This document shows, in pieces, positions 1-64,000 of a DNA stretch of 64,000 nt. The stretch lies in the IMG/VR virus record IMGVR_UViG_3300020048_000013; one strand, written 5' to 3'. The translations under genes and the position numbers were made by a program. Under the pieces are notes generated by a model. The model was not told where the DNA came from. It ran no database searches and saw nothing but the letters and a program-made list of their open reading frames with translations. This DNA is from an uncultured virus (IMG/VR IMGVR_UViG_3300020048_000013). Its lineage: Duplodnaviria; Heunggongvirae; Uroviricota; Caudoviricetes. Positions within the stretch are counted from its first letter, which is position 1. Every line of letters begins with the position of its first letter.

Positions 1-1579
1 ATTGAGTTGGATTTATGACTGGATTTGGATTTATTTGATTTTTTCCTCGTTCCATGTCGAAAGAAACTATATCGGATTTTGTTATTATTGTATCATAATT
101 ATCGTCTGCCCATATTACTGTTTGAAGATATAGTGGCGAATAATTATTCGGGTTGGCGAATGCTGTTGTGCCGGGTATTATATGAACTCCATAATAAGCC
201 ACTTCATTACTCAAATCATCAATATCAGTTAAATCACCAGTAGTTGCTGGAATATCCTGTAATAATACATCGATATCATAACAACACAAGTTTTCTATTT
301 TATAATTAGGATTTGGTGTTTCTGATATAGTAAATATAGTTTTTAATAAATTTGAAGATATTTCTCCATCCACATAAGCATATCCTTCAAAACTAAAAAC
401 TGGTGGTGGAATAAAATAATTTTCAGTAGTTGTTGTTAATTTTTCATTATCATCAGAAGGATCATGATGATCGAATTCATATGAATTAAAAGACCCACCT
501 AAATAAAAAGTTCCAGCACGCACAGTTCTGCTGACTATATCGTCGTTAGTTTCAATATTACCATACCTTTTTACATTACATAATTGCATCAAAACTTCTT
601 TTTTCTTAGATATTAGTATATCAGAATATGTAGGAAGATTTGTGAGATTATTAAATTCTTTTTGAATAAATTTATTTATGTCAGAAAATTCATAATAACG
701 ATCAATCCAACCATGAGGATGAACACATGGTTTTATGTAAATATCCCATTCGTGTTTAGGTATAATGCTTGATATGTCATATACAAAATTCATTTGTATT
801 GGCGTGTTTGTTGTTATTATTGTTGCTTGTTCAGCAATATCTATATTTTCTTGTTCTGTTAAATCAGTGTTATAGTATTTTATAAGATAATAAAATATAC
901 TCACAAAATTCATATACATCAAAGTTCCTTTGAATATTTCTGCCGTAGGAATAAATTTTAAAAATAATTTTCTATATTCTGTCGTTGCTGTTATTCTATC
1001 ATCAAGTTCTTCGTCTGTTTCTAAAATATAGATATCTGTCGTTGCTGTTAGATTGTTGTCTTTGATGGTTATTATAGAACTTGTGCCGTCAAATGATATA
1101 GAAGTTCCTACCCATTCATAATCGTCTTTTGATATTTTAAAATAGCCCGTTGCTGAAGTTAATTCTACATCAGTTATAACCGATTCAGAATCTATATTTT
1201 TTAAAATTATTTCAGAAGGATCAGTCATATCCAAATAATAATATCCATCATCTTCTTCTGTTAATAATCCAGAAATTTCTACTGTATCTCCATCAGTCAA
1301 TTCGTATTGTGACGATGTTAATATCGGTGTATTATCAAAAAACGAATAATACATATCATACATAATATTATATCTATCTTTAACAAAAGCAAGTTCGAGT
1401 TCTTTTGAAGTTTCTTTCTTTACGCTTTTTTCTAATAGATAATCTGTTTTTATAGACGGATTATACAAATATTTATCGTATTCAAAATCTAAATAATCTT
1501 GATTTTCAAGCATCGAAACAACTTCATTGATGTTTTTCAGATTTAAAATTTTTCTATATATGTCTAATTTATTATACAT
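1..1579 (-). CDS. Baseplate wedge initiator, gp7-like (3' end runs off the window, >526 aa)
   Basis: Not in the ORF track. Hand translation from ATG at 1579 (overlapping the upstream stop, TAATG) stays open to position 1. It contains FKGT and a YIKPCVHPHGW motif like gp7-type wedge proteins, and lies near gp6. Confidence 0.6.
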   Translation of the reverse strand, partial: MYNKLDIYRKILNLKNINEVVSMLENQDYLDFEYDKYLYNPSIKTDYLLEKSVKKETSKELELAFVKDRYNIMYDMYYSFFDNTPILTSSQYELTDGDTVEISGLLTEEDDGYYYLDMTDPSEIILKNIDSESVITDVELTSATGYFKISKDDYEWVGTSISFDGTSSIITIKDNNLTATTDIYILETDEELDDRITATTEYRKLFLKFIPTAEIFKGTLMYMNFVSIFYYLIKYYNTDLTEQENIDIAEQATIITTNTPIQMNFVYDISSIIPKHEWDIYIKPCVHPHGWIDRYYEFSDINKFIQKEFNNLTNLPTYSDILISKKKEVLMQLCNVKRYGNIETNDDIVSRTVRAGTFYLGGSFNSYEFDHHDPSDDNEKLTTTTENYFIPPPVFSFEGYAYVDGEISSNLLKTIFTISETPNPNYKIENLCCYDIDVLLQDIPATTGDLTDIDDLSNEVAYYGVHIIPGTTAFANPNNYSPLYLQTVIWADDNYDTIITKSDIVSFDMERGKNQINPNPVINPTQ

Positions 1580-2070
1580 TATTTTAGTCCGCAAGTTTTA
1601 GGAATTATTTTTAATGATATTGTGGAAAATTCAGATTTTCCCTGATCGAAATTGCTACCGAATTTAATGCTAATATTTTCTACTTCAATAATCCATTCAT
1701 TAACTATTTCTAATTTAGTGTCTAATATACACAAATTTATAAAATATGGATCATCTTCTTCTTTCGATTTGGAAATATTAGTAGCAGAATTCAATAAAGA
1801 TTTAATTATCTCTGGTTGATTAACTGAATATAGCATTTTGATAGTTATATCACTCCACTCTATACTATCTGTGAAGTCAAATGCTGATTTGTATTTGGTT
1901 GTATGTATCTCAGGAGTTGATATTGATTCAATCAAAAATCCCGCATCATCTATCAAATTCCAATTTTTTGAAAATGTTACTTTAAATCTGTTTTGTCTAA
2001 CAACATCTCCAACAAGTTTTTTAAATCTTTCTAATTGTCCTGCTTGTGTTAATTCTTTTTCTTTACTCAT
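1579..2070 (-). CDS. Tail-tube-fold protein (gp19/gp54-like paralog)
   Basis: RQNRFKVTF, FLIESISTPEI and WSDITI pattern; 163 aa. Confidence 0.55.
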   Translation of the reverse strand: MSKEKELTQAGQLERFKKLVGDVVRQNRFKVTFSKNWNLIDDAGFLIESISTPEIHTTKYKSAFDFTDSIEWSDITIKMLYSVNQPEIIKSLLNSATNISKSKEEDDPYFINLCILDTKLEIVNEWIIEVENISIKFGSNFDQGKSEFSTISLKIIPKTCGLK

Positions 2071-2093
2071 TTTTATTCTCCTGTTTAATTGTT

Positions 2094-3371
2094 TTATTCA
2101 TCTCCATCCAACATTTTTATATTTTTATCGATATAATCTTTGACATCAGTATCTTTATAACACTGAATAACTTTATTTAAGAATTTTTCATATACGAATG
2201 GTTCTAAAATATTTTTATCGATGTATATAGTTTCGTCTTTTTCAATTTTTATAGAATTCAATACCAAATATTCGCAGTTCACAAAAGTCATTTTTAAGCA
2301 TTTAAATTCGATTGGATTAAATTTGGTATAAGTCTTGTTTAAATAAATTGGACTCGAAGGATACCAGTTAGTATGTTCAAATTCGTCAGACGGGTCTTCA
2401 AATCCTTCGACCCAATCATCCATACTATATTGCATGATAATATTCGTATATGTTGATATATTATCGTCTATATCCAAAGTAATATTGTCAATAATGTTAG
2501 AATTTTCAAATCCTATAATTATCGATATATCATCGGTTAGAGGATTGAAAAAATCGTATATGTGTATTGTTTCGACATTTGGAGTTCCTGGATTTCTATT
2601 AACACCAAATTCAATATCACCATAATCTCTTGTATATTCTGTATAAGGACTCGATGTTGTTGGAGTATTTTCATTCATTTTATACCATATTTTGGCACTA
2701 GTTCCGACAGCCAAAGAATAATTTTTTGCGTGGAAATTAGAAACATCCGTAGCATCCATTATTTTTGGTAGTATCATAAAATTATGAAAAGATTTTCCAC
2801 ATAAAGCAGTACATTTCATTAGTAATAGAGTATCTTCTGCGAACGACCAAGTTCCGCCAGTAGTTAATGTTCCTGTTGTCGGTTCTAATACTCCATCCAA
2901 AAACGATCTCATAGAACCAGTGATTGTACTATAAGAAATTATGACACTATGCCAATCACCATCGGTAGGCAACGAGAATCCAGTATCTCTATATGTCAAT
3001 CCATATTTTAATCTTATTTTATTATTTGATGATATAATATATAATATCGATTGTGAATGTTCGGAATCATATAAAAGATTTATGTTTCCTGCTGTTTCTA
3101 AATTATTAGAATTATACCAAAAAGCAACCGACCATTCGCCAGATGATGATAAATTTGTTAAATTGCTTACAGTAATATAATCATCAGAAACGCCAGCTTC
3201 ATATCCCCTAAAAGTATAAGTTTCGTTGGCATTGTGGGTATAGCAATCAAAAGGATATTTTGTTCCATATTTTAACACGCCAGTCGTTGGATACCAATAA
3301 GGAATATCGTCTTCGTCTATTTTAGAAATCCATGCATAATTATTTTTATTTTTTATTAAATCTATTATCAT
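2094..3371 (-). CDS. Virion protein with a LamG/concanavalin A-like domain
   Basis: WSVAFW...DGDWHSVIISY...SFLDGV LamG-type motifs; baseplate neighbourhood. Confidence 0.65.
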   Translation of the reverse strand: MIIDLIKNKNNYAWISKIDEDDIPYWYPTTGVLKYGTKYPFDCYTHNANETYTFRGYEAGVSDDYITVSNLTNLSSSGEWSVAFWYNSNNLETAGNINLLYDSEHSQSILYIISSNNKIRLKYGLTYRDTGFSLPTDGDWHSVIISYSTITGSMRSFLDGVLEPTTGTLTTGGTWSFAEDTLLLMKCTALCGKSFHNFMILPKIMDATDVSNFHAKNYSLAVGTSAKIWYKMNENTPTTSSPYTEYTRDYGDIEFGVNRNPGTPNVETIHIYDFFNPLTDDISIIIGFENSNIIDNITLDIDDNISTYTNIIMQYSMDDWVEGFEDPSDEFEHTNWYPSSPIYLNKTYTKFNPIEFKCLKMTFVNCEYLVLNSIKIEKDETIYIDKNILEPFVYEKFLNKVIQCYKDTDVKDYIDKNIKMLDGDE

Positions 3372-3384
3372 AATTCTCTATCTT

Positions 3385-3966
3385 TTAATTTTTTATAAAT
3401 TTCGAAGTGTCTAGAATTTCTTCAATTTCGTCGAAATAATAATTATGACCCATATCTCTCATTATATGAATGTCACATTTTATATTATTATCTCTAACAT
3501 AATCCCTCGTATAATACATAGGAACCACATCATCATTAGTTCCGAGATATATTTCTATGTTCGGATTAGAGAATGTTTTTTCTTGATCGGTATCAAACTC
3601 TTTTATATCTAATTTTGTTTTAGATCTATCTATTGACGGATTTATTAGAATGGTGTTTTTATGAGTTATATTAGACAATAAAAATGCTGTATAACCACCT
3701 AAAGAATGTCCAATAATCAAATCGACTCCGTTTGCCATCCCCAATAATTTTTTAAATTCTGATTTAAAATAATCTTTAACATATTCTCTGCGATAATCAA
3801 TGTATGGAAATAATACTTCGTAATTTCTCATTTCATAAACTACTTTTTCATGTTTATACATTTGCCAGTAATCTGGGGCCTCTATTAAACCATGAACAAG
3901 CAATAATTTTTGATTGCCGTTATTTTCTGTTACAATACTCTCGTATATTTTATTCAAATTTTTCAT
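3385..3966 (-). CDS. Alpha/beta hydrolase (YqiA/YcfP-like esterase) with CTS-like leader
   Basis: LVHG, GHSLGG nucleophile elbow, GTNDDVV and MGH. Start reassigned to MKNLNKIYESIVTE just after the gp6 stop. Confidence 0.8.
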   Translation of the reverse strand: MKNLNKIYESIVTENNGNQKLLLVHGLIEAPDYWQMYKHEKVVYEMRNYEVLFPYIDYRREYVKDYFKSEFKKLLGMANGVDLIIGHSLGGYTAFLLSNITHKNTILINPSIDRSKTKLDIKEFDTDQEKTFSNPNIEIYLGTNDDVVPMYYTRDYVRDNNIKCDIHIMRDMGHNYYFDEIEEILDTSKFIKN

Positions 3967-3968
3967 TT

Positions 3969-6773
3969 TTATAATTTGACTGATCTGCGGAAATTGTATA
4001 AACAACATACTCCGCCGACATCATCAAAATCCTGTATATAATTTACTTTATTTTCAGTAATTTCAAAATTACTTCTCAAATTAATTTGGTATATCGAAGT
4101 ATCATCAATAATACTGTGTTCTGTTAAGAATGTTTCTAATTTATTAGTAGTATTATTGTAATAAACAAATTCATTAAATACTAATTTATTATTAGGTCTG
4201 TCAAAAAATCCCAACACGCTATCGTCAATAATTTCATAACAGTATAATACATTATTTATTATATCGAATTTCTGATTTTTGTATTTAACATAAAGTTCAT
4301 CTTCAGATGGATAATCATATTTTATAGAATTTACTAAATCTATATATCCAGATGCCAAAGTTCTTTCCAAATCGAGTATCAAATTATCATCGATATATAT
4401 TTTTAAAATTTCTTTTGTTACATCTGTTGGATGACTTGCTCTCGTGGCAGAAAATCCAGATTCTGGTGATAATAATTTTATGTGATTATTTGTATCTACT
4501 GCGAGAGTTCCTATTGGTTTGTAACTTTTTAATTTTATATATTCAGTAGATGTTTCGACATTGGAGTTATTTATGATATAAAAAGAAATTTTAGTTCCAT
4601 TATATAACGAAGTATCGGAAGATATGTTATAAGTGCTGTCTATTATAGATAAAAATGGTTTATTTTTTACCATAACAAGAGAATAATTATCAAACATTTT
4701 TTTAATTTCACTTGTAGGACCGCTGTTACCAAAAGCATAATTTATACTGCATATATAATCATTATTATTATCAGTAGTTTCTATATTCACTACACCCAAC
4801 AAATAATATTCCACTCCCCTTTTAAAATATACAAAATATACATCGTCGTCCAAAGTATCATAATATGATAAATTATATGGATCGTTTCCTTCTACATAAT
4901 ACATTGGAACATTGCCGTTATTTACATAATCAGTCAAATCAGTTAATGTTTTTATTACTAATTCTGCAATACTGCCATCTCCAAGAGAAATTTCTTGAGC
5001 ATCGAAAGAATAGTCTGAATAATCTATATATTCTGCAGTAGTTTCTGTTTCGTCAACTATAATAGGATTTATGTATAAATTTGTAGCCAAAGAAGTATTA
5101 GAGCTATTATACATATTATCAGTAATAATATATCTTCCAAAACCATCGGTTATAGATGATTTTAAAATTCCATATAATGCTTTTCTATTATCTGGCATTT
5201 TTGCGTAATCATATTTGTAATTTAAATATAAATTATCCACAACACTTGCGTTTTTATTAGTAGTAACAATATTACTAGGAACACTTAATTTTTTTGTTCC
5301 TATAATGTTTGTTTTATTAGTTAAAAGAGAATAGTTTATAGACAAATCTACTGATTTTATTCTATCATCTTCCATAATAAGAGATATTACATCGTCCGAT
5401 CTAAAATATTTTGATAATCCTTCGTTGGTTATAGAATAATCTTTTAATATAGGAAATAAATCATTTCCCACAACTCCAATAGAATAGCTTTTATTAAACA
5501 ATTCTAATCTCGGCTGAATGTCTGCATATAGATATGAAGGAGATACTAAAACTCTATTAGTTGATATTATAAAATTATTTTCATAATCAGATAATCCGTT
5601 AGATATTCCGTTGCCCGAAGGCATATTTAAATTGTATATATCTTCTAATGCCAAAGTTTGATTTTTTGTATACATGTTGTTTGTAGTAAGTTCTTCTGAA
5701 TATATACTCGAAGGGACCATACTCAAATAAATATTTCCAAGTTTATAGAAATATTCTAAATTTTCTCTATCATACATGTCTATAATGCTGAAATATTTTA
5801 TATCGTTGTCGGTAAGTTTATTCAACATTGATTCATAATCTGTTCTAGAAACGAGACGGTTTTTTGTATTATAGTGTCTCGGAGCATTTATTTTTATATC
5901 TTCGAGACTTTCATAATCCTTTCCTCCGAAAGAAAAAGAAATGTCTGTTATATTAAAATCATCTTTAGTCAATCCGCCAGGAGTAGAACTGACATCTATA
6001 TTTGTTATAGTTAGTTCTGTTTCTCCGTTTCCATCAGCACCTTCTGTAATATAATAAGTCACTTCTATATCGTCTGATGTGCCTGGTTCTAATCCAATAA
6101 GACCGTTTCCAAATCTTATATAAAGTCTGCCGCCTTTTTCTGTATCTTGATTTTTAAAAAATATAGTATCGTCGCTATCGGGAACATTATCAAAAGAATC
6201 GAAAGAAGTCCATGTCAATCCATTAACACTAACAACAATTTCTTTTTCTGCAATTTTTTCACTATCTATATAAACATAAGGTTCACTTTCACTTATTTTT
6301 GTTGTTATTTTTCTCGCTTCCATTTGATATGCAGTGAAAGGAATTTCGTATGTATTTAAACCAGTCAAATATTCTGTCGGATCTGTTATAGAAATATCGT
6401 CGGTTATATAAACATATCCTTTATCATTTCCAGTAAAAGTGATATTTGTTAAATTTAAAGAAGATAATGCTGAAGAGGCAGTTACCTTTAAATTTCCTGT
6501 CATTGCAGAAGGAATTTTGAGTTTGGGAGAATATCCCAATTTCTGTGCTAAATCTACACCAATATCTCTATCATCAACAGCAGAAAGAGTTAAATTCTTT
6601 GCGACATTTGTTAATTGATAACTCATCATCGTATTGAGAATTGATAAAAATTCTACAATATAATTAAAATTACTTCCTTTGCTGTAAGTAATATTATATT
6701 TTTCTTCTAGATATTTCTTTATTTCTTCTCGAATATCTGAATGTTTTAGTAAGCTAAGTGATAAGTTTATCAT
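3969..6773 (-). CDS. gp6: Baseplate wedge subunit gp6-like (934 aa)
   Basis: GSNFNYIVEFLS, LAQKLGYSPK, IRFGNG, GADGNG and ESLEDIKINAP...RLVSRTDY motifs. Confidence 0.9.
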   Translation of the reverse strand: MINLSLSLLKHSDIREEIKKYLEEKYNITYSKGSNFNYIVEFLSILNTMMSYQLTNVAKNLTLSAVDDRDIGVDLAQKLGYSPKLKIPSAMTGNLKVTASSALSSLNLTNITFTGNDKGYVYITDDISITDPTEYLTGLNTYEIPFTAYQMEARKITTKISESEPYVYIDSEKIAEKEIVVSVNGLTWTSFDSFDNVPDSDDTIFFKNQDTEKGGRLYIRFGNGLIGLEPGTSDDIEVTYYITEGADGNGETELTITNIDVSSTPGGLTKDDFNITDISFSFGGKDYESLEDIKINAPRHYNTKNRLVSRTDYESMLNKLTDNDIKYFSIIDMYDRENLEYFYKLGNIYLSMVPSSIYSEELTTNNMYTKNQTLALEDIYNLNMPSGNGISNGLSDYENNFIISTNRVLVSPSYLYADIQPRLELFNKSYSIGVVGNDLFPILKDYSITNEGLSKYFRSDDVISLIMEDDRIKSVDLSINYSLLTNKTNIIGTKKLSVPSNIVTTNKNASVVDNLYLNYKYDYAKMPDNRKALYGILKSSITDGFGRYIITDNMYNSSNTSLATNLYINPIIVDETETTAEYIDYSDYSFDAQEISLGDGSIAELVIKTLTDLTDYVNNGNVPMYYVEGNDPYNLSYYDTLDDDVYFVYFKRGVEYYLLGVVNIETTDNNNDYICSINYAFGNSGPTSEIKKMFDNYSLVMVKNKPFLSIIDSTYNISSDTSLYNGTKISFYIINNSNVETSTEYIKLKSYKPIGTLAVDTNNHIKLLSPESGFSATRASHPTDVTKEILKIYIDDNLILDLERTLASGYIDLVNSIKYDYPSEDELYVKYKNQKFDIINNVLYCYEIIDDSVLGFFDRPNNKLVFNEFVYYNNTTNKLETFLTEHSIIDDTSIYQINLRSNFEITENKVNYIQDFDDVGGVCCLYNFRRSVKL

Positions 6774-6858
6774 TTATTTTTCCTTTTATTGTTTTTTACC
6801 AAGAAATATCAATATATACACAATCTTCGTGTTTCATTAACATTATTTTCTACCAAAT

Positions 6859-7326
6859 CTATAAACAAATCATGCCATATTTTTGGATTTCTTTCTGCCA
6901 TTCAAAATCAAAAGTCACTACCGATTCATCCATTCCAACATATAATGGAACTATGGATGGATTGTGAACACCTTGCGGAAAAACATTTTTTAATTGCCAA
7001 TGCCAGAAATCTGCATATATATCTTCTGTCCATTTTCCATCAGCGATATCTAGTTGATATTCATTCCACCACATTTGAGAATTTTGTCTGCGCACACCTT
7101 TTGGATCTCTTTCGCCATATCCTTTACTATCACACCAATCATCAAATGTTTTATTATCAGGAAAGAATTTTTTGGCGATGGCATCACTGTCGTTAATATC
7201 AAAACCCAATTTTTTACTAACCAAATCTTGCATTTTATCGAAATCATAAGCTTTTATCGTGACAGATATTAAATCTTCATATTTTTCTGTTATTATTTCT
7301 TTATAAGCTTCGTTTAATTTTGTCAT
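6859..7326 (-). CDS. Hypothetical protein with CTS-like leader; 3' end possibly frameshifted (may extend to 6796)
   Basis: AAGGA RBS; MTKLNEAYKEIITE leader; YADFWHW motif. Confidence 0.7.
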   Translation of the reverse strand: MTKLNEAYKEIITEKYEDLISVTIKAYDFDKMQDLVSKKLGFDINDSDAIAKKFFPDNKTFDDWCDSKGYGERDPKGVRRQNSQMWWNEYQLDIADGKWTEDIYADFWHWQLKNVFPQGVHNPSIVPLYVGMDESVVTFDFEWQKEIQKYGMICL

Positions 7327-7336
7327 TTTAATTCCT

Positions 7337-7699
7337 TTATCTTAAATAAAATCTTGTTTCTGTTTCTATACTTTTTCTTTTTGTGACTAATAATAATTTT
7401 ATGAATAATTCGTCGTCGTTTATTTGAATTAATGATTTCACATCTCTCACATCAGGACAATAGGATATAATAGTTTCTCTTAGAATTTTTTTGATTATTA
7501 TTATGATAGGATTTGATGGAACTTCAAACATATAACTCTGAATATCTGTTCCAAAATATATATCTAAAAATTTACTTCTAAAAGAAGTGCTTAATATATT
7601 TTTTACTTCTTCTGCCAAAGCATAATCTTCATCGAGCAAATAAATGTCTTTTCCAGTATTTGCAAAATTTTTTGATATGTCTATTTTTTCTTTAATCAT
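7337..7699 (-). CDS. gp25: Baseplate wedge gp25-like
   Basis: VKNILST...FGTDIQSYMFE...PDVR pattern; 120 aa; near gp6. Confidence 0.8.
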   Translation of the reverse strand: MIKEKIDISKNFANTGKDIYLLDEDYALAEEVKNILSTSFRSKFLDIYFGTDIQSYMFEVPSNPIIIIIKKILRETIISYCPDVRDVKSLIQINDDELFIKLLLVTKRKSIETETRFYLR

Positions 7700-7701
7700 T
7701 T

Positions 7702-8142
7702 TTATCTTTTGTTATTTTTAAATATAAATTCTGGATGTTCTTTTCTTCTTTTAGTAAACCAAGAGTCTCCATTAAATATAGTATTTTCATAATATTTTTT
7801 TCCAGGATATCTGTGCTTAACTCTCGTTCTCTTACTATATTTATCATATTTGGTAAATTGTTCGAAAGTCGGATCTATAATAGTTCCATCAGAAAGTTCT
7901 ATCCAAGTATGCTGTTGGTCTATTCCATCACCAATATTGGTTTGAACATATCCTTCAACCACATCAAAATCATTTAATAATTCTTGATTGATTTTTCCGA
8001 CAGCAATAACAAATTCTTCTGCGAAATGAACACAACTACCAAATTGATCGGTATACATTTTATCTGATATTGTTTTAGCAATGTTTTGTAATGTCATATT
8101 TTCTAAAATAATTTTATATTGTTCCATTAGTTTTTTATTCAT
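7702..8142 (-). CDS. Transglutaminase/papain-like Cys-His-Asp protein with CTS-like leader
   Basis: GSCVHFAE...HTWIEL.DGTIIDPT..QF; likely start MNKKLMEQYKIILE. Confidence 0.6.
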   Translation of the reverse strand: MNKKLMEQYKIILENMTLQNIAKTISDKMYTDQFGSCVHFAEEFVIAVGKINQELLNDFDVVEGYVQTNIGDGIDQQHTWIELSDGTIIDPTFEQFTKYDKYSKRTRVKHRYPGKKYYENTIFNGDSWFTKRRKEHPEFIFKNNKR

Positions 8143-9760
8143 TTTCATATACAGCTTCAAATAATTCCTGCCAAGTTTCGCATTTTTTTTCTAATTTAAA
8201 AAATTCGTTCGGATTTACTTTTGAAGCAATGAGCTTCTTGAATTTTTTACTATATATATTATTATCACGTCCCCAAACAGCAGTTTCGTTCCATTCTCCA
8301 TGATGCCAAGTACTATTTTTAAATACACCGTCTTCAAAAACACCATCAAACCAATGACTTTTATAAAAAAATCCATTTTTAAAAGTTCCACCATTCCAAT
8401 ATCCATCACGAAAATTTCCTCCGAGCCATTTTCCGCCATTCCAAGTGCTTCTCCACATACTTCCGGAAATCCACTCTCCATCATGCCATATCGCGTCTTT
8501 GAAAATTCCAGTTCTCCAAGTTCCGTTATCCCATTGACCACCCAGAAATCTTCCGTTATTCCACATTCCAACATGCCATTTTCCGCTATGCCACAATCCG
8601 CCATTCCAAACACCTTTCATCCATTCTCCGCCATTCCACGTGCCATTATCCCAATATCCGCTAATCCAACTACAACGAATAGCAGTTCCTTCAAAACTAC
8701 CTCCAGCAATAACGCCTTCCCAAGTACTATCTTCCATATACACATTTTTCCCATAACAGTGTTCGAGCATACATCTTCTACAAATTTTTCTATCCAAATT
8801 ACCATTCACGACAGTTTTCCCCACTATTTCTTCCGCGTTATCATGTTCTTCTTTTGGCGGTTTGTATATAGATATTTGTCCTTTTGAATTTGTTAATTCT
8901 GCATTATATGGAGCATCAGAACGACCTGGATAAAATGCTGTTGGATAATCGTTTGTTAATATATCTTTGTTTTTATAATAATATCTGAAAGTATCCATAT
9001 AAGGCATTATTTTTTTAGTACTTGAATCTATTTTATAGAATAATGTTGTATTTTCTGTAGTTGATACTATAGCAGCATCCTGACTATTTCTATATGCATA
9101 TCCCATATATTTAGCATACTCACGAAACATTTCTACGATATAATCGACATTTACAGGATAAACTCTATCCATATATGATATAGGATCATCGCCTTCTTCT
9201 CCATCCATACGATATACACAATCTTTCCACAATAAAGCTCTTCCGACTGGTTTAGTTTCGCTTTTAATTTTATCATATAAAAGTATTATATAAATATTCG
9301 GTTCTTTTGTATAGAATTCTGTTATTTTATCTTTATTAGGATGTTCATCATTTTTAGACATGCACGAATGTATTCCGATTGTTTTTGATTCTTCATACCA
9401 TTTACTGACATCTTTATCTATTACGAAATCATATCTATCATCAGGATTGTTTGCTAATTTTATATATTTTTTAATTTTGCCGAGAATATTATTCAATATT
9501 TGGTCTGTTAAATTAGGTAAAAATGTTTTAATTACTTTACCCATACGAAGTTCTGTTGGTTTTTCATTTTTATCATTTATAGTTACTAAAAATGTTGTTT
9601 CTGATCCCAATCGAACCGTGCTATATGCTCCTAAATTATTCCAATTGCCAATATGAATACCAGATTCTTTTTCGATTGTGTTCCTGATAATATCATCTAT
9701 ATCAGTCAATTGTCTAAGCTCTTCTGTTACCATATTTCTATAAATATTATTGATGTTCAT
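8135..9760 (-). CDS. CTS-like leader + conserved SCM/GRALLW/PYMDT domain + Trp pentapeptide repeat
   Basis: GGAG RBS before MNINNIYRNMVTEE; paralogous to 21579-22457; C-terminal GxWxx repeats. Confidence 0.7.
   Translation of the reverse strand: MNINNIYRNMVTEELRQLTDIDDIIRNTIEKESGIHIGNWNNLGAYSTVRLGSETTFLVTINDKNEKPTELRMGKVIKTFLPNLTDQILNNILGKIKKYIKLANNPDDRYDFVIDKDVSKWYEESKTIGIHSCMSKNDEHPNKDKITEFYTKEPNIYIILLYDKIKSETKPVGRALLWKDCVYRMDGEEGDDPISYMDRVYPVNVDYIVEMFREYAKYMGYAYRNSQDAAIVSTTENTTLFYKIDSSTKKIMPYMDTFRYYYKNKDILTNDYPTAFYPGRSDAPYNAELTNSKGQISIYKPPKEEHDNAEEIVGKTVVNGNLDRKICRRCMLEHCYGKNVYMEDSTWEGVIAGGSFEGTAIRCSWISGYWDNGTWNGGEWMKGVWNGGLWHSGKWHVGMWNNGRFLGGQWDNGTWRTGIFKDAIWHDGEWISGSMWRSTWNGGKWLGGNFRDGYWNGGTFKNGFFYKSHWFDGVFEDGVFKNSTWHHGEWNETAVWGRDNNIYSKKFKKLIASKVNPNEFFKLEKKCETWQELFEAVYENE
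8270..8730 (-). repeat. Coding pentapeptide repeat (G-x-W/F-x-x)n, about 25 units
   Basis: SGYWD NGTWN GGEWM KGVWN GGLWH SGKWH VGMWN... in the translation; periodic CCA on the + strand. Confidence 0.85.
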
Positions 9761-10559
9761 CTCTAACATCTCCAAAAATTTCTTTTCTATGAACCAAACA
9801 AAATTTTCTAAAATTTGGAGATAATTTATAAAGCTCATTGAATTGATATAATGGCATTATAACATCTTCCAATTTTATTTTTTTATCTACTATTGCATAT
9901 ATAGTCGGTATAATTAATTGATGAGGTCTTATTTCGACCTGAAGCATTTCTTTAGTTAATTCCAAAAATTTTTCAATATTAATATTTTTGTATCCTTGCT
10001 GTGCGAGTTCTCTGAAATAAATCATGAACATAACCCAAGTATAATATTTCATCGTTCCGTTATCATATAATGCTTTTGTAGAAGCAATAATGTCTGTCGA
10101 ATAATCTCCATTTTCTTCTATATCTTCTTCTGTGATAGGATATGGCTTCATCAAATAGTTATGAAGTATTTCTGATTCTGGAAATCTTTCTGCTAAAGCA
10201 AGTAGTCCTAAACAAGATACCCAAAATCCATTAACAAATTTGAAATGATTTTCTTTATAGTCATCACCAACAGAATATAAACTATTTAAATTGTCTAATG
10301 ATTGATTTCCTTTTTTAGGAACAGGAATTGGTTTTTTAGACGATATTTTGTCCGATTTTTCAGGCTCTTTAGAAGGTGTTATTGTCGATATGTCTTCTAC
10401 ATCTGCATCTTCTCCGCCATCACTCGTATCTAATGCGGGATGAATCGGAGCAACTTCTTCTTCGGGATCTTCTTCAGTACTCACATCTGGAACTGGTTTG
10501 TCTGATAAATCATATTCCGATAACAATTTATAATAATTATTAAACATTTTCTCGTTCAT
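9747..10559 (-). CDS. Hypothetical virion/internal protein; CTS-like leader, acidic linker, domain paralogous to the 11429-12325 N-terminus
   Basis: LNSLYSVGDDYK..FKFVNGFWVSCLGLLALA...IRPHQLI...PLYQFNELY shared with the paralog; late promoter upstream. Confidence 0.75.
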   Translation of the reverse strand: MNEKMFNNYYKLLSEYDLSDKPVPDVSTEEDPEEEVAPIHPALDTSDGGEDADVEDISTITPSKEPEKSDKISSKKPIPVPKKGNQSLDNLNSLYSVGDDYKENHFKFVNGFWVSCLGLLALAERFPESEILHNYLMKPYPITEEDIEENGDYSTDIIASTKALYDNGTMKYYTWVMFMIYFRELAQQGYKNINIEKFLELTKEMLQVEIRPHQLIIPTIYAIVDKKIKLEDVIMPLYQFNELYKLSPNFRKFCLVHRKEIFGDVRDEHQ

Positions 10560-10577
10560 GTTTATTCCTTTTTATTT

Positions 10578-10585
10578 TATTTATA
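10578..10585 (-). promoter_or_regulatory. T4-type late promoter TATAAATA
   Basis: Intergenic, upstream of the RBS of 9747-10559. Confidence 0.7.
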
Positions 10586-10586
10586 A

Positions 10587-11432
10587 TTAAGCATAAAATA
10601 TTTTGTCTTTTATAGCATCAACATTCAAATCTTCATAACCACTATCCCTAGTGTCTCTCGTAAGATTTGTTATTTTTAACGGAACTCCATTTTGAACTCT
10701 TATTTCTCTTTCCCATTCATAACTAATATTCATTAATAAAGTGCGTTCCCAAAATATATATTTTTCGTTTACTGTGCTTGATAATATCATAAAATCTTTA
10801 GCTTCTCTTTTGCCTTTGTGTGCCCAATATGCTTCAACAGAACTTTTTTTCCAAGACCAATAAACACCAAGATTTTTTCCCTGTGATTTTAAATGATTTA
10901 AATAATCATCAGGAACTCCAATCATTCTATATATTTTTATATTTCCGTTATTTTTGTCTGCCATTTTTCTGAAAAAATTTAATTTTTCGTGATATTTTGT
11001 GGCATAATATCTTTTAGCATAATCTGCTGTGTATTTGTTGGATTGTAAAATTTGTGATTTAATATGTTTGTCTAATTTTTTTATATCCTTTAAAGATATA
11101 TTATCATAATCTATACCAGATTCGTCATTAGATTCTTCTTCTGAATCAAAACCGATATTAAATGCACTAAATGTATTCATTAAATTTTTTAATACATTAA
11201 TATTATCGTCTTGTTTTAAAAAATGTAATATTCTTTCATCAGCAAGATTTCCTTGTGGAATTATATTTCCAAATGCTCCTATTTTGTGATGAACAATACT
11301 ATCCAAATGATTTTTATATTGTTTATACCATCCGAGATATACTCCATCAAACCAAGTATCCCAGTATTTATCATGAATAGATAAAGTTTTTTCTTCTAAT
11401 ATTACATCATAATAAGTTTCAAACAATTTCAT
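10587..11432 (-). CDS. Putative ADP-ribosyltransferase-fold protein with CTS-like leader
   Basis: IKIYR, LGVYWS and WEREIRV match the R-S-ExE arrangement of ART folds. Confidence 0.55.
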   Translation of the reverse strand: MKLFETYYDVILEEKTLSIHDKYWDTWFDGVYLGWYKQYKNHLDSIVHHKIGAFGNIIPQGNLADERILHFLKQDDNINVLKNLMNTFSAFNIGFDSEEESNDESGIDYDNISLKDIKKLDKHIKSQILQSNKYTADYAKRYYATKYHEKLNFFRKMADKNNGNIKIYRMIGVPDDYLNHLKSQGKNLGVYWSWKKSSVEAYWAHKGKREAKDFMILSSTVNEKYIFWERTLLMNISYEWEREIRVQNGVPLKITNLTRDTRDSGYEDLNVDAIKDKIFYA

Positions 11433-12325
11433 AATAATTTTATAGAATTATATTCTAACTCTCCTTCATCATATACATTATACATATTGTTCCAATCCAC
11501 ATAATCTTTCAAAGTGCCTTTTGAAAATTCTAATATTTGTCCATTATAATCTACCCAATGATGTGTCATTGTTTTGTTATTATATTTTTTTTCTGTTGGA
11601 TAATCTATGGTTATCTCACCAAAATGAGCAGTCATTCCTTGTATATTTAAATCTTTTATGAACGACACTATACTCTGACAATCTCCTATTTTTTGTTGTT
11701 GAATAATATCCATCCAACCATGTTCGTAATAATCTTCGAAATTTTTTATAATATCTTTTACAACTGATAGATTTTCTTTAATCATTTTATCCTTTTTTGG
11801 CATGATATCGTTTCTATGTAATAAACACATTTTTTTAAAATTGGGGCTTATATTATACATTTCATTAAATTGGTATAATGGAAGGATACAATCTTCAAGT
11901 TTTATTTTTTTATTAACAAAACCGAAAACTGTTGGTTGTATTATTTGATGAGGTCTTATTTTTACCTGAATCATTTCTTTAGTTAATTTAATAAATTTAT
12001 TAGTATCTACATTTTTATAGCCATTGGATTGTAATTCTCTAAAAAAATTTAGAAATTTGAGCCATGTAGGATACTGCATTGTTTTATTATCGTATAATGC
12101 TTTAACACCTGCTATAAAATCTGTATAATTATCTCCATTCAAAGATATACCTTCATCAGATAAAGGTTGAGGTTTTGTTAGATAATTATGAACCAATGCA
12201 GAGTTTTGGAATTTTGATGCTAATGCAAGCAGTCCTATAGAAGAAATCCAGAAGCCGTTCACATATTTAAATGGAACATCTTTATAATCTCCTCCGATTG
12301 TATATAAAGAATTCAATGATGTCAT
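11429..12325 (-). CDS. Fusion of the 9747-10559-paralogous domain and a transglutaminase/papain-like domain
   Basis: N-half aligns by eye with the paralog; C-half has GDCQSIV...HHWVDYNGQILEFS. Confidence 0.7.
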   Translation of the reverse strand: MTSLNSLYTIGGDYKDVPFKYVNGFWISSIGLLALASKFQNSALVHNYLTKPQPLSDEGISLNGDNYTDFIAGVKALYDNKTMQYPTWLKFLNFFRELQSNGYKNVDTNKFIKLTKEMIQVKIRPHQIIQPTVFGFVNKKIKLEDCILPLYQFNEMYNISPNFKKMCLLHRNDIMPKKDKMIKENLSVVKDIIKNFEDYYEHGWMDIIQQQKIGDCQSIVSFIKDLNIQGMTAHFGEITIDYPTEKKYNNKTMTHHWVDYNGQILEFSKGTLKDYVDWNNMYNVYDEGELEYNSIKLL

Positions 12326-12330
12326 GCTAT

Positions 12331-12338
12331 TATTTATA
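12331..12338 (-). promoter_or_regulatory. T4-type late promoter TATAAATA
   Basis: 5 nt upstream of ATG 12325 (would give an essentially leaderless mRNA). Confidence 0.65.
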
Positions 12339-12357
12339 AAATTATATAAAAAATTTC

Positions 12358-12386
12358 TTGACTTTACTAAAATAAAGTGTTATATT
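12358..12386 (+). promoter_or_regulatory. Sigma70-like promoter TTGACT-17-TATATT
   Basis: Exact 17-nt spacing; same consensus as seven minus-strand promoters. Confidence 0.85.
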
Positions 12387-12416
12387 TCCTGTGTGATTAA
12401 AAAAGGGAGAGATAAA

Positions 12417-12746
12417 ATGATAGGAAGAAAATTAAAATCAGTAAAAAAATTCATCGAAAACATCAGTGATACTGATTACATCGACGAGATAATAGCAAAA
12501 GCAATGAATCACAAATACTACCTGATTAGAAAATGGAAAAATAGCAACGAAGATGAAAAAACTAAAGAGAGAGTAATTAGATACATCGAAAACAGCTACA
12601 AAGGATGCGATGGTAAAGGAACGGAGCACTTAATTAAACTGCACGGAAGAAATAAATACCACGCTGGTTACTCATGGATAATGCAAAAAGGTTGGTTGAG
12701 AATGGGAATAAAAGAAAAAATAAAACTAATAAAAGAGGGGTATTAA
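12417..12746 (+). CDS. Hypothetical basic protein; the only convincing plus-strand gene
   Basis: GGGAGA RBS before ATG 12417; own sigma70-like promoter and terminator. Confidence 0.8.
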   Translation: MIGRKLKSVKKFIENISDTDYIDEIIAKAMNHKYYLIRKWKNSNEDEKTKERVIRYIENSYKGCDGKGTEHLIKLHGRNKYHAGYSWIMQKGWLRMGIKEKIKLIKEGY

Positions 12747-12760
12747 ATACCCCTTTTTTT
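12731..12760. terminator. Bidirectional intrinsic terminator
   Basis: AAAAGAGGGGTAT-TAA-ATACCCCTTTTTTT between convergent genes. Confidence 0.85.
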
Positions 12761-13409
12761 ATAACTTAAAAATTATATAATTTTGTAAATTTTCATATAA
12801 ATCTATTGTGGTTTCTGCATCAGAATTCCATTTTTCTTTATCATTATACATTAATATAGTTTCGACAGTCATTCTATTTATGGGGTTTTTTGTTCTGGGG
12901 TCCATCCAAGATTCGGATGCTATAGGAATAATAACTCCATATTTTCTTAAAACTAATCCGAGTTTTACAAAATTATTATATGTCGAGTATGGTATTCCTT
13001 TTTTATCTGTTCTGTGAGATCCTTTTAATGCATTATATTTGTTTATAGCATCTCGATTTTCTTCATTTTTTAAAGTAGCATTATGAAACATTTCGTCTAT
13101 AAGATGTTCTACACCATCAAGTAATTTTGTTTCGTCGAATGGTTCTATAGCGCGGTTATATCTTTTTTGATCTATATGCTTAAAATTTCCCTGTCTGTCT
13201 TTTGCAAAAAATATATCCCATCCTCTATATGATTTTTTAAAAGTTCCCAAATAATGATCTTTTGCAATCGATACTTTTGATGCTGCTTTTTTAGCCAAAT
13301 CCAAATCGACGTTTTTTGCGATGTTTGCTAATTTCTTTTTATTAAGTAAAGGAACATCTAAACCTTCTAAAATTTTGAAATATTGTTCTATTAAAGATTG
13401 TTTCGTCAA
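12759..13409 (-). CDS. Hypothetical protein with CTS-like leader (TTG start)
   Basis: AAGGA RBS; MTKQSLIEQYFKILE. Confidence 0.7.
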   Translation of the reverse strand: MTKQSLIEQYFKILEGLDVPLLNKKKLANIAKNVDLDLAKKAASKVSIAKDHYLGTFKKSYRGWDIFFAKDRQGNFKHIDQKRYNRAIEPFDETKLLDGVEHLIDEMFHNATLKNEENRDAINKYNALKGSHRTDKKGIPYSTYNNFVKLGLVLRKYGVIIPIASESWMDPRTKNPINRMTVETILMYNDKEKWNSDAETTIDLYENLQNYIIFKL

Positions 13410-13420
13410 TTAATCATCCT

Positions 13421-13849
13421 TTAGTTGTATAATGAGTTTTTAGATTCTTCTATCGCTTTAATAATAATTCCATATAATTCAGTATCTTCCATATCTAAAT
13501 ATTTCAAATGACTTTTTATATTAAATAATTTCGTAACTACGAATTCTGAGAACAACATACTCTCTGTAACTGGATAGTGTCTAGACTTATATTCTCCTCT
13601 GATATTATATTTTCCTGCTTCTATTTTAGCTCGTTCTACCAAATTCCATAATGGAGTTTCATTAAAACTCAATTCTTTTAAAGTATTAGATATAACATCC
13701 AATCTTTCTATAATATATTTAGTAAAATTTGTGTCATTAATAATTCTTGGGGGTAATATTGTGTGGTTTGGTAACATGGGTTCCAATCCAACATCTTCTT
13801 CGTCGTTTTCTATTATAATGCTTTCATAAATTTTTGTTAAATTTTTCAT
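13421..13849 (-). CDS. Hypothetical protein with CTS-like leader
   Basis: AAGGA RBS; MKNLTKIYESIIIE, nearly identical to the hydrolase leader. Confidence 0.75.
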   Translation of the reverse strand: MKNLTKIYESIIIENDEEDVGLEPMLPNHTILPPRIINDTNFTKYIIERLDVISNTLKELSFNETPLWNLVERAKIEAGKYNIRGEYKSRHYPVTESMLFSEFVVTKLFNIKSHLKYLDMEDTELYGIIIKAIEESKNSLYN

Positions 13850-13865
13850 TTTATATTCCTTATTT

Positions 13866-14513
13866 TTATTCTACTGAAATTGTTGTCGAGTAAGTAGAAG
13901 GATCAATCATTTTGTCTGGATAATAATTGACTTTTATTTTAAATGATAATTCTGTATAAACTAATTTTTTAGTATTTACATCTATATCTACTGGTATTGT
14001 TTCGCTTATATTCGTTAATGTTATCGGAACACTTTCATTTTCCGAAATATTTGGTATATTGACATTAATGTTAATGCTTGGTGCAAAATACGGCAAAATT
14101 TGTTCTAATAATTGATAATTGTCGTCTAGTAAATTGGTATATATTACTACAGTAGTATCTAAAAAATAACTCACTGGTGTTGCTGTTAATTTATTATTTG
14201 CCGTTTTTATTTTTTCATACTTATTATGTTGATTATTTAAATTCGGGCTTAATTTAAATTCGCCTATACTTATTAAAGGAAGTGTCTTTGAAATCTCGAA
14301 CAAATATGTCGGATCCATATCTTCCCTCGACATCCATTTATTTTTTTGATAAGCAAACCATTTTTCGGTAAAAGGAAACATGACTGGAGTTTTTTCGTAT
14401 TTCCACTCATTTCCTTCTTCGTCATATCTCACTATATACATATCATTAAATAAATCACAAAAAGCTAATATATAGCTTCTTGTAATAGAATATGTTTGAG
14501 TTGATGGTCTCAT
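13866..14513 (-). CDS. gp15: Tail sheath stabilizer/terminator gp15-like
   Basis: YILAFCDLFNDMYIVR, TLPLIS and DDNYQLLEQILPYFAP motifs. Confidence 0.9.
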   Translation of the reverse strand: MRPSTQTYSITRSYILAFCDLFNDMYIVRYDEEGNEWKYEKTPVMFPFTEKWFAYQKNKWMSREDMDPTYLFEISKTLPLISIGEFKLSPNLNNQHNKYEKIKTANNKLTATPVSYFLDTTVVIYTNLLDDNYQLLEQILPYFAPSININVNIPNISENESVPITLTNISETIPVDIDVNTKKLVYTELSFKIKVNYYPDKMIDPSTYSTTISVE

Positions 14514-14525
14514 TTATTTTCCTTT

Positions 14526-16118
14526 TTAGAATAATCCGTCATCATAAACACCAGTAAATGTTTTATTGATAAATATAGCGTAATATATATACTCATTTAA
14601 CCAATCGCTGTCATATAATTTATAATTGACTGGAATAGATTCTTCCCATTCGTCTTCCAAATCTCTTTCAGTTTTGGCTTTTATTTTTTTATTATATTCA
14701 GCATCGCCCTTTATACCTTTGAAAAATATCATAAAATTTCCAATTTTTCTATATCCGCTTTCGTCATCTTTTATTTTGTCGAGAGTTATATAAATTTCTT
14801 CTAAATCATCTTGTAATTGTTCTTTGGTGTCGTCGATGTCTAAGTCTTCTAATTCTTCAACATCTGCAGGTTTTTTATATGTCGAATTAGTTTTTATAGC
14901 ATTTCCGCCATATTGACTATATCCACCATAATATCCGACGCCATAATCATACCATCCACCAGCATATGATGGTCTTTCTGGTTCTTTTATGAGTTTAAAA
15001 TAAGGAACTTCTTTATTTGCGAATTCTCTCATCGAATTTAAAGTATTTTGCCATTCTGAAATTATCAAACTTTCTCTTGTGGTATGTTCGTCATAATAAC
15101 CAACGCTAAAATTTACTCCACAAATATCTCTAGCCAAAACACAAATATCTGTTCCGCTAGTTCTTCCTGCATCAGTAAAACCTTTTATATTCTTTTCTAT
15201 CCAATCTCTAAATTCTTTAGTTCCGACACTATAACATTTATAGTCAGAAGATCCTCTACGATCCAATTCGACCATACAATTATGATTTTTGTTTATAGTA
15301 TCCCACAACGCTTCATTTTTTGTTAATGCTCTTGCTCCCTTACAGCCAGTTTCTTCTCCGTTTGTTATAAGAATTGAATGACCGCTGTCTTTTAATAAGT
15401 ATAACATAGCACAACCAGCCCTATCATCTGCGCCAATTCCTGTAAATTTGTTTGCTGATTGAACTTTTCCTTTTTGTATATATGCATTAGAAAATTTATT
15501 ACTTACTTGATCGCCATCCCAAACAGTATCGGCATGTGCAATAAATAATATTTTATTTTCTTTTTTAGATCCTTCTATATATAAATATTCTTCATCACCA
15601 TTACCTCCAAATTTTTTAAAAACTTCTGATGCGCTAGTTAATGGAAGATGTAAAAAATCCATTAAAACTTTAGCATCTCCTTCTGGAGTAATATCAGATT
15701 CTTTTGTATCGGGAACATAACGTTTATGATCGTGCCATTTCTGTAAGTTTTCTAATTCTTTCAATACGTCTTTTAAATTCTTTTCATCGGATATTATTTC
15801 GCGAGCAGTCTTGTTATCAAGCATATAATCCAAAACAATTTCGCCAGTCGCGTCTTTTACAGTTTTATATGATTCTACTGCATCATCAATAAAATATTCG
15901 TCTTTTAATATTGCAAAATTCAACCATCTTAACAAAAGACTTACTTTATCTTCTAATGATTTTTCTTCTTGTTTTTCGCCTTTTTTAGCAGGATACCATT
16001 TGCCATCTGCTTCATTAAACTCCCACCCTGGTATTTGAGCAATGCTTGCAGATTTACGATTTTTATGTTTTTTTTCAGTTTCCTGTAATATATTTTGATA
16101 TTCTTGCATTATGTTCAT
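14526..16118 (-). CDS. M20/M28-family zinc peptidase-like protein with CTS-like leader
   Basis: AHADTV, GADDRAG, EETG, ELDRRG and NFSVGYYDEHT motifs. Confidence 0.8.
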   Translation of the reverse strand: MNIMQEYQNILQETEKKHKNRKSASIAQIPGWEFNEADGKWYPAKKGEKQEEKSLEDKVSLLLRWLNFAILKDEYFIDDAVESYKTVKDATGEIVLDYMLDNKTAREIISDEKNLKDVLKELENLQKWHDHKRYVPDTKESDITPEGDAKVLMDFLHLPLTSASEVFKKFGGNGDEEYLYIEGSKKENKILFIAHADTVWDGDQVSNKFSNAYIQKGKVQSANKFTGIGADDRAGCAMLYLLKDSGHSILITNGEETGCKGARALTKNEALWDTINKNHNCMVELDRRGSSDYKCYSVGTKEFRDWIEKNIKGFTDAGRTSGTDICVLARDICGVNFSVGYYDEHTTRESLIISEWQNTLNSMREFANKEVPYFKLIKEPERPSYAGGWYDYGVGYYGGYSQYGGNAIKTNSTYKKPADVEELEDLDIDDTKEQLQDDLEEIYITLDKIKDDESGYRKIGNFMIFFKGIKGDAEYNKKIKAKTERDLEDEWEESIPVNYKLYDSDWLNEYIYYAIFINKTFTGVYDDGLF

Positions 16119-16123
16119 ATATT

Positions 16124-17182
16124 TTACCTTTCAAATTTGTTTGTGGGTTTTTGGTTCGTATCTCTCGCTTGTTCTTCGGTGTTATCTATAATATCATGTG
16201 TTGTTATCTCATTATTTATAATATCGTTTGAAATATCCAGCACTAATTCATTTAAATCTTGCAATTCGCTCAGTTGCGGTATTTCGGATATAACTTGACT
16301 TTCTACTTTAATATTACTATTATAATCGTATAATCCAACATTAAATACATAAGACAAGTTTCTATTGAACATTAAATGAGGAGGAGTATCGTTAACATAT
16401 TCTATTTGATATAATTGTTCTAATTTAGGAACCCAAATCAAATCGTTTATTTTTGGAGTTATAGATACAAATTTTCGAATATATATAGTAGCTTCTGATG
16501 GAAGTTCTTCATCTATAATCTCAATTATTTCACTCGGATCACTTGGTTCGCTCGGATCTTGATTTGGAGTAAGAGTTATTTCACTTCTCCATATATATTC
16601 AGTATTTCCTAAACCAGTATTTACTTCTATTTCATTATATAATATAGATGCTACTAAATAATCACTATCATTAGAAGGATTATAACATCCATTTAATGTT
16701 ATAGTATCTCCAGCAGCAATAAAAGAATATAATCTGGTGTCTGTTAAATCTATGTTATAAAAATAAAGAACATTGTCTTGTATAAAAGAACTTTGATTCA
16801 TTATTTCCTGATTTTCAAATGTTCTTTCATCTTCTATACATTCTCTAAAATAACTTGTAGGACAATAATAAGTTATTTCACCTTCGTTTACAAATTGAAA
16901 TCCGCTTTTAGCAAAACCATGCGTTATATTATCTTCAACAACATCAGGATTCCATACCAAAATATTAAATGCTCTATTAAGAACTTTTGTTCTAGATTCT
17001 CCCATAAAAAGATCCACATTAAAGTTCTCAACTCTTATGTATTTTGCTCTGTCACCTCGTATCTCAAGAATATTTCGATAGATAACATCCATCAAATCAA
17101 AATCTTTAGTGTGAGTAGTTTGAGCATCGCTCATACCAAAAGCATTACCATGTGGCGGGAAAGGATTAATTAAGGGAGTCAT
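16124..17182 (-). CDS. gp14: Neck protein gp14-like with an internal insertion
   Basis: LEIRG..KYIRVE...DLFMGE, FAKSGF and PKINDLIWVP...LYQIEYV motifs. Confidence 0.8.
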   Translation of the reverse strand: MTPLINPFPPHGNAFGMSDAQTTHTKDFDLMDVIYRNILEIRGDRAKYIRVENFNVDLFMGESRTKVLNRAFNILVWNPDVVEDNITHGFAKSGFQFVNEGEITYYCPTSYFRECIEDERTFENQEIMNQSSFIQDNVLYFYNIDLTDTRLYSFIAAGDTITLNGCYNPSNDSDYLVASILYNEIEVNTGLGNTEYIWRSEITLTPNQDPSEPSDPSEIIEIIDEELPSEATIYIRKFVSITPKINDLIWVPKLEQLYQIEYVNDTPPHLMFNRNLSYVFNVGLYDYNSNIKVESQVISEIPQLSELQDLNELVLDISNDIINNEITTHDIIDNTEEQARDTNQKPTNKFER

Positions 17183-18390
17183 TATATATCCTTTTTGTTA
17201 TATATCACAAATTTAAAAGCAAAACCGCGATCAAGACACGATTGTTCTTTTAATAAATTTTTTTGTAATTTTTCTGGTTTTTTAGGATTACTGTAAGTCC
17301 AAGTACTTTTAACTTCAATTATTTTATTATCTTTAGGAATATAAAAATCAGGAAAATATCTATGTTTCTTTCCATCTTCTGTATAATACCATATTTTACC
17401 TATAATATTTTGTTTTGGATGTGGTATAATATCTTCCTCTTTATTTCCCAGTTCAAAATACTTATTTAAATACACCCATTCATAACCTTGTAATTTAATT
17501 ACTTTTCCTGATGGTAGATTGTATGGTTTCCATTTATGACTATTTTTTTGTGCTTTATCAAATATTTCCTCATTTTGAGTCGGATTTTCTACTCCATATC
17601 TTTCCATACAAGTCGCTTTAGATTTTTCTTTAACTTTTTCATCTTGAAAAACATTATCTACATTATATCTTTCTTGACATGCCTGTTTAATTTTTTCTTT
17701 ATATTCTTCAGTTTGCATAAACCAATTTGTATTATATTTTTTTTGATTAGTATCAATATGTTTTTGCTTAATCAGTTCTAATTCTTCTTCTGATTTATTT
17801 TTCCAAGTTTCTTTAAATTTATCTTTAAATTCGTTTGTTTGTGAAAAATAATCAACTCCATATTCTTTTTGATTATAATCAATATGTTTCTGCTTGATGT
17901 CATCTAATTCTTCATTAGATTTATTTTTCCAACAATCAGTTACTTTATTTTTTATTTTTTCAGATTTTAATGGAACATCAACTCCCCAATTTCTCATACA
18001 TGTTTCTTTTTTCTTTTGTTTAATATCGTCTGATTGTGAAACATTATCTACATTATATTTTTCTTTTATTACATTATGTATTTTATCTTTCACTGCTTCA
18101 CTTTGAAAAGAACATTCGACTCTAAAATTATTTAAACATGTTTTTATTTTTTTATCCATTATTTCTTTTTTTCTATCTTCTGAATAATTTTTCTTAGTTT
18201 CTGAAATTTTTCTTTTCATTTCGTCCGATTGCGTTATCTCATAAGTTCCATATAACTCAAAATTTCTTTTTCGTCTATCAGCAGTTCTGTTTTCATAAAA
18301 TATTCTTTTGCAATTAATAGAACAATAAGCACGATTAATTATATCAGTGTCATATTCAGCATTACATATTTTACAAATTTTATTATACAT
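17182..18390 (-). CDS. Putative freestanding homing endonuclease (repeat region + C-terminal PD-(D/E)XK domain)
   Basis: N-terminal CxxC..CS..C; seven ~23-aa TCxxxYGVDN-type repeats; RYFPDFY...IIEVKS. Confidence 0.7.
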   Translation of the reverse strand: MYNKICKICNAEYDTDIINRAYCSINCKRIFYENRTADRRKRNFELYGTYEITQSDEMKRKISETKKNYSEDRKKEIMDKKIKTCLNNFRVECSFQSEAVKDKIHNVIKEKYNVDNVSQSDDIKQKKKETCMRNWGVDVPLKSEKIKNKVTDCWKNKSNEELDDIKQKHIDYNQKEYGVDYFSQTNEFKDKFKETWKNKSEEELELIKQKHIDTNQKKYNTNWFMQTEEYKEKIKQACQERYNVDNVFQDEKVKEKSKATCMERYGVENPTQNEEIFDKAQKNSHKWKPYNLPSGKVIKLQGYEWVYLNKYFELGNKEEDIIPHPKQNIIGKIWYYTEDGKKHRYFPDFYIPKDNKIIEVKSTWTYSNPKKPEKLQKNLLKEQSCLDRGFAFKFVIYNKKDI

Positions 18391-18509
18391 TATAATTTTT
18401 TAAAAATTCTACCATGTCGTTTTTTACAAATGTAATAATATTGTTATCATTTTCGATATGATCCAACTTATCTATCCATTGTTGTATGATTTCTTTCGAT
18501 ATAGTAATT

Positions 18510-19187
18510 TCATATTACTCCGCCATCTCCGTTTCCTGGAGCTGGCGGATTGCTTGGTTCTTCGTATGGATAAACTATTCCGCTATTTACTATGGCAGAA
18601 GTTTTTCTTATAGTATCTTGATTCAAATTACTATTCAAATCACAATATGGACAAGTGTTCGCGTCGTATGGAGGATATAAAACAAATATTTTTTCGCAAT
18701 TCGGACATGCTATACTAAGTTCGTCTGTAGATTCTTTATTTATTGTAACAAAATTTTTCATGAATGTATCATTGTCTATAATATAATCATATTTCTTTTT
18801 TGTTTTTTTATTAGAAGCAGACGAAATATAGCTATTATATTCGTCTTTGTTTAGAAGATAAAAATATTCTCCTCTATATATAACTGAAGGATTATTGTCG
18901 GTATCAAATACATTTGTGTCTATCTTTGAAGCAAATAAATTGTTCGATTCTGATATCGGAGAATCTGCTTTCATAGCACCATATACTGTTTTTTTCAAAT
19001 CATCATATTCTTTACTGAAATACAATTCATCAGTAGTATCAGTATTATCGAGCCATTCTTTGAGTTTTAATAAGCCATCAACACCATCTGTTTTTTTAAT
19101 CGACATTAAATAATTTCTCATTTGATTCGATAAAAAAGAAAGTTTTGATTCAAACATTTTTTTTATTTCGTTTTTATCATATATCAT
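18510..19187 (-). CDS. Hypothetical protein with C-terminal zinc ribbon
   Basis: CPNC...CPYC. Confidence 0.7.
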   Translation of the reverse strand: MIYDKNEIKKMFESKLSFLSNQMRNYLMSIKKTDGVDGLLKLKEWLDNTDTTDELYFSKEYDDLKKTVYGAMKADSPISESNNLFASKIDTNVFDTDNNPSVIYRGEYFYLLNKDEYNSYISSASNKKTKKKYDYIIDNDTFMKNFVTINKESTDELSIACPNCEKIFVLYPPYDANTCPYCDLNSNLNQDTIRKTSAIVNSGIVYPYEEPSNPPAPGNGDGGVI

Positions 19188-19374
19188 ATATATCCTTTTG
19201 ATTTTTTTTAAAATCTATATGTTTGTCTATTTTTATTTTAACTTCGTATGGCAAAACATTATATGGTTCGTTTATTCTATGTTTGTCCATATATTCTTGC
19301 TGAAAAATAGCAGTTAAAGAATTAACATTTTTTTCTAATAAAATATCTTTATATACTTCCGTCAAAAATTTCAT
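19177..19374 (-). CDS. Small protein with CTS-like leader
   Basis: AGGA RBS; MKFLTEVYKDILLE. Confidence 0.7.
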   Translation of the reverse strand: MKFLTEVYKDILLEKNVNSLTAIFQQEYMDKHRINEPYNVLPYEVKIKIDKHIDFKKNQKDIYDI

Positions 19375-19385
19375 AAAATTCCTAT

Positions 19386-20089
19386 TTATATCTTCAATGC
19401 CAAATTATTATTTTTCATTTTAATATAACAATGAGCACCAGTCATGCTTTGAAACTCTAATATATATTGAAGTTCTTTACTTCTCAAAGAGTGTTTATAT
19501 CTATCGCCTCTATTAACATTCTGAATTATGTTAAATGCTTCGGGATCAGTACATTCTATAATAAATCTTCTGTTATTTAAATCATATGATATATTATTTT
19601 CGAACATCGTTCCAAATTTATCATGATTAACAAGAGTATATTTGTTTTTACTATGTTCTATAATAAGAGNNNNNNNNNNATAAGAGCTTTATTGTTTCTT
19701 TTACTATCAGATATCGCTTCTTTTACTAAAGCTGGATCTTTGGCTTCTATTTTTGGAAAAATATTGAAAAATTCTTCTGAATTTTTTTTATCCTGAAGAC
19801 CCGTTTGATTAAATATTTCGTCTGCTGTCGCCATATCTCTTGTATATTCTGCGTTACTATCTCTTTTATAAAAATTCTGTTCTTCATCATAATCTTCGAC
19901 ATCATTCACATATCTTTTCTTTCTCGGAATGACTGTTTTTCCAGGAACATTTCCAGGAATATCATTTTTTTCTGTAGAAGGCAACAATTCTTTATTTGCA
20001 TCATTAGCAGTTGGCGCAGTAATTTTTTCTGCTTCAGTCAAGCATTTTTTAGTGTAATCTTCTATTTTTAATAAATCTTTCATTTTCAT
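19386..20089 (-). CDS. Single hypothetical late protein split artificially by an N gap
   Basis: The gap flanks duplicate ATAAGAG; collapsing them gives in-frame KALIIEHSKNKY...GTMFENN, joining the two track ORFs. TATAAATA upstream. Confidence 0.7.
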
Positions 20090-20109
20090 ATTGTATATCC
20101 TTTTTTATT

Positions 20110-20117
20110 TATTTATA
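20110..20117 (-). promoter_or_regulatory. T4-type late promoter TATAAATA
   Basis: Intergenic, upstream of an RBS. Confidence 0.7.
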
Positions 20118-20132
20118 ATTTTTTATTTTATT

Positions 20133-21272
20133 TTAAGCCATTCCTTCATCATTAGTGAGGTCGGTCGATCCATCATTACTCTTATTATTATTAATATCTT
20201 TTACACGAATTTCATTTTCTTTTTTTATTTCAAAATTAATATCTCTTAATCGAAGTTCATCTTCTATAACATTAGTGATTTTCAAATCTTTGGTTGCCCA
20301 ATTATAGAAGTTGGAATACATATTATATACAAGTTCTGGATTTAATATATCATGAATAGGATCATATATTTTTTCAGTCATATCCATAAAAGAAAATGTT
20401 ATAGCTCTATTAATAAAATCTCTACCTTTATTATCCAATTGATAGTTCTGCATGCTTGATAACTGAATATTATGAAAAGTTTTTATATTAAACGTATAAT
20501 CAGTTGCATTCATATAATTATCGTGCATTGGTTTATATGAAGTTATTCTTATATCAAATTTATTAGATCTCATTACACTATAATATTTAGAATATTGAGC
20601 CATATATTGCAGTAATCTATCCATATTTGCTCTAAGGTCATAAGTAATATTTATTGTCAAATCGCCTTCGTATTGTTGATTGTTAACAAAATCAAAATCT
20701 TGACCCAATCTTGTGAATTTAGTTTTTTTGGAATTGAAGTTTGGTAACTGTATACTATCAACCATATAGTTTAATAATATTTTATAATTATCATTTTTTG
20801 ATAATTCGAGTTCTGAAAAATTATTAAAAGCTTCTCCTGATGATGGTTTTGTATTATATTTCACATCATATGAAGATAATACTGCTTTGTTGACGGGATT
20901 TATATCTCCCAAAAATTCTATATAAAATTTATTAGCATTAACGAAATCATTTTTAAAATCTCTAACGAATATTTCTTTGGATATTAATGGTTTATATCCA
21001 GTAATAGTATCATCATACTCATATGTTGCTGATGTTTGAGTATTTCCATTACCTTCAGCAAAAAATTTACTATATAGCATCTGTGTTATTAATTCCGCAG
21101 AGTATCCTGATATAGGAGCCATGTAAGGAATTTTTGCCGAAGTAAATGCTTGTCTTATAGTAGCTTCGGTAAATCCGTATGCCATTTCATATAATCTATA
21201 TCCTAATTTTTTGCTAAAAGAAGTATTGTTTTCTCTCGAATATGAAAATGGATTATTATCTAAAGGTGCCAT
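20133..21272 (-). CDS. Tail-tube-fold baseplate protein (gp54-like)
   Basis: NANKFYIEF, YMVDSIQLP, GDLTINITYD and terminal ITFSF pattern. Confidence 0.55.
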   Translation of the reverse strand: MAPLDNNPFSYSRENNTSFSKKLGYRLYEMAYGFTEATIRQAFTSAKIPYMAPISGYSAELITQMLYSKFFAEGNGNTQTSATYEYDDTITGYKPLISKEIFVRDFKNDFVNANKFYIEFLGDINPVNKAVLSSYDVKYNTKPSSGEAFNNFSELELSKNDNYKILLNYMVDSIQLPNFNSKKTKFTRLGQDFDFVNNQQYEGDLTINITYDLRANMDRLLQYMAQYSKYYSVMRSNKFDIRITSYKPMHDNYMNATDYTFNIKTFHNIQLSSMQNYQLDNKGRDFINRAITFSFMDMTEKIYDPIHDILNPELVYNMYSNFYNWATKDLKITNVIEDELRLRDINFEIKKENEIRVKDINNNKSNDGSTDLTNDEGMA

Positions 21273-21273
21273 A

Positions 21274-21579
21274 TTATGTCCTTGTTATATTGTTTTTTAA
21301 TACGCATCCAATCCATATTCCCATATTAGGACATGGCGAACCGTTATACGAAATAAACATCATATATACTTCTGAGTTTATCGGAGGAATATCTCCAGTG
21401 GTATATAATGAAGGAGTACAATGTTCAATCCATATTCCAAATTCTTTATTTTTAAAATTATCAGAAACATCATGAACTCCAATCACTCTGACAAACAATC
21501 TTTCTCTCGCAAGAGGGTCTTTATTATTTAAAACTTTTGCGATGAATATTCCATTTAATGATACATCTGGAGAGTCCAT
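21274..21579 (-). CDS. Stand-alone gp5/VgrG-type N-terminal OB-fold
   Basis: AKVLNNKDPL.RERLFVRVIGVH...IPPINSEVYMMF...WIG. Confidence 0.75.
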   Translation of the reverse strand: MDSPDVSLNGIFIAKVLNNKDPLARERLFVRVIGVHDVSDNFKNKEFGIWIEHCTPSLYTTGDIPPINSEVYMMFISYNGSPCPNMGIWIGCVLKNNITRT

Positions 21580-22457
21580 TATTTATTAACTCCGTTTGTT
21601 TTTGGAAATAAATTTCCATCTAATTTTGTTAAAGAATCGTTTATTTTTGAATGTTTTGTTGATAATTTTTGATTGTTTGTTAAATATATTACATCATCTA
21701 TTAAAAAAGCAAATCTTAAAGTATCCATGCTTGGAAAATTGATTGGATCGTTATATTTTATTTTATGATATATTGTGTGACCAGATATCAATTCTGTCGA
21801 TTCTGCTCTCTGAGAAGATCTATATAACCATCCATGTTTCTTTGCATATTTTAAGAATAATTCGTTTATAGTTTCGCTTGGTGCTGGATAAGTTCTGTCT
21901 ATAAAAGTTATATACTTTTTCGAATCCAAATCATATATATTATTCCACACCAATGCTCTTCCAGCAATTTCTTCATTATGATATAATAGTAATACATGAA
22001 CATTTGGATCAGAGTTATAGTATTTTACAAGTTCTCCTTTTCCAGACATACAACTCGTAGCATCACATCTTTCATATCCATCAACCACATCTTTCTGCAT
22101 AACAAATCTCAATTTAGTATGACTGTCTGGTCCTGAATGTATGATTAACGATTTTATTTTTCCCAACACTTTATTCAGATTGGCATCTGATATTCCTGGC
22201 GATAATCTTTTTATAATTCCGCCCATTTTTAATTGAACTCCGTCAACCATAAAAGAAGTAGTGTTATCTATAATTTCTATTTTATTATAATCAGAAATAT
22301 CGACGGGAGATTTCCCCGTAACATTTTCAATAGCATTTATAATTTCTTTTGAAATTTGAACAGCCTCATTTACAAAATTTTCTTTTAATATATTAAATAT
22401 ATTTTTTTCTAAATTTTGTTCGGCTATTGTTTCATAGTATTTTTCTTGTAGTTTCAT
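21579..22457 (-). CDS. CTS-like leader + SCM/GRALVW/PSMDT domain (paralog of 8135-9760)
   Basis: AAGGA RBS; MKLQEKYYETIAE; SCMSG, IAGRALVW, FIDRTYP and FPSMDTLRF. Confidence 0.75.
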   Translation of the reverse strand: MKLQEKYYETIAEQNLEKNIFNILKENFVNEAVQISKEIINAIENVTGKSPVDISDYNKIEIIDNTTSFMVDGVQLKMGGIIKRLSPGISDANLNKVLGKIKSLIIHSGPDSHTKLRFVMQKDVVDGYERCDATSCMSGKGELVKYYNSDPNVHVLLLYHNEEIAGRALVWNNIYDLDSKKYITFIDRTYPAPSETINELFLKYAKKHGWLYRSSQRAESTELISGHTIYHKIKYNDPINFPSMDTLRFAFLIDDVIYLTNNQKLSTKHSKINDSLTKLDGNLFPKTNGVNK

Positions 22458-23731
22458 TACCATTCCTTAATATTATTACTATATTTATCAGAATTAATTC
22501 CGTCTGTTACTAGATTTAAAGTTTGTGCATAAGATTTAGCAGTAAATAAATGAGTTATTCCCCTTATTAAATAAGTTCCAGTGAAAACTTCGTCTGGTGT
22601 TGAATATTCTTCATTATCTCTTGTTGATGTCATTTGAGCAGGAACATTTACTTTTACAAGAGTTCCTAATTTCCTATCGATATTTCCCGGTACACTTACA
22701 GTGAATTCATACATTCCCATCAACATTCTCGATAGTTTTGTATTTACCCAAGAATTTAGATATTGGTCTTTAAATTCTTTTGTTGGAAAATAAAATACAT
22801 TATTATTAGTAAATTCTCCAAACATATCTGTCGGTATGTTTAAATAAGTACTTAATTTTTTACCAAAATTTTTTGTGTCTTTTATGTTTTTATTAATTGT
22901 TTTTATTTCATTTGTTTCTAAATCAAAATAAGATACAATGCTACTATAAAATCCTCTGTCTGCCATTTTGATATAATTGGGAGTTCTCGTGAATTGCATA
23001 TTTCCAATTTTATTAAAATTCAAATTAGATGATGTGAAACTGAGATTTTCTTCAATTAATTTATCTTGCGAGACACTATAATATTTAGTATCTGTATAAA
23101 TTCCAATTTTTCCTTCCAATAAACTTGGTATTGTTACAAATTGAAGTGATCCATCGAGGTCCTGAAAAAATAGATATCCGCCTCTGTTATTATCTGCCAT
23201 AGCATGATCGCTTATATCGGTCAATGTATGAATAGCCGACCATAGAGGAGAAGTATAAGTTATTTTTTGAGTAGTATTATCGTGAAATTTATATTTTAAT
23301 TGTATTGGGTCCAATAAATGCTGTGTGATTTGTTTATAAGTTTTTTGTTTGAACGGATAGCTCATTTGATTTGTGTAAGCATGAATTATCGCACCTGCAG
23401 TAAAATGTATTATTATAGTTCTAAAAGGTTTCTTACTCATATCTAAACTTGGCTGAGAAGATTTATATACAGTAAAATTTAAAGTTATATACTTAGCATC
23501 AAGTCTCTCTGTTTGGTCTTTAGTTAAAGGTATTAAAGGCTTTTTTATAGTAAGTTGTAGAATATCTCCATAAGTCGGCATCAATCGTTCCCAAGAATCT
23601 CTATCGTGTAAAGTTATTGTTCCAGATAATTGAGGATTGTATATATCTTGATTTATAACAATGCTTGATATATTAATAAGAGGAATATCTATTGTTTCGC
23701 TTGGTTTAATATATTTAACACCAATTAACAT
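22457..23731 (-). CDS. Baseplate hub protein (gp27-like)
   Basis: INQDIYNP.LSGTITLHD, YLFFQD and VPGN...GTYLIRGITHLF; position between gp53 and gp5. Confidence 0.7.
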   Translation of the reverse strand: MLIGVKYIKPSETIDIPLINISSIVINQDIYNPQLSGTITLHDRDSWERLMPTYGDILQLTIKKPLIPLTKDQTERLDAKYITLNFTVYKSSQPSLDMSKKPFRTIIIHFTAGAIIHAYTNQMSYPFKQKTYKQITQHLLDPIQLKYKFHDNTTQKITYTSPLWSAIHTLTDISDHAMADNNRGGYLFFQDLDGSLQFVTIPSLLEGKIGIYTDTKYYSVSQDKLIEENLSFTSSNLNFNKIGNMQFTRTPNYIKMADRGFYSSIVSYFDLETNEIKTINKNIKDTKNFGKKLSTYLNIPTDMFGEFTNNNVFYFPTKEFKDQYLNSWVNTKLSRMLMGMYEFTVSVPGNIDRKLGTLVKVNVPAQMTSTRDNEEYSTPDEVFTGTYLIRGITHLFTAKSYAQTLNLVTDGINSDKYSNNIKEW

Positions 23732-24192
23732 TATTTTGCCTTTTCTTTTAATGCTATTAAAAAATTTGGAAGATATCCTGGGTCAATAACTTTTATATTT
23801 CTCTTATTATCATAATAATCAAACAAAAGTTCCTGATAAGTTTTCAAAGGATATTCATTATATTCTATATATAATAAATCTGCCAATTCCATAATTTCTT
23901 CGTCTGATAATATCCAATCAAAAGGATTATTCATTCCATTAACTAATAATATAGTCCACCAAAAATCTGGATTTTTATACAAAGAATAAGATATCATGTC
24001 TATTCTTGTGTTTTGTGGAACTATATAATCAATAAGCCAATCATCTTGAATAACAGATTTCCAATTTCTCAAATTGCATAATTCTGGAAATTCTGTTATG
24101 ACCGATTGATAATAGTCGAATTTTATATCTTGACTTTTTAAATAGTCTGTTAAGTCTAAATTATATGTTTTTAATAAATCAAAAAAATGCAT
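23731..24192 (-). CDS. gp53: Baseplate wedge gp53-like
   Basis: RIDMISYSLY.NPDFWWTILLVN...NPFDW. Confidence 0.85.
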   Translation of the reverse strand: MHFFDLLKTYNLDLTDYLKSQDIKFDYYQSVITEFPELCNLRNWKSVIQDDWLIDYIVPQNTRIDMISYSLYKNPDFWWTILLVNGMNNPFDWILSDEEIMELADLLYIEYNEYPLKTYQELLFDYYDNKRNIKVIDPGYLPNFLIALKEKAK

Positions 24193-24202
24193 TTATTTCC
24201 TT

Positions 24203-25126
24203 TTATTGTTGTTGTCGATTTCTTTTACTCTGATCCAACATTTTTTCAGTATTATCTATTTCTTCACCATTAAGTAAAGTTAAAACACTTTTTATATCAT
24301 CATCATCATGTGATATCGGTCTTAATATTGGATGCATTGATTTGAAATCCAATTTCATTTCGTAACCAATCACATTTCCGTCTTCATAAAAAGGAACATC
24401 TATTTTATTGCTGTCTGTTATTGGTTTAATTTCCACATTTTCCAAATTCATATAATCAAAATCTGATGTTAATGAAAATTTCACTCCTGCTGGAGTAACT
24501 ATAGTAATATCATAATTCATTGGAGATGTTAATAAAGGAATTGCTTCCTCAAAAAACTCACTATTAAAAATTCTTGTTGGTAGAGCAGAATATTTAAATA
24601 ATAACATGAGTTTTTTTATTTTTTTGGCTTCTTCTAAATTATTTGCAAATAATTGAAAAGTGAAATTTTGAGATACACCACTAGGTGATTGGAAAACATT
24701 AACCATTCTGGGATCTTCCCACAAACCAGAAGCCAAACTCATTTGTTCTTTTGTTGTTTTAACGACATCTTCAAATCCAAGACCTTCAGAAATTCCTTCT
24801 GCAGTTTGTTCTATAAAAGTTTGTGAAAATTTAATTCCGAGTTGAGCGAGTCCTGTAAATGTTTGACGAAGACTTCCTTCGTCCATCGAAGCAGCTCCAG
24901 TTAAAGTTAATGCATGAATATCTTTATATGTCGGTCTATTATTATAAGATATGTCTTTTGGAACATATGTGATAAAATGAAATTTATAGTTTTTTGAAGT
25001 GGTGTTATCATTACTAAATACTTCGGCATTTTTTTGTAATTTGAAGTCATATGGATATGCACTTATTATCATATAAGCACTATTAATACTATCTAAATCG
25101 TTTGGGTAAAAAATTGTTTCTGCCAT
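24203..25126 (-). CDS. gp48: Baseplate tail-tube cap gp48-like
   Basis: FYPNDL, DPRMVNVFQ...FTFQLFANNLEEA...FKYSALP; position after the tape measure. Confidence 0.75.
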   Translation of the reverse strand: MAETIFYPNDLDSINSAYMIISAYPYDFKLQKNAEVFSNDNTTSKNYKFHFITYVPKDISYNNRPTYKDIHALTLTGAASMDEGSLRQTFTGLAQLGIKFSQTFIEQTAEGISEGLGFEDVVKTTKEQMSLASGLWEDPRMVNVFQSPSGVSQNFTFQLFANNLEEAKKIKKLMLLFKYSALPTRIFNSEFFEEAIPLLTSPMNYDITIVTPAGVKFSLTSDFDYMNLENVEIKPITDSNKIDVPFYEDGNVIGYEMKLDFKSMHPILRPISHDDDDIKSVLTLLNGEEIDNTEKMLDQSKRNRQQQ

Positions 25127-25137
25127 ATAATTATCCT

Positions 25138-27690
25138 TTATGTAGAATATCTAACAAAATCTACTTCTGTTGTGATATATTCTTTTTGTGGCTGTTGTGA
25201 AGCATTATTTGCCATGTTGTTGCTAGTATTTATATTAGTTATTATTGGTGAATTTTGTTCTTTATTTTTTCCAGAAATCATTTTTTCAAACGGTTTTATT
25301 ATTCTCTCATACATTGATATATTTTCTGTTTTTATTTGATTTGGATTAATCATATTACTTTTTTGACCACTTTCTTCATATGCTTCTTTTATTACATCTT
25401 TTAATGATTGTCTATGCTCATTTGTTTTATTTAATGGAGATAAAACTTTGCCACTCTTTCCATCTGAAGAAATTTTTTCAATTTCTATTCCATTTTCTCC
25501 AGTCACTTTCCATTCTCCGCCTTTTTCAAATTTATTTACTTTTGATTCTCCTGGTTTCTGAATATCTTCTAATGAATAATTTTTAATATCATATTTTCCT
25601 TCGCCCATTTTTGCTTTTTGAAATTCGTTTTTAAATTCTTTCAATATTTTTTCATTGTATAATATATCATCATCTTCTTTTATTTTATATTTAGATTTTA
25701 TATATTTTAATGCACCAAAATATGATGTTCTTTGTTGAGGATCAGTGTAATCGAAATTCATTTCGTCTGCCAAATCACCTCTGCCAGAATCCATGCCATT
25801 AGTTGCGATCATTGCTGGCAAAGAAGTGGCTGTTTTTAACATCGATCCACCAACATTAGCAATTTTAGACCCGTATTTCATTGTAGTATTTGCTACACCA
25901 TATTTTCCTTTATTCCACAAATCTTTCGCTTTGGATCCATATTTTTTTACAAATTTTATTCCGAGTTTGCGCAACATTTCATATTTAAGCACATCTCCAG
26001 CAGTGTCCCAAATTCCTCCACCTTTTTTATCTTCACTTTCATCTTCGGGTTCTCCATCTTCTCCAGGACCACCTCTTCCATTTTTTTTATTTTTTGTAGC
26101 ATTGTTAATATTTAAATCACTTGAAATGTCATTAGATTCATTTTTTCTTTTTGCATTTCTGTCTTCTTCACTTTCTTCTAAAAATTCTAAAATTTCTGGC
26201 AATTTTCTAGTATTTTTTTCTATTTTAATTGCTTCTTTATATAGAGGATCGTTTTTTCTTTTATTAGTCATGAATGCTATAGATGGTGCTTTTTCTGTAG
26301 TAGATTGAGATTTTTCGGCATCATTGAAGTCAGTATTTATTTTATAATTATTTTCTGATTTATTTCTCAATACATCTTCGCCATTTTGATCCATTAAAGC
26401 AGACCATTTTTTATCAGGTTTTGATTTATCTATATTTTCAGATTCTTTGCTTTCTTCATTTCTTTCTGGAATATCAATTTTTTCTGGAATATCGATTGCT
26501 TCATTCTCTGTTTTTATTTCAGGAATATTCGATGCCATCGGAGTTGCTACTTTACCTCTTTCTTTTCCATCAATTCTCTGTTTTATATCATCAATTTTAG
26601 TACGGACATCACTTTCTGTTAAATATTTTTCTTTTTTATTGGATTCTCTAATCCATTGTCTAAGAGTTTTATCAAACAGTTTTGCTTTTGTATTGGCTTC
26701 TTCGGGATTTGCTCCGCCTTTAACTTGTTCATCAAGTTCTTCTCCATATAGTTCATTGGCTTCATCTACAAGCCTTTTTTGACTATCAGATATTTCTGTA
26801 AAAATTCCAACTCGTCTATTTAACCATTTTCTCCATTTAGTACCGAGCTGTTTACCCCATTTTCTTCCAGCTTCATTTATTTTTAGAAAACCACCGCTTT
26901 CCGACATGATGTCTTTAAATGATTTGCTGTTTTCTAATAATTCTTTTCTTTGGTTTTTTAAAAATCTATTTATTATCTTTTCTATATCTTTAGTAGTTTC
27001 ATCTTCTATTTTGGATCTTAAACTAGATAGACCTTTAAATTCGTCGTTATAATTTTTTATGACATCGTTTAATTTATTAGATTCTTTTAAAGAATCTTTA
27101 ATAAAATCATCCAGATTATCGTCTGTTACTTTATCTTTATTTCTCTCAAACTCAGTATTTAGAGTAACACAAGAATCTGTTATATTTTTAAGTTGTGCTA
27201 ATGCTTTTTTTATTTTTTCTGCTTTATTAGCATCTGCAGTATTTAATTCTTTTTTTAATCTATCAGATTCTTTGGCGATTAATACCATCTGCTCGTTATA
27301 TTTTTTGGAATATTTCGGCAATTCTTTTTTAAAAAAAGATATTTTTTTAGTATATTCTACATTTATTCTGTTTATACATTCATGAAATGTATCGGATGCT
27401 TTTGTAAAAAATCCAGCTCCGCCTAATATTTCCGAAATACCAAATTCTGTTTTAATTTTTGCTATATCTGTATCAAATAACGATCTGTATGATTGTAATT
27501 CTGTTACTGTATTTGCTTTTTTTATTTTATCTACTGTCGATGCGGTTATTTGCTCAACAAATCCCAAAAAAGTATTACTATAATTACCATCTTCAATTAA
27601 TATTGTTTTTTTAAGTTCGTGTTTGAAAGCATCTTCTTGTTTTTTATAAGCATCTGCTCCCAAATTACCAATATTTTTTTTATCAGCCAT
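25138..27690 (-). CDS. Probable tape measure protein (gp29-like)
   Basis: 850 aa, helical/coiled-coil composition, GENGIE motif, N-rich C-terminus; lies between gp26/51 and gp48. Confidence 0.65.
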   Translation of the reverse strand: MADKKNIGNLGADAYKKQEDAFKHELKKTILIEDGNYSNTFLGFVEQITASTVDKIKKANTVTELQSYRSLFDTDIAKIKTEFGISEILGGAGFFTKASDTFHECINRINVEYTKKISFFKKELPKYSKKYNEQMVLIAKESDRLKKELNTADANKAEKIKKALAQLKNITDSCVTLNTEFERNKDKVTDDNLDDFIKDSLKESNKLNDVIKNYNDEFKGLSSLRSKIEDETTKDIEKIINRFLKNQRKELLENSKSFKDIMSESGGFLKINEAGRKWGKQLGTKWRKWLNRRVGIFTEISDSQKRLVDEANELYGEELDEQVKGGANPEEANTKAKLFDKTLRQWIRESNKKEKYLTESDVRTKIDDIKQRIDGKERGKVATPMASNIPEIKTENEAIDIPEKIDIPERNEESKESENIDKSKPDKKWSALMDQNGEDVLRNKSENNYKINTDFNDAEKSQSTTEKAPSIAFMTNKRKNDPLYKEAIKIEKNTRKLPEILEFLEESEEDRNAKRKNESNDISSDLNINNATKNKKNGRGGPGEDGEPEDESEDKKGGGIWDTAGDVLKYEMLRKLGIKFVKKYGSKAKDLWNKGKYGVANTTMKYGSKIANVGGSMLKTATSLPAMIATNGMDSGRGDLADEMNFDYTDPQQRTSYFGALKYIKSKYKIKEDDDILYNEKILKEFKNEFQKAKMGEGKYDIKNYSLEDIQKPGESKVNKFEKGGEWKVTGENGIEIEKISSDGKSGKVLSPLNKTNEHRQSLKDVIKEAYEESGQKSNMINPNQIKTENISMYERIIKPFEKMISGKNKEQNSPIITNINTSNNMANNASQQPQKEYITTEVDFVRYST

Positions 27691-27698
27691 AATAACCT

Positions 27699-27857
27699 TT
27701 AATTATTTTCTATACTTTTTATCGTCATATAATATTCATTATCAAATTCGTATGCAAACATATTATCTATTTCGTTGTGACTGTATCCTATATACTTTTT
27801 CATTAGAAATCTCCTTTGGGAGAACTGTTCTAATGACAGATCAGTCACACTTGTACG
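27699..27857 (-). CDS. gp51-like chaperone frame, probably reached by -1 frameshift from gp26
   Basis: Hand translation RTSVTDLSLEQFSQRRFLMKKYIGYSHNEIDNMFAYEFDNEYYMTIKSIENN*; fills the gap before the tape measure. Confidence 0.7.
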   Translation of the reverse strand, partial: RTSVTDLSLEQFSQRRFLMKKYIGYSHNEIDNMFAYEFDNEYYMTIKSIENN

Positions 27858-28591
27858 AAAAAATAGGGTTCATCTATAATAACATGATATTCTTTATTAC
27901 AACTAGCACAAGTTTTGTTTTCTTTAATAAAGAAATTTATTTTTTTGTCCGTGATGATATTAAGTATGTTAGTATATTCTTTTATACCCAGTCTTTCGTC
28001 TATATATTTTATTATTTGATCTATATCTATATTTTCATAAGATTTTCCGTCAATAATAATTTTATCAATACTGTTATATAGTACTTGATTTGCCACTTCC
28101 ATATAATTATCTTCGGATTTGTTTTTTATTATTTCGAGTTCTTTTGTATATGGAATTTGTTTGAAGTATAATACATCACCGTTATCTGTATTTACTGAAA
28201 AACTTTGTTCGATTACAGCAGGTTCGGTAACAACATGATCTAATATTGATATAGTATAAGCATCGTAAGCCCAATGGCAATGAGGACAATAATGAGGTTT
28301 TTGTATAGTTGGGTCGTAGCTCATGCTTCTCAAATAACTCAAACCAAACAGAAAATCTGCTTTACTGATATCCTGTATTATTTTCTGATCATCTGGATGA
28401 ACACATGCTTTAAATAATTTAAACGCTTCGTTATTCCAAGTCCAATCGTCATCAACAGTGCTTGTGGCATTTAAATAATTTTTAATTTCTCTTGTTAAGT
28501 ATTTTCTGATTCTTATAGTCTTTTTACAAAACTTTAATTCCAAATCCTGGTAGGATTGTTCATTTGTAAAAATTTCACTTGGAAGTTTCAT
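27845..28591 (-). CDS. gp26: Baseplate hub assembly chaperone gp26-like
   Basis: IRKYLTREIK, LRSMSY, CPHC and CASC zinc motifs, C-terminal FF; late promoter upstream. Confidence 0.8.
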   Translation of the reverse strand: MKLPSEIFTNEQSYQDLELKFCKKTIRIRKYLTREIKNYLNATSTVDDDWTWNNEAFKLFKACVHPDDQKIIQDISKADFLFGLSYLRSMSYDPTIQKPHYCPHCHWAYDAYTISILDHVVTEPAVIEQSFSVNTDNGDVLYFKQIPYTKELEIIKNKSEDNYMEVANQVLYNSIDKIIIDGKSYENIDIDQIIKYIDERLGIKEYTNILNIITDKKINFFIKENKTCASCNKEYHVIIDEPYFFVQV

Positions 28592-28887
28592 TGTTTCTCC
28601 TTTTTTATTTTATTTATAAATTGGTTTAGTTTGTTATCTATTTTTGAAAATTCGTAGGTATATAATTTACATTCGTCGTTTTCCATAATCAAATTAAAAT
28701 TATATCTCCCATCATCTTCATCCTTATAATATTCGAAATATATATTTTCTCTTATTAATGCAATTCTGCTTTCATTTTTAAAAGTCGTGACAAATTTTAA
28801 ATCATTGAAAATTTCTTCGATTTCGTTTATTTTGTCTTTATTCACTATAAGACATTCGTAGTAGTCTTCCATTATATTAGAATACAT
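28588..28887 (-). CDS. Hypothetical protein
   Basis: 99-aa ORF coupled to both neighbours. Confidence 0.65.
   Translation of the reverse strand: MYSNIMEDYYECLIVNKDKINEIEEIFNDLKFVTTFKNESRIALIRENIYFEYYKDEDDGRYNFNLIMENDECKLYTYEFSKIDNKLNQFINKIKKEKQ
28611..28618 (-). promoter_or_regulatory. T4-type late promoter TATAAATA
   Basis: Just upstream of the gp26 RBS, heading the baseplate operon. Confidence 0.7.
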
Positions 28888-29390
28888 TATTTCTTCTTAC
28901 ACCATTTATCTAAAAATTCATCAAATAAGCACATTATCAAATTATCTTTCAATTTTATATACAGACTCCAATCAGGAATACTTTCAGTAGGTTTCCATTC
29001 ATGAATAACGAATGTTTCTGTTCTATTTGCTTTAAATATCATAAGAGGCTCTAAACTCGCTTTCCTTGCGTTTGGTATACATTGGTTATACCAAATATCA
29101 TAAATCTTTTTAATCTTGTTTTTGAATATACTATTGATACTCAAATCAAGGTCTTTGTGATCCTTACATTCTATACTGAACGGAAAGAACGATTTGGCTA
29201 TTCCTAATTCTATGTCTCCATTAGCAGTTGCGAAAACACCGCTACTACTATCTCTTTTTGGTAAAACATTCTTGTTATCAACCATTTCCACCAAATTTTT
29301 ATAGGTGGGATTGAATGACATTAATGATTCGTTAATCTGTTTGGCAATTTTAGTTTCAAACTTCTTGCCTTTTTCCTTCGCATAGCTCAT
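28887..29390 (-). CDS. Holliday junction resolvase-like PD-(D/E)XK nuclease
   Basis: KEKGKKFE..IAK, GDI, FSIECK, W.Q and PLMIFKANR. Confidence 0.75.
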   Translation of the reverse strand: MSYAKEKGKKFETKIAKQINESLMSFNPTYKNLVEMVDNKNVLPKRDSSSGVFATANGDIELGIAKSFFPFSIECKDHKDLDLSINSIFKNKIKKIYDIWYNQCIPNARKASLEPLMIFKANRTETFVIHEWKPTESIPDWSLYIKLKDNLIMCLFDEFLDKWCKKK

Positions 29391-29407
29391 AATTTTTCCT
29401 TTTTGTT

Positions 29408-30172
29408 TTATTCGGTTACATACATTTTCTCATAATTCACGGTAATAGATTTTGTTACTATATCTGCTTTACTTCCGCTAATATCAAAATCCCAATCGTC
29501 ATAACTAACAAACTGACATTTATCAAATATTATCGCTTTATTGTCTTTAGTAAATCTTAGTATTCCGCCAGCATCAGCATCATATAATAATGGATATATA
29601 AATACAGAAAATTTTAATTGGTCTGGATATGCCAATAGAACTCTTTGATCCACATGATTATTTATGAAAAAATATTTAGTTAAAAATCTCGATATACTTA
29701 AATTAACATCTTCTATAATTTTGAGTTTAAAACTGTTTTTATTAGAATAATCTAATCCAGTATTATAATTTTTTATGACATTAAATAACATCTGTTGAGT
29801 GAAATTTTGACCATATCCTGGCATAGAAATGTCCATTGTATTTATAGAAAATAGTTTTTCTAATTCAGATATTTTATCCCCAACGTTTAACATATCAGTA
29901 AATGCTATATTATGAAAATAAAAAGAAACATATATCAATTCTGACAAAAGACGATTTTTTATATTGCTATTCGTCATGAAATATGAGTTATTTTTAAATT
30001 CTTGTAATGACATAATAACATCTGGTTTGTCTTTTAGATATGTACTATCATCTGTCGGCATATCATAATATACATTCAAATAACCATTTTCATTGTAAAA
30101 TTTTCCAGAATTCAATTCTGTCACAATAGTATTGTTTATTTTTTGTAAATCTTGTGGTATTTTTGTAGCCAT
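29408..30172 (-). CDS. Tail-tube-fold protein (gp54/gp19-like)
   Basis: DISMPG, AYPDQLK and terminal SITVNYE pattern. Confidence 0.5.
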   Translation of the reverse strand: MATKIPQDLQKINNTIVTELNSGKFYNENGYLNVYYDMPTDDSTYLKDKPDVIMSLQEFKNNSYFMTNSNIKNRLLSELIYVSFYFHNIAFTDMLNVGDKISELEKLFSINTMDISMPGYGQNFTQQMLFNVIKNYNTGLDYSNKNSFKLKIIEDVNLSISRFLTKYFFINNHVDQRVLLAYPDQLKFSVFIYPLLYDADAGGILRFTKDNKAIIFDKCQFVSYDDWDFDISGSKADIVTKSITVNYEKMYVTE

Positions 30173-30179
30173 ATATTAT

Positions 30180-30905
30180 TTATCCTACTATAAAGTCAGC
30201 TGGTTCGTTATAGAATTGTTCAAGTTCTTCAATCAATTTGTCTTTCATTTCTTGACCCATAGTCAATGCAAAATCGGGATCGAAAGTCATACCACTAGGT
30301 AGAGGAACATTTCCATATATTTTTAAGTTTGTTGCTATACGAATCCAACATAAAGCCAAGCAATATTGCTTTATCCAAGGATAAGTATAAACTCCATTAT
30401 CCAAATCTTCGGCATCAAATATATATCTATAACCCTGAACGATTACATTTGTGCTGGATTCTGGTCTGTGGTCTAGTTTTAGAATTTGGTCTAAGTCGGT
30501 ATATCTAAATCCAATTTCTTTAACCAACATTTTTCTCGCGGTCTGAATCCAAGAACGAGTTAAATATATATCCAACAGATTATATCCAGCAGTATTTCTA
30601 TAAGCACTATTGAATATACTGTTATCTATAATATGTCTTTCTATACTAAAAATATCGAGAGGATTGTTTGTTATCAGTATATTGCTTATGCTTCTTGTTC
30701 GAAATGGCATCGGATAATCTGTCTGTGCTGTGTTTATAGCCATTAATAAAAAAAATTCCTGAACAGACATTGATGCATGTTGTTCAAAAAATTCTATCGC
30801 TTCTGCAATAATTTGATCCATCTGTTTCACTGTAATATAAATTTCTCGTATTTCCAATCCTAATTGTGTTTGTAACCAATCAATTAAATCATCTTTTCTT
30901 GCCAT
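30180..30905 (-). CDS. gp13: Neck protein gp13-like
   Basis: LIDWL..QLG...IYIT.KQMD..I..AIEFF; WIKQYCLAL...NLKIY..LPSG. Confidence 0.9.
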   Translation of the reverse strand: MARKDDLIDWLQTQLGLEIREIYITVKQMDQIIAEAIEFFEQHASMSVQEFFLLMAINTAQTDYPMPFRTRSISNILITNNPLDIFSIERHIIDNSIFNSAYRNTAGYNLLDIYLTRSWIQTARKMLVKEIGFRYTDLDQILKLDHRPESSTNVIVQGYRYIFDAEDLDNGVYTYPWIKQYCLALCWIRIATNLKIYGNVPLPSGMTFDPDFALTMGQEMKDKLIEELEQFYNEPADFIVG

Positions 30906-30933
30906 ATATTAATTCCTCGTTTTTATAAATTTT

Positions 30934-31389
30934 TTATTCATACATAACCCACACACCATTTATCAATTTTGAATGTAATTCGATGTGCGGATAATCCATA
31001 AAATTATCATTATACTCATAATCGCCATTAAAATCCATTCCGACTCTTATTCTTATTCCATATTTGCCGAGAGCATATCCTTGAATAAATCGAACTAAAT
31101 CTCCAAATCTTTTATCATTTTTCCAATCAATTGGATATGGAGCAATATCTATTGCCAAACTTGGTTGTTTGTTGTGTTTGCTATTTGGAAATTTTAATTT
31201 AGATTTTCCTTCACTAAATGCTTTATTCTGAGAAATTTCGTCTCTATATCCGCAAGTTATTGTAAAATCTCTTAATTGAATAATATCATTCATTATCATT
31301 TGTAAATCTGGATGGCAGGTTAATAACTCTGATGCAGATTTTTTTCCAAATTTATATGGTTTTGTATTAAACATTTTTTCACCCATCAA
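30934..31389 (-). CDS. Endolysin, M15-family (L-Ala-D-Glu type) peptidase
   Basis: CHPDLQ, GYR...Q, SKHN..PSLAIDIAP and DYPHIEL; late promoter upstream. Confidence 0.85.
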   Translation of the reverse strand: MMGEKMFNTKPYKFGKKSASELLTCHPDLQMIMNDIIQLRDFTITCGYRDEISQNKAFSEGKSKLKFPNSKHNKQPSLAIDIAPYPIDWKNDKRFGDLVRFIQGYALGKYGIRIRVGMDFNGDYEYNDNFMDYPHIELHSKLINGVWVMYE

Positions 31390-31399
31390 TATTTAATAT

Positions 31400-31407
31400 T
31401 ATTTATA
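31400..31407 (-). promoter_or_regulatory. T4-type late promoter TATAAATA
   Basis: Between the terminator and the endolysin. Confidence 0.75.
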
Positions 31408-31417
31408 AAAATGGAAA

Positions 31418-31497
31418 ATAAAAAACCCTCTAATCTCTTAGAGGGTCATCAATCATTAACGTGGGAATGATCCAAAACATTAAAAAGAACCAAACCT
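31418..31497 (-). ncRNA. Candidate ~80-nt small RNA
   Basis: Bounded by a consensus promoter (31504-31532) and a strong terminator (31420-31446); internal hairpin; near the Hfq-like gene. Confidence 0.55.
31420..31446 (-). terminator. Intrinsic terminator
   Basis: ACCCUCUAA-GAGA-UUAGAGGGU followed by a U-tract. Confidence 0.9.
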
Positions 31498-31503
31498 TTA
31501 ACA

Positions 31504-31532
31504 AATATACACTAATTTTTTTATTTTGTCAA
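31504..31532 (-). promoter_or_regulatory. Sigma70-like promoter TTGACA-17-TATATT
   Basis: Exact consensus with an upstream A-tract (AAAAACAC). Confidence 0.85.
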
Positions 31533-31539
31533 GTGTTTT

Positions 31540-31956
31540 TTAATTATTTTCTAGAATTTTTTTCAACTCTGCTTTTTTCATGCCCTGAGTATTTATTCCC
31601 ATATCGGCAACTTTTTTCTTCATTTCGAGAAATTCCGCTAATCCGTTTTTTTTCTTGGAATCTGTTTCGGCATCAAGTACAATCGTCTCTACTCTAAATT
31701 TATCATCGTTTTTTTCTTTTTTCGGAATTGTTTGTTCGCTTGTTTTAACAACAGTTTCAACAACAGTTTCTACTTCATTCTTTTTTTCTTCTGTTGCAAT
31801 TTTGAAATATTGTTTAAAACTTCTATATACTTTTTCTTCGATGTCGATGACTTTATTAGGAACGAGATGATATAATTTATCAAATGCCGTTAGATAATAA
31901 GGTCCTTTTTTAGTTTTTCTTTCGAGAACTATAACTTTTATTGTTTTATTTTCCAT
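31540..31956 (-). CDS. Hypothetical protein (short C-terminal helical tail, possibly SAP/HeH-like)
   Basis: 138 aa, translationally coupled to the Hfq-like gene; ends MGINTQGMKKAELKKIL. Confidence 0.65.
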   Translation of the reverse strand: MENKTIKVIVLERKTKKGPYYLTAFDKLYHLVPNKVIDIEEKVYRSFKQYFKIATEEKKNEVETVVETVVKTSEQTIPKKEKNDDKFRVETIVLDAETDSKKKNGLAEFLEMKKKVADMGINTQGMKKAELKKILENN

Positions 31957-32176
31957 TTTTCTGTCCTTCGTTTTTTTGTTTGATTGTATAATACGAATCG
32001 TGTCTTACTAAACTAACCATCGTCTGTTGAGTGTTTTTGTTATAACACGATATAACTAAAGCCACATCATCCCACAAAGAAATTTTTCCTGTCAATGTAA
32101 CTCCGTTTCTTAAAAATATTTGTAGAATTTCTTTTTTATATTGTTCTAAAAATGTATTGCTTACTGGTGATAACAT
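31946..32176 (-). CDS. hfq: Hfq-like (Sm/LSm fold) RNA chaperone
   Basis: NTFLEQ...IFLRNGVTLTGKISLWDD..LVI matches Hfq Sm1 (DPFL...IYLVNGIKLQGQIESFDQ); Sm2 is divergent (LVRHDSYYTI); AGGAG RBS. Confidence 0.75.
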   Translation of the reverse strand: MLSPVSNTFLEQYKKEILQIFLRNGVTLTGKISLWDDVALVISCYNKNTQQTMVSLVRHDSYYTIKQKNEGQKNGK

Positions 32177-32186
32177 AGTTTCTCCT

Positions 32187-32507
32187 TTATTCTTTAATTA
32201 TTTTAAATTTTGCCATAATGCCGATTTTATCAAATTCGCTTTCTATATCCATTTCTAATCCGTTTATCATATCTTTGCTTTCTCTGAATATAAATCCTTT
32301 AGCATTTTCTTCGGCATAATAAGTACTTTCTTCGAGCCAGTTTTGTATATATGTTCTATCTTGCTCAGTATAAGGAACTACCCTGAGGCACATTTCTTCG
32401 TCATCAGACACTTCATCAACCGATTCTTCTAACAGTTCTTCGTCTATCACAGCATCATCAATATCTTCGGTTTCTTCGTAATCATCATGATTTTTTTTAT
32501 TAATCAT
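32187..32507 (-). CDS. Acidic hypothetical protein
   Basis: 106 aa, D/E-rich N-half; late promoter upstream. Confidence 0.7.
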   Translation of the reverse strand: MINKKNHDDYEETEDIDDAVIDEELLEESVDEVSDDEEMCLRVVPYTEQDRTYIQNWLEESTYYAEENAKGFIFRESKDMINGLEMDIESEFDKIGIMAKFKIIKE

Positions 32508-32527
32508 ATTTTTTCCTTTTTTTTTGT

Positions 32528-32535
32528 TATTTATA
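32528..32535 (-). promoter_or_regulatory. T4-type late promoter TATAAATA
   Basis: At the gp41 stop, upstream of the acidic ORF-hfq-ORF unit. Confidence 0.6.
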
Positions 32536-33967
32536 ATATTTTAAAATCAGAATTTAACCAATCTTCTGAAGCTTTTTGTCCATCCATAAATTCATTTTCA
32601 ATTTTGGCATCTATGTTGGTCATCGTGATATCCATATTTCCAAAATTGATATCATATAATCTTTGTTTATTTTTCGAAACTCCGACCATCGTTTTTGTTC
32701 CAGTCGGCACGTGATTTCTGGATTTTATTTTTTTCCATAAATATAATGATGTTATGTCGTTTGTTAAATATTGTTCTACTCCTTCTTTAATTTCAACTTG
32801 AGCTATAAAAGAATCCAAATTTTGTGGAACGGCATACGAATCTCCGACATCAGCATTGGTCATTTCTATTTCTTTTCCGTGTTCTTTAATTTTATGTTCC
32901 ACGCCTCTATTCGATTGTGCTGCAGATAAAATAGGAAGGTCTAGCTCTACCCCAATTTTCTGTCTAACTTCCCAGCTTATTTCTTTTAGATTTATGTAAG
33001 TATTTGCCCTATCCTTAATATACAAAGGACTCATTATTCCTATGTAATCAATAACAAGAATATCAGGAACATATTTTTTATCATTATATAAATCTTTGAG
33101 CCACATTTTTATATCAACAACATTTGCTTCTGAAAATTGTCTTATTTCTATTGTTCCCATTGGATTGTTTGAATCGAATTTTTCAAACTGTTTCATTATA
33201 TCATTCTCATCCATCGTCGACATGTCATAAGTACTTATGTCTAATAGATTCGCATCAACCCTTCCAAGCCATTCATCACAAGAAATTTCGAGAGTAGCAA
33301 TAGCTACATTCAATCCCTGATATGCCAGACAGCTCGATAAAAAAGACATTGATAGTGTTTTTCCTTGATTGGTCGGAGATAAGAAACAAGTTATCGTTCT
33401 CTTTTTCATTCCACCAGTAACATCGTCGAAAGGTTTAAATCCTGTAAATATACTATTTTCCATTTTCAAAGAACGAATTCTTTTTATTCTATCAGCATTA
33501 TTATTCCAAGTCATAGAATAATCATCTTCGTCGTGAAAATTGACATTCATCCCAGTTTCCATAATCATTGATGCTTTTTTATACTGAGTATCGTCTTTAT
33601 TATTTTTCTCTATCAGTTTCATGCTTTCGTAGATAGCATTGAAAAAAGAACGATATTTAGCCCAATGTTCTGTTTGTTCTAATAGTATGGTGAGATCTAT
33701 ATTTATTGCTTGTTTTTTTATATTTTCTATATAATTCAACAAATCTTTTTTCTGATCTTCGTCTTTAGAGCTATCGCCATTAATTAGCATTATTATAGCA
33801 TCATAAGACAAACTGGCATCAATATTCATGCAATGTTTTATATATGGAAAAATACTTTTTGGTAAATATTCTTCAAAATATTCATTTTTTATTTTTTTAT
33901 GAACTTTTGATAAATAAATTTTATCTGTTATGAGGCTTATGATTATAAAATCTTCATTATTCTGCAT
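32531..33967 (-). CDS. gp41: Replicative DnaB-like helicase gp41
   Basis: TGFKPFD..TGG, SPTNQGKT Walker A, TLEIS, IDYIGIM, AAQSNR and KSRN. Confidence 0.92.
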   Translation of the reverse strand: MQNNEDFIIISLITDKIYLSKVHKKIKNEYFEEYLPKSIFPYIKHCMNIDASLSYDAIIMLINGDSSKDEDQKKDLLNYIENIKKQAINIDLTILLEQTEHWAKYRSFFNAIYESMKLIEKNNKDDTQYKKASMIMETGMNVNFHDEDDYSMTWNNNADRIKRIRSLKMENSIFTGFKPFDDVTGGMKKRTITCFLSPTNQGKTLSMSFLSSCLAYQGLNVAIATLEISCDEWLGRVDANLLDISTYDMSTMDENDIMKQFEKFDSNNPMGTIEIRQFSEANVVDIKMWLKDLYNDKKYVPDILVIDYIGIMSPLYIKDRANTYINLKEISWEVRQKIGVELDLPILSAAQSNRGVEHKIKEHGKEIEMTNADVGDSYAVPQNLDSFIAQVEIKEGVEQYLTNDITSLYLWKKIKSRNHVPTGTKTMVGVSKNKQRLYDINFGNMDITMTNIDAKIENEFMDGQKASEDWLNSDFKIL

Positions 33968-34185
33968 TGTTCCTCTTGTATGTTTTATAATTTTTTAAAT
34001 TTATGGCTATCAATACTAAGTTCATTGCAAAAACACCATATAATTCAAAATATAATGAATAGATTGCCCATAATACACATGCTATTATGTGATAATCTAN
34101 NNNNNNNNNCATATTTGTTTTTTTTGCTAAATTGATTTATAGCCACAAATGTAGCTAAAACTGCAACATATTCTAATATGAACAT
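33957..34185 (-). CDS. Small membrane protein spanning an N gap
   Basis: Hand translation MFILEYVAVLATFVAIN...HIIACVLWAIYSLYFELYGVFAMNLVLIAINL; GAGG RBS. Confidence 0.55.
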
Positions 34186-34200
34186 ATTTCCTCTATTGTT

Positions 34201-34944
34201 TTATAGTAATGTAGTAATAGACGATACTACATTTAGTAATTCAGAATCATTTTCGTCTAATTGAATTTTTTCATCAATCGTGCTTAGAAAATAATTGAAT
34301 TTTTTAAAAAATTTGACGGCATTGTTGAAGTTTTTTTCAGCACTGTTTGTATCATAATCTTTATTCATTCTGTCTGTTGTTTTATAATACCATTCCTGTA
34401 TTATTTTATTTTCAGAGATATTAAATAAATTATACTGCTTATCAAACAAATCGTCTAGAATAATTGTTTTATCATTTCCGTATTTTTCATACATTATATC
34501 TTCGAAATCGTATGATAGGTATGATTTAAGTTCTGGTTTTTTTTCTTTTGGTCGGAATCCTCTTGCTACTGCTTGATTCCGATTTGCAGGACGAGTTTCA
34601 TTAAAAGACAAATCGTTAGACAAATCGTTGTGATCAATTGCTTCGTCCTCTACGATTATTTGATCGGGAACATAATCAGCATCTATATCTTCCAATATTT
34701 CTTTTGATTGTGGAGTAATTCCGATATTTTGCTCATAATCCGACATCAGATTTTTTCTGGATGCCAATTCTTCTTGTGTAGCAACACCTCTTTCTGGTTT
34801 ATGATATTGAGGAATTATTTTTTTATTTTCCGATATTTTATTTATTGTCTTAGCATCTACTGTTTTAGTAGATAATCCAAGATATTCGTCCATAACATTG
34901 TTATTTACGCTATAAGTTTTTAATGGTCTATCGCTATCAGACAT
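34201..34944 (-). CDS. Hypothetical protein
   Basis: 247-aa ORF between uvsX and gp41. Confidence 0.7.
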   Translation of the reverse strand: MSDSDRPLKTYSVNNNVMDEYLGLSTKTVDAKTINKISENKKIIPQYHKPERGVATQEELASRKNLMSDYEQNIGITPQSKEILEDIDADYVPDQIIVEDEAIDHNDLSNDLSFNETRPANRNQAVARGFRPKEKKPELKSYLSYDFEDIMYEKYGNDKTIILDDLFDKQYNLFNISENKIIQEWYYKTTDRMNKDYDTNSAEKNFNNAVKFFKKFNYFLSTIDEKIQLDENDSELLNVVSSITTLL

Positions 34945-34946
34945 AA

Positions 34947-36155
34947 TTAATCCTCGTCGTTGGTTGTTTCTTCTGTTGTTTTATCGTCTTCCAAATCATC
35001 ATTCAATTCGTCGTCTATATCATCTTCTTCGATGTTGACATTTTCAGTTTTGTTTTTGTATTTGAAAAGGTCGCCTAATCTTTCGTTGATATTATGTTTT
35101 TTGATACATTCTTCCCAAGTTTCATTATCCATATTTTTGAGATAGTATTCAACACCATCAATAACAAAACCAGCAACTTTTTTAGCTTCCTTTTTTTCTT
35201 CTTTCGATTCGGCTTTTTTAGCACCACCAATTTTCTGTGCAAGTTTATACTGAACTAATAATTCAGCAATTCCAGAATAAAAAGAAATACCGCCATTATA
35301 GTCTATATAAAATTTAACTTCTTTATATTCTTTTGTAAATCTGTTCTTTTTATTTTTGGCAGTTACTATAATTCCTATAACTTCGTCGCCTTTTTTAAAT
35401 TGTGCTTTGGATAATTCGATAATGAAAGTACTTGCAAATCTACTTCCCATACCGCCACCAACAACTTTCTGAACAAACATTCCTTGACTATCATATTGGT
35501 GATTTATCAACACTAAAGGAATTCTTTTATTAAATGCTTTTTTCAATATCATTCTGAAAAATGCTTTTAATTTTTTTGCTCTAGACATATCTGCTTTATC
35601 GTTTCCATCAAGAGCATCTGTTATTTCTTTTTCACTTGCAAGATTTCCAATACTATCTACAACGATCATTATTTTCGGGTCAATTTTGCTATATTCTACT
35701 ACATTAAGCATCTTATTAGTTACTTTAGTAATATCGTCAGCATCTTCGACCATAAGTATTTTGGAAGTATCTAATCCTGCTTTTTCGTAATCAGATATTT
35801 CTACATCGCCTTCCGTATCTATATATATTATTCTCCATCCTTGACTAATCGCAGACTTCATTATTTTTTTGGTCATGTATGATTTTGAAGAACTTGGATC
35901 TCCTACGAGCTGAAATGCTCTATTATCAGGAACTCCTTTATACATATCCCCAGACACCAAAAGATTAAAAACAGCACTTCCAGTATCAAACCACTGTTTT
36001 ACTGTATATTTTTCTTTTGAATTACTTAGTATCACGCTTTCTTTTAATACATTTTTGATAAGGTCTTCTAATACACTATCCACTTTCTTTTCTGATTTGT
36101 TATTTTTTTCAACAACAATATCATTTTTGTCCTTTTTAGGTCTTCCTTTAGCCAT
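34947..36155 (-). CDS. uvsX: RecA-like recombinase UvsX
   Basis: DTGS..FNLLVSG, GDPSSSKS, YIDTE, VVDSIGNL, DMSRAK and INH. Confidence 0.92.
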   Translation of the reverse strand: MAKGRPKKDKNDIVVEKNNKSEKKVDSVLEDLIKNVLKESVILSNSKEKYTVKQWFDTGSAVFNLLVSGDMYKGVPDNRAFQLVGDPSSSKSYMTKKIMKSAISQGWRIIYIDTEGDVEISDYEKAGLDTSKILMVEDADDITKVTNKMLNVVEYSKIDPKIMIVVDSIGNLASEKEITDALDGNDKADMSRAKKLKAFFRMILKKAFNKRIPLVLINHQYDSQGMFVQKVVGGGMGSRFASTFIIELSKAQFKKGDEVIGIIVTAKNKKNRFTKEYKEVKFYIDYNGGISFYSGIAELLVQYKLAQKIGGAKKAESKEEKKEAKKVAGFVIDGVEYYLKNMDNETWEECIKKHNINERLGDLFKYKNKTENVNIEEDDIDDELNDDLEDDKTTEETTNDED

Positions 36156-36169
36156 ATTTCCTCTTTGTT

Positions 36170-36646
36170 TTATATATTTTTGTTACTATAATCGGTGGCG
36201 ACTGATTTCGCCATCATATTTATTTTATAAAATAGATTTGATCCATAAGAGTCTTTGTCAGTCAAGCTCATATAAAATTCTTCTCCACTAACATCATTTG
36301 TATTCATGATGAATCCACCAGAAAAATCTATTGCTTTTCCTTTTTTATATATTACAGAAAAAACATATCCTACAGGATCAAAATCTTCTGGATGATTTTC
36401 TGAATCTGATGCATATATTATTATTTTTCTGAAAATAGATTTCACATCATCAGACAAACCACTCGTCTGAACAATTTCTCCGCCAGGAACTATCTCTTTA
36501 ATTTTTTCTAATTCTTGTTCTTGCTTCTGTGTACTTAGTGGAGAATCGTCAAACATTCCTTGTAAAACGTCGTTGTTTATATAATTTTCCAAACTCTCGT
36601 ATACTATTTTAACTTTAGATTTGTAGATGTCGTTTATTTTTGGCAT
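36170..36646 (-). CDS. Hypothetical late protein with a variant CTS-like leader
   Basis: TATAAATA at 36668-36675; GGAG RBS. Confidence 0.7.
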   Translation of the reverse strand: MPKINDIYKSKVKIVYESLENYINNDVLQGMFDDSPLSTQKQEQELEKIKEIVPGGEIVQTSGLSDDVKSIFRKIIIYASDSENHPEDFDPVGYVFSVIYKKGKAIDFSGGFIMNTNDVSGEEFYMSLTDKDSYGSNLFYKINMMAKSVATDYSNKNI

Positions 36647-36662
36647 ATGTTCTCCAGTTTTT

Positions 36663-37715
36663 TTAATTATTTATAAAAAAATCATTTTTATTTTCACGAA
36701 CTGCAGATTTTTCATATGCTTTATTTATGATATACAGATTATCGAGTCTATTGTTTTTTATATTGTGATCAAAATGACCGATTTTTCTATATGGACCCAA
36801 CGTTCCGTTTGATATAAAAGCATCAAAAACGGCTTTAGATATGGTCACACAAGTTTTTTTAGTTCTTCTGTTTTTGCCTTTCCATAGTGGCAGTATTCTT
36901 TTATCTTTTGTTGATCTGACATTACCCCAATTAGACACTTCCAATTCTCCATCAGCATGACAAAGTTTCCATTCTTCGACTGTCATATCTACATTATAGC
37001 CATTTTTTAAATATAGCTGTATTTTTGGGAGTTCTGGAACATTTCTATGTTTAGGATAATTATGATTAATCCTGCCATCCAATTCCTTAATATCATAAAA
37101 CATATGAATTTCCGGTTCTACTGAAGGATCATCTACCACTTGTTCTCGCGGAGCAACTGCTTCTTGTACAACCGTTTTCTGATTCATTGCAGATTTCATG
37201 TTCAAAAAATTATGAAATTTTTCTCGCATTTTGGTCATCATCATGTTCCAAATTTTACGCATTTCGTCCTCCATATATTCAGACATCTCTACCGACATGC
37301 CTTCCATTATATTGTTAAATTCGTCTAAATTCATTTTTGGTTTATGTGTTCTGTTGGATTTGTGTTTGGATACGGATTTGTCGAAAAAATCATTGTGATT
37401 TAATATTTTTTTATCAACAACGTCGAAAAAGTATTCATTATATTCTTTAGATATTATTTTCAAAACATCTATCAAATATCCCTGTTCGATGGCACATTTC
37501 AATCTGTGTTTTGTTTTTTCTCTGTAGAAAGAAGTGTCTGGATTTAATCTGAAGAATATATTGAATATTCTTGAATATACTTTTTCTACTTCGACACCAG
37601 TACATCTGTGTATGTAATATATTAAATCCTGAGCGTTTCTGTAATCTTTGAAAAACTCTATGATTTTTCTTTCAGTGCTTTTACCAATTTCTACATCTTC
37701 TTTATAAAACGACAT
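36663..37715 (-). CDS. Protein with C-terminal NUMOD4-HNH domain
   Basis: EEWK...EVSNWGNVRS (NUMOD4) and GHFDHNIKNNRLDNL (HNH). Confidence 0.7.
   Translation of the reverse strand: MSFYKEDVEIGKSTERKIIEFFKDYRNAQDLIYYIHRCTGVEVEKVYSRIFNIFFRLNPDTSFYREKTKHRLKCAIEQGYLIDVLKIISKEYNEYFFDVVDKKILNHNDFFDKSVSKHKSNRTHKPKMNLDEFNNIMEGMSVEMSEYMEDEMRKIWNMMMTKMREKFHNFLNMKSAMNQKTVVQEAVAPREQVVDDPSVEPEIHMFYDIKELDGRINHNYPKHRNVPELPKIQLYLKNGYNVDMTVEEWKLCHADGELEVSNWGNVRSTKDKRILPLWKGKNRRTKKTCVTISKAVFDAFISNGTLGPYRKIGHFDHNIKNNRLDNLYIINKAYEKSAVRENKNDFFINN
36668..36675 (-). promoter_or_regulatory. T4-type late promoter TATAAATA
   Basis: Upstream of the RBS of 36170-36646. Confidence 0.65.
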
Positions 37716-37729
37716 TTTTCTCTCCCTTC

Positions 37730-38062
37730 TTATTCTTTTATTATGAATTTATCGTTAAGTTCTCTTTCGAGTTCTTCTATTTTTTTCTCTTGGATGGTGA
37801 TTAATGTATGCTGGTCGAAACTTCTCCATTCCATTTTTTCTACGTCGAAAATTGGAACGATGTTTTCGTTAACTTTTCTCGGTTTGTAGTTAGGATCTGT
37901 TTCATCTACTTTTTTGGGATGTTTTTCTTCGGGAATTAAAGCCATGTTTGTGGTTGCTTTCATTTGTCTTAGTGTTCCGTCTTTTTTAGTAAAACATATC
38001 ATAACACCATTAGGGTCAGTGTTTATGATGTGTTTAATTTGTTTTAGTGTTTTTTCGTTCAT
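37730..38062 (-). CDS. WYL-like SH3-fold phage protein
   Basis: FTKKDGTLRQMKAT...FDVEKMEWRSF. Confidence 0.8.
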   Translation of the reverse strand: MNEKTLKQIKHIINTDPNGVMICFTKKDGTLRQMKATTNMALIPEEKHPKKVDETDPNYKPRKVNENIVPIFDVEKMEWRSFDQHTLITIQEKKIEELERELNDKFIIKE

Positions 38063-38216
38063 CTTTCTCTCCTTCGATTATTTTTTCTTCGGGTATTTCT
38101 TCTACATCATAACTTCTGCATTTTGGACAGAAGTATTCGTTCTTTATCGGATCGTATGTTAAAGAATATATATCGTATCCGACTGTTCCACAATTATTAC
38201 AAATATATATTGGCAT
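38034..38216 (-). CDS. Small zinc-ribbon protein
   Basis: MPIYICNNCG...CPKCRS; GGAG RBS; promoter upstream. Confidence 0.75.
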   Translation of the reverse strand: MPIYICNNCGTVGYDIYSLTYDPIKNEYFCPKCRSYDVEEIPEEKIIEGEKDERKNTKTN

Positions 38217-38241
38217 TTTTTCTCCTTTTTAATTCTAAGGT

Positions 38242-38270
38242 AATATAACAAAATAATTATTCAATGTCAA
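38242..38270 (-). promoter_or_regulatory. Sigma70-like promoter TTGACA-17-TATATT
   Basis: Exact consensus. Confidence 0.85.
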
Positions 38271-38279
38271 GTGTTTTTT

Positions 38280-38792
38280 TTAATTTTTGAATAATCCGCG
38301 AATATTAATTTTTATTTGTGTGTCCGAAATTGGTTTATATGTTATACTATATAAATGTGTACAAGATTTATATTCGTCATGATTTTTTATTTTATCAATT
38401 ATATAAGTCATTTTTTCTTTAAATTTAGATATTTTCGTGAAATCCCAATCTTTAAAATTTCCATCTATATAGAAATTTGATGTTATCACATAACAAAATT
38501 TATTATCGATTGTTAATGTCGGAGAATCTATAAAGCAAACATTTTTAAAATGTCCTCTATTAATTTCTGTCCAACCATCATTAATCGTCAATAGTTTTTC
38601 ATCATTGAGAATTGTCACAATCCACCCAGTCTCGGTTGGTTGAATACTGATTCTACCACCTCTATCAGTCTCCATTTCATATCCAAAGTCTCTTTGACAT
38701 ATGCCAATAGTTCTTTTTTCATTTGTTCGAAGATTTATTCCGCTATATAATTCTTCTACAATAATTCCGTTTTCATCATTTAATAATTTCAT
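38280..38792 (-). CDS. Hypothetical protein
   Basis: 170-aa ORF with GGAG RBS. Confidence 0.65.
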   Translation of the reverse strand: MKLLNDENGIIVEELYSGINLRTNEKRTIGICQRDFGYEMETDRGGRISIQPTETGWIVTILNDEKLLTINDGWTEINRGHFKNVCFIDSPTLTIDNKFCYVITSNFYIDGNFKDWDFTKISKFKEKMTYIIDKIKNHDEYKSCTHLYSITYKPISDTQIKINIRGLFKN

Positions 38793-38992
38793 TTTTTTTC
38801 TCCTTTAATTTTTTTCCAACATTTTCTACAATAATATTCTATTGATTCTCTTGTAAATGCCGTATCAGGAACAACATTTATGTGTATTTTTTCTATATCG
38901 TTGGATATAAACTTTCCACAAGAACAACATTTTGGATTATTATAGTTTGATAATTTCATTCGGGTCTCCGCTTGTATACATTTCCAATCCAA
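38789..38992 (-). CDS. Small zinc-binding protein
   Basis: CCSC...CRKC; start uncertain. Confidence 0.55.
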   Translation of the reverse strand: MDWKCIQAETRMKLSNYNNPKCCSCGKFISNDIEKIHINVVPDTAFTRESIEYYCRKCWKKIKGEKK

Positions 38993-40076
38993 GCTCTTTA
39001 TTAATACTCATTAAAAATGATTCTTTCTTTGTGTGTGTTTGTAAAGTGTTATCTATTATAAGTGAATATCCTCCATGGGGTTTTATATCCATACAGTTTA
39101 TTACTAAATATTTTTTTACATTCGGTCTAAATTTTTCTTTTTCGATTGCATATTTTATTAAATCTATATTCAAAATACCAGTTTTAAAATTGCCTTGCCA
39201 CTCATTATATTCATTATGTTCGTGAGGATTATTGATGTATTTGGTTTCTTCTAAAAGATAATCATTTCCGTTACCATGTTTTGTTAAATATGATCTTGTT
39301 ACTAAATATATTTCTGTTTCATGAATTCCGCTAATCCACAAATTTTTAACACCCAAATCGGATCTCGTGACATTAGGGAACATTCCATTATGTTGGTCTA
39401 ATAATAATCCCTGAGAACTTTCGTATATAATAGTATCAAAAATTTTACTCAATTTTGCAATACCATTCATTTCTATTACATTTTTATTCGACGTAAGATA
39501 ATTAGTTATATAATAACAAGCACTCATAAAATATTCTAATTCGTCTTTAACCTTAGCTTTAATCACTTCGTCAAAATTATAATACTGAAAGAAATTATTT
39601 AATTTTTGTTTTACTATAAGAGGATATTTTAAATCCTGATATAATAAAGAATAAAAATCTTCTTCTCTCTGCATTGTTTTTCCGTAACCCATACCGCAAG
39701 TGCCGTCTGATAAATTTTTATTGCAATTGCGGTTGGCATATACTTCAAAAGGCGTAGTGACTGGACATGATGGATTTATATATATTGTTGGATTTATATT
39801 TTGTAAATTTAATACTTTAAGTTCGTTGACGAATGATAATGGATTAAATGCACATAAATGGGACCAATATGTAGGAATGTTTTGTAAAGTTCCGCTACCA
39901 AAACTGGAAAAAATATGTTTTTTTCCATTATATCTTACTTCATGTCCTGCCTGTGATCCTCCAGAATATCTAACGACTATACATTTTTCATTTTTATATT
40001 TTTCACATAATGACGATACTACTTTTCCTTTTCCTTCGTCACCAAATCCAAGTCCAATCACTACTACGTTTTTCAT
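38940..40076 (-). CDS. purA: Divergent adenylosuccinate synthetase-like protein (PurA type, not PurZ)
   Basis: GLGFGDEGKG, RYSGGSQAGH, GTCGMG, ESSQGLLLDQ, PNVTRS and TRSYLTKHGNG. Confidence 0.8.
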   Translation of the reverse strand: MKNVVVIGLGFGDEGKGKVVSSLCEKYKNEKCIVVRYSGGSQAGHEVRYNGKKHIFSSFGSGTLQNIPTYWSHLCAFNPLSFVNELKVLNLQNINPTIYINPSCPVTTPFEVYANRNCNKNLSDGTCGMGYGKTMQREEDFYSLLYQDLKYPLIVKQKLNNFFQYYNFDEVIKAKVKDELEYFMSACYYITNYLTSNKNVIEMNGIAKLSKIFDTIIYESSQGLLLDQHNGMFPNVTRSDLGVKNLWISGIHETEIYLVTRSYLTKHGNGNDYLLEETKYINNPHEHNEYNEWQGNFKTGILNIDLIKYAIEKEKFRPNVKKYLVINCMDIKPHGGYSLIIDNTLQTHTKKESFLMSINKELGLEMYTSGDPNEIIKL

Positions 40077-40978
40077 AGATGAATTCCTTTGTTTAACATT
40101 TCTTTTACAACATCAGCAGTATCTTTAGGTACATCTTTCATTTCTGCCATATTATCAGAAACATTGATTTTTGCTTTTGTTGGTTCTGTGTGTTTTAATA
40201 CTATGTTCGATATTGTTTCAGATACATTTTCTTGATTATCAATGAATATAACATTCTCTTGTAATATTTCTTTCCAACCTTGCTGAGTTTCTTTTTTAGA
40301 ACCAGCTCTGGTCGAAGTAATACAGATATGATATACTTCATATTTTTCGGAAGCTTTGTTTAATAATTCTTGATAAGTAAATTTGGCTTGCGCTTCTCCC
40401 ATAATATTTTTTAAACTACTTACTGAAATATCTTTTAAAGTCGGCTCGTCGCCAATAGTAATAAGAATTCCTTTTTTTCCTCTTTTTTCGAAAGAGTCTA
40501 TACTAGTATGAAATCCTGCGAAATACCAAGCCAATAAATAACTTTCGCCTTCGTTTCCTCCGCCTTTTCCTTCTAACCAAACAGTAGTCAACCATTTATC
40601 GAGAAGTTCGTCGGAACTTTCAAACTGACCGACCTGAAGAGGTGCTTGGTCACATGTATGATCACCAATCGCTAGAAAAAGAACTTGTGGATCAGAAACT
40701 CCGTTTTGAATTATATTGTTCATCAAATTAGGAAATCCTTGTTTGACTAAAAAATGAGGAATTGATTGCATCGAACCAGTAACATCAAGTCCTATGATAA
40801 TCGGTATTGTGTTTGGATGTTCTGCCGAATCTCTGGATTCTCGTATCTTTACACCAAAAGGAGTCATTGCGTTATTAATGCTTCTTTGGGAGAAAATCTC
40901 CTGGGCAGATTTTGTATCATACCCAAGAGACCTACTACGGACCGTTCTGGCAGAATAATCGTATTCTCCGTGTCCCAT
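40073..40978 (-). CDS. vWA (MIDAS) domain protein
   Basis: LDVTGSM (DxTxS), IGDH, GKGGGNEGESY and ITIGDE. Confidence 0.85.
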   Translation of the reverse strand: MGHGEYDYSARTVRSRSLGYDTKSAQEIFSQRSINNAMTPFGVKIRESRDSAEHPNTIPIIIGLDVTGSMQSIPHFLVKQGFPNLMNNIIQNGVSDPQVLFLAIGDHTCDQAPLQVGQFESSDELLDKWLTTVWLEGKGGGNEGESYLLAWYFAGFHTSIDSFEKRGKKGILITIGDEPTLKDISVSSLKNIMGEAQAKFTYQELLNKASEKYEVYHICITSTRAGSKKETQQGWKEILQENVIFIDNQENVSETISNIVLKHTEPTKAKINVSDNMAEMKDVPKDTADVVKEMLNKGIHL

Positions 40979-40980
40979 AA

Positions 40981-41331
40981 TTAAATTTCACCTCCAAATA
41001 ATTCTTTATATCTTTTTCTTCCCACTTCAATTTCGATATCCAGCTGTCTTATAGCAATGCCTAATTCCAGATCTGTTGTCGAAAATTTTCTGCCATCGAA
41101 GTTTTTTGCGAGAATTAAAGAATGTGCGGTTTCTGGAGACATATCGAGCATTTCGGCTCTATCCATCTCCATTCTTTTTCTTTTTTGCAGCATGTCTTCT
41201 ACCATTCTACGATAAGACATTTCTGCGTCATCAGATATCGCTGATGCTCTTGCATCTTTAATATCTTTAATGTTTCTTTTTAGAGATTGAATGAACAATC
41301 CTTCTTTTACTGCTACTTTGTCGTCTGACAT
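40981..41331 (-). CDS. Helical hypothetical protein co-transcribed with vWA/PurA
   Basis: GGAG RBS; 2-nt gap to the vWA gene. Confidence 0.75.
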   Translation of the reverse strand: MSDDKVAVKEGLFIQSLKRNIKDIKDARASAISDDAEMSYRRMVEDMLQKRKRMEMDRAEMLDMSPETAHSLILAKNFDGRKFSTTDLELGIAIRQLDIEIEVGRKRYKELFGGEI

Positions 41332-41351
41332 TTGATTCTCCTTTTTGGGTT

Positions 41352-41507
41352 TTAGTTAGTTTCGTCTGTTTTATCTTTGTTTTTATATCCGATTATCCAT
41401 TTATAAATTCTATCAGATAATATTAAATCCATGTTTGCATCAGCTTGTGATCCAAAAACCATTGTGATAATTCTTTCTCTTAAAGATTGTTGATCGTCTG
41501 TTAACAT
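41352..41507 (-). CDS. Small hypothetical protein (51 aa)
   Basis: Hand translation MLTDDQQSLRERIITMVFG...; GGAG RBS. Confidence 0.55.
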   Translation of the reverse strand: MLTDDQQSLRERIITMVFGSQADANMDLILSDRIYKWIIGYKNKDKTDETN

Positions 41508-41521
41508 TTCTGTTCTCCTTT

Positions 41522-41776
41522 TTAGTTTATTTCGGCATTATCCGCTGTTATTGTTGCTTGATTCATTGCTTTATCTTTTTCTTGCGCTTCTACTGATTCT
41601 TTCAGTGCTTTCTGTCTTTCTGCTTCGTGTTTAAAATATATTTCTCTTTTTGGTGCTATGAATTTTTCCCTATCATATCTATGTTTCAATACATTTTTTC
41701 TTTTTGATATCTTTCTTTCGTTTTTTAGACGATTTAAAACTTCGTGTTTTAATTTTCTTTTGCTATTGATACTCAA
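41522..41776 (-). CDS. Basic hypothetical protein
   Basis: GGAG RBS, TTG start. Confidence 0.6.
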   Translation of the reverse strand: MSINSKRKLKHEVLNRLKNERKISKRKNVLKHRYDREKFIAPKREIYFKHEAERQKALKESVEAQEKDKAMNQATITADNAEIN

Positions 41777-41791
41777 TTTTTTCTCCTTTAA

Positions 41792-42124
41792 TTATATTTC
41801 CATCCAATCTTCTGCGAGTATGTCGGTCTGAGATGCCAACCAAGGAACAAACATATCATCAGCGGTTTTCATCATAATATAAGGATGAAATTTACAAACA
41901 GTTCCTTCTGGAATTCCTGTTGCTTCTGCAGTGTTTTTGTTTATTGCAACACCATCAGGATATCCTTTCTGTAATACAATCCACATTCCTTTTCCATTCC
42001 ATCCTACTCTTGCTACTTTTCTGCCTTTACGAAGATGTGATAATGCTCCGCCAAAAGTCAGATTCTTCTGCTTTTTGTCTATTACTTCTTCATTTGCTTT
42101 TGCTTCGTAACCTTGCGATCCCAT
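41792..42124 (-). CDS. tad2: DUF2829 / Tad2-like cyclic-nucleotide sponge (anti-Thoeris)
   Basis: TFGGAL..L.KG.KVARVGWNGKGMW...KTAD...PWLASQTDILAEDW, the DUF2829 signature. Confidence 0.85.
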   Translation of the reverse strand: MGSQGYEAKANEEVIDKKQKNLTFGGALSHLRKGRKVARVGWNGKGMWIVLQKGYPDGVAINKNTAEATGIPEGTVCKFHPYIMMKTADDMFVPWLASQTDILAEDWMEI

Positions 42125-42341
42125 TTGTTTCTCCTTTTTTTAATTTTTTAATTGTGTCATTTGTAATACTTTCGTTGATATAAAATATAAGTTCTTTCGG
42201 TATGGTTGTTTTGTCTTGTAAATAATATCTACCACTCACATCTTCAACACATTTCATCGATCCCCGAATAATTTCGACATTTTTCTTTAAATATTTGATG
42301 GAATATTTTGTACCATCTATTTTAATAATTTCTTTTTTCAT
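42090..42341 (-). CDS. Hypothetical protein
   Basis: 83-aa ORF right after the ligase. Confidence 0.55.
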   Translation of the reverse strand: MKKEIIKIDGTKYSIKYLKKNVEIIRGSMKCVEDVSGRYYLQDKTTIPKELIFYINESITNDTIKKLKKGETNGIARLRSKSK

Positions 42342-42343
42342 TT

Positions 42344-44206
42344 TTATCTTATCATTTTATATAAATCATTTTCGGATATAATCTCAACTCCAGCAGATTT
42401 TGCCTTTTCTACTTTTGATCCTGGATCAATTCCAACCACCAGATAATCTAAATTTTTAGATACTGATTTTATAACTCCGCCATTTTCTTTAATCAAGTTT
42501 TCAACATCATCTCGTTTTGTACTCAGCGTTCCTGTGCAACAGAACGATTTCCCAACCAATTTATCGCTTGCTTTCACAATAATTTCCTTTTGTTTAATTT
42601 TTACTACTTCTTTCATTTCTGTATAAAAATCTAATATTTCTGATTTGTGTTTTAGTATTAATAAAGCAGTTTCTTCTCCAATATTACTAAGAGTTTCTAA
42701 ATCATCATAATTAGCATATTCACACAATTTTTCGATTGTTTCATATTTATCAATCAATACTTTAGAAGTAGATTTTCCGAGATTTGGTATGTTGCATCCT
42801 CTTATAATATCTTCGTAAGAAACTTCTTTATGTTTCGACATCGTATTAATTATGAGTTCTGCTGACCTATCCCCAAACCCATCCAAAACAGCAATAACAT
42901 CTTTCGATAATCTATATAAATCAGAAGTTGTTTTTATTAATCCTGCATTATATAAAGCATCTATAGTTTTATCACTTATGCCTTTAGCATTAATTATATC
43001 AATCCATCTGTTGATTTTACCAATTGCTTTAGCTTTGCAATTTATATTATTACATATTTGGAAAGCTCCGTCATTATGCAACATACTATTACAAACAGGG
43101 CATTTTGTCGGAAATACATACTCTCCGTTTTCGATAAGAGTTATTTGATGTTTTGGTATAACATCTCCACTTCTAACAATTCCTATTACCGAACCTATAG
43201 AAATTTTATGTTGTTTTATATAATCCATGTTATGAAGTGTAACTCTTGTTATAGTAGATTCGTCAATTTCGACAGGAAATACTTCTGCAACATACGACAG
43301 TCTTCCGCTACCAGTCATTTCAAAAATAATATCTACTACTGGAGTAGCTACAACATCTCCAACAAGTTTGAATGCCATTTTGTATTCGGGATTTTTGTCG
43401 GATCTATTATGTAACGAAATGTCGTTGTAAGTAAAAACCAATCCATCCATTTTGATTTCGTGGTTTGCTTTGTAGATTTTAAAATCGTTTATGATGTTAT
43501 GTACTTCTGTATCATTATCAAGTTTTATGTATTCTGGAGTACGAAAATCTAATTTAAATTTTAAAAAATCAAGTTTTTCGACTTCTTCTTTAAATATTAT
43601 ATTAGAAATAATGTCGTAACCAATAAAATTAATAAATCTCGATAAATCAGTATCTTCTTTTCTTAGAGGATTAATTAATCCTGGTATAATATTTCTTCTC
43701 GATTTTGGTTCGTCTAATCCTCTTTTGACCATTTCTTTTTTGAGTATTTCAAAATTGGTTTTGGTTATAACGAGTTCTCCTCTAATTTCCATATCTCCTG
43801 TAAAATATATACTTTTAGGAAAACTTACATTATTTAGTGCTTTCGTTATATCTTGTCCAACAAATCCATCCCCTCTGGTAGCACCGTATAAAAAATTCCC
43901 GCCTTTATATATTAAAGAACAAGAACAGCCGTCAAGTTTTTGTGTAGATACTACCGATTTATTTCCAATCCAAGAAAGCAAATCTATAATATCTTTTGTT
44001 TTATCCAAAGACATCATCGGAATTTTATGAATCATTTTATTAGAAATTTCTTCTAAACCAACGATATTAAAAACAGCCGAATCTGGAAATAATTTCATTC
44101 CTTCTGCTTCAAATAGGTCAAATTCGTCGTCGGATATTAATGGAAATCCTCTATCATAAGCTTCTTTATATTCTTTCCATTTTTGTTCGAATTCTTCTTG
44201 TCTCAT
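42344..44206 (-). CDS. ligA: NAD+-dependent DNA ligase
   Basis: PMMSLDK, KLDG, ATRGDG..G, RGE, DGLV, TLHN, RSGDVIP, Zn finger, HhH and BRCT (FCCTGTL). Confidence 0.95.
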   Translation of the reverse strand: MRQEEFEQKWKEYKEAYDRGFPLISDDEFDLFEAEGMKLFPDSAVFNIVGLEEISNKMIHKIPMMSLDKTKDIIDLLSWIGNKSVVSTQKLDGCSCSLIYKGGNFLYGATRGDGFVGQDITKALNNVSFPKSIYFTGDMEIRGELVITKTNFEILKKEMVKRGLDEPKSRRNIIPGLINPLRKEDTDLSRFINFIGYDIISNIIFKEEVEKLDFLKFKLDFRTPEYIKLDNDTEVHNIINDFKIYKANHEIKMDGLVFTYNDISLHNRSDKNPEYKMAFKLVGDVVATPVVDIIFEMTGSGRLSYVAEVFPVEIDESTITRVTLHNMDYIKQHKISIGSVIGIVRSGDVIPKHQITLIENGEYVFPTKCPVCNSMLHNDGAFQICNNINCKAKAIGKINRWIDIINAKGISDKTIDALYNAGLIKTTSDLYRLSKDVIAVLDGFGDRSAELIINTMSKHKEVSYEDIIRGCNIPNLGKSTSKVLIDKYETIEKLCEYANYDDLETLSNIGEETALLILKHKSEILDFYTEMKEVVKIKQKEIIVKASDKLVGKSFCCTGTLSTKRDDVENLIKENGGVIKSVSKNLDYLVVGIDPGSKVEKAKSAGVEIISENDLYKMIR

Positions 44207-44235
44207 TTTATTCTCTCCATTTGTTTATTGATTGC

Positions 44236-44264
44236 AATATACTTATAAAAAAATTGAAAGTCAA
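44236..44264 (-). promoter_or_regulatory. Sigma70-like promoter TTGACT-17-TATATT
   Basis: Exact spacing, upstream of the ligase. Confidence 0.8.
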
Positions 44265-44565
44265 GCATTATTTTCACTTTTTTTGTCTATTATACTTTTT
44301 TTACATTTTGGAACTGATAGACAAGTCCATAATTCGCATCCACATTGAAATTGGTCATTATACCATCCGCATTTCTCATTTTTACATCTTTTTTTAGTCA
44401 TCATATCCTCCTATGACAACGAATGGATTTTCGTCGTCTTTTGAGACTACGATTACATCTTCATTGGTTAACTGAATTTTTGTGCATTCATAATCATTCC
44501 AATAAAACACTTCAGTGTCGTCTGGTAAATTTTTTAGAATTTTTAATAATTTATTTACTTTCATT

Positions 44566-44784
44566 TTATTCTCCTATATAAAGTATTGGAATTACCGTAT
44601 CGTCTGATGCTACATATTCTTTAGCATCTTCTTCACTATCATATATTACAGCATCTTCAAAACAATATGCCATTTCTAATATACATTCTTCTGTTACTTC
44701 AAACGGACCTCCTTCATTATTCGACATCACTTCTAATTCCTGATTCATTTCTTTCAATTTTTCGATTAATTCTTTTACTTTCAT
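44566..44784 (-). CDS. Small acidic protein (MKVKELIEKL family); a related short ORF follows at about 44395-44564
   Basis: GGAG RBS; the next ORF begins MKVNKLLKILKNLP. Confidence 0.65.
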   Translation of the reverse strand: MKVKELIEKLKEMNQELEVMSNNEGGPFEVTEECILEMAYCFEDAVIYDSEEDAKEYVASDDTVIPILYIGE

Positions 44785-44891
44785 TTTATTTCTCCTTTAA
44801 TTTATCTTTTATTTCAACAAGAACATCATATATATCTGATAACTGCCACGAAAATATACACAACATAAGAAAAATAAGTAACTTCATAATT

Positions 44892-45188
44892 TTATCTCTC
44901 CTTTACAAATTCAAGTTTGGGAACTATGTTTCCGTCAGATATATTTATCGTGCCTACTATTTTTTTAAATCCGACAGAAAAAGTTAATTTTTTCTTCGAT
45001 ACTTTTAAATCTTCGAGAAATGAAAATTTTTCTTTAATTACTTTTTCGTAATCTTTCCAATCCTCGTGTTCTTTCTCATCTTCCCATCTACCAAGAATAG
45101 CCGCATACCAAGCAAAATCTATTTTTGATACGATTGCTTTAAAATCACTTCTCAGTTCTTCGAGGTTGTCTTTAGTTAATGATTTCAT
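44892..45188 (-). CDS. Hypothetical protein
   Basis: GGAG RBS. Confidence 0.65.
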   Translation of the reverse strand: MKSLTKDNLEELRSDFKAIVSKIDFAWYAAILGRWEDEKEHEDWKDYEKVIKEKFSFLEDLKVSKKKLTFSVGFKKIVGTINISDGNIVPKLEFVKER

Positions 45189-45202
45189 TTGTTCTCTCCT
45201 TT

Positions 45203-45445
45203 TTAATTTTTAAATGGACATTTGTTGTGAGGAATCAAATTTTCTTCTTCGTCTGAAATAAGCATTATTATTGATTTATTTTCTTTTTGTAAAGATCCTT
45301 TTATTAATTCTGGATAAATGCATAAAAAATCAACTCCGAAATTATTAACTATAAGAAAAGGGCAACATTTTTCATCTTTTTTCGAAGCGCAAACACATTC
45401 ACCATCTTTATCTGGCAATTCGATTTCTATACTTTTTTTTATCAT
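45203..45445 (-). CDS. Small Cys-rich hypothetical protein
   Basis: GGAG RBS; CVC, CCPF and CPF. Confidence 0.65.
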   Translation of the reverse strand: MIKKSIEIELPDKDGECVCASKKDEKCCPFLIVNNFGVDFLCIYPELIKGSLQKENKSIIMLISDEEENLIPHNKCPFKN

Positions 45446-45693
45446 TTGTTCTCTCCTATATTAATCAAGCTACTCATGCTATCCACGATTAAAATTTTCG
45501 TATCTTTACTTTTATCTTTTAACATAAATTCTGCCATCATTTTAGCCGCATAATCTTTTGTTGCTATCATGCTTTTGGGTATTATTGTCTTTGGTTCTCC
45601 TCCAGTCAGATCGACAATCAAATCACCAAACTGTTCAACTTCATAAAATACAACATCACCATTATCGTTTTGTTCTGCTACCATTTTTATCAT
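45442..45693 (-). CDS. Hypothetical protein
   Basis: GGAG RBS; first gene after a promoter. Confidence 0.65.
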   Translation of the reverse strand: MIKMVAEQNDNGDVVFYEVEQFGDLIVDLTGGEPKTIIPKSMIATKDYAAKMMAEFMLKDKSKDTKILIVDSMSSLINIGENK

Positions 45694-45722
45694 TTCTTCT
45701 CTCCTGTTTTAAATTCTAAGGT

Positions 45723-45759
45723 AATATAAATAAAAAAAAGGCTCAAGTCAAGCCTTTTT
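45723..45759 (-). promoter_or_regulatory. Sigma70-like promoter TTGACT-17-TATATT overlapping a terminator hairpin
   Basis: AAAAAGGCTTGACTTGAGCCTTTTTTTT contains the -35 box. Confidence 0.8.
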
Positions 45760-45779
45760 AATAATATTTTAAAATATTT

Positions 45780-46172
45780 TTATTCTGTTAAAAATTTTCT
45801 CATTCTATCAGCCACATCTTGAGAAGTATGTCCATCCCACTTTACTGCAACTCCAGTTTCTGTTAATTTAAAATAATCCCAATACTTCATTTCATAATGA
45901 TTTGATATCTGTCCTGTTGGCAACTCTGCAAAAACAATAAACCAATCTTCCTTATCAAAAGGAAACTTTCCGTCATAATGTTTTTTCGATTTATAAACAT
46001 TATAAGGATTATTTTCTAATTCTGCCCAAGCATTAAAAAGCAATGCGTTATAGAGTAATCTAAATTCATACAATTCTTCGAAGGTGTGATATCCGTCTGA
46101 AATTTTAGAAAAATCTGTTCCATGTTTTGATAATTCGTTCGTTAAAATGTTAATTGCTTCTACTGTCGTCAT
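45780..46172 (-). CDS. WDGH-motif phage protein
   Basis: SDGYHTFEELY..R, GQISNHY and WDGHT. Confidence 0.75.
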   Translation of the reverse strand: MTTVEAINILTNELSKHGTDFSKISDGYHTFEELYEFRLLYNALLFNAWAELENNPYNVYKSKKHYDGKFPFDKEDWFIVFAELPTGQISNHYEMKYWDYFKLTETGVAVKWDGHTSQDVADRMRKFLTE

Positions 46173-46173
46173 T

Positions 46174-46344
46174 TTAATTCTCCTTTTCGATTAGTTCTAA
46201 TTCTGGTTCATCTCCGTCTTCAAATAATTCGGGAGCAGCAATTTCTAATATTTCCCACAATGCTGTTCCATAATCAGAATCGTCCTCATAACAAAGAGCA
46301 TTGTTGGCTATTATTTTAATTTTATTTAAATCTTCTGAGTTCAT
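46174..46344 (-). CDS. Small acidic protein (56 aa)
   Basis: Hand translation MNSEDLNKLKIIANNALCYEDD...; AGGAG RBS. Confidence 0.55.
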   Translation of the reverse strand: MNSEDLNKIKIIANNALCYEDDSDYGTALWEILEIAAPELFEDGDEPELELIEKEN

Positions 46345-46353
46345 TTTATCTCC

Positions 46354-48675
46354 TTATCCACATTTTGTGTTTCCACATTCTTTGCAAATTGAACATCCAC
46401 TTTCGAAAATTAATAATGTTCCACATTCGCTACATTTTTCTCCAGTAAGAGTTCCTTCTGGTAAGTATTCTCCTAATAATTTTTTTATTTGATATATAAA
46501 AGAATATATCGGAGGATTAATTTCTTCAATTGCTTTTATAATATGAATTATCTGTATTCGATGTCTTAACAATAATCCTATAACTCTCGCTATTTTAACT
46601 ACGTTTGCTTGTTTGTGAGAATTGTTCATCAACTTATCCAAATGTCCGTTTTTAATATGTTTCTTTGCTAATTTAATCAAACATTCGAGAACTTCTTCTG
46701 TTATGATGTTAGTTTCTGTTGCGTTTGTAGTTACTAATAAACCCATTGGCAATTTTGTTTCTTGATCGATTGGTAATGTAACGTACCATTTTCTTCCTTC
46801 GCTTCTAATAACTTTATATCTACCAGTTCCTTCGTCGGGAAATTTGAAATCTTGTAATATTTGCCATTCTCTTTTATCTTTTTCTGAAGCATTTAAAACT
46901 CCTTCACGACAACCATCTCTATATACAGTAACTCCTTTCAATCCTTTTTCCCAAGCTTGTTGATAAATGTTTGATATTGTTTCTTTCGTAACATCATTTG
47001 GAAGATTTATAGTAGAACTTATAGACGCACTTATATATTTTTGAATTCTTGACTGAACATCAATTCTATTTTCCCAATTTATTTGGCTCGATGTAATGAA
47101 ACACGGATTTTTTAAATGAGCATTTTCTCCAAAAAGTTTGTTATATTCTAATACTAATGGATGCCATACTGTATATTTTTCTTTCTTTCCTGTTTTTCCT
47201 GCCTGATGAATTGTTCTTTCGTAAGACAATTGATATATTGGTTCTATACCCGAAGAAGTTTGAAGAATAATAGATATACTTCCACTCGGAGCACATGTCG
47301 TATATCCTATATTTCTCGTGCCATACATAACCAAATCTATTATTGTTCCTTCATCAAGCATATCAAAATAAGGATTGTTTATCCAATTTACCCAATATTG
47401 ACTCTGTGCGCCAGAATCATCTATCGGCATATATTTTTTAAGAACTCCACAAGCACCTCTTTCTTTTGCTAACTCTATACTTTCTTTAATTGAGTTTATA
47501 TACAAAACATATCCCATTTTATCTTCAAAATCTAAAGATTCTTTACTGCCATACACTAAATTCAATCTAATCAAACAATCAGCAAATCCTGTAAATCCAA
47601 GACCTACTTTATTACTCAACTCTGTGGCTGTTTTGTTTATTTCTAAAGGTTCTCTATCTACATTTAATAAATTTATATCGTCTAAAAATCTTATGCCTCT
47701 TCGAGTCATTTCTGCAAATAGTTCATAATCAAATTCTGCTTTGTTGGTAAAAGAATTTTTGACAAATTTATTCAAATCCAAACTCCCCAAACAACACGAA
47801 GCACCATTCTCCAACGGCAATTCTCCGCATGGATTTGTGCTTATAGCTCTTGTTTCTGGAAATACTCCTGCTGGTTCTGAACAAATATTATCCCAAAACA
47901 ATAATCCTGGTTCAGCACCATTCCAATTACTTTCTACAAATAAATCCCAAATTGTTCTTGCTTTTTCTGTTTTAGAAAAAATTGTTCCGTCTTTTAAAGT
48001 ATAACTCATTACCCAATCAGCATCTTCTTTAACTGCAGTCATGAAAGAATTAGTTATTTTAACAGATATGTTTGCATATTGAACTTTTGATTTATCTGCA
48101 CTGCCTTTCACTTTTATAAAATCTATAATATCGGGATGGGAACAATCCATAGTGAGCATTAATGCTCCTCTCCTTCCATATTGACCTATAATTCCTGTAA
48201 TCATGGAATATAAGTCCATAAAAGAAACAGCCCCAGAAGTCGTTTTTGCTGAGTTGTTTACTGGAGATCCTTTTGGTCTTAGAGTTGATACATCAAATCC
48301 AACACCGCCGCCTTTACTGAATAGAATAGCTTGTTTTTTTGCAGTTTCGAAAATACCGCTTATCGAATCTTCTTCTATTTTTATAACATAACAATTTTTT
48401 AAAGTTGCTGTTTTATCATTGGGATTGCCTAAAGCATATAGAATTCTTCCGCCAGGTATAAAATAATCTAAAAGTGTTCTAAACTTTCCATGCCAAATAT
48501 TTTGATTTTCAAAACTCTCTGCTTTAACAACAGCAGTAGATAATCTATCTCTCATATCATCTAATGAAAATTCTAATAATTCATCCGTTTCTTCATTTTT
48601 CAAAAAATATTTTTTAATCGATACATCTGTTGCTAATTCATCTCCGCCAAAATTTTTTAATATTTTATTTCTCAT
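46354..48675 (-). CDS. nrdJ: Ribonucleotide reductase, probably class II (B12-dependent)
   Basis: PGGRIL, NCYV, GGGVG, RRGALM, TNPCGE, APSGSIS, SISSTINLP, KGVTVYRDG, C-terminal Zn ribbon; no small subunit nearby. Confidence 0.85.
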   Translation of the reverse strand: MRNKILKNFGGDELATDVSIKKYFLKNEETDELLEFSLDDMRDRLSTAVVKAESFENQNIWHGKFRTLLDYFIPGGRILYALGNPNDKTATLKNCYVIKIEEDSISGIFETAKKQAILFSKGGGVGFDVSTLRPKGSPVNNSAKTTSGAVSFMDLYSMITGIIGQYGRRGALMLTMDCSHPDIIDFIKVKGSADKSKVQYANISVKITNSFMTAVKEDADWVMSYTLKDGTIFSKTEKARTIWDLFVESNWNGAEPGLLFWDNICSEPAGVFPETRAISTNPCGELPLENGASCCLGSLDLNKFVKNSFTNKAEFDYELFAEMTRRGIRFLDDINLLNVDREPLEINKTATELSNKVGLGFTGFADCLIRLNLVYGSKESLDFEDKMGYVLYINSIKESIELAKERGACGVLKKYMPIDDSGAQSQYWVNWINNPYFDMLDEGTIIDLVMYGTRNIGYTTCAPSGSISIILQTSSGIEPIYQLSYERTIHQAGKTGKKEKYTVWHPLVLEYNKLFGENAHLKNPCFITSSQINWENRIDVQSRIQKYISASISSTINLPNDVTKETISNIYQQAWEKGLKGVTVYRDGCREGVLNASEKDKREWQILQDFKFPDEGTGRYKVIRSEGRKWYVTLPIDQETKLPMGLLVTTNATETNIITEEVLECLIKLAKKHIKNGHLDKLMNNSHKQANVVKIARVIGLLLRHRIQIIHIIKAIEEINPPIYSFIYQIKKLLGEYLPEGTLTGEKCSECGTLLIFESGCSICKECGNTKCG

Positions 48676-48688
48676 TTAAGTCCTTTAA

Positions 48689-50155
48689 TTAAATTTCATC
48701 AAAAAAATTATTTACTGCTGGAACGTGATTTATTCTTGCTTCAGCAATCCCTAAATATTCTTTGTCTTTTTCTATTCCTATAAAATTTCTATCGAGTAAT
48801 TTACAAGCAACTCCAGTAGTTCCACTTCCCATAAAAGGGTCTAGTATCGTCATTTTTTCTTTTGATACTAATGTTATTAAATATGACATTAAATTTATAC
48901 TTTTCACCGTAGGATGAGTATTTTTTCTTAAAGTATCTCCTCTCTGAAAAGCATTATCAATATCTGTTTTCCTTCCGTCGTTTACTTGTTTTTCTTCAAA
49001 TTCATCTAATCCTGCATTTTTTTCCGACCTACTGGCTTTGGGAACATATATTATTCCTTTTGTTTTTGCCCACAATTCTATATCAAAATATCGTGATTTA
49101 GAACCTTCGTCGCCATAGGTATCATTACTTACCGTATCCGATTTCCATTCTCCATAACAAGTTTTGTTTGGATTTTCGCTCATTAATCTGTTCGTTCCTG
49201 CTTTCATAAATCCGCTTTTAGAGTTTTCTCCATCATTAAGAGCATCGTCTTGTACAACAACATTTGCTGGATATCTTCCTTGATTTGACAAAACACTTAC
49301 TCTATCTGCAGTATTATCCTGCATTCCCCAACCATCTTCTTCTTCCCTTATATTTCGATTTATAATTCTATCAACATCTTTTTCGTCATCTGATGTTACT
49401 GGAATTCTACATCCATCTATATTTATAGCACCAGTTCCATATTTTAATACATTTTCGGCAACAGTTTTTTCTTTTAACGGTTTTCTTGCTAATATCCAAT
49501 GTTCTGTAGATGGTTTTAGGGCAGTTCCCCAACCTTCCCATTCAGAATTACCTTTCGTTATATCTAAAGTTCTTCTTCCACTAGCAGTAAATGTTCCACT
49601 AGCACAATCAATATTTTCATCTGCATCTTGTTTCAAATTCCATTCTTTTCCGTTAGGCGGAACATATTTTCCAACATCTTCTCTTTCATTTCCTTGTAAT
49701 TTATCAACAGCTTTTCCGATGTCGTGATTTTTAGGAAATCCTGAACCAAACACATGATGAATAACATCTCTTATCTCGAATCCAGCTCTTTCTATTCCCA
49801 TCGCAGTATGATGACTTGTTCTCGGAATTGCCCACACTATAGCATATCCTCCAGGTTTTAATACTCTCAAACATTCTGTCATTACTTCACATATAAAATC
49901 TTGAAAATTTTGTAAATCTGACGAGTTTAGTGCATAAAAAGATGGTTTTAAAGTTTTTCCAAATCCCCCAAAATCATTACCTCCTTCTTTACCTTGACAC
50001 GCCCACCCTTTACTTCTTTTATTGTCTTTAAAACTATCCCAATCCTTTCCCATAAATTCTATTCCTGCTGGCGGATCAGTCACGATGGCATCTATACTAT
50101 CGTCAGGCATTGCTTTCAATTTTTCTAAACAATCACCATGAATCAATTGTTCCAT
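48689..50155 (-). CDS. DNA amino-methyltransferase (N6-A/N4-C, beta-class order)
   Basis: GDCLE, VTDPPAG, HPTVK and LDPFMGSGTTG. Confidence 0.9.
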   Translation of the reverse strand: MEQLIHGDCLEKLKAMPDDSIDAIVTDPPAGIEFMGKDWDSFKDNKRSKGWACQGKEGGNDFGGFGKTLKPSFYALNSSDLQNFQDFICEVMTECLRVLKPGGYAIVWAIPRTSHHTAMGIERAGFEIRDVIHHVFGSGFPKNHDIGKAVDKLQGNEREDVGKYVPPNGKEWNLKQDADENIDCASGTFTASGRRTLDITKGNSEWEGWGTALKPSTEHWILARKPLKEKTVAENVLKYGTGAINIDGCRIPVTSDDEKDVDRIINRNIREEEDGWGMQDNTADRVSVLSNQGRYPANVVVQDDALNDGENSKSGFMKAGTNRLMSENPNKTCYGEWKSDTVSNDTYGDEGSKSRYFDIELWAKTKGIIYVPKASRSEKNAGLDEFEEKQVNDGRKTDIDNAFQRGDTLRKNTHPTVKSINLMSYLITLVSKEKMTILDPFMGSGTTGVACKLLDRNFIGIEKDKEYLGIAEARINHVPAVNNFFDEI

Positions 50156-50170
50156 ATTTCCTCTATTTGT

Positions 50171-50833
50171 TTAATATATAAATGGTTTGAATTCGTTATA
50201 TTTCAAACCTAATGCATTCATTATTATTTTAATTTCAGCATAACATTCATCTTTTCCGCCACCGCACATTGTGGCACCATTATACTCTCTTAAAATATTA
50301 ATATCAAAATTCGGCACTGCTATAATATGCTCTTGTGATTTCAATTTCACTTTTAATCTATCTTCAATCATCAAAGAATCAATTTCTTTTTCTGATAATT
50401 CGTTGGTGGCCCAGTATTTTCTTGCCAACAAATATAATAATATAATTTCTATATCTTCGTATTTGTAACCTTCATCCATACTATCCCTAAAGAATCCATA
50501 ACCTTTTTCTACCCATCTAATTCTTTTTAATAAATTTCTAAAATCTACTGAATAATCATTAACGCTTGCCATAAACCAATTAATCAAATCTTTTCCTTTA
50601 TCCAAACCCATCTGAGCTCCGTTATAGAAATAAAGAATATCTCCTTCAAAACCTTTTAGACTTTTAATAAATTGTTCAATAGTAAAAGGCATACCTTTAT
50701 CATAAACAGGCTGAATATCTACTATTATTAATTGTTTTCCTGGTATTTTTATCGGTTCGTCGCCATTAAGCAATTCGTCATTTTTATTAAATCTAATGAT
50801 ATCTATGTATTCTTTTAATATTTTTTTATCCAT
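50171..50833 (-). CDS. Isochorismatase/cysteine-hydrolase-like protein
   Basis: LIIVDIQP, EKGYGFFR and CGGGKDECY. Confidence 0.55.
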   Translation of the reverse strand: MDKKILKEYIDIIRFNKNDELLNGDEPIKIPGKQLIIVDIQPVYDKGMPFTIEQFIKSLKGFEGDILYFYNGAQMGLDKGKDLINWFMASVNDYSVDFRNLLKRIRWVEKGYGFFRDSMDEGYKYEDIEIILLYLLARKYWATNELSEKEIDSLMIEDRLKVKLKSQEHIIAVPNFDINILREYNGATMCGGGKDECYAEIKIIMNALGLKYNEFKPFIY

Positions 50834-51186
50834 TATTCACTCTGTTTGGTTGTGATATAGGTCCGCCATATCCATTGACTGATTTTTTTCCTCCGACTGG
50901 AATAATAGAATATCCATCCCAATCAAAACCTTTTTTAATAATGTCTGGAAGAAATCCAAAATTTTTCTCTAAATCTGCAGTTCCATATCCAGTTATAAAA
51001 TATAAATTCCCAGTATCAACACTCAGTAAGAATTTTCCACTATCGCCTATATATATTTTATAATATTTTTTTCCTTTTAAAATNNNNNNNNNNTTCTGAA
51101 TATTTTTCTTCGGAATTTTTATTTTGTTCTATTATTTTATTTTTTAATATATCAATAAAAGATAATACATACTTATCAAAAATCAT
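50826..51186 (-). CDS. Hypothetical protein spanning an N gap
   Basis: Hand translation MIFDKYVLSF...[gap]...GKKLYKIYIGDSGKFLLSVDTGNLYF... Confidence 0.55.
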
Positions 51187-51367
51187 TATTGTCCTTTTGT
51201 TTTTTCATTTCTTCTTGATATGACTCATAATTCAAAATAAGCAAATCTATATTCAAATTTGTATTATACATATAAAAATAAACACTATTAAAATCAAATG
51301 CGGAGCTTCCGCTTTTTTTTATTTTATAAGTTTTGGATTTTTTTATTTGTACTTTTGCCATATACAT
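51176..51367 (-). CDS. Small hypothetical protein
   Basis: Follows gp44; TATAAATA at 51368-51375. Confidence 0.5.
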   Translation of the reverse strand: MYMAKVQIKKSKTYKIKKSGSSAFDFNSVYFYMYNTNLNIDLLILNYESYQEEMKKQKDNNDF

Positions 51368-51370
51368 TAT

Positions 51371-52342
51371 TTATATTTTTTTGAATTTAATTTGGGTTGC
51401 TAAAGTGATAAAACATGATCTCAATGTTATTAATTCGTCGGTAGTAGATCCGTTTTCAAAAGCATATTTTCCTAATATAAGAGTTGCTTTTACTATATTA
51501 TCGAAATCATCTTCTATAATATTATACATGGTACTATCGAAGTCTCTGAAAAAAGTTACTGCATCAGTATCAATCGCCAACACTCTCAATCTTTTTATGT
51601 CTTTGGATATTAAAGCAGACACCAATTCGTCAGATATTCCTTTACCAAATTCTAATATTTTTGCATCAACAGGCATGCCTCTAAACATTATACTATATTT
51701 TTGCAAAGAACCAATCATGCTTCTGAAATCTGGAAAATGTTTAATGATAAGTTCTACAATTACTTTTCTATCATATTCCATATTTTCTTGTTTCATAACA
51801 TAATCTAATCTTTTTAATATATCTCCAGCTAATTGTGCTCGTTCTTCTTTATTGCTCGGAATCATATTAAATGTTCCTTGAGTAAATCTCGAACGAAGTG
51901 GGTCTAATATTTTGGTCACATTATTAGTAATAAAAATAAATCTTGCGTTGTTAGAAAGTTCTTCCATATCTACTTTCAATGCTTCTTGAAATGCTGAAGA
52001 TAATTTTTCGGCTTCATCTATAAAAACTATTTTGTAAGGCAATTCGCTATCATCCATACCATAAGTACTGACATATTGTGTTATATCGTCTCTTAAAACC
52101 TGAATAGAATTATATTTAGACCCGTTTATGTATAGATAATCTGCGTTCAATTCATTCATTAATACTTTTATCAAAGAAGTTTTTCCTGTTCCAGCAGTAC
52201 TATATATTAGCATATTTGGAATATCTTTTTCTTTTATACAATGTTCTACAAAAGTTCTTATGTTTTTTGTTAGAGTAAGATCCGATAAATGTTGTGGTCT
52301 ATATTTTTCTACCCATAGACTCGAATTTTTGTAATAATTCAT
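51371..52342 (-). CDS. gp44: Clamp loader large subunit gp44 (RFC-like)
   Basis: LWVEKYRP, AGTGKTS, IDEAE, LRSRF and FPDFR. Confidence 0.93.
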   Translation of the reverse strand: MNYYKNSSLWVEKYRPQHLSDLTLTKNIRTFVEHCIKEKDIPNMLIYSTAGTGKTSLIKVLMNELNADYLYINGSKYNSIQVLRDDITQYVSTYGMDDSELPYKIVFIDEAEKLSSAFQEALKVDMEELSNNARFIFITNNVTKILDPLRSRFTQGTFNMIPSNKEERAQLAGDILKRLDYVMKQENMEYDRKVIVELIIKHFPDFRSMIGSLQKYSIMFRGMPVDAKILEFGKGISDELVSALISKDIKRLRVLAIDTDAVTFFRDFDSTMYNIIEDDFDNIVKATLILGKYAFENGSTTDELITLRSCFITLATQIKFKKI

Positions 52343-52914
52343 ATTTCTCCTTTATTGTTGTGTTTTTCGACTATGGTGGATATATAATCTACTATAGTTT
52401 TTATAGATTCTTCAGATTTTTCTATTTCTATATATTTTATATTAAAATCATCTAATATTTTTTTCAATTCTAGACTTATAAATTCTGATTCGTCTGATGT
52501 TTGTAGTCTTCCGTTAGTATTATAATTATGTTTTTTTAAATTGATGAAATAGTTGATATTATCATGTTTATTAAAATCTTCTAACATCAATTTATCAAAA
52601 AGTTCGGGATTGAAAGTTTTATTTATTCTGTTATAGTATGCCGATAATAAAATTGGACTGTCTGTTATGATTACATCTACTTTGCCTTCTAATCTCGATA
52701 TTCTATGGCTTTGTTTTCCTGATACATATAATTGATTCGATAGAGCTTTGAATCTTTCTTCCCATACTAAATCTTTTGCAAATTCCGATGCTATTTCACA
52801 ATCAATTCCTTTTATTTTCAACCCGCAGAAAATGCCAGCAGCCATAGTGCTTTTACCAGAACCTGGCGATGCGAATAAATTAATTATTACAGTTTTTTTA
52901 ATATTACCCTCCAT
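52339..52914 (-). CDS. P-loop NTPase/kinase (NadR/AAA_28-like)
   Basis: NLFASPGSGKST, EFAKDLVWE, ITDSP and GRLQT. Confidence 0.75.
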   Translation of the reverse strand: MEGNIKKTVIINLFASPGSGKSTMAAGIFCGLKIKGIDCEIASEFAKDLVWEERFKALSNQLYVSGKQSHRISRLEGKVDVIITDSPILLSAYYNRINKTFNPELFDKLMLEDFNKHDNINYFINLKKHNYNTNGRLQTSDESEFISLELKKILDDFNIKYIEIEKSEESIKTIVDYISTIVEKHNNKGEI

Positions 52915-52927
52915 TTTTTATATAATT

Positions 52928-53380
52928 TTAGAAATCTTCTCCATTGACCCATCTCATATAATTAAATTTCTCTTTTATATCATATCTCTGATTATCCAAT
53001 AAAGATTCGATTTTTTGTATAAATGCCAACACAAGCTCCAGAGCATCCATACAATTTTTATATGATATTATTATTGGATCTGCTTCCATTTTTAACAAAA
53101 TTTCTTTTTCAGACATATTATATATATTAGAATCTTTAATTATAAAATATCGAATGCTTTTTATTCTTTTATATTCGTGTTCTATTCCATTCTTCGTTCT
53201 ATTCCATTCATTATAATATTTTTGCCACTTCAATATTTTGGCACAATTATCAAAATTATCAATCATATCTTGATTTATAACCATGTCTTTTATGGCAGTT
53301 TGTTCTAAATCGTATAATTTAGTATATATTTCTTCAATATTTTCCGATGGAACAGGAACAGGATTCTTATTATCATTCAT
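52928..53380 (-). CDS. uvsY: Recombination mediator UvsY-like
   Basis: KDMVI, KWQKY, EADP and RYDIKE...RW..G; near uvsW. Confidence 0.7.
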   Translation of the reverse strand: MNDNKNPVPVPSENIEEIYTKLYDLEQTAIKDMVINQDMIDNFDNCAKILKWQKYYNEWNRTKNGIEHEYKRIKSIRYFIIKDSNIYNMSEKEILLKMEADPIIISYKNCMDALELVLAFIQKIESLLDNQRYDIKEKFNYMRWVNGEDF

Positions 53381-53406
53381 AAATATTTCTCTATTTTATA
53401 TAATAT

Positions 53407-53444
53407 AATATAAATTAAAAAACTCTTTTTGTCAAGAGTTTTTT
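53407..53444 (-). promoter_or_regulatory. Sigma70-like promoter TTGACA-17-TATATT overlapping a terminator hairpin
   Basis: AAAAAACTCTTGACAAAAAGAGTTTTTT contains the -35 box. Confidence 0.8.
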
Positions 53445-53453
53445 ATTATTTTT

Positions 53454-53777
53454 TTAGATATAATCTTCTTCAATTCTTTTATTTTTGGCACCCCAAACCA
53501 AATCCCCATCTTCTCTTGTTAGTGTAACAAAATAATCAAGTTCATCGTCTCCATTAAGAGAATCTACATAAGACATGAGATATTTTAAAAATTCATCCCT
53601 AGAATCACTTTCGGGAAATCCCATTTCTTTATACATTTCTGGAATACTTTCGTATCCATAAAACAAAGAACACATTTTCAATTTCGCTTCTATATCATCA
53701 GTGCAGTTAAATGATATTGTCGTTTGAATTTCTTCGTTTTCTCTTTCGTAGGGTTCCATAATTAGATTATACTTCAT
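53454..53777 (-). CDS. Hypothetical acidic protein
   Basis: AGGAG RBS before MKYNLIME. Confidence 0.6.
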   Translation of the reverse strand: MKYNLIMEPYERENEEIQTTISFNCTDDIEAKLKMCSLFYGYESIPEMYKEMGFPESDSRDEFLKYLMSYVDSLNGDDELDYFVTLTREDGDLVWGAKNKRIEEDYI

Positions 53778-53788
53778 TTTAATACTCC

Positions 53789-54040
53789 TTACAGGGAAAA
53801 TCCCCATTCTTTAATATTGATCATTGCATTTGTTTGTAATTCTTCTACCCATTCAGTTCCTTTCCATGTTTTAATTTGAAAAATAAACTTTTTAGTTTTT
53901 CTTTTTTTAGCATATCTAAACAATAAAAATAATCTAAATAACTTAATTTTCATACCAAAACTATGTTCGCAACTTAGAGGATAAAAATTAAAACCTTCGT
54001 GTAATTTATCTCCTTCATCTGTAATATGAAACAATATCAT
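53789..54040 (-). CDS. Hypothetical protein
   Basis: Coupled small ORF. Confidence 0.55.
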   Translation of the reverse strand: MILFHITDEGDKLHEGFNFYPLSCEHSFGMKIKLFRLFLLFRYAKKRKTKKFIFQIKTWKGTEWVEELQTNAMINIKEWGFSL

Positions 54041-54312
54041 ACGCTATCCTTTTCTGTTGTTTTTAAATATTCTTGTATTATTTTTTTAATCTCATCTCCA
54101 TTTTCCAATTTTTTTACTTCACTGTCTGGGGCAAATAACCCCTCGAACATAAATTCTGATGTCATAGACGGAACAATTATCGTATTATATTCTTTGTTCG
54201 TTGCCACTGTAATTTTGGATTGAAGGGTATGCATGTATGCTTGGGCTTTATCTGTTGTCATTTTACCAACAGGAACTTTCACTATTAATAGTGGTTTATA
54301 ATTTTTTTCCAT
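54037..54312 (-). CDS. Hypothetical protein
   Basis: GGAG RBS. Confidence 0.6.
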   Translation of the reverse strand: MEKNYKPLLIVKVPVGKMTTDKAQAYMHTLQSKITVATNKEYNTIIVPSMTSEFMFEGLFAPDSEVKKLENGDEIKKIIQEYLKTTEKDSV

Positions 54313-54314
54313 TT

Positions 54315-54590
54315 TTACTCCTTTATTAATGCTTCAAATTTTTCTAAATATTCTTTTCCGTTTATTTCCCAATCATCTTTTAACCACTTATTTCCTTCTT
54401 CGGTATCATACCAAAACATGAATCCGTCCAATTTTTCAATTGTGTTAAATATTTTGCGAGATGCTTCTGGGTCATCTAAATACATGGGACATCTTTCAAT
54501 TTTTTTATTAATTATATAATATACAAAAATTCCTGGTGTTGTTGCCATCTCTTTCCATTTTTCAAACAATTCTTCAAAATTCATACACAC
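54315..54590 (-). CDS. Hypothetical protein
   Basis: GGAG RBS. Confidence 0.6.
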   Translation of the reverse strand: MCMNFEELFEKWKEMATTPGIFVYYIINKKIERCPMYLDDPEASRKIFNTIEKLDGFMFWYDTEEGNKWLKDDWEINGKEYLEKFEALIKE

Positions 54591-54594
54591 TCCT

Positions 54595-56031
54595 TTATAA
54601 ATTTATATCTATTTTTTCCATTGGAAATTCTTCTTCTGTGTATAATTTAACTCTCGATTTATAATGATCCATCAAATAATTTTCATAATATCTCTCAGTA
54701 TAACTTAAATTATCTACTATATCATGAACTATAAGAATGTCTTTATTCTGATGTAATCTGAGTCCTCTACCTATACTTTGAGCAGTTCTTACAAAGCTTT
54801 TTGTGCTACTTGCAAATATTATATTATGTATGTTCGGAGCATCTATACCAATACTGAAAGTTCCGTAACTTGCAAGAATAACCACATTATCATTTTCTGC
54901 TATTATGCTTCTTGCAATTTCTCTATCTTCTCTCGAAACCGATCCATCAATATATATTATTTTTTTATCTTTCAAAACTCTTTTAAACAAATCAAGTAGA
55001 ACTTTTCCGTGTTTTTCTATATGCTGAAATAATACCAAAGTATTTTTATTACATTCGTTTTTAATAAGATTTGCTATATAATTATTTCTTATTTCATTAC
55101 CTTCTATATAATTTATCTCAGCATGATAATCTTTATTGAAATTTTCACAAGCAAACAATCTTTCTTTGTCGGGATAATTTAAAAATCTTATTTTTACTAA
55201 TAACGGAGATAATATATTCTGTTCTTTTAATTCTATATATGTTCTATATATTACTGGTTCTCCAAGATATGCAACGACAGTATAATAATCTGCAGTATTA
55301 TCTTTTACAATAGTTCCAGTTGTTCCTATACGATATTCTGCCTTTGTTAATTTAGACAATATTCCCGATATTGATTTGCCATCGGCTTCATGAGCTTCAT
55401 CTACAATAACACAATCGAAAACATTTATTTGATCTTCTGGTATTTTATATATACTTTGCCATGTAGATATGATAAGAAATTCGTCGAAAGTTTTTTCAAT
55501 TCCGCTATAAATACATTTAACACCAGTATCCATATCGGTCAATCCATATTTTTTCAAATCATTATACATCTGAGTAATCAAACCAAGCTTTGATACAACA
55601 AGCAACATTTTTTTGTTTACTTTTCTCATATAACATATTAATAGGTAGATTATGAAAGATTTTCCTGTTCCAGTTTTACTTATTATTGTAAGATTTCTTT
55701 TTTTCAGAGCATCGAAAAATCCTTCTATCTGAAAATCTCTTGGTGGAAATGGCTTTGGAAGATCTTCTACAAATTCTAATAATTTATCTTCGTTCAATTC
55801 TCTTTCTAAAGTAAAATCTATCGAGTATGTATAATTTGCTTTTTTAATATATTCTATTATTCTTGGAACAAGTCCGATTGGACATTTGCCTTTTTTGAAA
55901 AAAGGAATTTTTCCATCCCACCATCCATTTTTGAATTTTGGACTAAACCAATACTTATCAGTATAAAATTTTAATAAATTATCCAATTCATTATAAATGA
56001 ACATAGTATCGCATATGACTGCGACTTCCAT
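54595..56031 (-). CDS. uvsW: SF2 helicase UvsW
   Basis: WWDGKI, PRDFQ, TGTGKS, STWQSIY, VDEAH, GTTGT and QSIGRGLR. Confidence 0.93.
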   Translation of the reverse strand: MEVAVICDTMFIYNELDNLLKFYTDKYWFSPKFKNGWWDGKIPFFKKGKCPIGLVPRIIEYIKKANYTYSIDFTLERELNEDKLLEFVEDLPKPFPPRDFQIEGFFDALKKRNLTIISKTGTGKSFIIYLLICYMRKVNKKMLLVVSKLGLITQMYNDLKKYGLTDMDTGVKCIYSGIEKTFDEFLIISTWQSIYKIPEDQINVFDCVIVDEAHEADGKSISGILSKLTKAEYRIGTTGTIVKDNTADYYTVVAYLGEPVIYRTYIELKEQNILSPLLVKIRFLNYPDKERLFACENFNKDYHAEINYIEGNEIRNNYIANLIKNECNKNTLVLFQHIEKHGKVLLDLFKRVLKDKKIIYIDGSVSREDREIARSIIAENDNVVILASYGTFSIGIDAPNIHNIIFASSTKSFVRTAQSIGRGLRLHQNKDILIVHDIVDNLSYTERYYENYLMDHYKSRVKLYTEEEFPMEKIDINL

Positions 56032-56086
56032 GTGATTAATTTTTTTAATAATTACCTGTGGATTAATGATATTTCCTACTTTTGTT

Positions 56087-56302
56087 TTATTTTGGGATAT
56101 TTTTTATTATTTCTCTACCAGCTTTAATACATTTAATGATATCTTCATCTTTGGCTTGTTGCCAATATGTAGCATATCCGTCGGGTCCAAAAATGTTATC
56201 GGTGGCTTTATCCCAAGTTCTGTAAGCCACCGAATCATTTGAACTCCATATAGCAGATTCTATTCCGCCAACATCGTGAACTAATTGTTCGTGATTATTC
56301 AT
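56087..56302 (-). CDS. Small hypothetical protein
   Basis: 71-aa coupled ORF. Confidence 0.55.
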   Translation of the reverse strand: MNNHEQLVHDVGGIESAIWSSNDSVAYRTWDKATDNIFGPDGYATYWQQAKDEDIIKCIKAGREIIKNIPK

Positions 56303-56891
56303 CTTTCAATAAAATTTCTATTTTTTCGATTTGTTTGTTGATATTATTCAAAGCAGTTTCACTTTCGTTCATATTAACTTTCATAATACAACAACCACCA
56401 GCACAGACTTCTGCGCCATTATTAAAAATTTTCAAATCTTTTTGTGTGATTGCAATTTCTTTAGATTCTCCATCATTGCCGTCTATATACAATACGACTT
56501 CATCTGGGCCAATATAAGGCTCGCCTAATATTCCAGATATATATTTACCACCATCACATTTATATTTGACTTGTGTGCCTTTTAAGTTACCATATTCTTC
56601 TTTTAATTTTTTGGGATTGTTATTTTTACCTTTGCTATCTCCAGTCAATTTAATATTCGTATCAATAACTTTAGCTTTTTTGGCTTTTTTATCTTTCCAT
56701 TCTTTTTCTGCTTCTGCAAAAAATCTCTGTTTCTGAATGTAGCTCATTTCTGAAATAGATTTTATGCTATTCTTTTTCAATTTAGCATTAACAAAATCTT
56801 TATATTCATAAAGTTCAGCATCATTATTTTTTTCTTCGTCGATATTTTCCAAACCTTCGACAATGCTATAATATTCTTTTAATATATCCAT
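56295..56891 (-). CDS. Hypothetical (likely internal virion) protein with CTS-like leader
   Basis: GGAG RBS before MDILKEYYSIVEGLE; YKDF..KLKK..I.S...QKQRFF...KEW helical motif. Confidence 0.65.
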   Translation of the reverse strand: MDILKEYYSIVEGLENIDEEKNNDAELYEYKDFVNAKLKKNSIKSISEMSYIQKQRFFAEAEKEWKDKKAKKAKVIDTNIKLTGDSKGKNNNPKKLKEEYGNLKGTQVKYKCDGGKYISGILGEPYIGPDEVVLYIDGNDGESKEIAITQKDLKIFNNGAEVCAGGCCIMKVNMNESETALNNINKQIEKIEILLKDE

Positions 56892-56913
56892 ATATACTCC
56901 ATAGTAATTTTTT

Positions 56914-56952
56914 AATATAATATAAAATAGGGATTTTGTCAACCCCTATTTT
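56914..56952 (-). promoter_or_regulatory. Sigma70-like promoter TTGACA-17-TATATT overlapping a hairpin
   Basis: AAAATAGGGGTTGACAAAATCCCTATTTT contains the -35 box. Confidence 0.75.
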
Positions 56953-56960
56953 AACATTTT

Positions 56961-58464
56961 TTATTTTCTATTTTTTGATAATTCGTTTTGTAATTTCTGT
57001 ATCTGTTTCTGTTGCATTATAATTTGCTGTCTCTGAGCAGATATTTGATTATTAACTCCATTTGGTGCTTTTATAGATATATCGAATTCGTTACCGAAAG
57101 TTTCTCCGTTATCTATACCAGTTGTTTCGGGAGCAACGTCGCCAACAACAGAAGTATTGACACCAGATTTAGAAACTATTTCTACTGGTTTTGGTGGTAA
57201 AAAAGAAGTATCTTGTTTTAGCAAATCGCCAATCTGAACATGTAAATTTTTCAGTTGTTTTTTTACATCATCATCTGGTTTTTTATCTAACATAGAAATA
57301 GCCATTTCACGATTTTCTTCGTCATTACCTTCTCTAAGTTTTCTACATTCTTCATTTATTTTAATTAAACTTTTTGCAGTCTGATCCCACAAATTTCTTC
57401 TCAATATTGCTTCTCTAACGTCAACAGCAGATATTTCTTTATTTTTTTTGTTATCGCCTTCTTCACCTTCTTCTCCGCCGAATTCGCCTTGTCCTTGTCC
57501 TTGACCCTTGATTTGATTGATCACCCTGTCCGCCAAATTCACCGAATTCGCCATTATCAAATTCGCCTTGTTTTTCTTGTTCTGATTCGCCTTCTTCGTG
57601 TCCTGGTTGACCTTCTTGTGAAAATTGTCCTTCTTCTTTATCTATGACTTTTTGTAATTTGCTTTGTTGACCTTCGATGTTTTTCAATTCGTCTGGGGTT
57701 ATAGAATCTGCAAATTGTTTCAATTGAAGAATTTTTTTATTAAGCATTCTTAATTCGTCTGCTAGTTCTTCGTCTCCACCAACAGCATCTTCTTCTCCGC
57801 CAAGACCATTCTGCATACCAGCATCTTCGCCTTCTCCGCCGCCAACAACATCTTGAAATTGTCCTTGACCGCCAGTCTGTCCGCCAACTTGTTCGCCTTG
57901 ACCGAAACTAGTTGATGATGTCTGTCCTACACCCATCTGATTGTTTTGAGGTTGTTTGTCACCAAACTGAACATTATCTTCTTCAAATTCGTTTCCAAAT
58001 TCATCTTCTTTTTTATTTGTTTGATTATCAACAACATCTTGGAATTGACTTTTTCTCAATACATTATCATCTTCGTATATATACATTTTTGCAGCAGTAT
58101 CCCAAGCATCTCTTCTTTTTATACATTCTAACAAATCTGGATCAAAATTTTCATAAGCTTTTTTCTCTTTAACTTTTCCAGTATTCGGAGTAATGCATTT
58201 TGCTTTAGCAGATTTATCAACCATCACTTTTCCAGGTTTTCCGCTTGTATCTTGCATCAATTTTTTGTTTTTACGTTTTCTTAATCTAGCAACCTGTGTT
58301 TGCATAATTATCTGTTCTTTTTGTATTTTTTTCAATCTTTCAGATATACTCATTTTAGAAGTATCAGATTCTTTAACAGAACTTTTTGCTTCCAATTTGG
58401 ATTTTTGTTCTTTTAATTTACGAAGCTGTTCTTTAAGATTATTTTTTTCTCTTTCAGTTAACAT
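56961..58464 (-). CDS. Low-complexity G/Q/E-rich late protein (possible head core/scaffold-like), interrupted by a 1-nt frameshift at about 57505
   Basis: Two track ORFs join into continuous GQG/EFG repeats if one G of CAAGGGTCAA is removed; internal repeat RRDAWD/RRNLWD; TATAAATA upstream. Confidence 0.6.
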
Positions 58465-58478
58465 AATTTATTTCCTTT

Positions 58479-59564
58479 TTAAGTTATTATTTTATTTATA
58501 TTATTATTTATAAAAAAATTATTTTTATATACTTCATTATCATAAAGATAAACATTATTTTTAAATAATAATTTATCGAACATATTAACATTACTTATAT
58601 TTTTCAATAATATATCGAAATTATTTAAAATTTTAGTCATGTTGTTTGATAATAATATTTCTTCTATGTTATTTATAATTTTTTCGGGAATGGTGTCTGA
58701 CATTTTTTTAATAGATGAACAATAATTTTTAATAGAAGTTTCTATAATATCTTCTATTGGCTTCATTACTTCTTTTTGAAATAATAATATAAAATCTTTT
58801 TTATTTTTTTCCATATCAGCAATGATATTACGAATTTCTTGTTTCATTGGTTTTGTTTTTAAATCATCTTTAATCGAAGCATCGTCATCAATCCATCTCT
58901 TTATTAACTTATTTTTTATTTCTTTATTGATATCCATATCTTTAAATTTACTTTCAATATGATTTGTTATCCAAAAATATTTAAAATCTTCTACATCATT
59001 ATTATCGCTTAAATCATTTTTCTCTTGTATATTTTCTAATTTTTTTATCATTTCTTCGCCACTGCTTTCGAGTATATGAAGCAAATGAATTTCAGTTATT
59101 CCATACATACTATATAGAGTATTATTAATTTTTTCTATTATATTTTTCAATTTTTCTACAAAAATTTCATCTTCGATATCACTATTTTTTAAAATTATAG
59201 GATTTTTTCTTACCATGATATCATCTATTAAAACATAATTACATTCTAAGTTTATAAATTTTTCTTCCTCAAAATATTTTTCATTAGCTTCTATAAAATC
59301 ATATAATTCATAATTCACGACATCGATAATTTCTTCTTCGACATCAACATCTATATTCAAATCCCTATAATATACATCATCATCTTTCCAAGTCACTTGA
59401 AAATTTATACTATATTCGTGATATTTTTCTTTCTCTAATGAAAAATTTTTAAAATAACAATAGTTTATAAACTCTTTTATCTCTGAAAATTTTTTATTGA
59501 CAATCAGAGAAGTATCTTTTTTTTCAGATAATATTAAATAGTCTTCATAATTAATTATTTTCAT
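58479..59564 (-). CDS. Hypothetical protein
   Basis: 361-aa ORF; leader ends ILSE. Confidence 0.7.
   Translation of the reverse strand: MKIINYEDYLILSEKKDTSLIVNKKFSEIKEFINYCYFKNFSLEKEKYHEYSINFQVTWKDDDVYYRDLNIDVDVEEEIIDVVNYELYDFIEANEKYFEEEKFINLECNYVLIDDIMVRKNPIILKNSDIEDEIFVEKLKNIIEKINNTLYSMYGITEIHLLHILESSGEEMIKKLENIQEKNDLSDNNDVEDFKYFWITNHIESKFKDMDINKEIKNKLIKRWIDDDASIKDDLKTKPMKQEIRNIIADMEKNKKDFILLFQKEVMKPIEDIIETSIKNYCSSIKKMSDTIPEKIINNIEEILLSNNMTKILNNFDILLKNISNVNMFDKLLFKNNVYLYDNEVYKNNFFINNNINKIIT
58493..58512 (-). promoter_or_regulatory. Tandem T4-type late promoters TATAAATA
   Basis: Two copies (58493-58500, 58505-58512) upstream of ATG 58464. Confidence 0.6.
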
Positions 59565-59763
59565 GTTTTTTTCTATCTATTTCCGCAATAAATTCATCAA
59601 TTTCTTCAAGAGTATTATTTACAATTTCTTTTTTAATCATATCAATAATACAATTTGGTATAGTCATTTTTGTATTTTTGTCGCCTTGTGTAATAAGCAC
59701 ATCGTTTTTATTAAATTTGATTTCGTATTTTATTGAATCTTCTATTATTTTCATTGTATTCAT
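59551..59763 (-). CDS. Small late protein
   Basis: AAGGA RBS inside a hairpin; late promoter upstream. Confidence 0.65.
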   Translation of the reverse strand: MNTMKIIEDSIKYEIKFNKNDVLITQGDKNTKMTIPNCIIDMIKKEIVNNTLEEIDEFIAEIDRKKHENN

Positions 59764-59769
59764 AACAAA

Positions 59770-59812
59770 AAGTCCTTTTTACTTTATTTATAAAAATTAG
59801 TAAAAAGGACTT
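59770..59812 (-). promoter_or_regulatory. 14-bp hairpin with late promoter TATAAATA in the loop and the RBS in the 3' arm
   Basis: AAGTCCTTTTTACT-AATTTTTATAAATAA-AGTAAAAAGGACTT-TTTGTTATG. Confidence 0.8.
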
Positions 59813-59837
59813 GAGTCAAATTTAGTTAATCATGAAA

Positions 59838-60776
59838 TTAAACACCTTTAATGAACATCATTTCATCTTCGTCTAATTTATCCACTTCGTTATTAGCAAC
59901 TTTATTCACGACAGAAGTAGTATTATTATTTACTACTTGTGGGTTATTATCAGTAACAACATCATCAAACTTGGCTGTATTAATTATGTAACCAACCTCG
60001 TTATTTATGACATCGTTAGTCAAATAATTTAAGCTGTTAATATATTCTTCGAGATTATAAGATTTTGATAATGTTTCTATTATCTGATCTTTACTTTCCG
60101 ATATAGGAGTTTGTTGGTCGTAGAATCTGGACTGTTTATAATCAGGATAAGAAACAGGTTTTCCTCCCCTAGTACTTTCAGTCATATTAACTACCAATTT
60201 TAAATTAGCACCAGTCATTGGATTGAATGGATTGAATTCTTTGAAATCGATATCAGATTTTGCAGCATCGTCTGGTTTTAATCTTTTTTCGATAAGTTTA
60301 AATATAGTTGAACCATATCTAAATTTAAAAACTTTACCATTGTTTTCTGGATTTACTGGATCTCTTATTACCAGAATGTTAGATATCCATTCTTGTTTTG
60401 GTGTCCATCCGCCATCTTTGGCTTTTTCTTGATTAGCTTTAATTTTGGTTCTCCACAATCCCCATCCATATTTACATATCGGACAAGATGATGATTGTTT
60501 TGTTTTCGTAGAAATACAATTACCAAAGAAAAATTTTCTTTCCCCATTTGGAAAATGAGTAATATTGTGAGTATTAATCGATATCCAATTCATTTTTGTT
60601 CTGGCATCTGGAATAAATCTTATCACATAAGTGTTAGGATTTTTCTTGTCAGGATTCCAAAAAGTTTCATCTACAAATGATGTAGGGCTTTTTGTCATTT
60701 CTTCGGTTGCTTTTGTGTCCCAGTCGTAGTTTAAAACGTCACTACCTAGGAATTCATTCATGTCTACTGTACTCAT
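59838..60776 (-). CDS. gp32: Single-stranded DNA-binding protein gp32
   Basis: DETFW, VIRFIP, CPIC, NILVIRDP.NPENNGKVF, NPF...GANLKL, YPDY..S.F and acidic tail. Confidence 0.93.
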   Translation of the reverse strand: MSTVDMNEFLGSDVLNYDWDTKATEEMTKSPTSFVDETFWNPDKKNPNTYVIRFIPDARTKMNWISINTHNITHFPNGERKFFFGNCISTKTKQSSSCPICKYGWGLWRTKIKANQEKAKDGGWTPKQEWISNILVIRDPVNPENNGKVFKFRYGSTIFKLIEKRLKPDDAAKSDIDFKEFNPFNPMTGANLKLVVNMTESTRGGKPVSYPDYKQSRFYDQQTPISESKDQIIETLSKSYNLEEYINSLNYLTNDVINNEVGYIINTAKFDDVVTDNNPQVVNNNTTSVVNKVANNEVDKLDEDEMMFIKGV

Positions 60777-60852
60777 ATTTACCTCTTGTATTATCGTATC
60801 TTATTATCTCAACACATTGAACTATAGTTCTTTTGAGATTTCTGATACTTTT

Positions 60853-61455
60853 TTATATACCCAAACCTTTTAAAAATATTTTATATAACTTTACTGTGGC
60901 ACATAAATCTGCGGTTGCATCATGCCAGTTCATATTATCGTTAGGGAAAAAATATTCATAAACATCTTTTAATTTATGAGATTTGAATTGTTTTTTGAGT
61001 TTCAATTCTATCAAACCCACCATAACCATAATATCGATTTTTCTATTGTTAAAATATTTATAATAATCTTTGCAATGAATATTATATCCAACCAAATCGT
61101 GATTTGGGGAATTTACTCTTGCGAAAAAATTTACTAATTTATGAACATCGAAACAAGTATTATATCCACCGATAGTCAGTCTGTTATAGTAATTTGTATC
61201 ATATGGTTTTAAAATTTCTAATAATTTTGCCATAACTACATCTGCAGTATCGAATGTATGTAATTCTTCTATTGTTATGCCATTAACTTCTAAAGCTTTT
61301 TTATCTACAATATCAAAATTATATGGTTTAATTTTAAAATTATGCATTTCTCCAAACTTTCCGTCAGAATGTTCTATACAACACGCCAATTGAATTATTT
61401 CGTGTTCGTGATATAAACCCGAAGTTTCAGTATCTAACCAGAATATATCAGGCAT
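60853..61455 (-). CDS. DEDDh 3'-5' exonuclease (DnaQ-like)
   Basis: LDTETSG, GYNTCFD and HDATAD. Confidence 0.88.
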   Translation of the reverse strand: MPDIFWLDTETSGLYHEHEIIQLACCIEHSDGKFGEMHNFKIKPYNFDIVDKKALEVNGITIEELHTFDTADVVMAKLLEILKPYDTNYYNRLTIGGYNTCFDVHKLVNFFARVNSPNHDLVGYNIHCKDYYKYFNNRKIDIMVMVGLIELKLKKQFKSHKLKDVYEYFFPNDNMNWHDATADLCATVKLYKIFLKGLGI

Positions 61456-61457
61456 TT

Positions 61458-61697
61458 TTAACTCCAGTTAATATCTAATGGTTTTGCAGTATTAAGTAAA
61501 GATTGTTTACTATAAAATATGTCATAACTTTCTATAATTAATAATAATTGTCTTTTACTTCTATCACACGGGAATTCGATAAATTTTTTTAAAAAATATT
61601 CTAAATTTCTAATATCCCCTTCTTTATCTTCGCCCATGGGTTTTAGATTGAGTCTGCTTTTTATTTTTTCCATGAGTTCATTGCTAATTTCAGTCAT
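61458..61697 (-). CDS. Hypothetical protein
   Basis: 79-aa ORF. Confidence 0.6.
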   Translation of the reverse strand: MTEISNELMEKIKSRLNLKPMGEDKEGDIRNLEYFLKKFIEFPCDRSKRQLLLIIESYDIFYSKQSLLNTAKPLDINWS

Positions 61698-61700
61698 ATG

Positions 61701-63179
61701 TTAATTTCCCCTTTCTTTTTCTTTAATAATATCTTTTATATCATGAATCATTTTTTCTAAAATATTAGCGTTGTTTTTAGCTCTACTTCTTACATTAAAC
61801 AACTGTTCTACTACTGTGGGAATTAATCCTTTATAATCTTTTTTATAAAATTCTCCGTTGCCCGTCATGATGACATTATACTTCTGTAATAAAATTAACA
61901 TTCTCTGACAAAAATCTGCGTCTCTTAAAGAATTCAAATAATTTTCTACGAATATATAAGTTTCTTTTCCATATCCAATACTTTTTCTAAATTCATGAAG
62001 TTCTTTTGGAACGTCTTTAACTATGGTTTCGAGAGATATATTAAACTGCATCATTTGATGAGGATAACTACTGACTAAATCGGCAATAACAACATTAAAA
62101 TATCTACCAGGAGTCAATTTCTCTTTCGGAGTTACATATCCGCCGATAATTTCTCTTTCGGGATGATGTTCGTATGGCAACATTTGATTTTTATCTAATA
62201 GATATGAATACAAATAACTATGCCACAAAAATTCACTGCTAAAAACATTCGACGGCAATGCTTTCATGATATTAGATAAGTTCATTATAGTTTCCATCAA
62301 CTTCATTTTCTTATCTATTTTAGAAAGTAATGCAACATCCTGTATGTTATAATCTATAAATTTTTCAAAATGTTCGTCGAATAATTGCCATAAAGGATAT
62401 TCACTTTTTATTTTTCCTTCTCCAAGCTCATGCATTGATACGAAATCGAGAGAATATTTATCAATTTTTTTAGCAAAATATTTATATGCTTCCATATAAT
62501 CTACAATCTGTATCGTATATAATTCTTTATTATATGGATTTATATTATTATCCATCCAATCTCTGATTATATGGTTCTTATTATAATACACATTTCTCAT
62601 ACGATTTAAAAGATATTTGATATCGAAATGTAGAACGTTCCAACCAGAAATAATCTGAATATTCTTCATCTGTATAATTTTAACAATCATCTCTATCAAA
62701 TGCTCTTCGTTGACTGCTTCCATATAACTATGCTGTTTGCTCTTTGGAGTATAATTTTTCATGGACATTGTGTAATAATGATCTTCGACTACCGAATAAA
62801 AAGTAAATGCGTTGATTGAATACATCGCTTCTTCTGGTTTCGGAAAATTGTCTTTAGTATATACCTCTATATCAAAGAACCAAACATCAGGAGTACTTAT
62901 AACAGATTCTTCTTTAAAATGTTCTTTAATGAATTGATATTTTGGATCAATTACTCCACACAAATCTCTATTTGATTTTACAAATTTTTTATATTCATAA
63001 ATATTATCAAATTCTATTCTTTTAACGATATTACCATGAATGTCTGTATAATCTCCATAATCAGATAATACTCCGACAGTGGGTTTATATTTTACCCAAT
63101 TTAATTGAGTTTTTCCAGTATTTTCGTCTTTATATGAATAGTAAATTTTACCTTGTTTTTCGTAAACATTATAGTACAT
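61701..63179 (-). CDS. gp43: Family B DNA polymerase, N-terminal subunit of a split gp43
   Basis: Exo I FDIE, Exo II GWN..FD, Exo III YNIQD and region II DLVSSYP; ends after GLIP...R...K with no KxxxNSxYG or YGDTDS. Confidence 0.88.
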   Translation of the reverse strand: MYYNVYEKQGKIYYSYKDENTGKTQLNWVKYKPTVGVLSDYGDYTDIHGNIVKRIEFDNIYEYKKFVKSNRDLCGVIDPKYQFIKEHFKEESVISTPDVWFFDIEVYTKDNFPKPEEAMYSINAFTFYSVVEDHYYTMSMKNYTPKSKQHSYMEAVNEEHLIEMIVKIIQMKNIQIISGWNVLHFDIKYLLNRMRNVYYNKNHIIRDWMDNNINPYNKELYTIQIVDYMEAYKYFAKKIDKYSLDFVSMHELGEGKIKSEYPLWQLFDEHFEKFIDYNIQDVALLSKIDKKMKLMETIMNLSNIMKALPSNVFSSEFLWHSYLYSYLLDKNQMLPYEHHPEREIIGGYVTPKEKLTPGRYFNVVIADLVSSYPHQMMQFNISLETIVKDVPKELHEFRKSIGYGKETYIFVENYLNSLRDADFCQRMLILLQKYNVIMTGNGEFYKKDYKGLIPTVVEQLFNVRSRAKNNANILEKMIHDIKDIIKEKERGN

Positions 63180-63202
63180 ATTTCCCCTTTTTGATTACAT
63201 AT

Positions 63203-63231
63203 AATATAGCACATATTTTATGTTTTGTCAA
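63203..63231 (-). promoter_or_regulatory. Sigma70-like promoter TTGACA-17-TATATT
   Basis: Exact consensus upstream of the polymerase. Confidence 0.85.
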
Positions 63232-63239
63232 GTGTTTTT

Positions 63240-63707
63240 TTAAATATTTTTTATTTCTATGGTTATAGATTTTATAACATTTTTTGGAACAATCATAATA
63301 TCTATTACATTTTTGTCGTCAGATTTTCTATCAATACTATATCTTGATATCAAATCCATATCCAAAAAATTTTCTAAAGTATTTACACAACGTTTGGTCA
63401 TTTCTTTTCTTAATTCTGAATCATTTATCTCAAAATAAAATTTTTGAAGTTCGTTGTGTAATGATTCCTTAATTTTTAGAATTGTTCTTCTTACATTCGC
63501 TTCTTGTATGATTTTATCCACATTTATTTTAAAATCGCTTTCGATTTCATTAATACATCTTTCTAAACCACACACTGATGTTATTGTAATAAATCTCAGA
63601 TAGGATGGGATGGAACAATAATAAGTCATTATTTCCATAAAATCTGCACTTGGTCTGACTTCCAATCTCAACACTTCCCCTCTATATTCAAATCTTTTTT
63701 CTAACAT
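63240..63707 (-). CDS. Hypothetical protein
   Basis: GGAG RBS; 155 aa. Confidence 0.65.
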   Translation of the reverse strand: MLEKRFEYRGEVLRLEVRPSADFMEIMTYYCSIPSYLRFITITSVCGLERCINEIESDFKINVDKIIQEANVRRTILKIKESLHNELQKFYFEINDSELRKEMTKRCVNTLENFLDMDLISRYSIDRKSDDKNVIDIMIVPKNVIKSITIEIKNI

Positions 63708-63967
63708 TATTTTTTCTCCTTTGCTTTAGCTTCTAATACCTTCAAATATAATTCCCTATCGACCAAAATATCATTTCCACCATCTTCTTCACCTAAATAT
63801 TGGTGACAAAGCTGAGATACTGCCATATAATCAGTATCAATCAATCTGTTGTCATGGAAGTATTCAAACGCCTTTTGTAATTCTTTTTTATTTTCTTCGT
63901 CAGGAACTACAATAATAAAATCAGACCATTCTAATTCATTATCTGGAATATCCGACCATCTTTTCAT
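63707..63967 (-). CDS. Hypothetical protein
   Basis: 86-aa coupled ORF. Confidence 0.6.
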   Translation of the reverse strand: MKRWSDIPDNELEWSDFIIVVPDEENKKELQKAFEYFHDNRLIDTDYMAVSQLCHQYLGEEDGGNDILVDRELYLKVLEAKAKEKK

Positions 63968-64000
63968 ATCAAAATATCTGTTATCCTTCGGTATTCTGTC

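Follow-up and report, generated by a model that had tools for sequence, protein, structure and literature searches.

A promoter-to-terminator unit without a credible gene at a module border of an uncultured phage: candidate small RNA or atypical PeSL unit

Results

Gene content and layout of the locus

The window analyzed here is the whole stretch of 64,000 nucleotides of IMG/VR record IMGVR_UViG_3300020048_000013, an uncultured virus of the Caudoviricetes. It has a G+C content of 27–32%, comes from a parent contig of 197,135 bp, and carries all of its credible genes on the minus strand except for one plus-strand gene near 12.4 kb. The replication genes encode a UvsX-like recombinase, a clamp loader, a gp32-like SSB, a DNA polymerase, and a gp41/DnaB-type helicase that is 27–29% identical to the helicases of T4-like cyanophages. 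The structural genes encode a baseplate wedge, a tail-sheath stabilizer, and a head-tail adaptor. Overall, the window reads as a distant T4-like myovirus.

Further features lie elsewhere in the window. A homing-endonuclease-like gene (17182–18390, minus strand; phrog_3339 and phrog_12131) sits between structural genes. At 38940–40076 (minus strand) there is an adenylosuccinate-synthetase homologue matching phrog_1211 (“2-aminooxy adenylosuccinate synthetase”, 2e-47); its product is taken to be PurZ-like, and adenine might be replaced in the DNA of this phage, with a bearing on promoter recognition. The 76-nt gap at 60777–60852 (minus strand), upstream of the gp32-like SSB gene, contains an inverted repeat (TCTCAA ... 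TTGAGA) reminiscent of the T4 gene 32 translational operator.

The locus under study is a short unit on the minus strand. It and its neighbors comprise the following features, in the order of the minus strand.

31946..32176, minus strand: divergent Hfq-like protein of 76 aa, in the upstream operon
31540..31956, minus strand: 138-aa partner gene, last of the early/replication operon
31542–31540, minus strand: stop codon of the 138-aa ORF
31504..31539, minus strand: early sigma-70-type promoter (A-tract and CAC, TTGACA, TATATT; 11/12 consensus positions)
31532–31527, minus strand: -35 element TTGACA, followed after a 17-nt spacer by the -10 element TATATT at 31509–31504
about 31497, minus strand: predicted transcription start, placed 7 nt past the -10 element
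31415..31497, minus strand: predicted primary transcript of ~80 nt, with its end placed at the U-tail
31448..31497, minus strand: U-rich body of 50 nt, without significant structure
31430..31480, minus strand: 16-codon ORF MFWIIPTLMIDDPLRD and its stop, which lies inside the 3′ arm of the terminator
31415..31447, minus strand: intrinsic terminator with a 10-bp stem, a GAGA loop, and a tail of six U, an A, and four U
31400..31407, minus strand: TATAAATA, a T4-type late-promoter-like box for the lysin gene
30934..31374, minus strand: endolysin, first gene of the late/structural block (phrog_465, E 8.6e-29)

The -35 element begins 7 nt past the stop codon of the Hfq-like/partner operon, and the terminator hairpin begins ~50–55 nt downstream of the predicted start. 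No credible gene lies between promoter and terminator on the minus strand. An earlier note on this DNA had described a TTGACA-17-TATATT promoter leading through about 80 nt to a GAGA-loop terminator with a U-tail, and both coordinates and sequence agree with that description. The stem had been given as 9 bp; it has 10, with 31447–31438 pairing with 31433–31424 through nine Watson-Crick pairs and one G-U pair. The promoter, the terminator, and the lack of a gene between them are thus confirmed, and from this combination one would naturally predict a discrete early transcript of ~80 nt. That the unit is transcribed, where the ends of its RNA lie, that the RNA is noncoding, and any regulatory role it has are what we infer from the DNA.

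No second terminator is present between the Hfq-like/partner operon and position 31447, so the terminator is common to the operon and the unit. Beyond it the TATAAATA box is followed by a Shine-Dalgarno (SD) sequence and the endolysin ATG at 31374, and the head-tail adaptor, baseplate, and tail genes come after the endolysin. The unit lies exactly where the replication block, upstream of it, gives way to the lysis/structural block. Two DNA sequencing runs from one study carry identical sequence and two others carry short fragments; among the runs carrying the window sequence, no informative variants are listed for 31400–31540.

The early promoter class

The pattern TTGACA-N16-18-TATAWT occurs five times in the window against 0.48 copies expected, a count reached by none of 100 shuffles. 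With one mismatch or fewer, 10 copies are found against 2.28 expected, and again 0/100 shuffles reach that number. All five perfect copies are on the minus (gene) strand and have a spacer of 17 nt and TATATT as the -10 element. The statement in the earlier note that every other copy in the window leads to a ribosome binding site and a gene is borne out for the perfect copies, since the other four are each followed by an SD and then an ATG 22–26 nt past the -10 element. Both intergenic one-mismatch copies (44264 and 45751) also lead to an SD and a gene. The order of stop codon, A-run, CAC, and TTGACA is common to the orphan promoter and the copies at 38270 and 63231. In the contigs of two relatives, introduced below, the motif occurs 9 and 7 times (0 for a reversed-pattern control), and downstream of 12 of these 16 copies, 20–31 nt past the -10 element, there is an SD with an ORF of 30 aa or longer. 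The promoter class is real, and the orphan is confirmed as the one window copy leading to a terminator in place of a gene.

Composite terminator/promoter units are found on the minus strand at 45723–45755, at 56914–56946, and, more weakly, at 53407–53438. In these units, which contain three other copies of the promoter, the -35 element lies in the loop of a hairpin (45755–45731, 56946–56922, and 53438–53423, respectively), and the T-run of the hairpin forms the spacer of the promoter. By analogy, the promoter family can be called PeSL-like, given its resemblance to the PeSLs (promoter-early stem-loops) of T4-type phages (Arbiol, Comeau et al. 2010, PMC2839356; Comeau et al. 2014, PMC4122927). 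PeSLs shuffle small genes in the variable regions of these phages, and their stem-loops keep early transcription out of late virion genes, according to the available part of PMC2839356; composite promoter/terminator cassettes of T4-type phages also appear in the available part of PMC4122927. The stem-loop is described there as extending from upstream of the -35 element to just before the transcription start, with the SD and the gene next (PMC2839356, in the part available); a stem-loop of this kind within the promoter is what we find at 45755, at 56946, and, more weakly, at 53438.

The orphan unit resembles the PeSLs of that account (PMC2839356, as excerpted) in having a sigma-70-like early promoter with an AT-rich upstream region directly at an upstream stop codon, and in joining a terminating stem-loop and a promoter in a variable region where relatives gain and lose small genes. 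Unlike the PeSLs so described, its stem-loop lies ~50–55 nt inside the transcript, such that the RNA of the promoter itself is terminated, and the unit has no downstream gene with an SD but only a 16-codon ORF with a poorly placed one (PMC2839356, same part).

The only plus-strand gene of the window has an arrangement of its own: a TTGACT-17-TATATT promoter at 12358–12386, an SD, a gene of ~110 aa, and a two-way terminator at 12729–12760. Located inside the structural block, this stretch (12358–12760) looks like an inserted accessory cassette. In the relative L023, the promoter at 55266–55294 (minus strand) is a perfect early promoter. No ORF reaching 30 aa follows it, just one of 11 codons that has a good SD, and ~135–165 nt later there is a hairpin with a T-run terminator, facing convergent genes. 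This is another early unit of the orphan kind in the phage group. At loci L053 (L023 3409–3450) and L055, the L023 phage also has two early promoters with long leaders (165 nt and 78 nt) and a common 5′ motif, TCCTYCTGTTC ... GAAAT ... TAGTGG, which may be a repeated leader element.

The module border in relatives

Scans of viral contigs and metagenomes yielded two syntenic contigs, L023 and L029. By the estimate of the record, one of the two is 40% complete and the other 28%. The gene order in both is helicase, small ORF, Hfq-like, partner, lysin, and head-tail adaptor. At the L029 junction, the stop codon is followed by 17 nt, a terminator hairpin (-13.6 kcal/mol) with its tail, the TATAAATA box, and the lysin, and there is no early promoter. 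At the L023 junction, the stop codon is followed by 18 nt, a homologous terminator (-12.5 kcal/mol), a TTGACA-17-TATATT promoter, and a 165-nt leader, downstream of which ~7 small ORFs (2.2 kb) precede TATAAATA and the endolysin. Both relatives (2/2) have at this junction a terminator whose tail is that of the window terminator. Over the segment that begins with the terminator tail and ends with the late box, the window matches L029 at 31 of 35 positions; the stem of the window terminator differs from the stems of the relatives. The endolysin is 79% identical to its L023 homologue. The L029 lysin differs in kind from the M15-type enzyme of the window and is taken, judging by its sequence, for a GH108-type muramidase.

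The RNA body is absent from the contigs of both relatives, which contain only matches to the promoter part, elsewhere. The earlier note had named beforehand a lack of conservation next to hfq homologs as evidence against a small RNA, and neither syntenic relative (0/2) has the body or a promoter in a like place. This non-conservation weighs only moderately because both relatives are distant, their Hfq-like proteins being 43% identical. The 165-nt leader of L023 was considered as a counterpart of the body and rejected; it has no similarity to the body, no Rfam match, and no significant fold over its whole length (z -0.31).

As the relatives keep the terminator and the late box without the RNA, the promoter and body, ~92 nt ahead of the terminator, are a lineage-specific insert at a gene-shuffling hot spot. 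The conserved core consists of the stop codon, the terminator, the late promoter, and the lysin. The insertions in the window and in L023 look like independent events at this hot spot. What the window holds is, by this comparison, probably a self-contained early transcription unit specific to its phage lineage, and its RNA is at present an unconserved prediction.

Other searches for relatives gave little. A scan of viral contigs with the endolysin returned 22 loci, all at 51% identity or less and none syntenic, while a scan with the pattern GINTxGMKK returned 12 loci, two of them with an Hfq-like gene. Nothing was found in the metagenome scans for relatives, a homologous-protein search returned only the query itself, and among 50,697 phage records tblastn produced no match to either the Hfq-like or the partner protein.

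Structure and composition of the predicted RNA

The terminator folds at -14.5 kcal/mol (z -4.4), and none of 200 shuffles is as stable; matches to a loose terminator pattern, taken as a class, show no enrichment (5 in 16 kb, with 3.7 expected). The whole predicted transcript has a minimum free energy of -22.1 kcal/mol (z -2.9), a signal due entirely to the terminator. For the 50-nt body the folding energy is -7.4 kcal/mol (z -0.19), a stability equaled by 76/200 shuffles, so the internal GAUCAUU/AAUGAUU hairpin drawn in the earlier note is not significant.

The U-rich 5′ part described in the same note does stand out. The body has a T minus A value of +14, against a strand mean of -6 (sd 7), which places it in the top 0.43% of 50-nt windows on the same strand. 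The minus strand is otherwise A-rich (41.6% A), and the only other large region as T-rich as the body is the plus-strand gene. In composition the body looks like the antisense of a typical phage message, or else like a hydrophobic coding sequence. Its reverse complement does read GUGGGA-AUG-AUC-CAA-AAC, like a translation start region, as had been pointed out. The antisense target that this reading had been thought to hint at did not emerge from the window: against 80 phage translation-start regions the best RNAduplex pairing of the body is -23.6 kcal/mol (shuffle mean -25.8), 82 of 100 shuffled RNAs pair with these regions as well or better, and no run complementary to the body within the window is longer than 11 nt.

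No known RNA family was recognized. Rfam at gathering thresholds gave 0 matches across the whole window; in E-value mode over 351 nt, the best score was 23.7 bits against a threshold of 60, and all scores were far below threshold. Neither a tRNA nor a tmRNA was predicted by ARAGORN. With a 4-kb query, megablast found nothing in the 50,697 phage records. A distant blastn search with the 131-nt unit matched 79 of these records, none covering 80% of the query, and among the matches listed query coverage is at most 34%.

The Hfq-like protein and its partner

The protein encoded upstream had been called a phage Hfq. Kinship with Hfq is supported: a profile of the nine-sequence family has 34 matches in the PDB at E ≤ 0.01, all of them Hfq (best 1.8e-8), and all nine members match PF17209 at E ≤ 0.01. 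It is not a plain Hfq, however, as the protein alone scores 23.4 bits against Pfam Hfq (PF17209; E 4.6e-5), below the cut-off of 27. HMMER against 1.84 billion representatives found only seven relatives at E ≤ 0.001. The neighbor thus appears to be a genuine but rare and divergent relative of Hfq. The phrases phage-encoded Hfq, phage Hfq, and viral Hfq were absent from the 15 top-ranked of 151 papers.

In an HMMER alignment to solved Hfq, read by eye, the Hfq-like protein has S/V/H/D at the positions of Q8, F42, K56, and H57 (E. coli numbering), residues that form the proximal uridine pocket gripping the 3′ tails of sRNAs. Since these residues are missing, a partnership that depends on the U-tail of the RNA, and with it any dedicated partnership of the RNA with the phage Hfq-like protein, is doubtful. 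The partner gene adjoins the Hfq-like gene downstream in the window and in both relatives, with a conserved C-terminal block around GINTxGMKK. By eye its product resembles an HeH-like motif, with no such match in Pfam.

The putative late promoter

The sequence TATAAATA corresponds to the T4 late-promoter consensus. Its overall number, 25 copies on the two strands together where 23 are expected, shows no enrichment, but its placement is strongly nonrandom: 11 of the 19 minus-strand copies lie 8–45 nt upstream of one of 81 start codons, where random placement predicts 0.89 and reaches a maximum of 6 in 2000 trials. The start-proximal copies occur in both the structural and the replication halves of the window, and their placement suggests T4-type late promoters. 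No gp55-like sigma factor was seen in the window. A TATAAATA box also precedes the lysin in L023. Most likely the endolysin has its own late promoter after the terminator, and given this conserved box the early promoter is not needed for the downstream genes. Elsewhere on the minus strand, at 59765–59809, an 11-bp hairpin with TATAAATA in its 15-nt loop is followed by a T-run just upstream of a 70-aa gene, in what appears to be a merged terminator and late-type promoter.

Discussion

Comparison with known small RNA units

Precedents for the layout of the unit exist in DapZ and MicL, Hfq-associated sRNAs with their own promoter at the end of an operon and a terminator in common with the mRNA, as described in the available part of PMC9438474. 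Like them, the orphan unit has its promoter at the end of an upstream coding sequence and uses the Rho-independent terminator of the mRNA, and its predicted length of ~80 nt is close to the 80 nt of MicL (PMC9438474, in part). Unlike the orphan unit, DapZ and MicL have conserved promoters and seeds as well as demonstrated targets and Hfq binding (PMC9438474, same part); the orphan lies in a virulent-type phage and yielded neither conservation nor a target in our searches. As far as its letters can tell, it has the promoter and terminator of an Hfq-type trans-acting sRNA, while conservation of the seed was seen in neither of the two distant syntenic relatives.

Among phage and prophage sRNAs, DicF and AsxR/AgvB belong to temperate phages and prophages (PMC12197685, in the part available). 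They too are small promoter-to-terminator RNA units in a phage genome (PMC12197685, same part), but they have no sequence or Rfam relation to the orphan unit. That review (PMC12197685) nowhere uses the terms “phage T4,” “lytic phage,” or “Hfq-like.”

Competing explanations

The earlier reading of the unit as an Hfq-dependent sRNA survives in part. The prediction of an early transcript stands, and DapZ and MicL provide precedents for the layout; conservation, the internal hairpin, the phage target, and the uridine-pocket residues speak against it. We tentatively favor the broader reading in which the unit produces an early noncoding RNA of ~80 nt whose U-rich stretch may serve for pairing. It is the most likely of the explanations considered, and a scar without function is nearly as likely. 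The orphan promoter keeps the full upstream motif of the gene-driving copies, which we count in favor of the noncoding RNA. Against it, an ATG at the canonical distance from the -10 element and an SD-like AAGG suggest a degenerate gene cassette. Such a scar would be a mobile early-promoter cassette whose gene was lost or never arrived, so that the promoter and the remnants of a leader and an ORF stand ahead of the terminator already resident there, with an RNA that is made and has no function. It is a possible explanation, if a somewhat unlikely one. At the same junction L023 has an early promoter and ~7 small ORFs and L029 has nothing, and three composite hairpin/promoter units in the window resemble the gene-shuffling PeSLs described in the available part of PMC2839356. 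The AAGG and the ATG, 23 nt past the -10 element, mimic a gene-driving leader, and the body came without structure, target, or conservation; the 16-codon ORF could be the stub of the lost cargo gene. Several properties fit a scar poorly, however. The promoter has not decayed, with 11/12 positions and the full upstream motif in place, and simple PeSL-PeSL recombination would give one composite unit, not a promoter, 55 nt, and a terminator. The terminator stem is unlike that of the relatives, so the promoter-body-terminator segment may have come as one module. The marked U-richness is also unlike a remnant of a gene in the sense orientation, unless that gene was hydrophobic.

More specific roles for the unit appear less probable. 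An sRNA dedicated to the phage Hfq-like protein of the adjacent upstream operon would draw on a neighbor that is a genuine Hfq-family protein, a terminator in common with its operon, a U-tail, and a U-rich body, but both relatives keep the Hfq-like/partner pair without the RNA, and the positions aligned to the uridine pocket read S/V/H/D in place of Q/F/K/H; we regard this version as unlikely. The 16-codon ORF with a weak ribosome binding site that had been proposed as an alternative is indeed present at 31480–31430, and the RNA could be the mRNA of a micro-peptide, either MFWIIPTLMIDDPLRD or a 24-codon version made from read-through transcripts of the operon. Its ATG at 31480 is 23 nt past the -10 element, within the 22–26 nt of the gene-driving copies, hydrophobic codons would account for the T-richness, and the ORF adjoins the lysis gene. 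Yet no SD lies at a working distance, the sole SD-like AAGG ending 14 nt upstream of the ATG; with 10 residues, the hydrophobic stretch could not span a membrane; the 24-codon version starts inside the -10 element and lacks an SD; and by an estimate from base composition an open frame this long arises by chance in about one in four such stretches. A micro-peptide is accordingly quite improbable. In phage lambda, the pR′-tR′ 6S RNA unit makes a short terminated transcript directly upstream of the lysis and structural genes. The orphan unit, with its strong promoter and short terminated RNA ahead of same-strand late genes, mirrors the layout of that late operon, and control of the late genes in cis, as an antiterminated unit of this kind or as an attenuator of the endolysin, was weighed on these grounds. 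We consider it very unlikely, as the lysin has its own conserved TATAAATA box past the terminator, L029 has the terminator and late box without the early promoter, and no antiterminator family was recognized in the neighboring genes. A transcription-primed replication origin of the T4 oriF type is the least probable of all: the cumulative GC skew is monotonic through the site, and nothing specific favors an origin.

A possible mechanism

Should the noncoding RNA reading hold, a PeSL-like early promoter of host sigma-70 type would transcribe ~80 nt into the operon's own terminator. As a conserved insulator, this terminator would separate the replication module from the TATAAATA-driven late module of lysis and structural genes. 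The unit would yield an abundant early noncoding RNA whose first 50 nt are U-rich and unstructured and are followed by a stable terminator hairpin and a U-tail. The biogenesis of this RNA would be like that of DapZ or MicL, from its own promoter at the end of an operon to a common terminator. If the RNA acts, its U-rich stretch would pair with A-rich regions in mRNAs of the phage or the host, helped probably by the host RNA machinery and not by the phage Hfq-like protein.

A bolder version, to which we give only a slim chance, is that of a riboregulator at birth. Here a mobile early-promoter cassette would have entered the 3′ end of the Hfq-like/partner operon and taken over the terminator there, and a U-rich RNA of ~80 nt, made from the first minutes of infection, would silence A-rich start regions of the host or the phage, possibly with the phage Hfq-like protein as chaperone.

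Implications

The unit is best described as a candidate phage sRNA or an atypical PeSL unit. Were its RNA functional, a T4-like phage of virulent type would have a rare candidate riboregulator beside a phage-encoded relative of Hfq, and the unit would show a mobile promoter turning the 3′ end of an operon into a new sRNA gene. The present value of the locus is mainly architectural. It reveals a conserved border of terminator and late promoter between two modules, and a PeSL-like promoter family in a group of uncultured freshwater phages, in which early cassettes are gained and lost at the module border.
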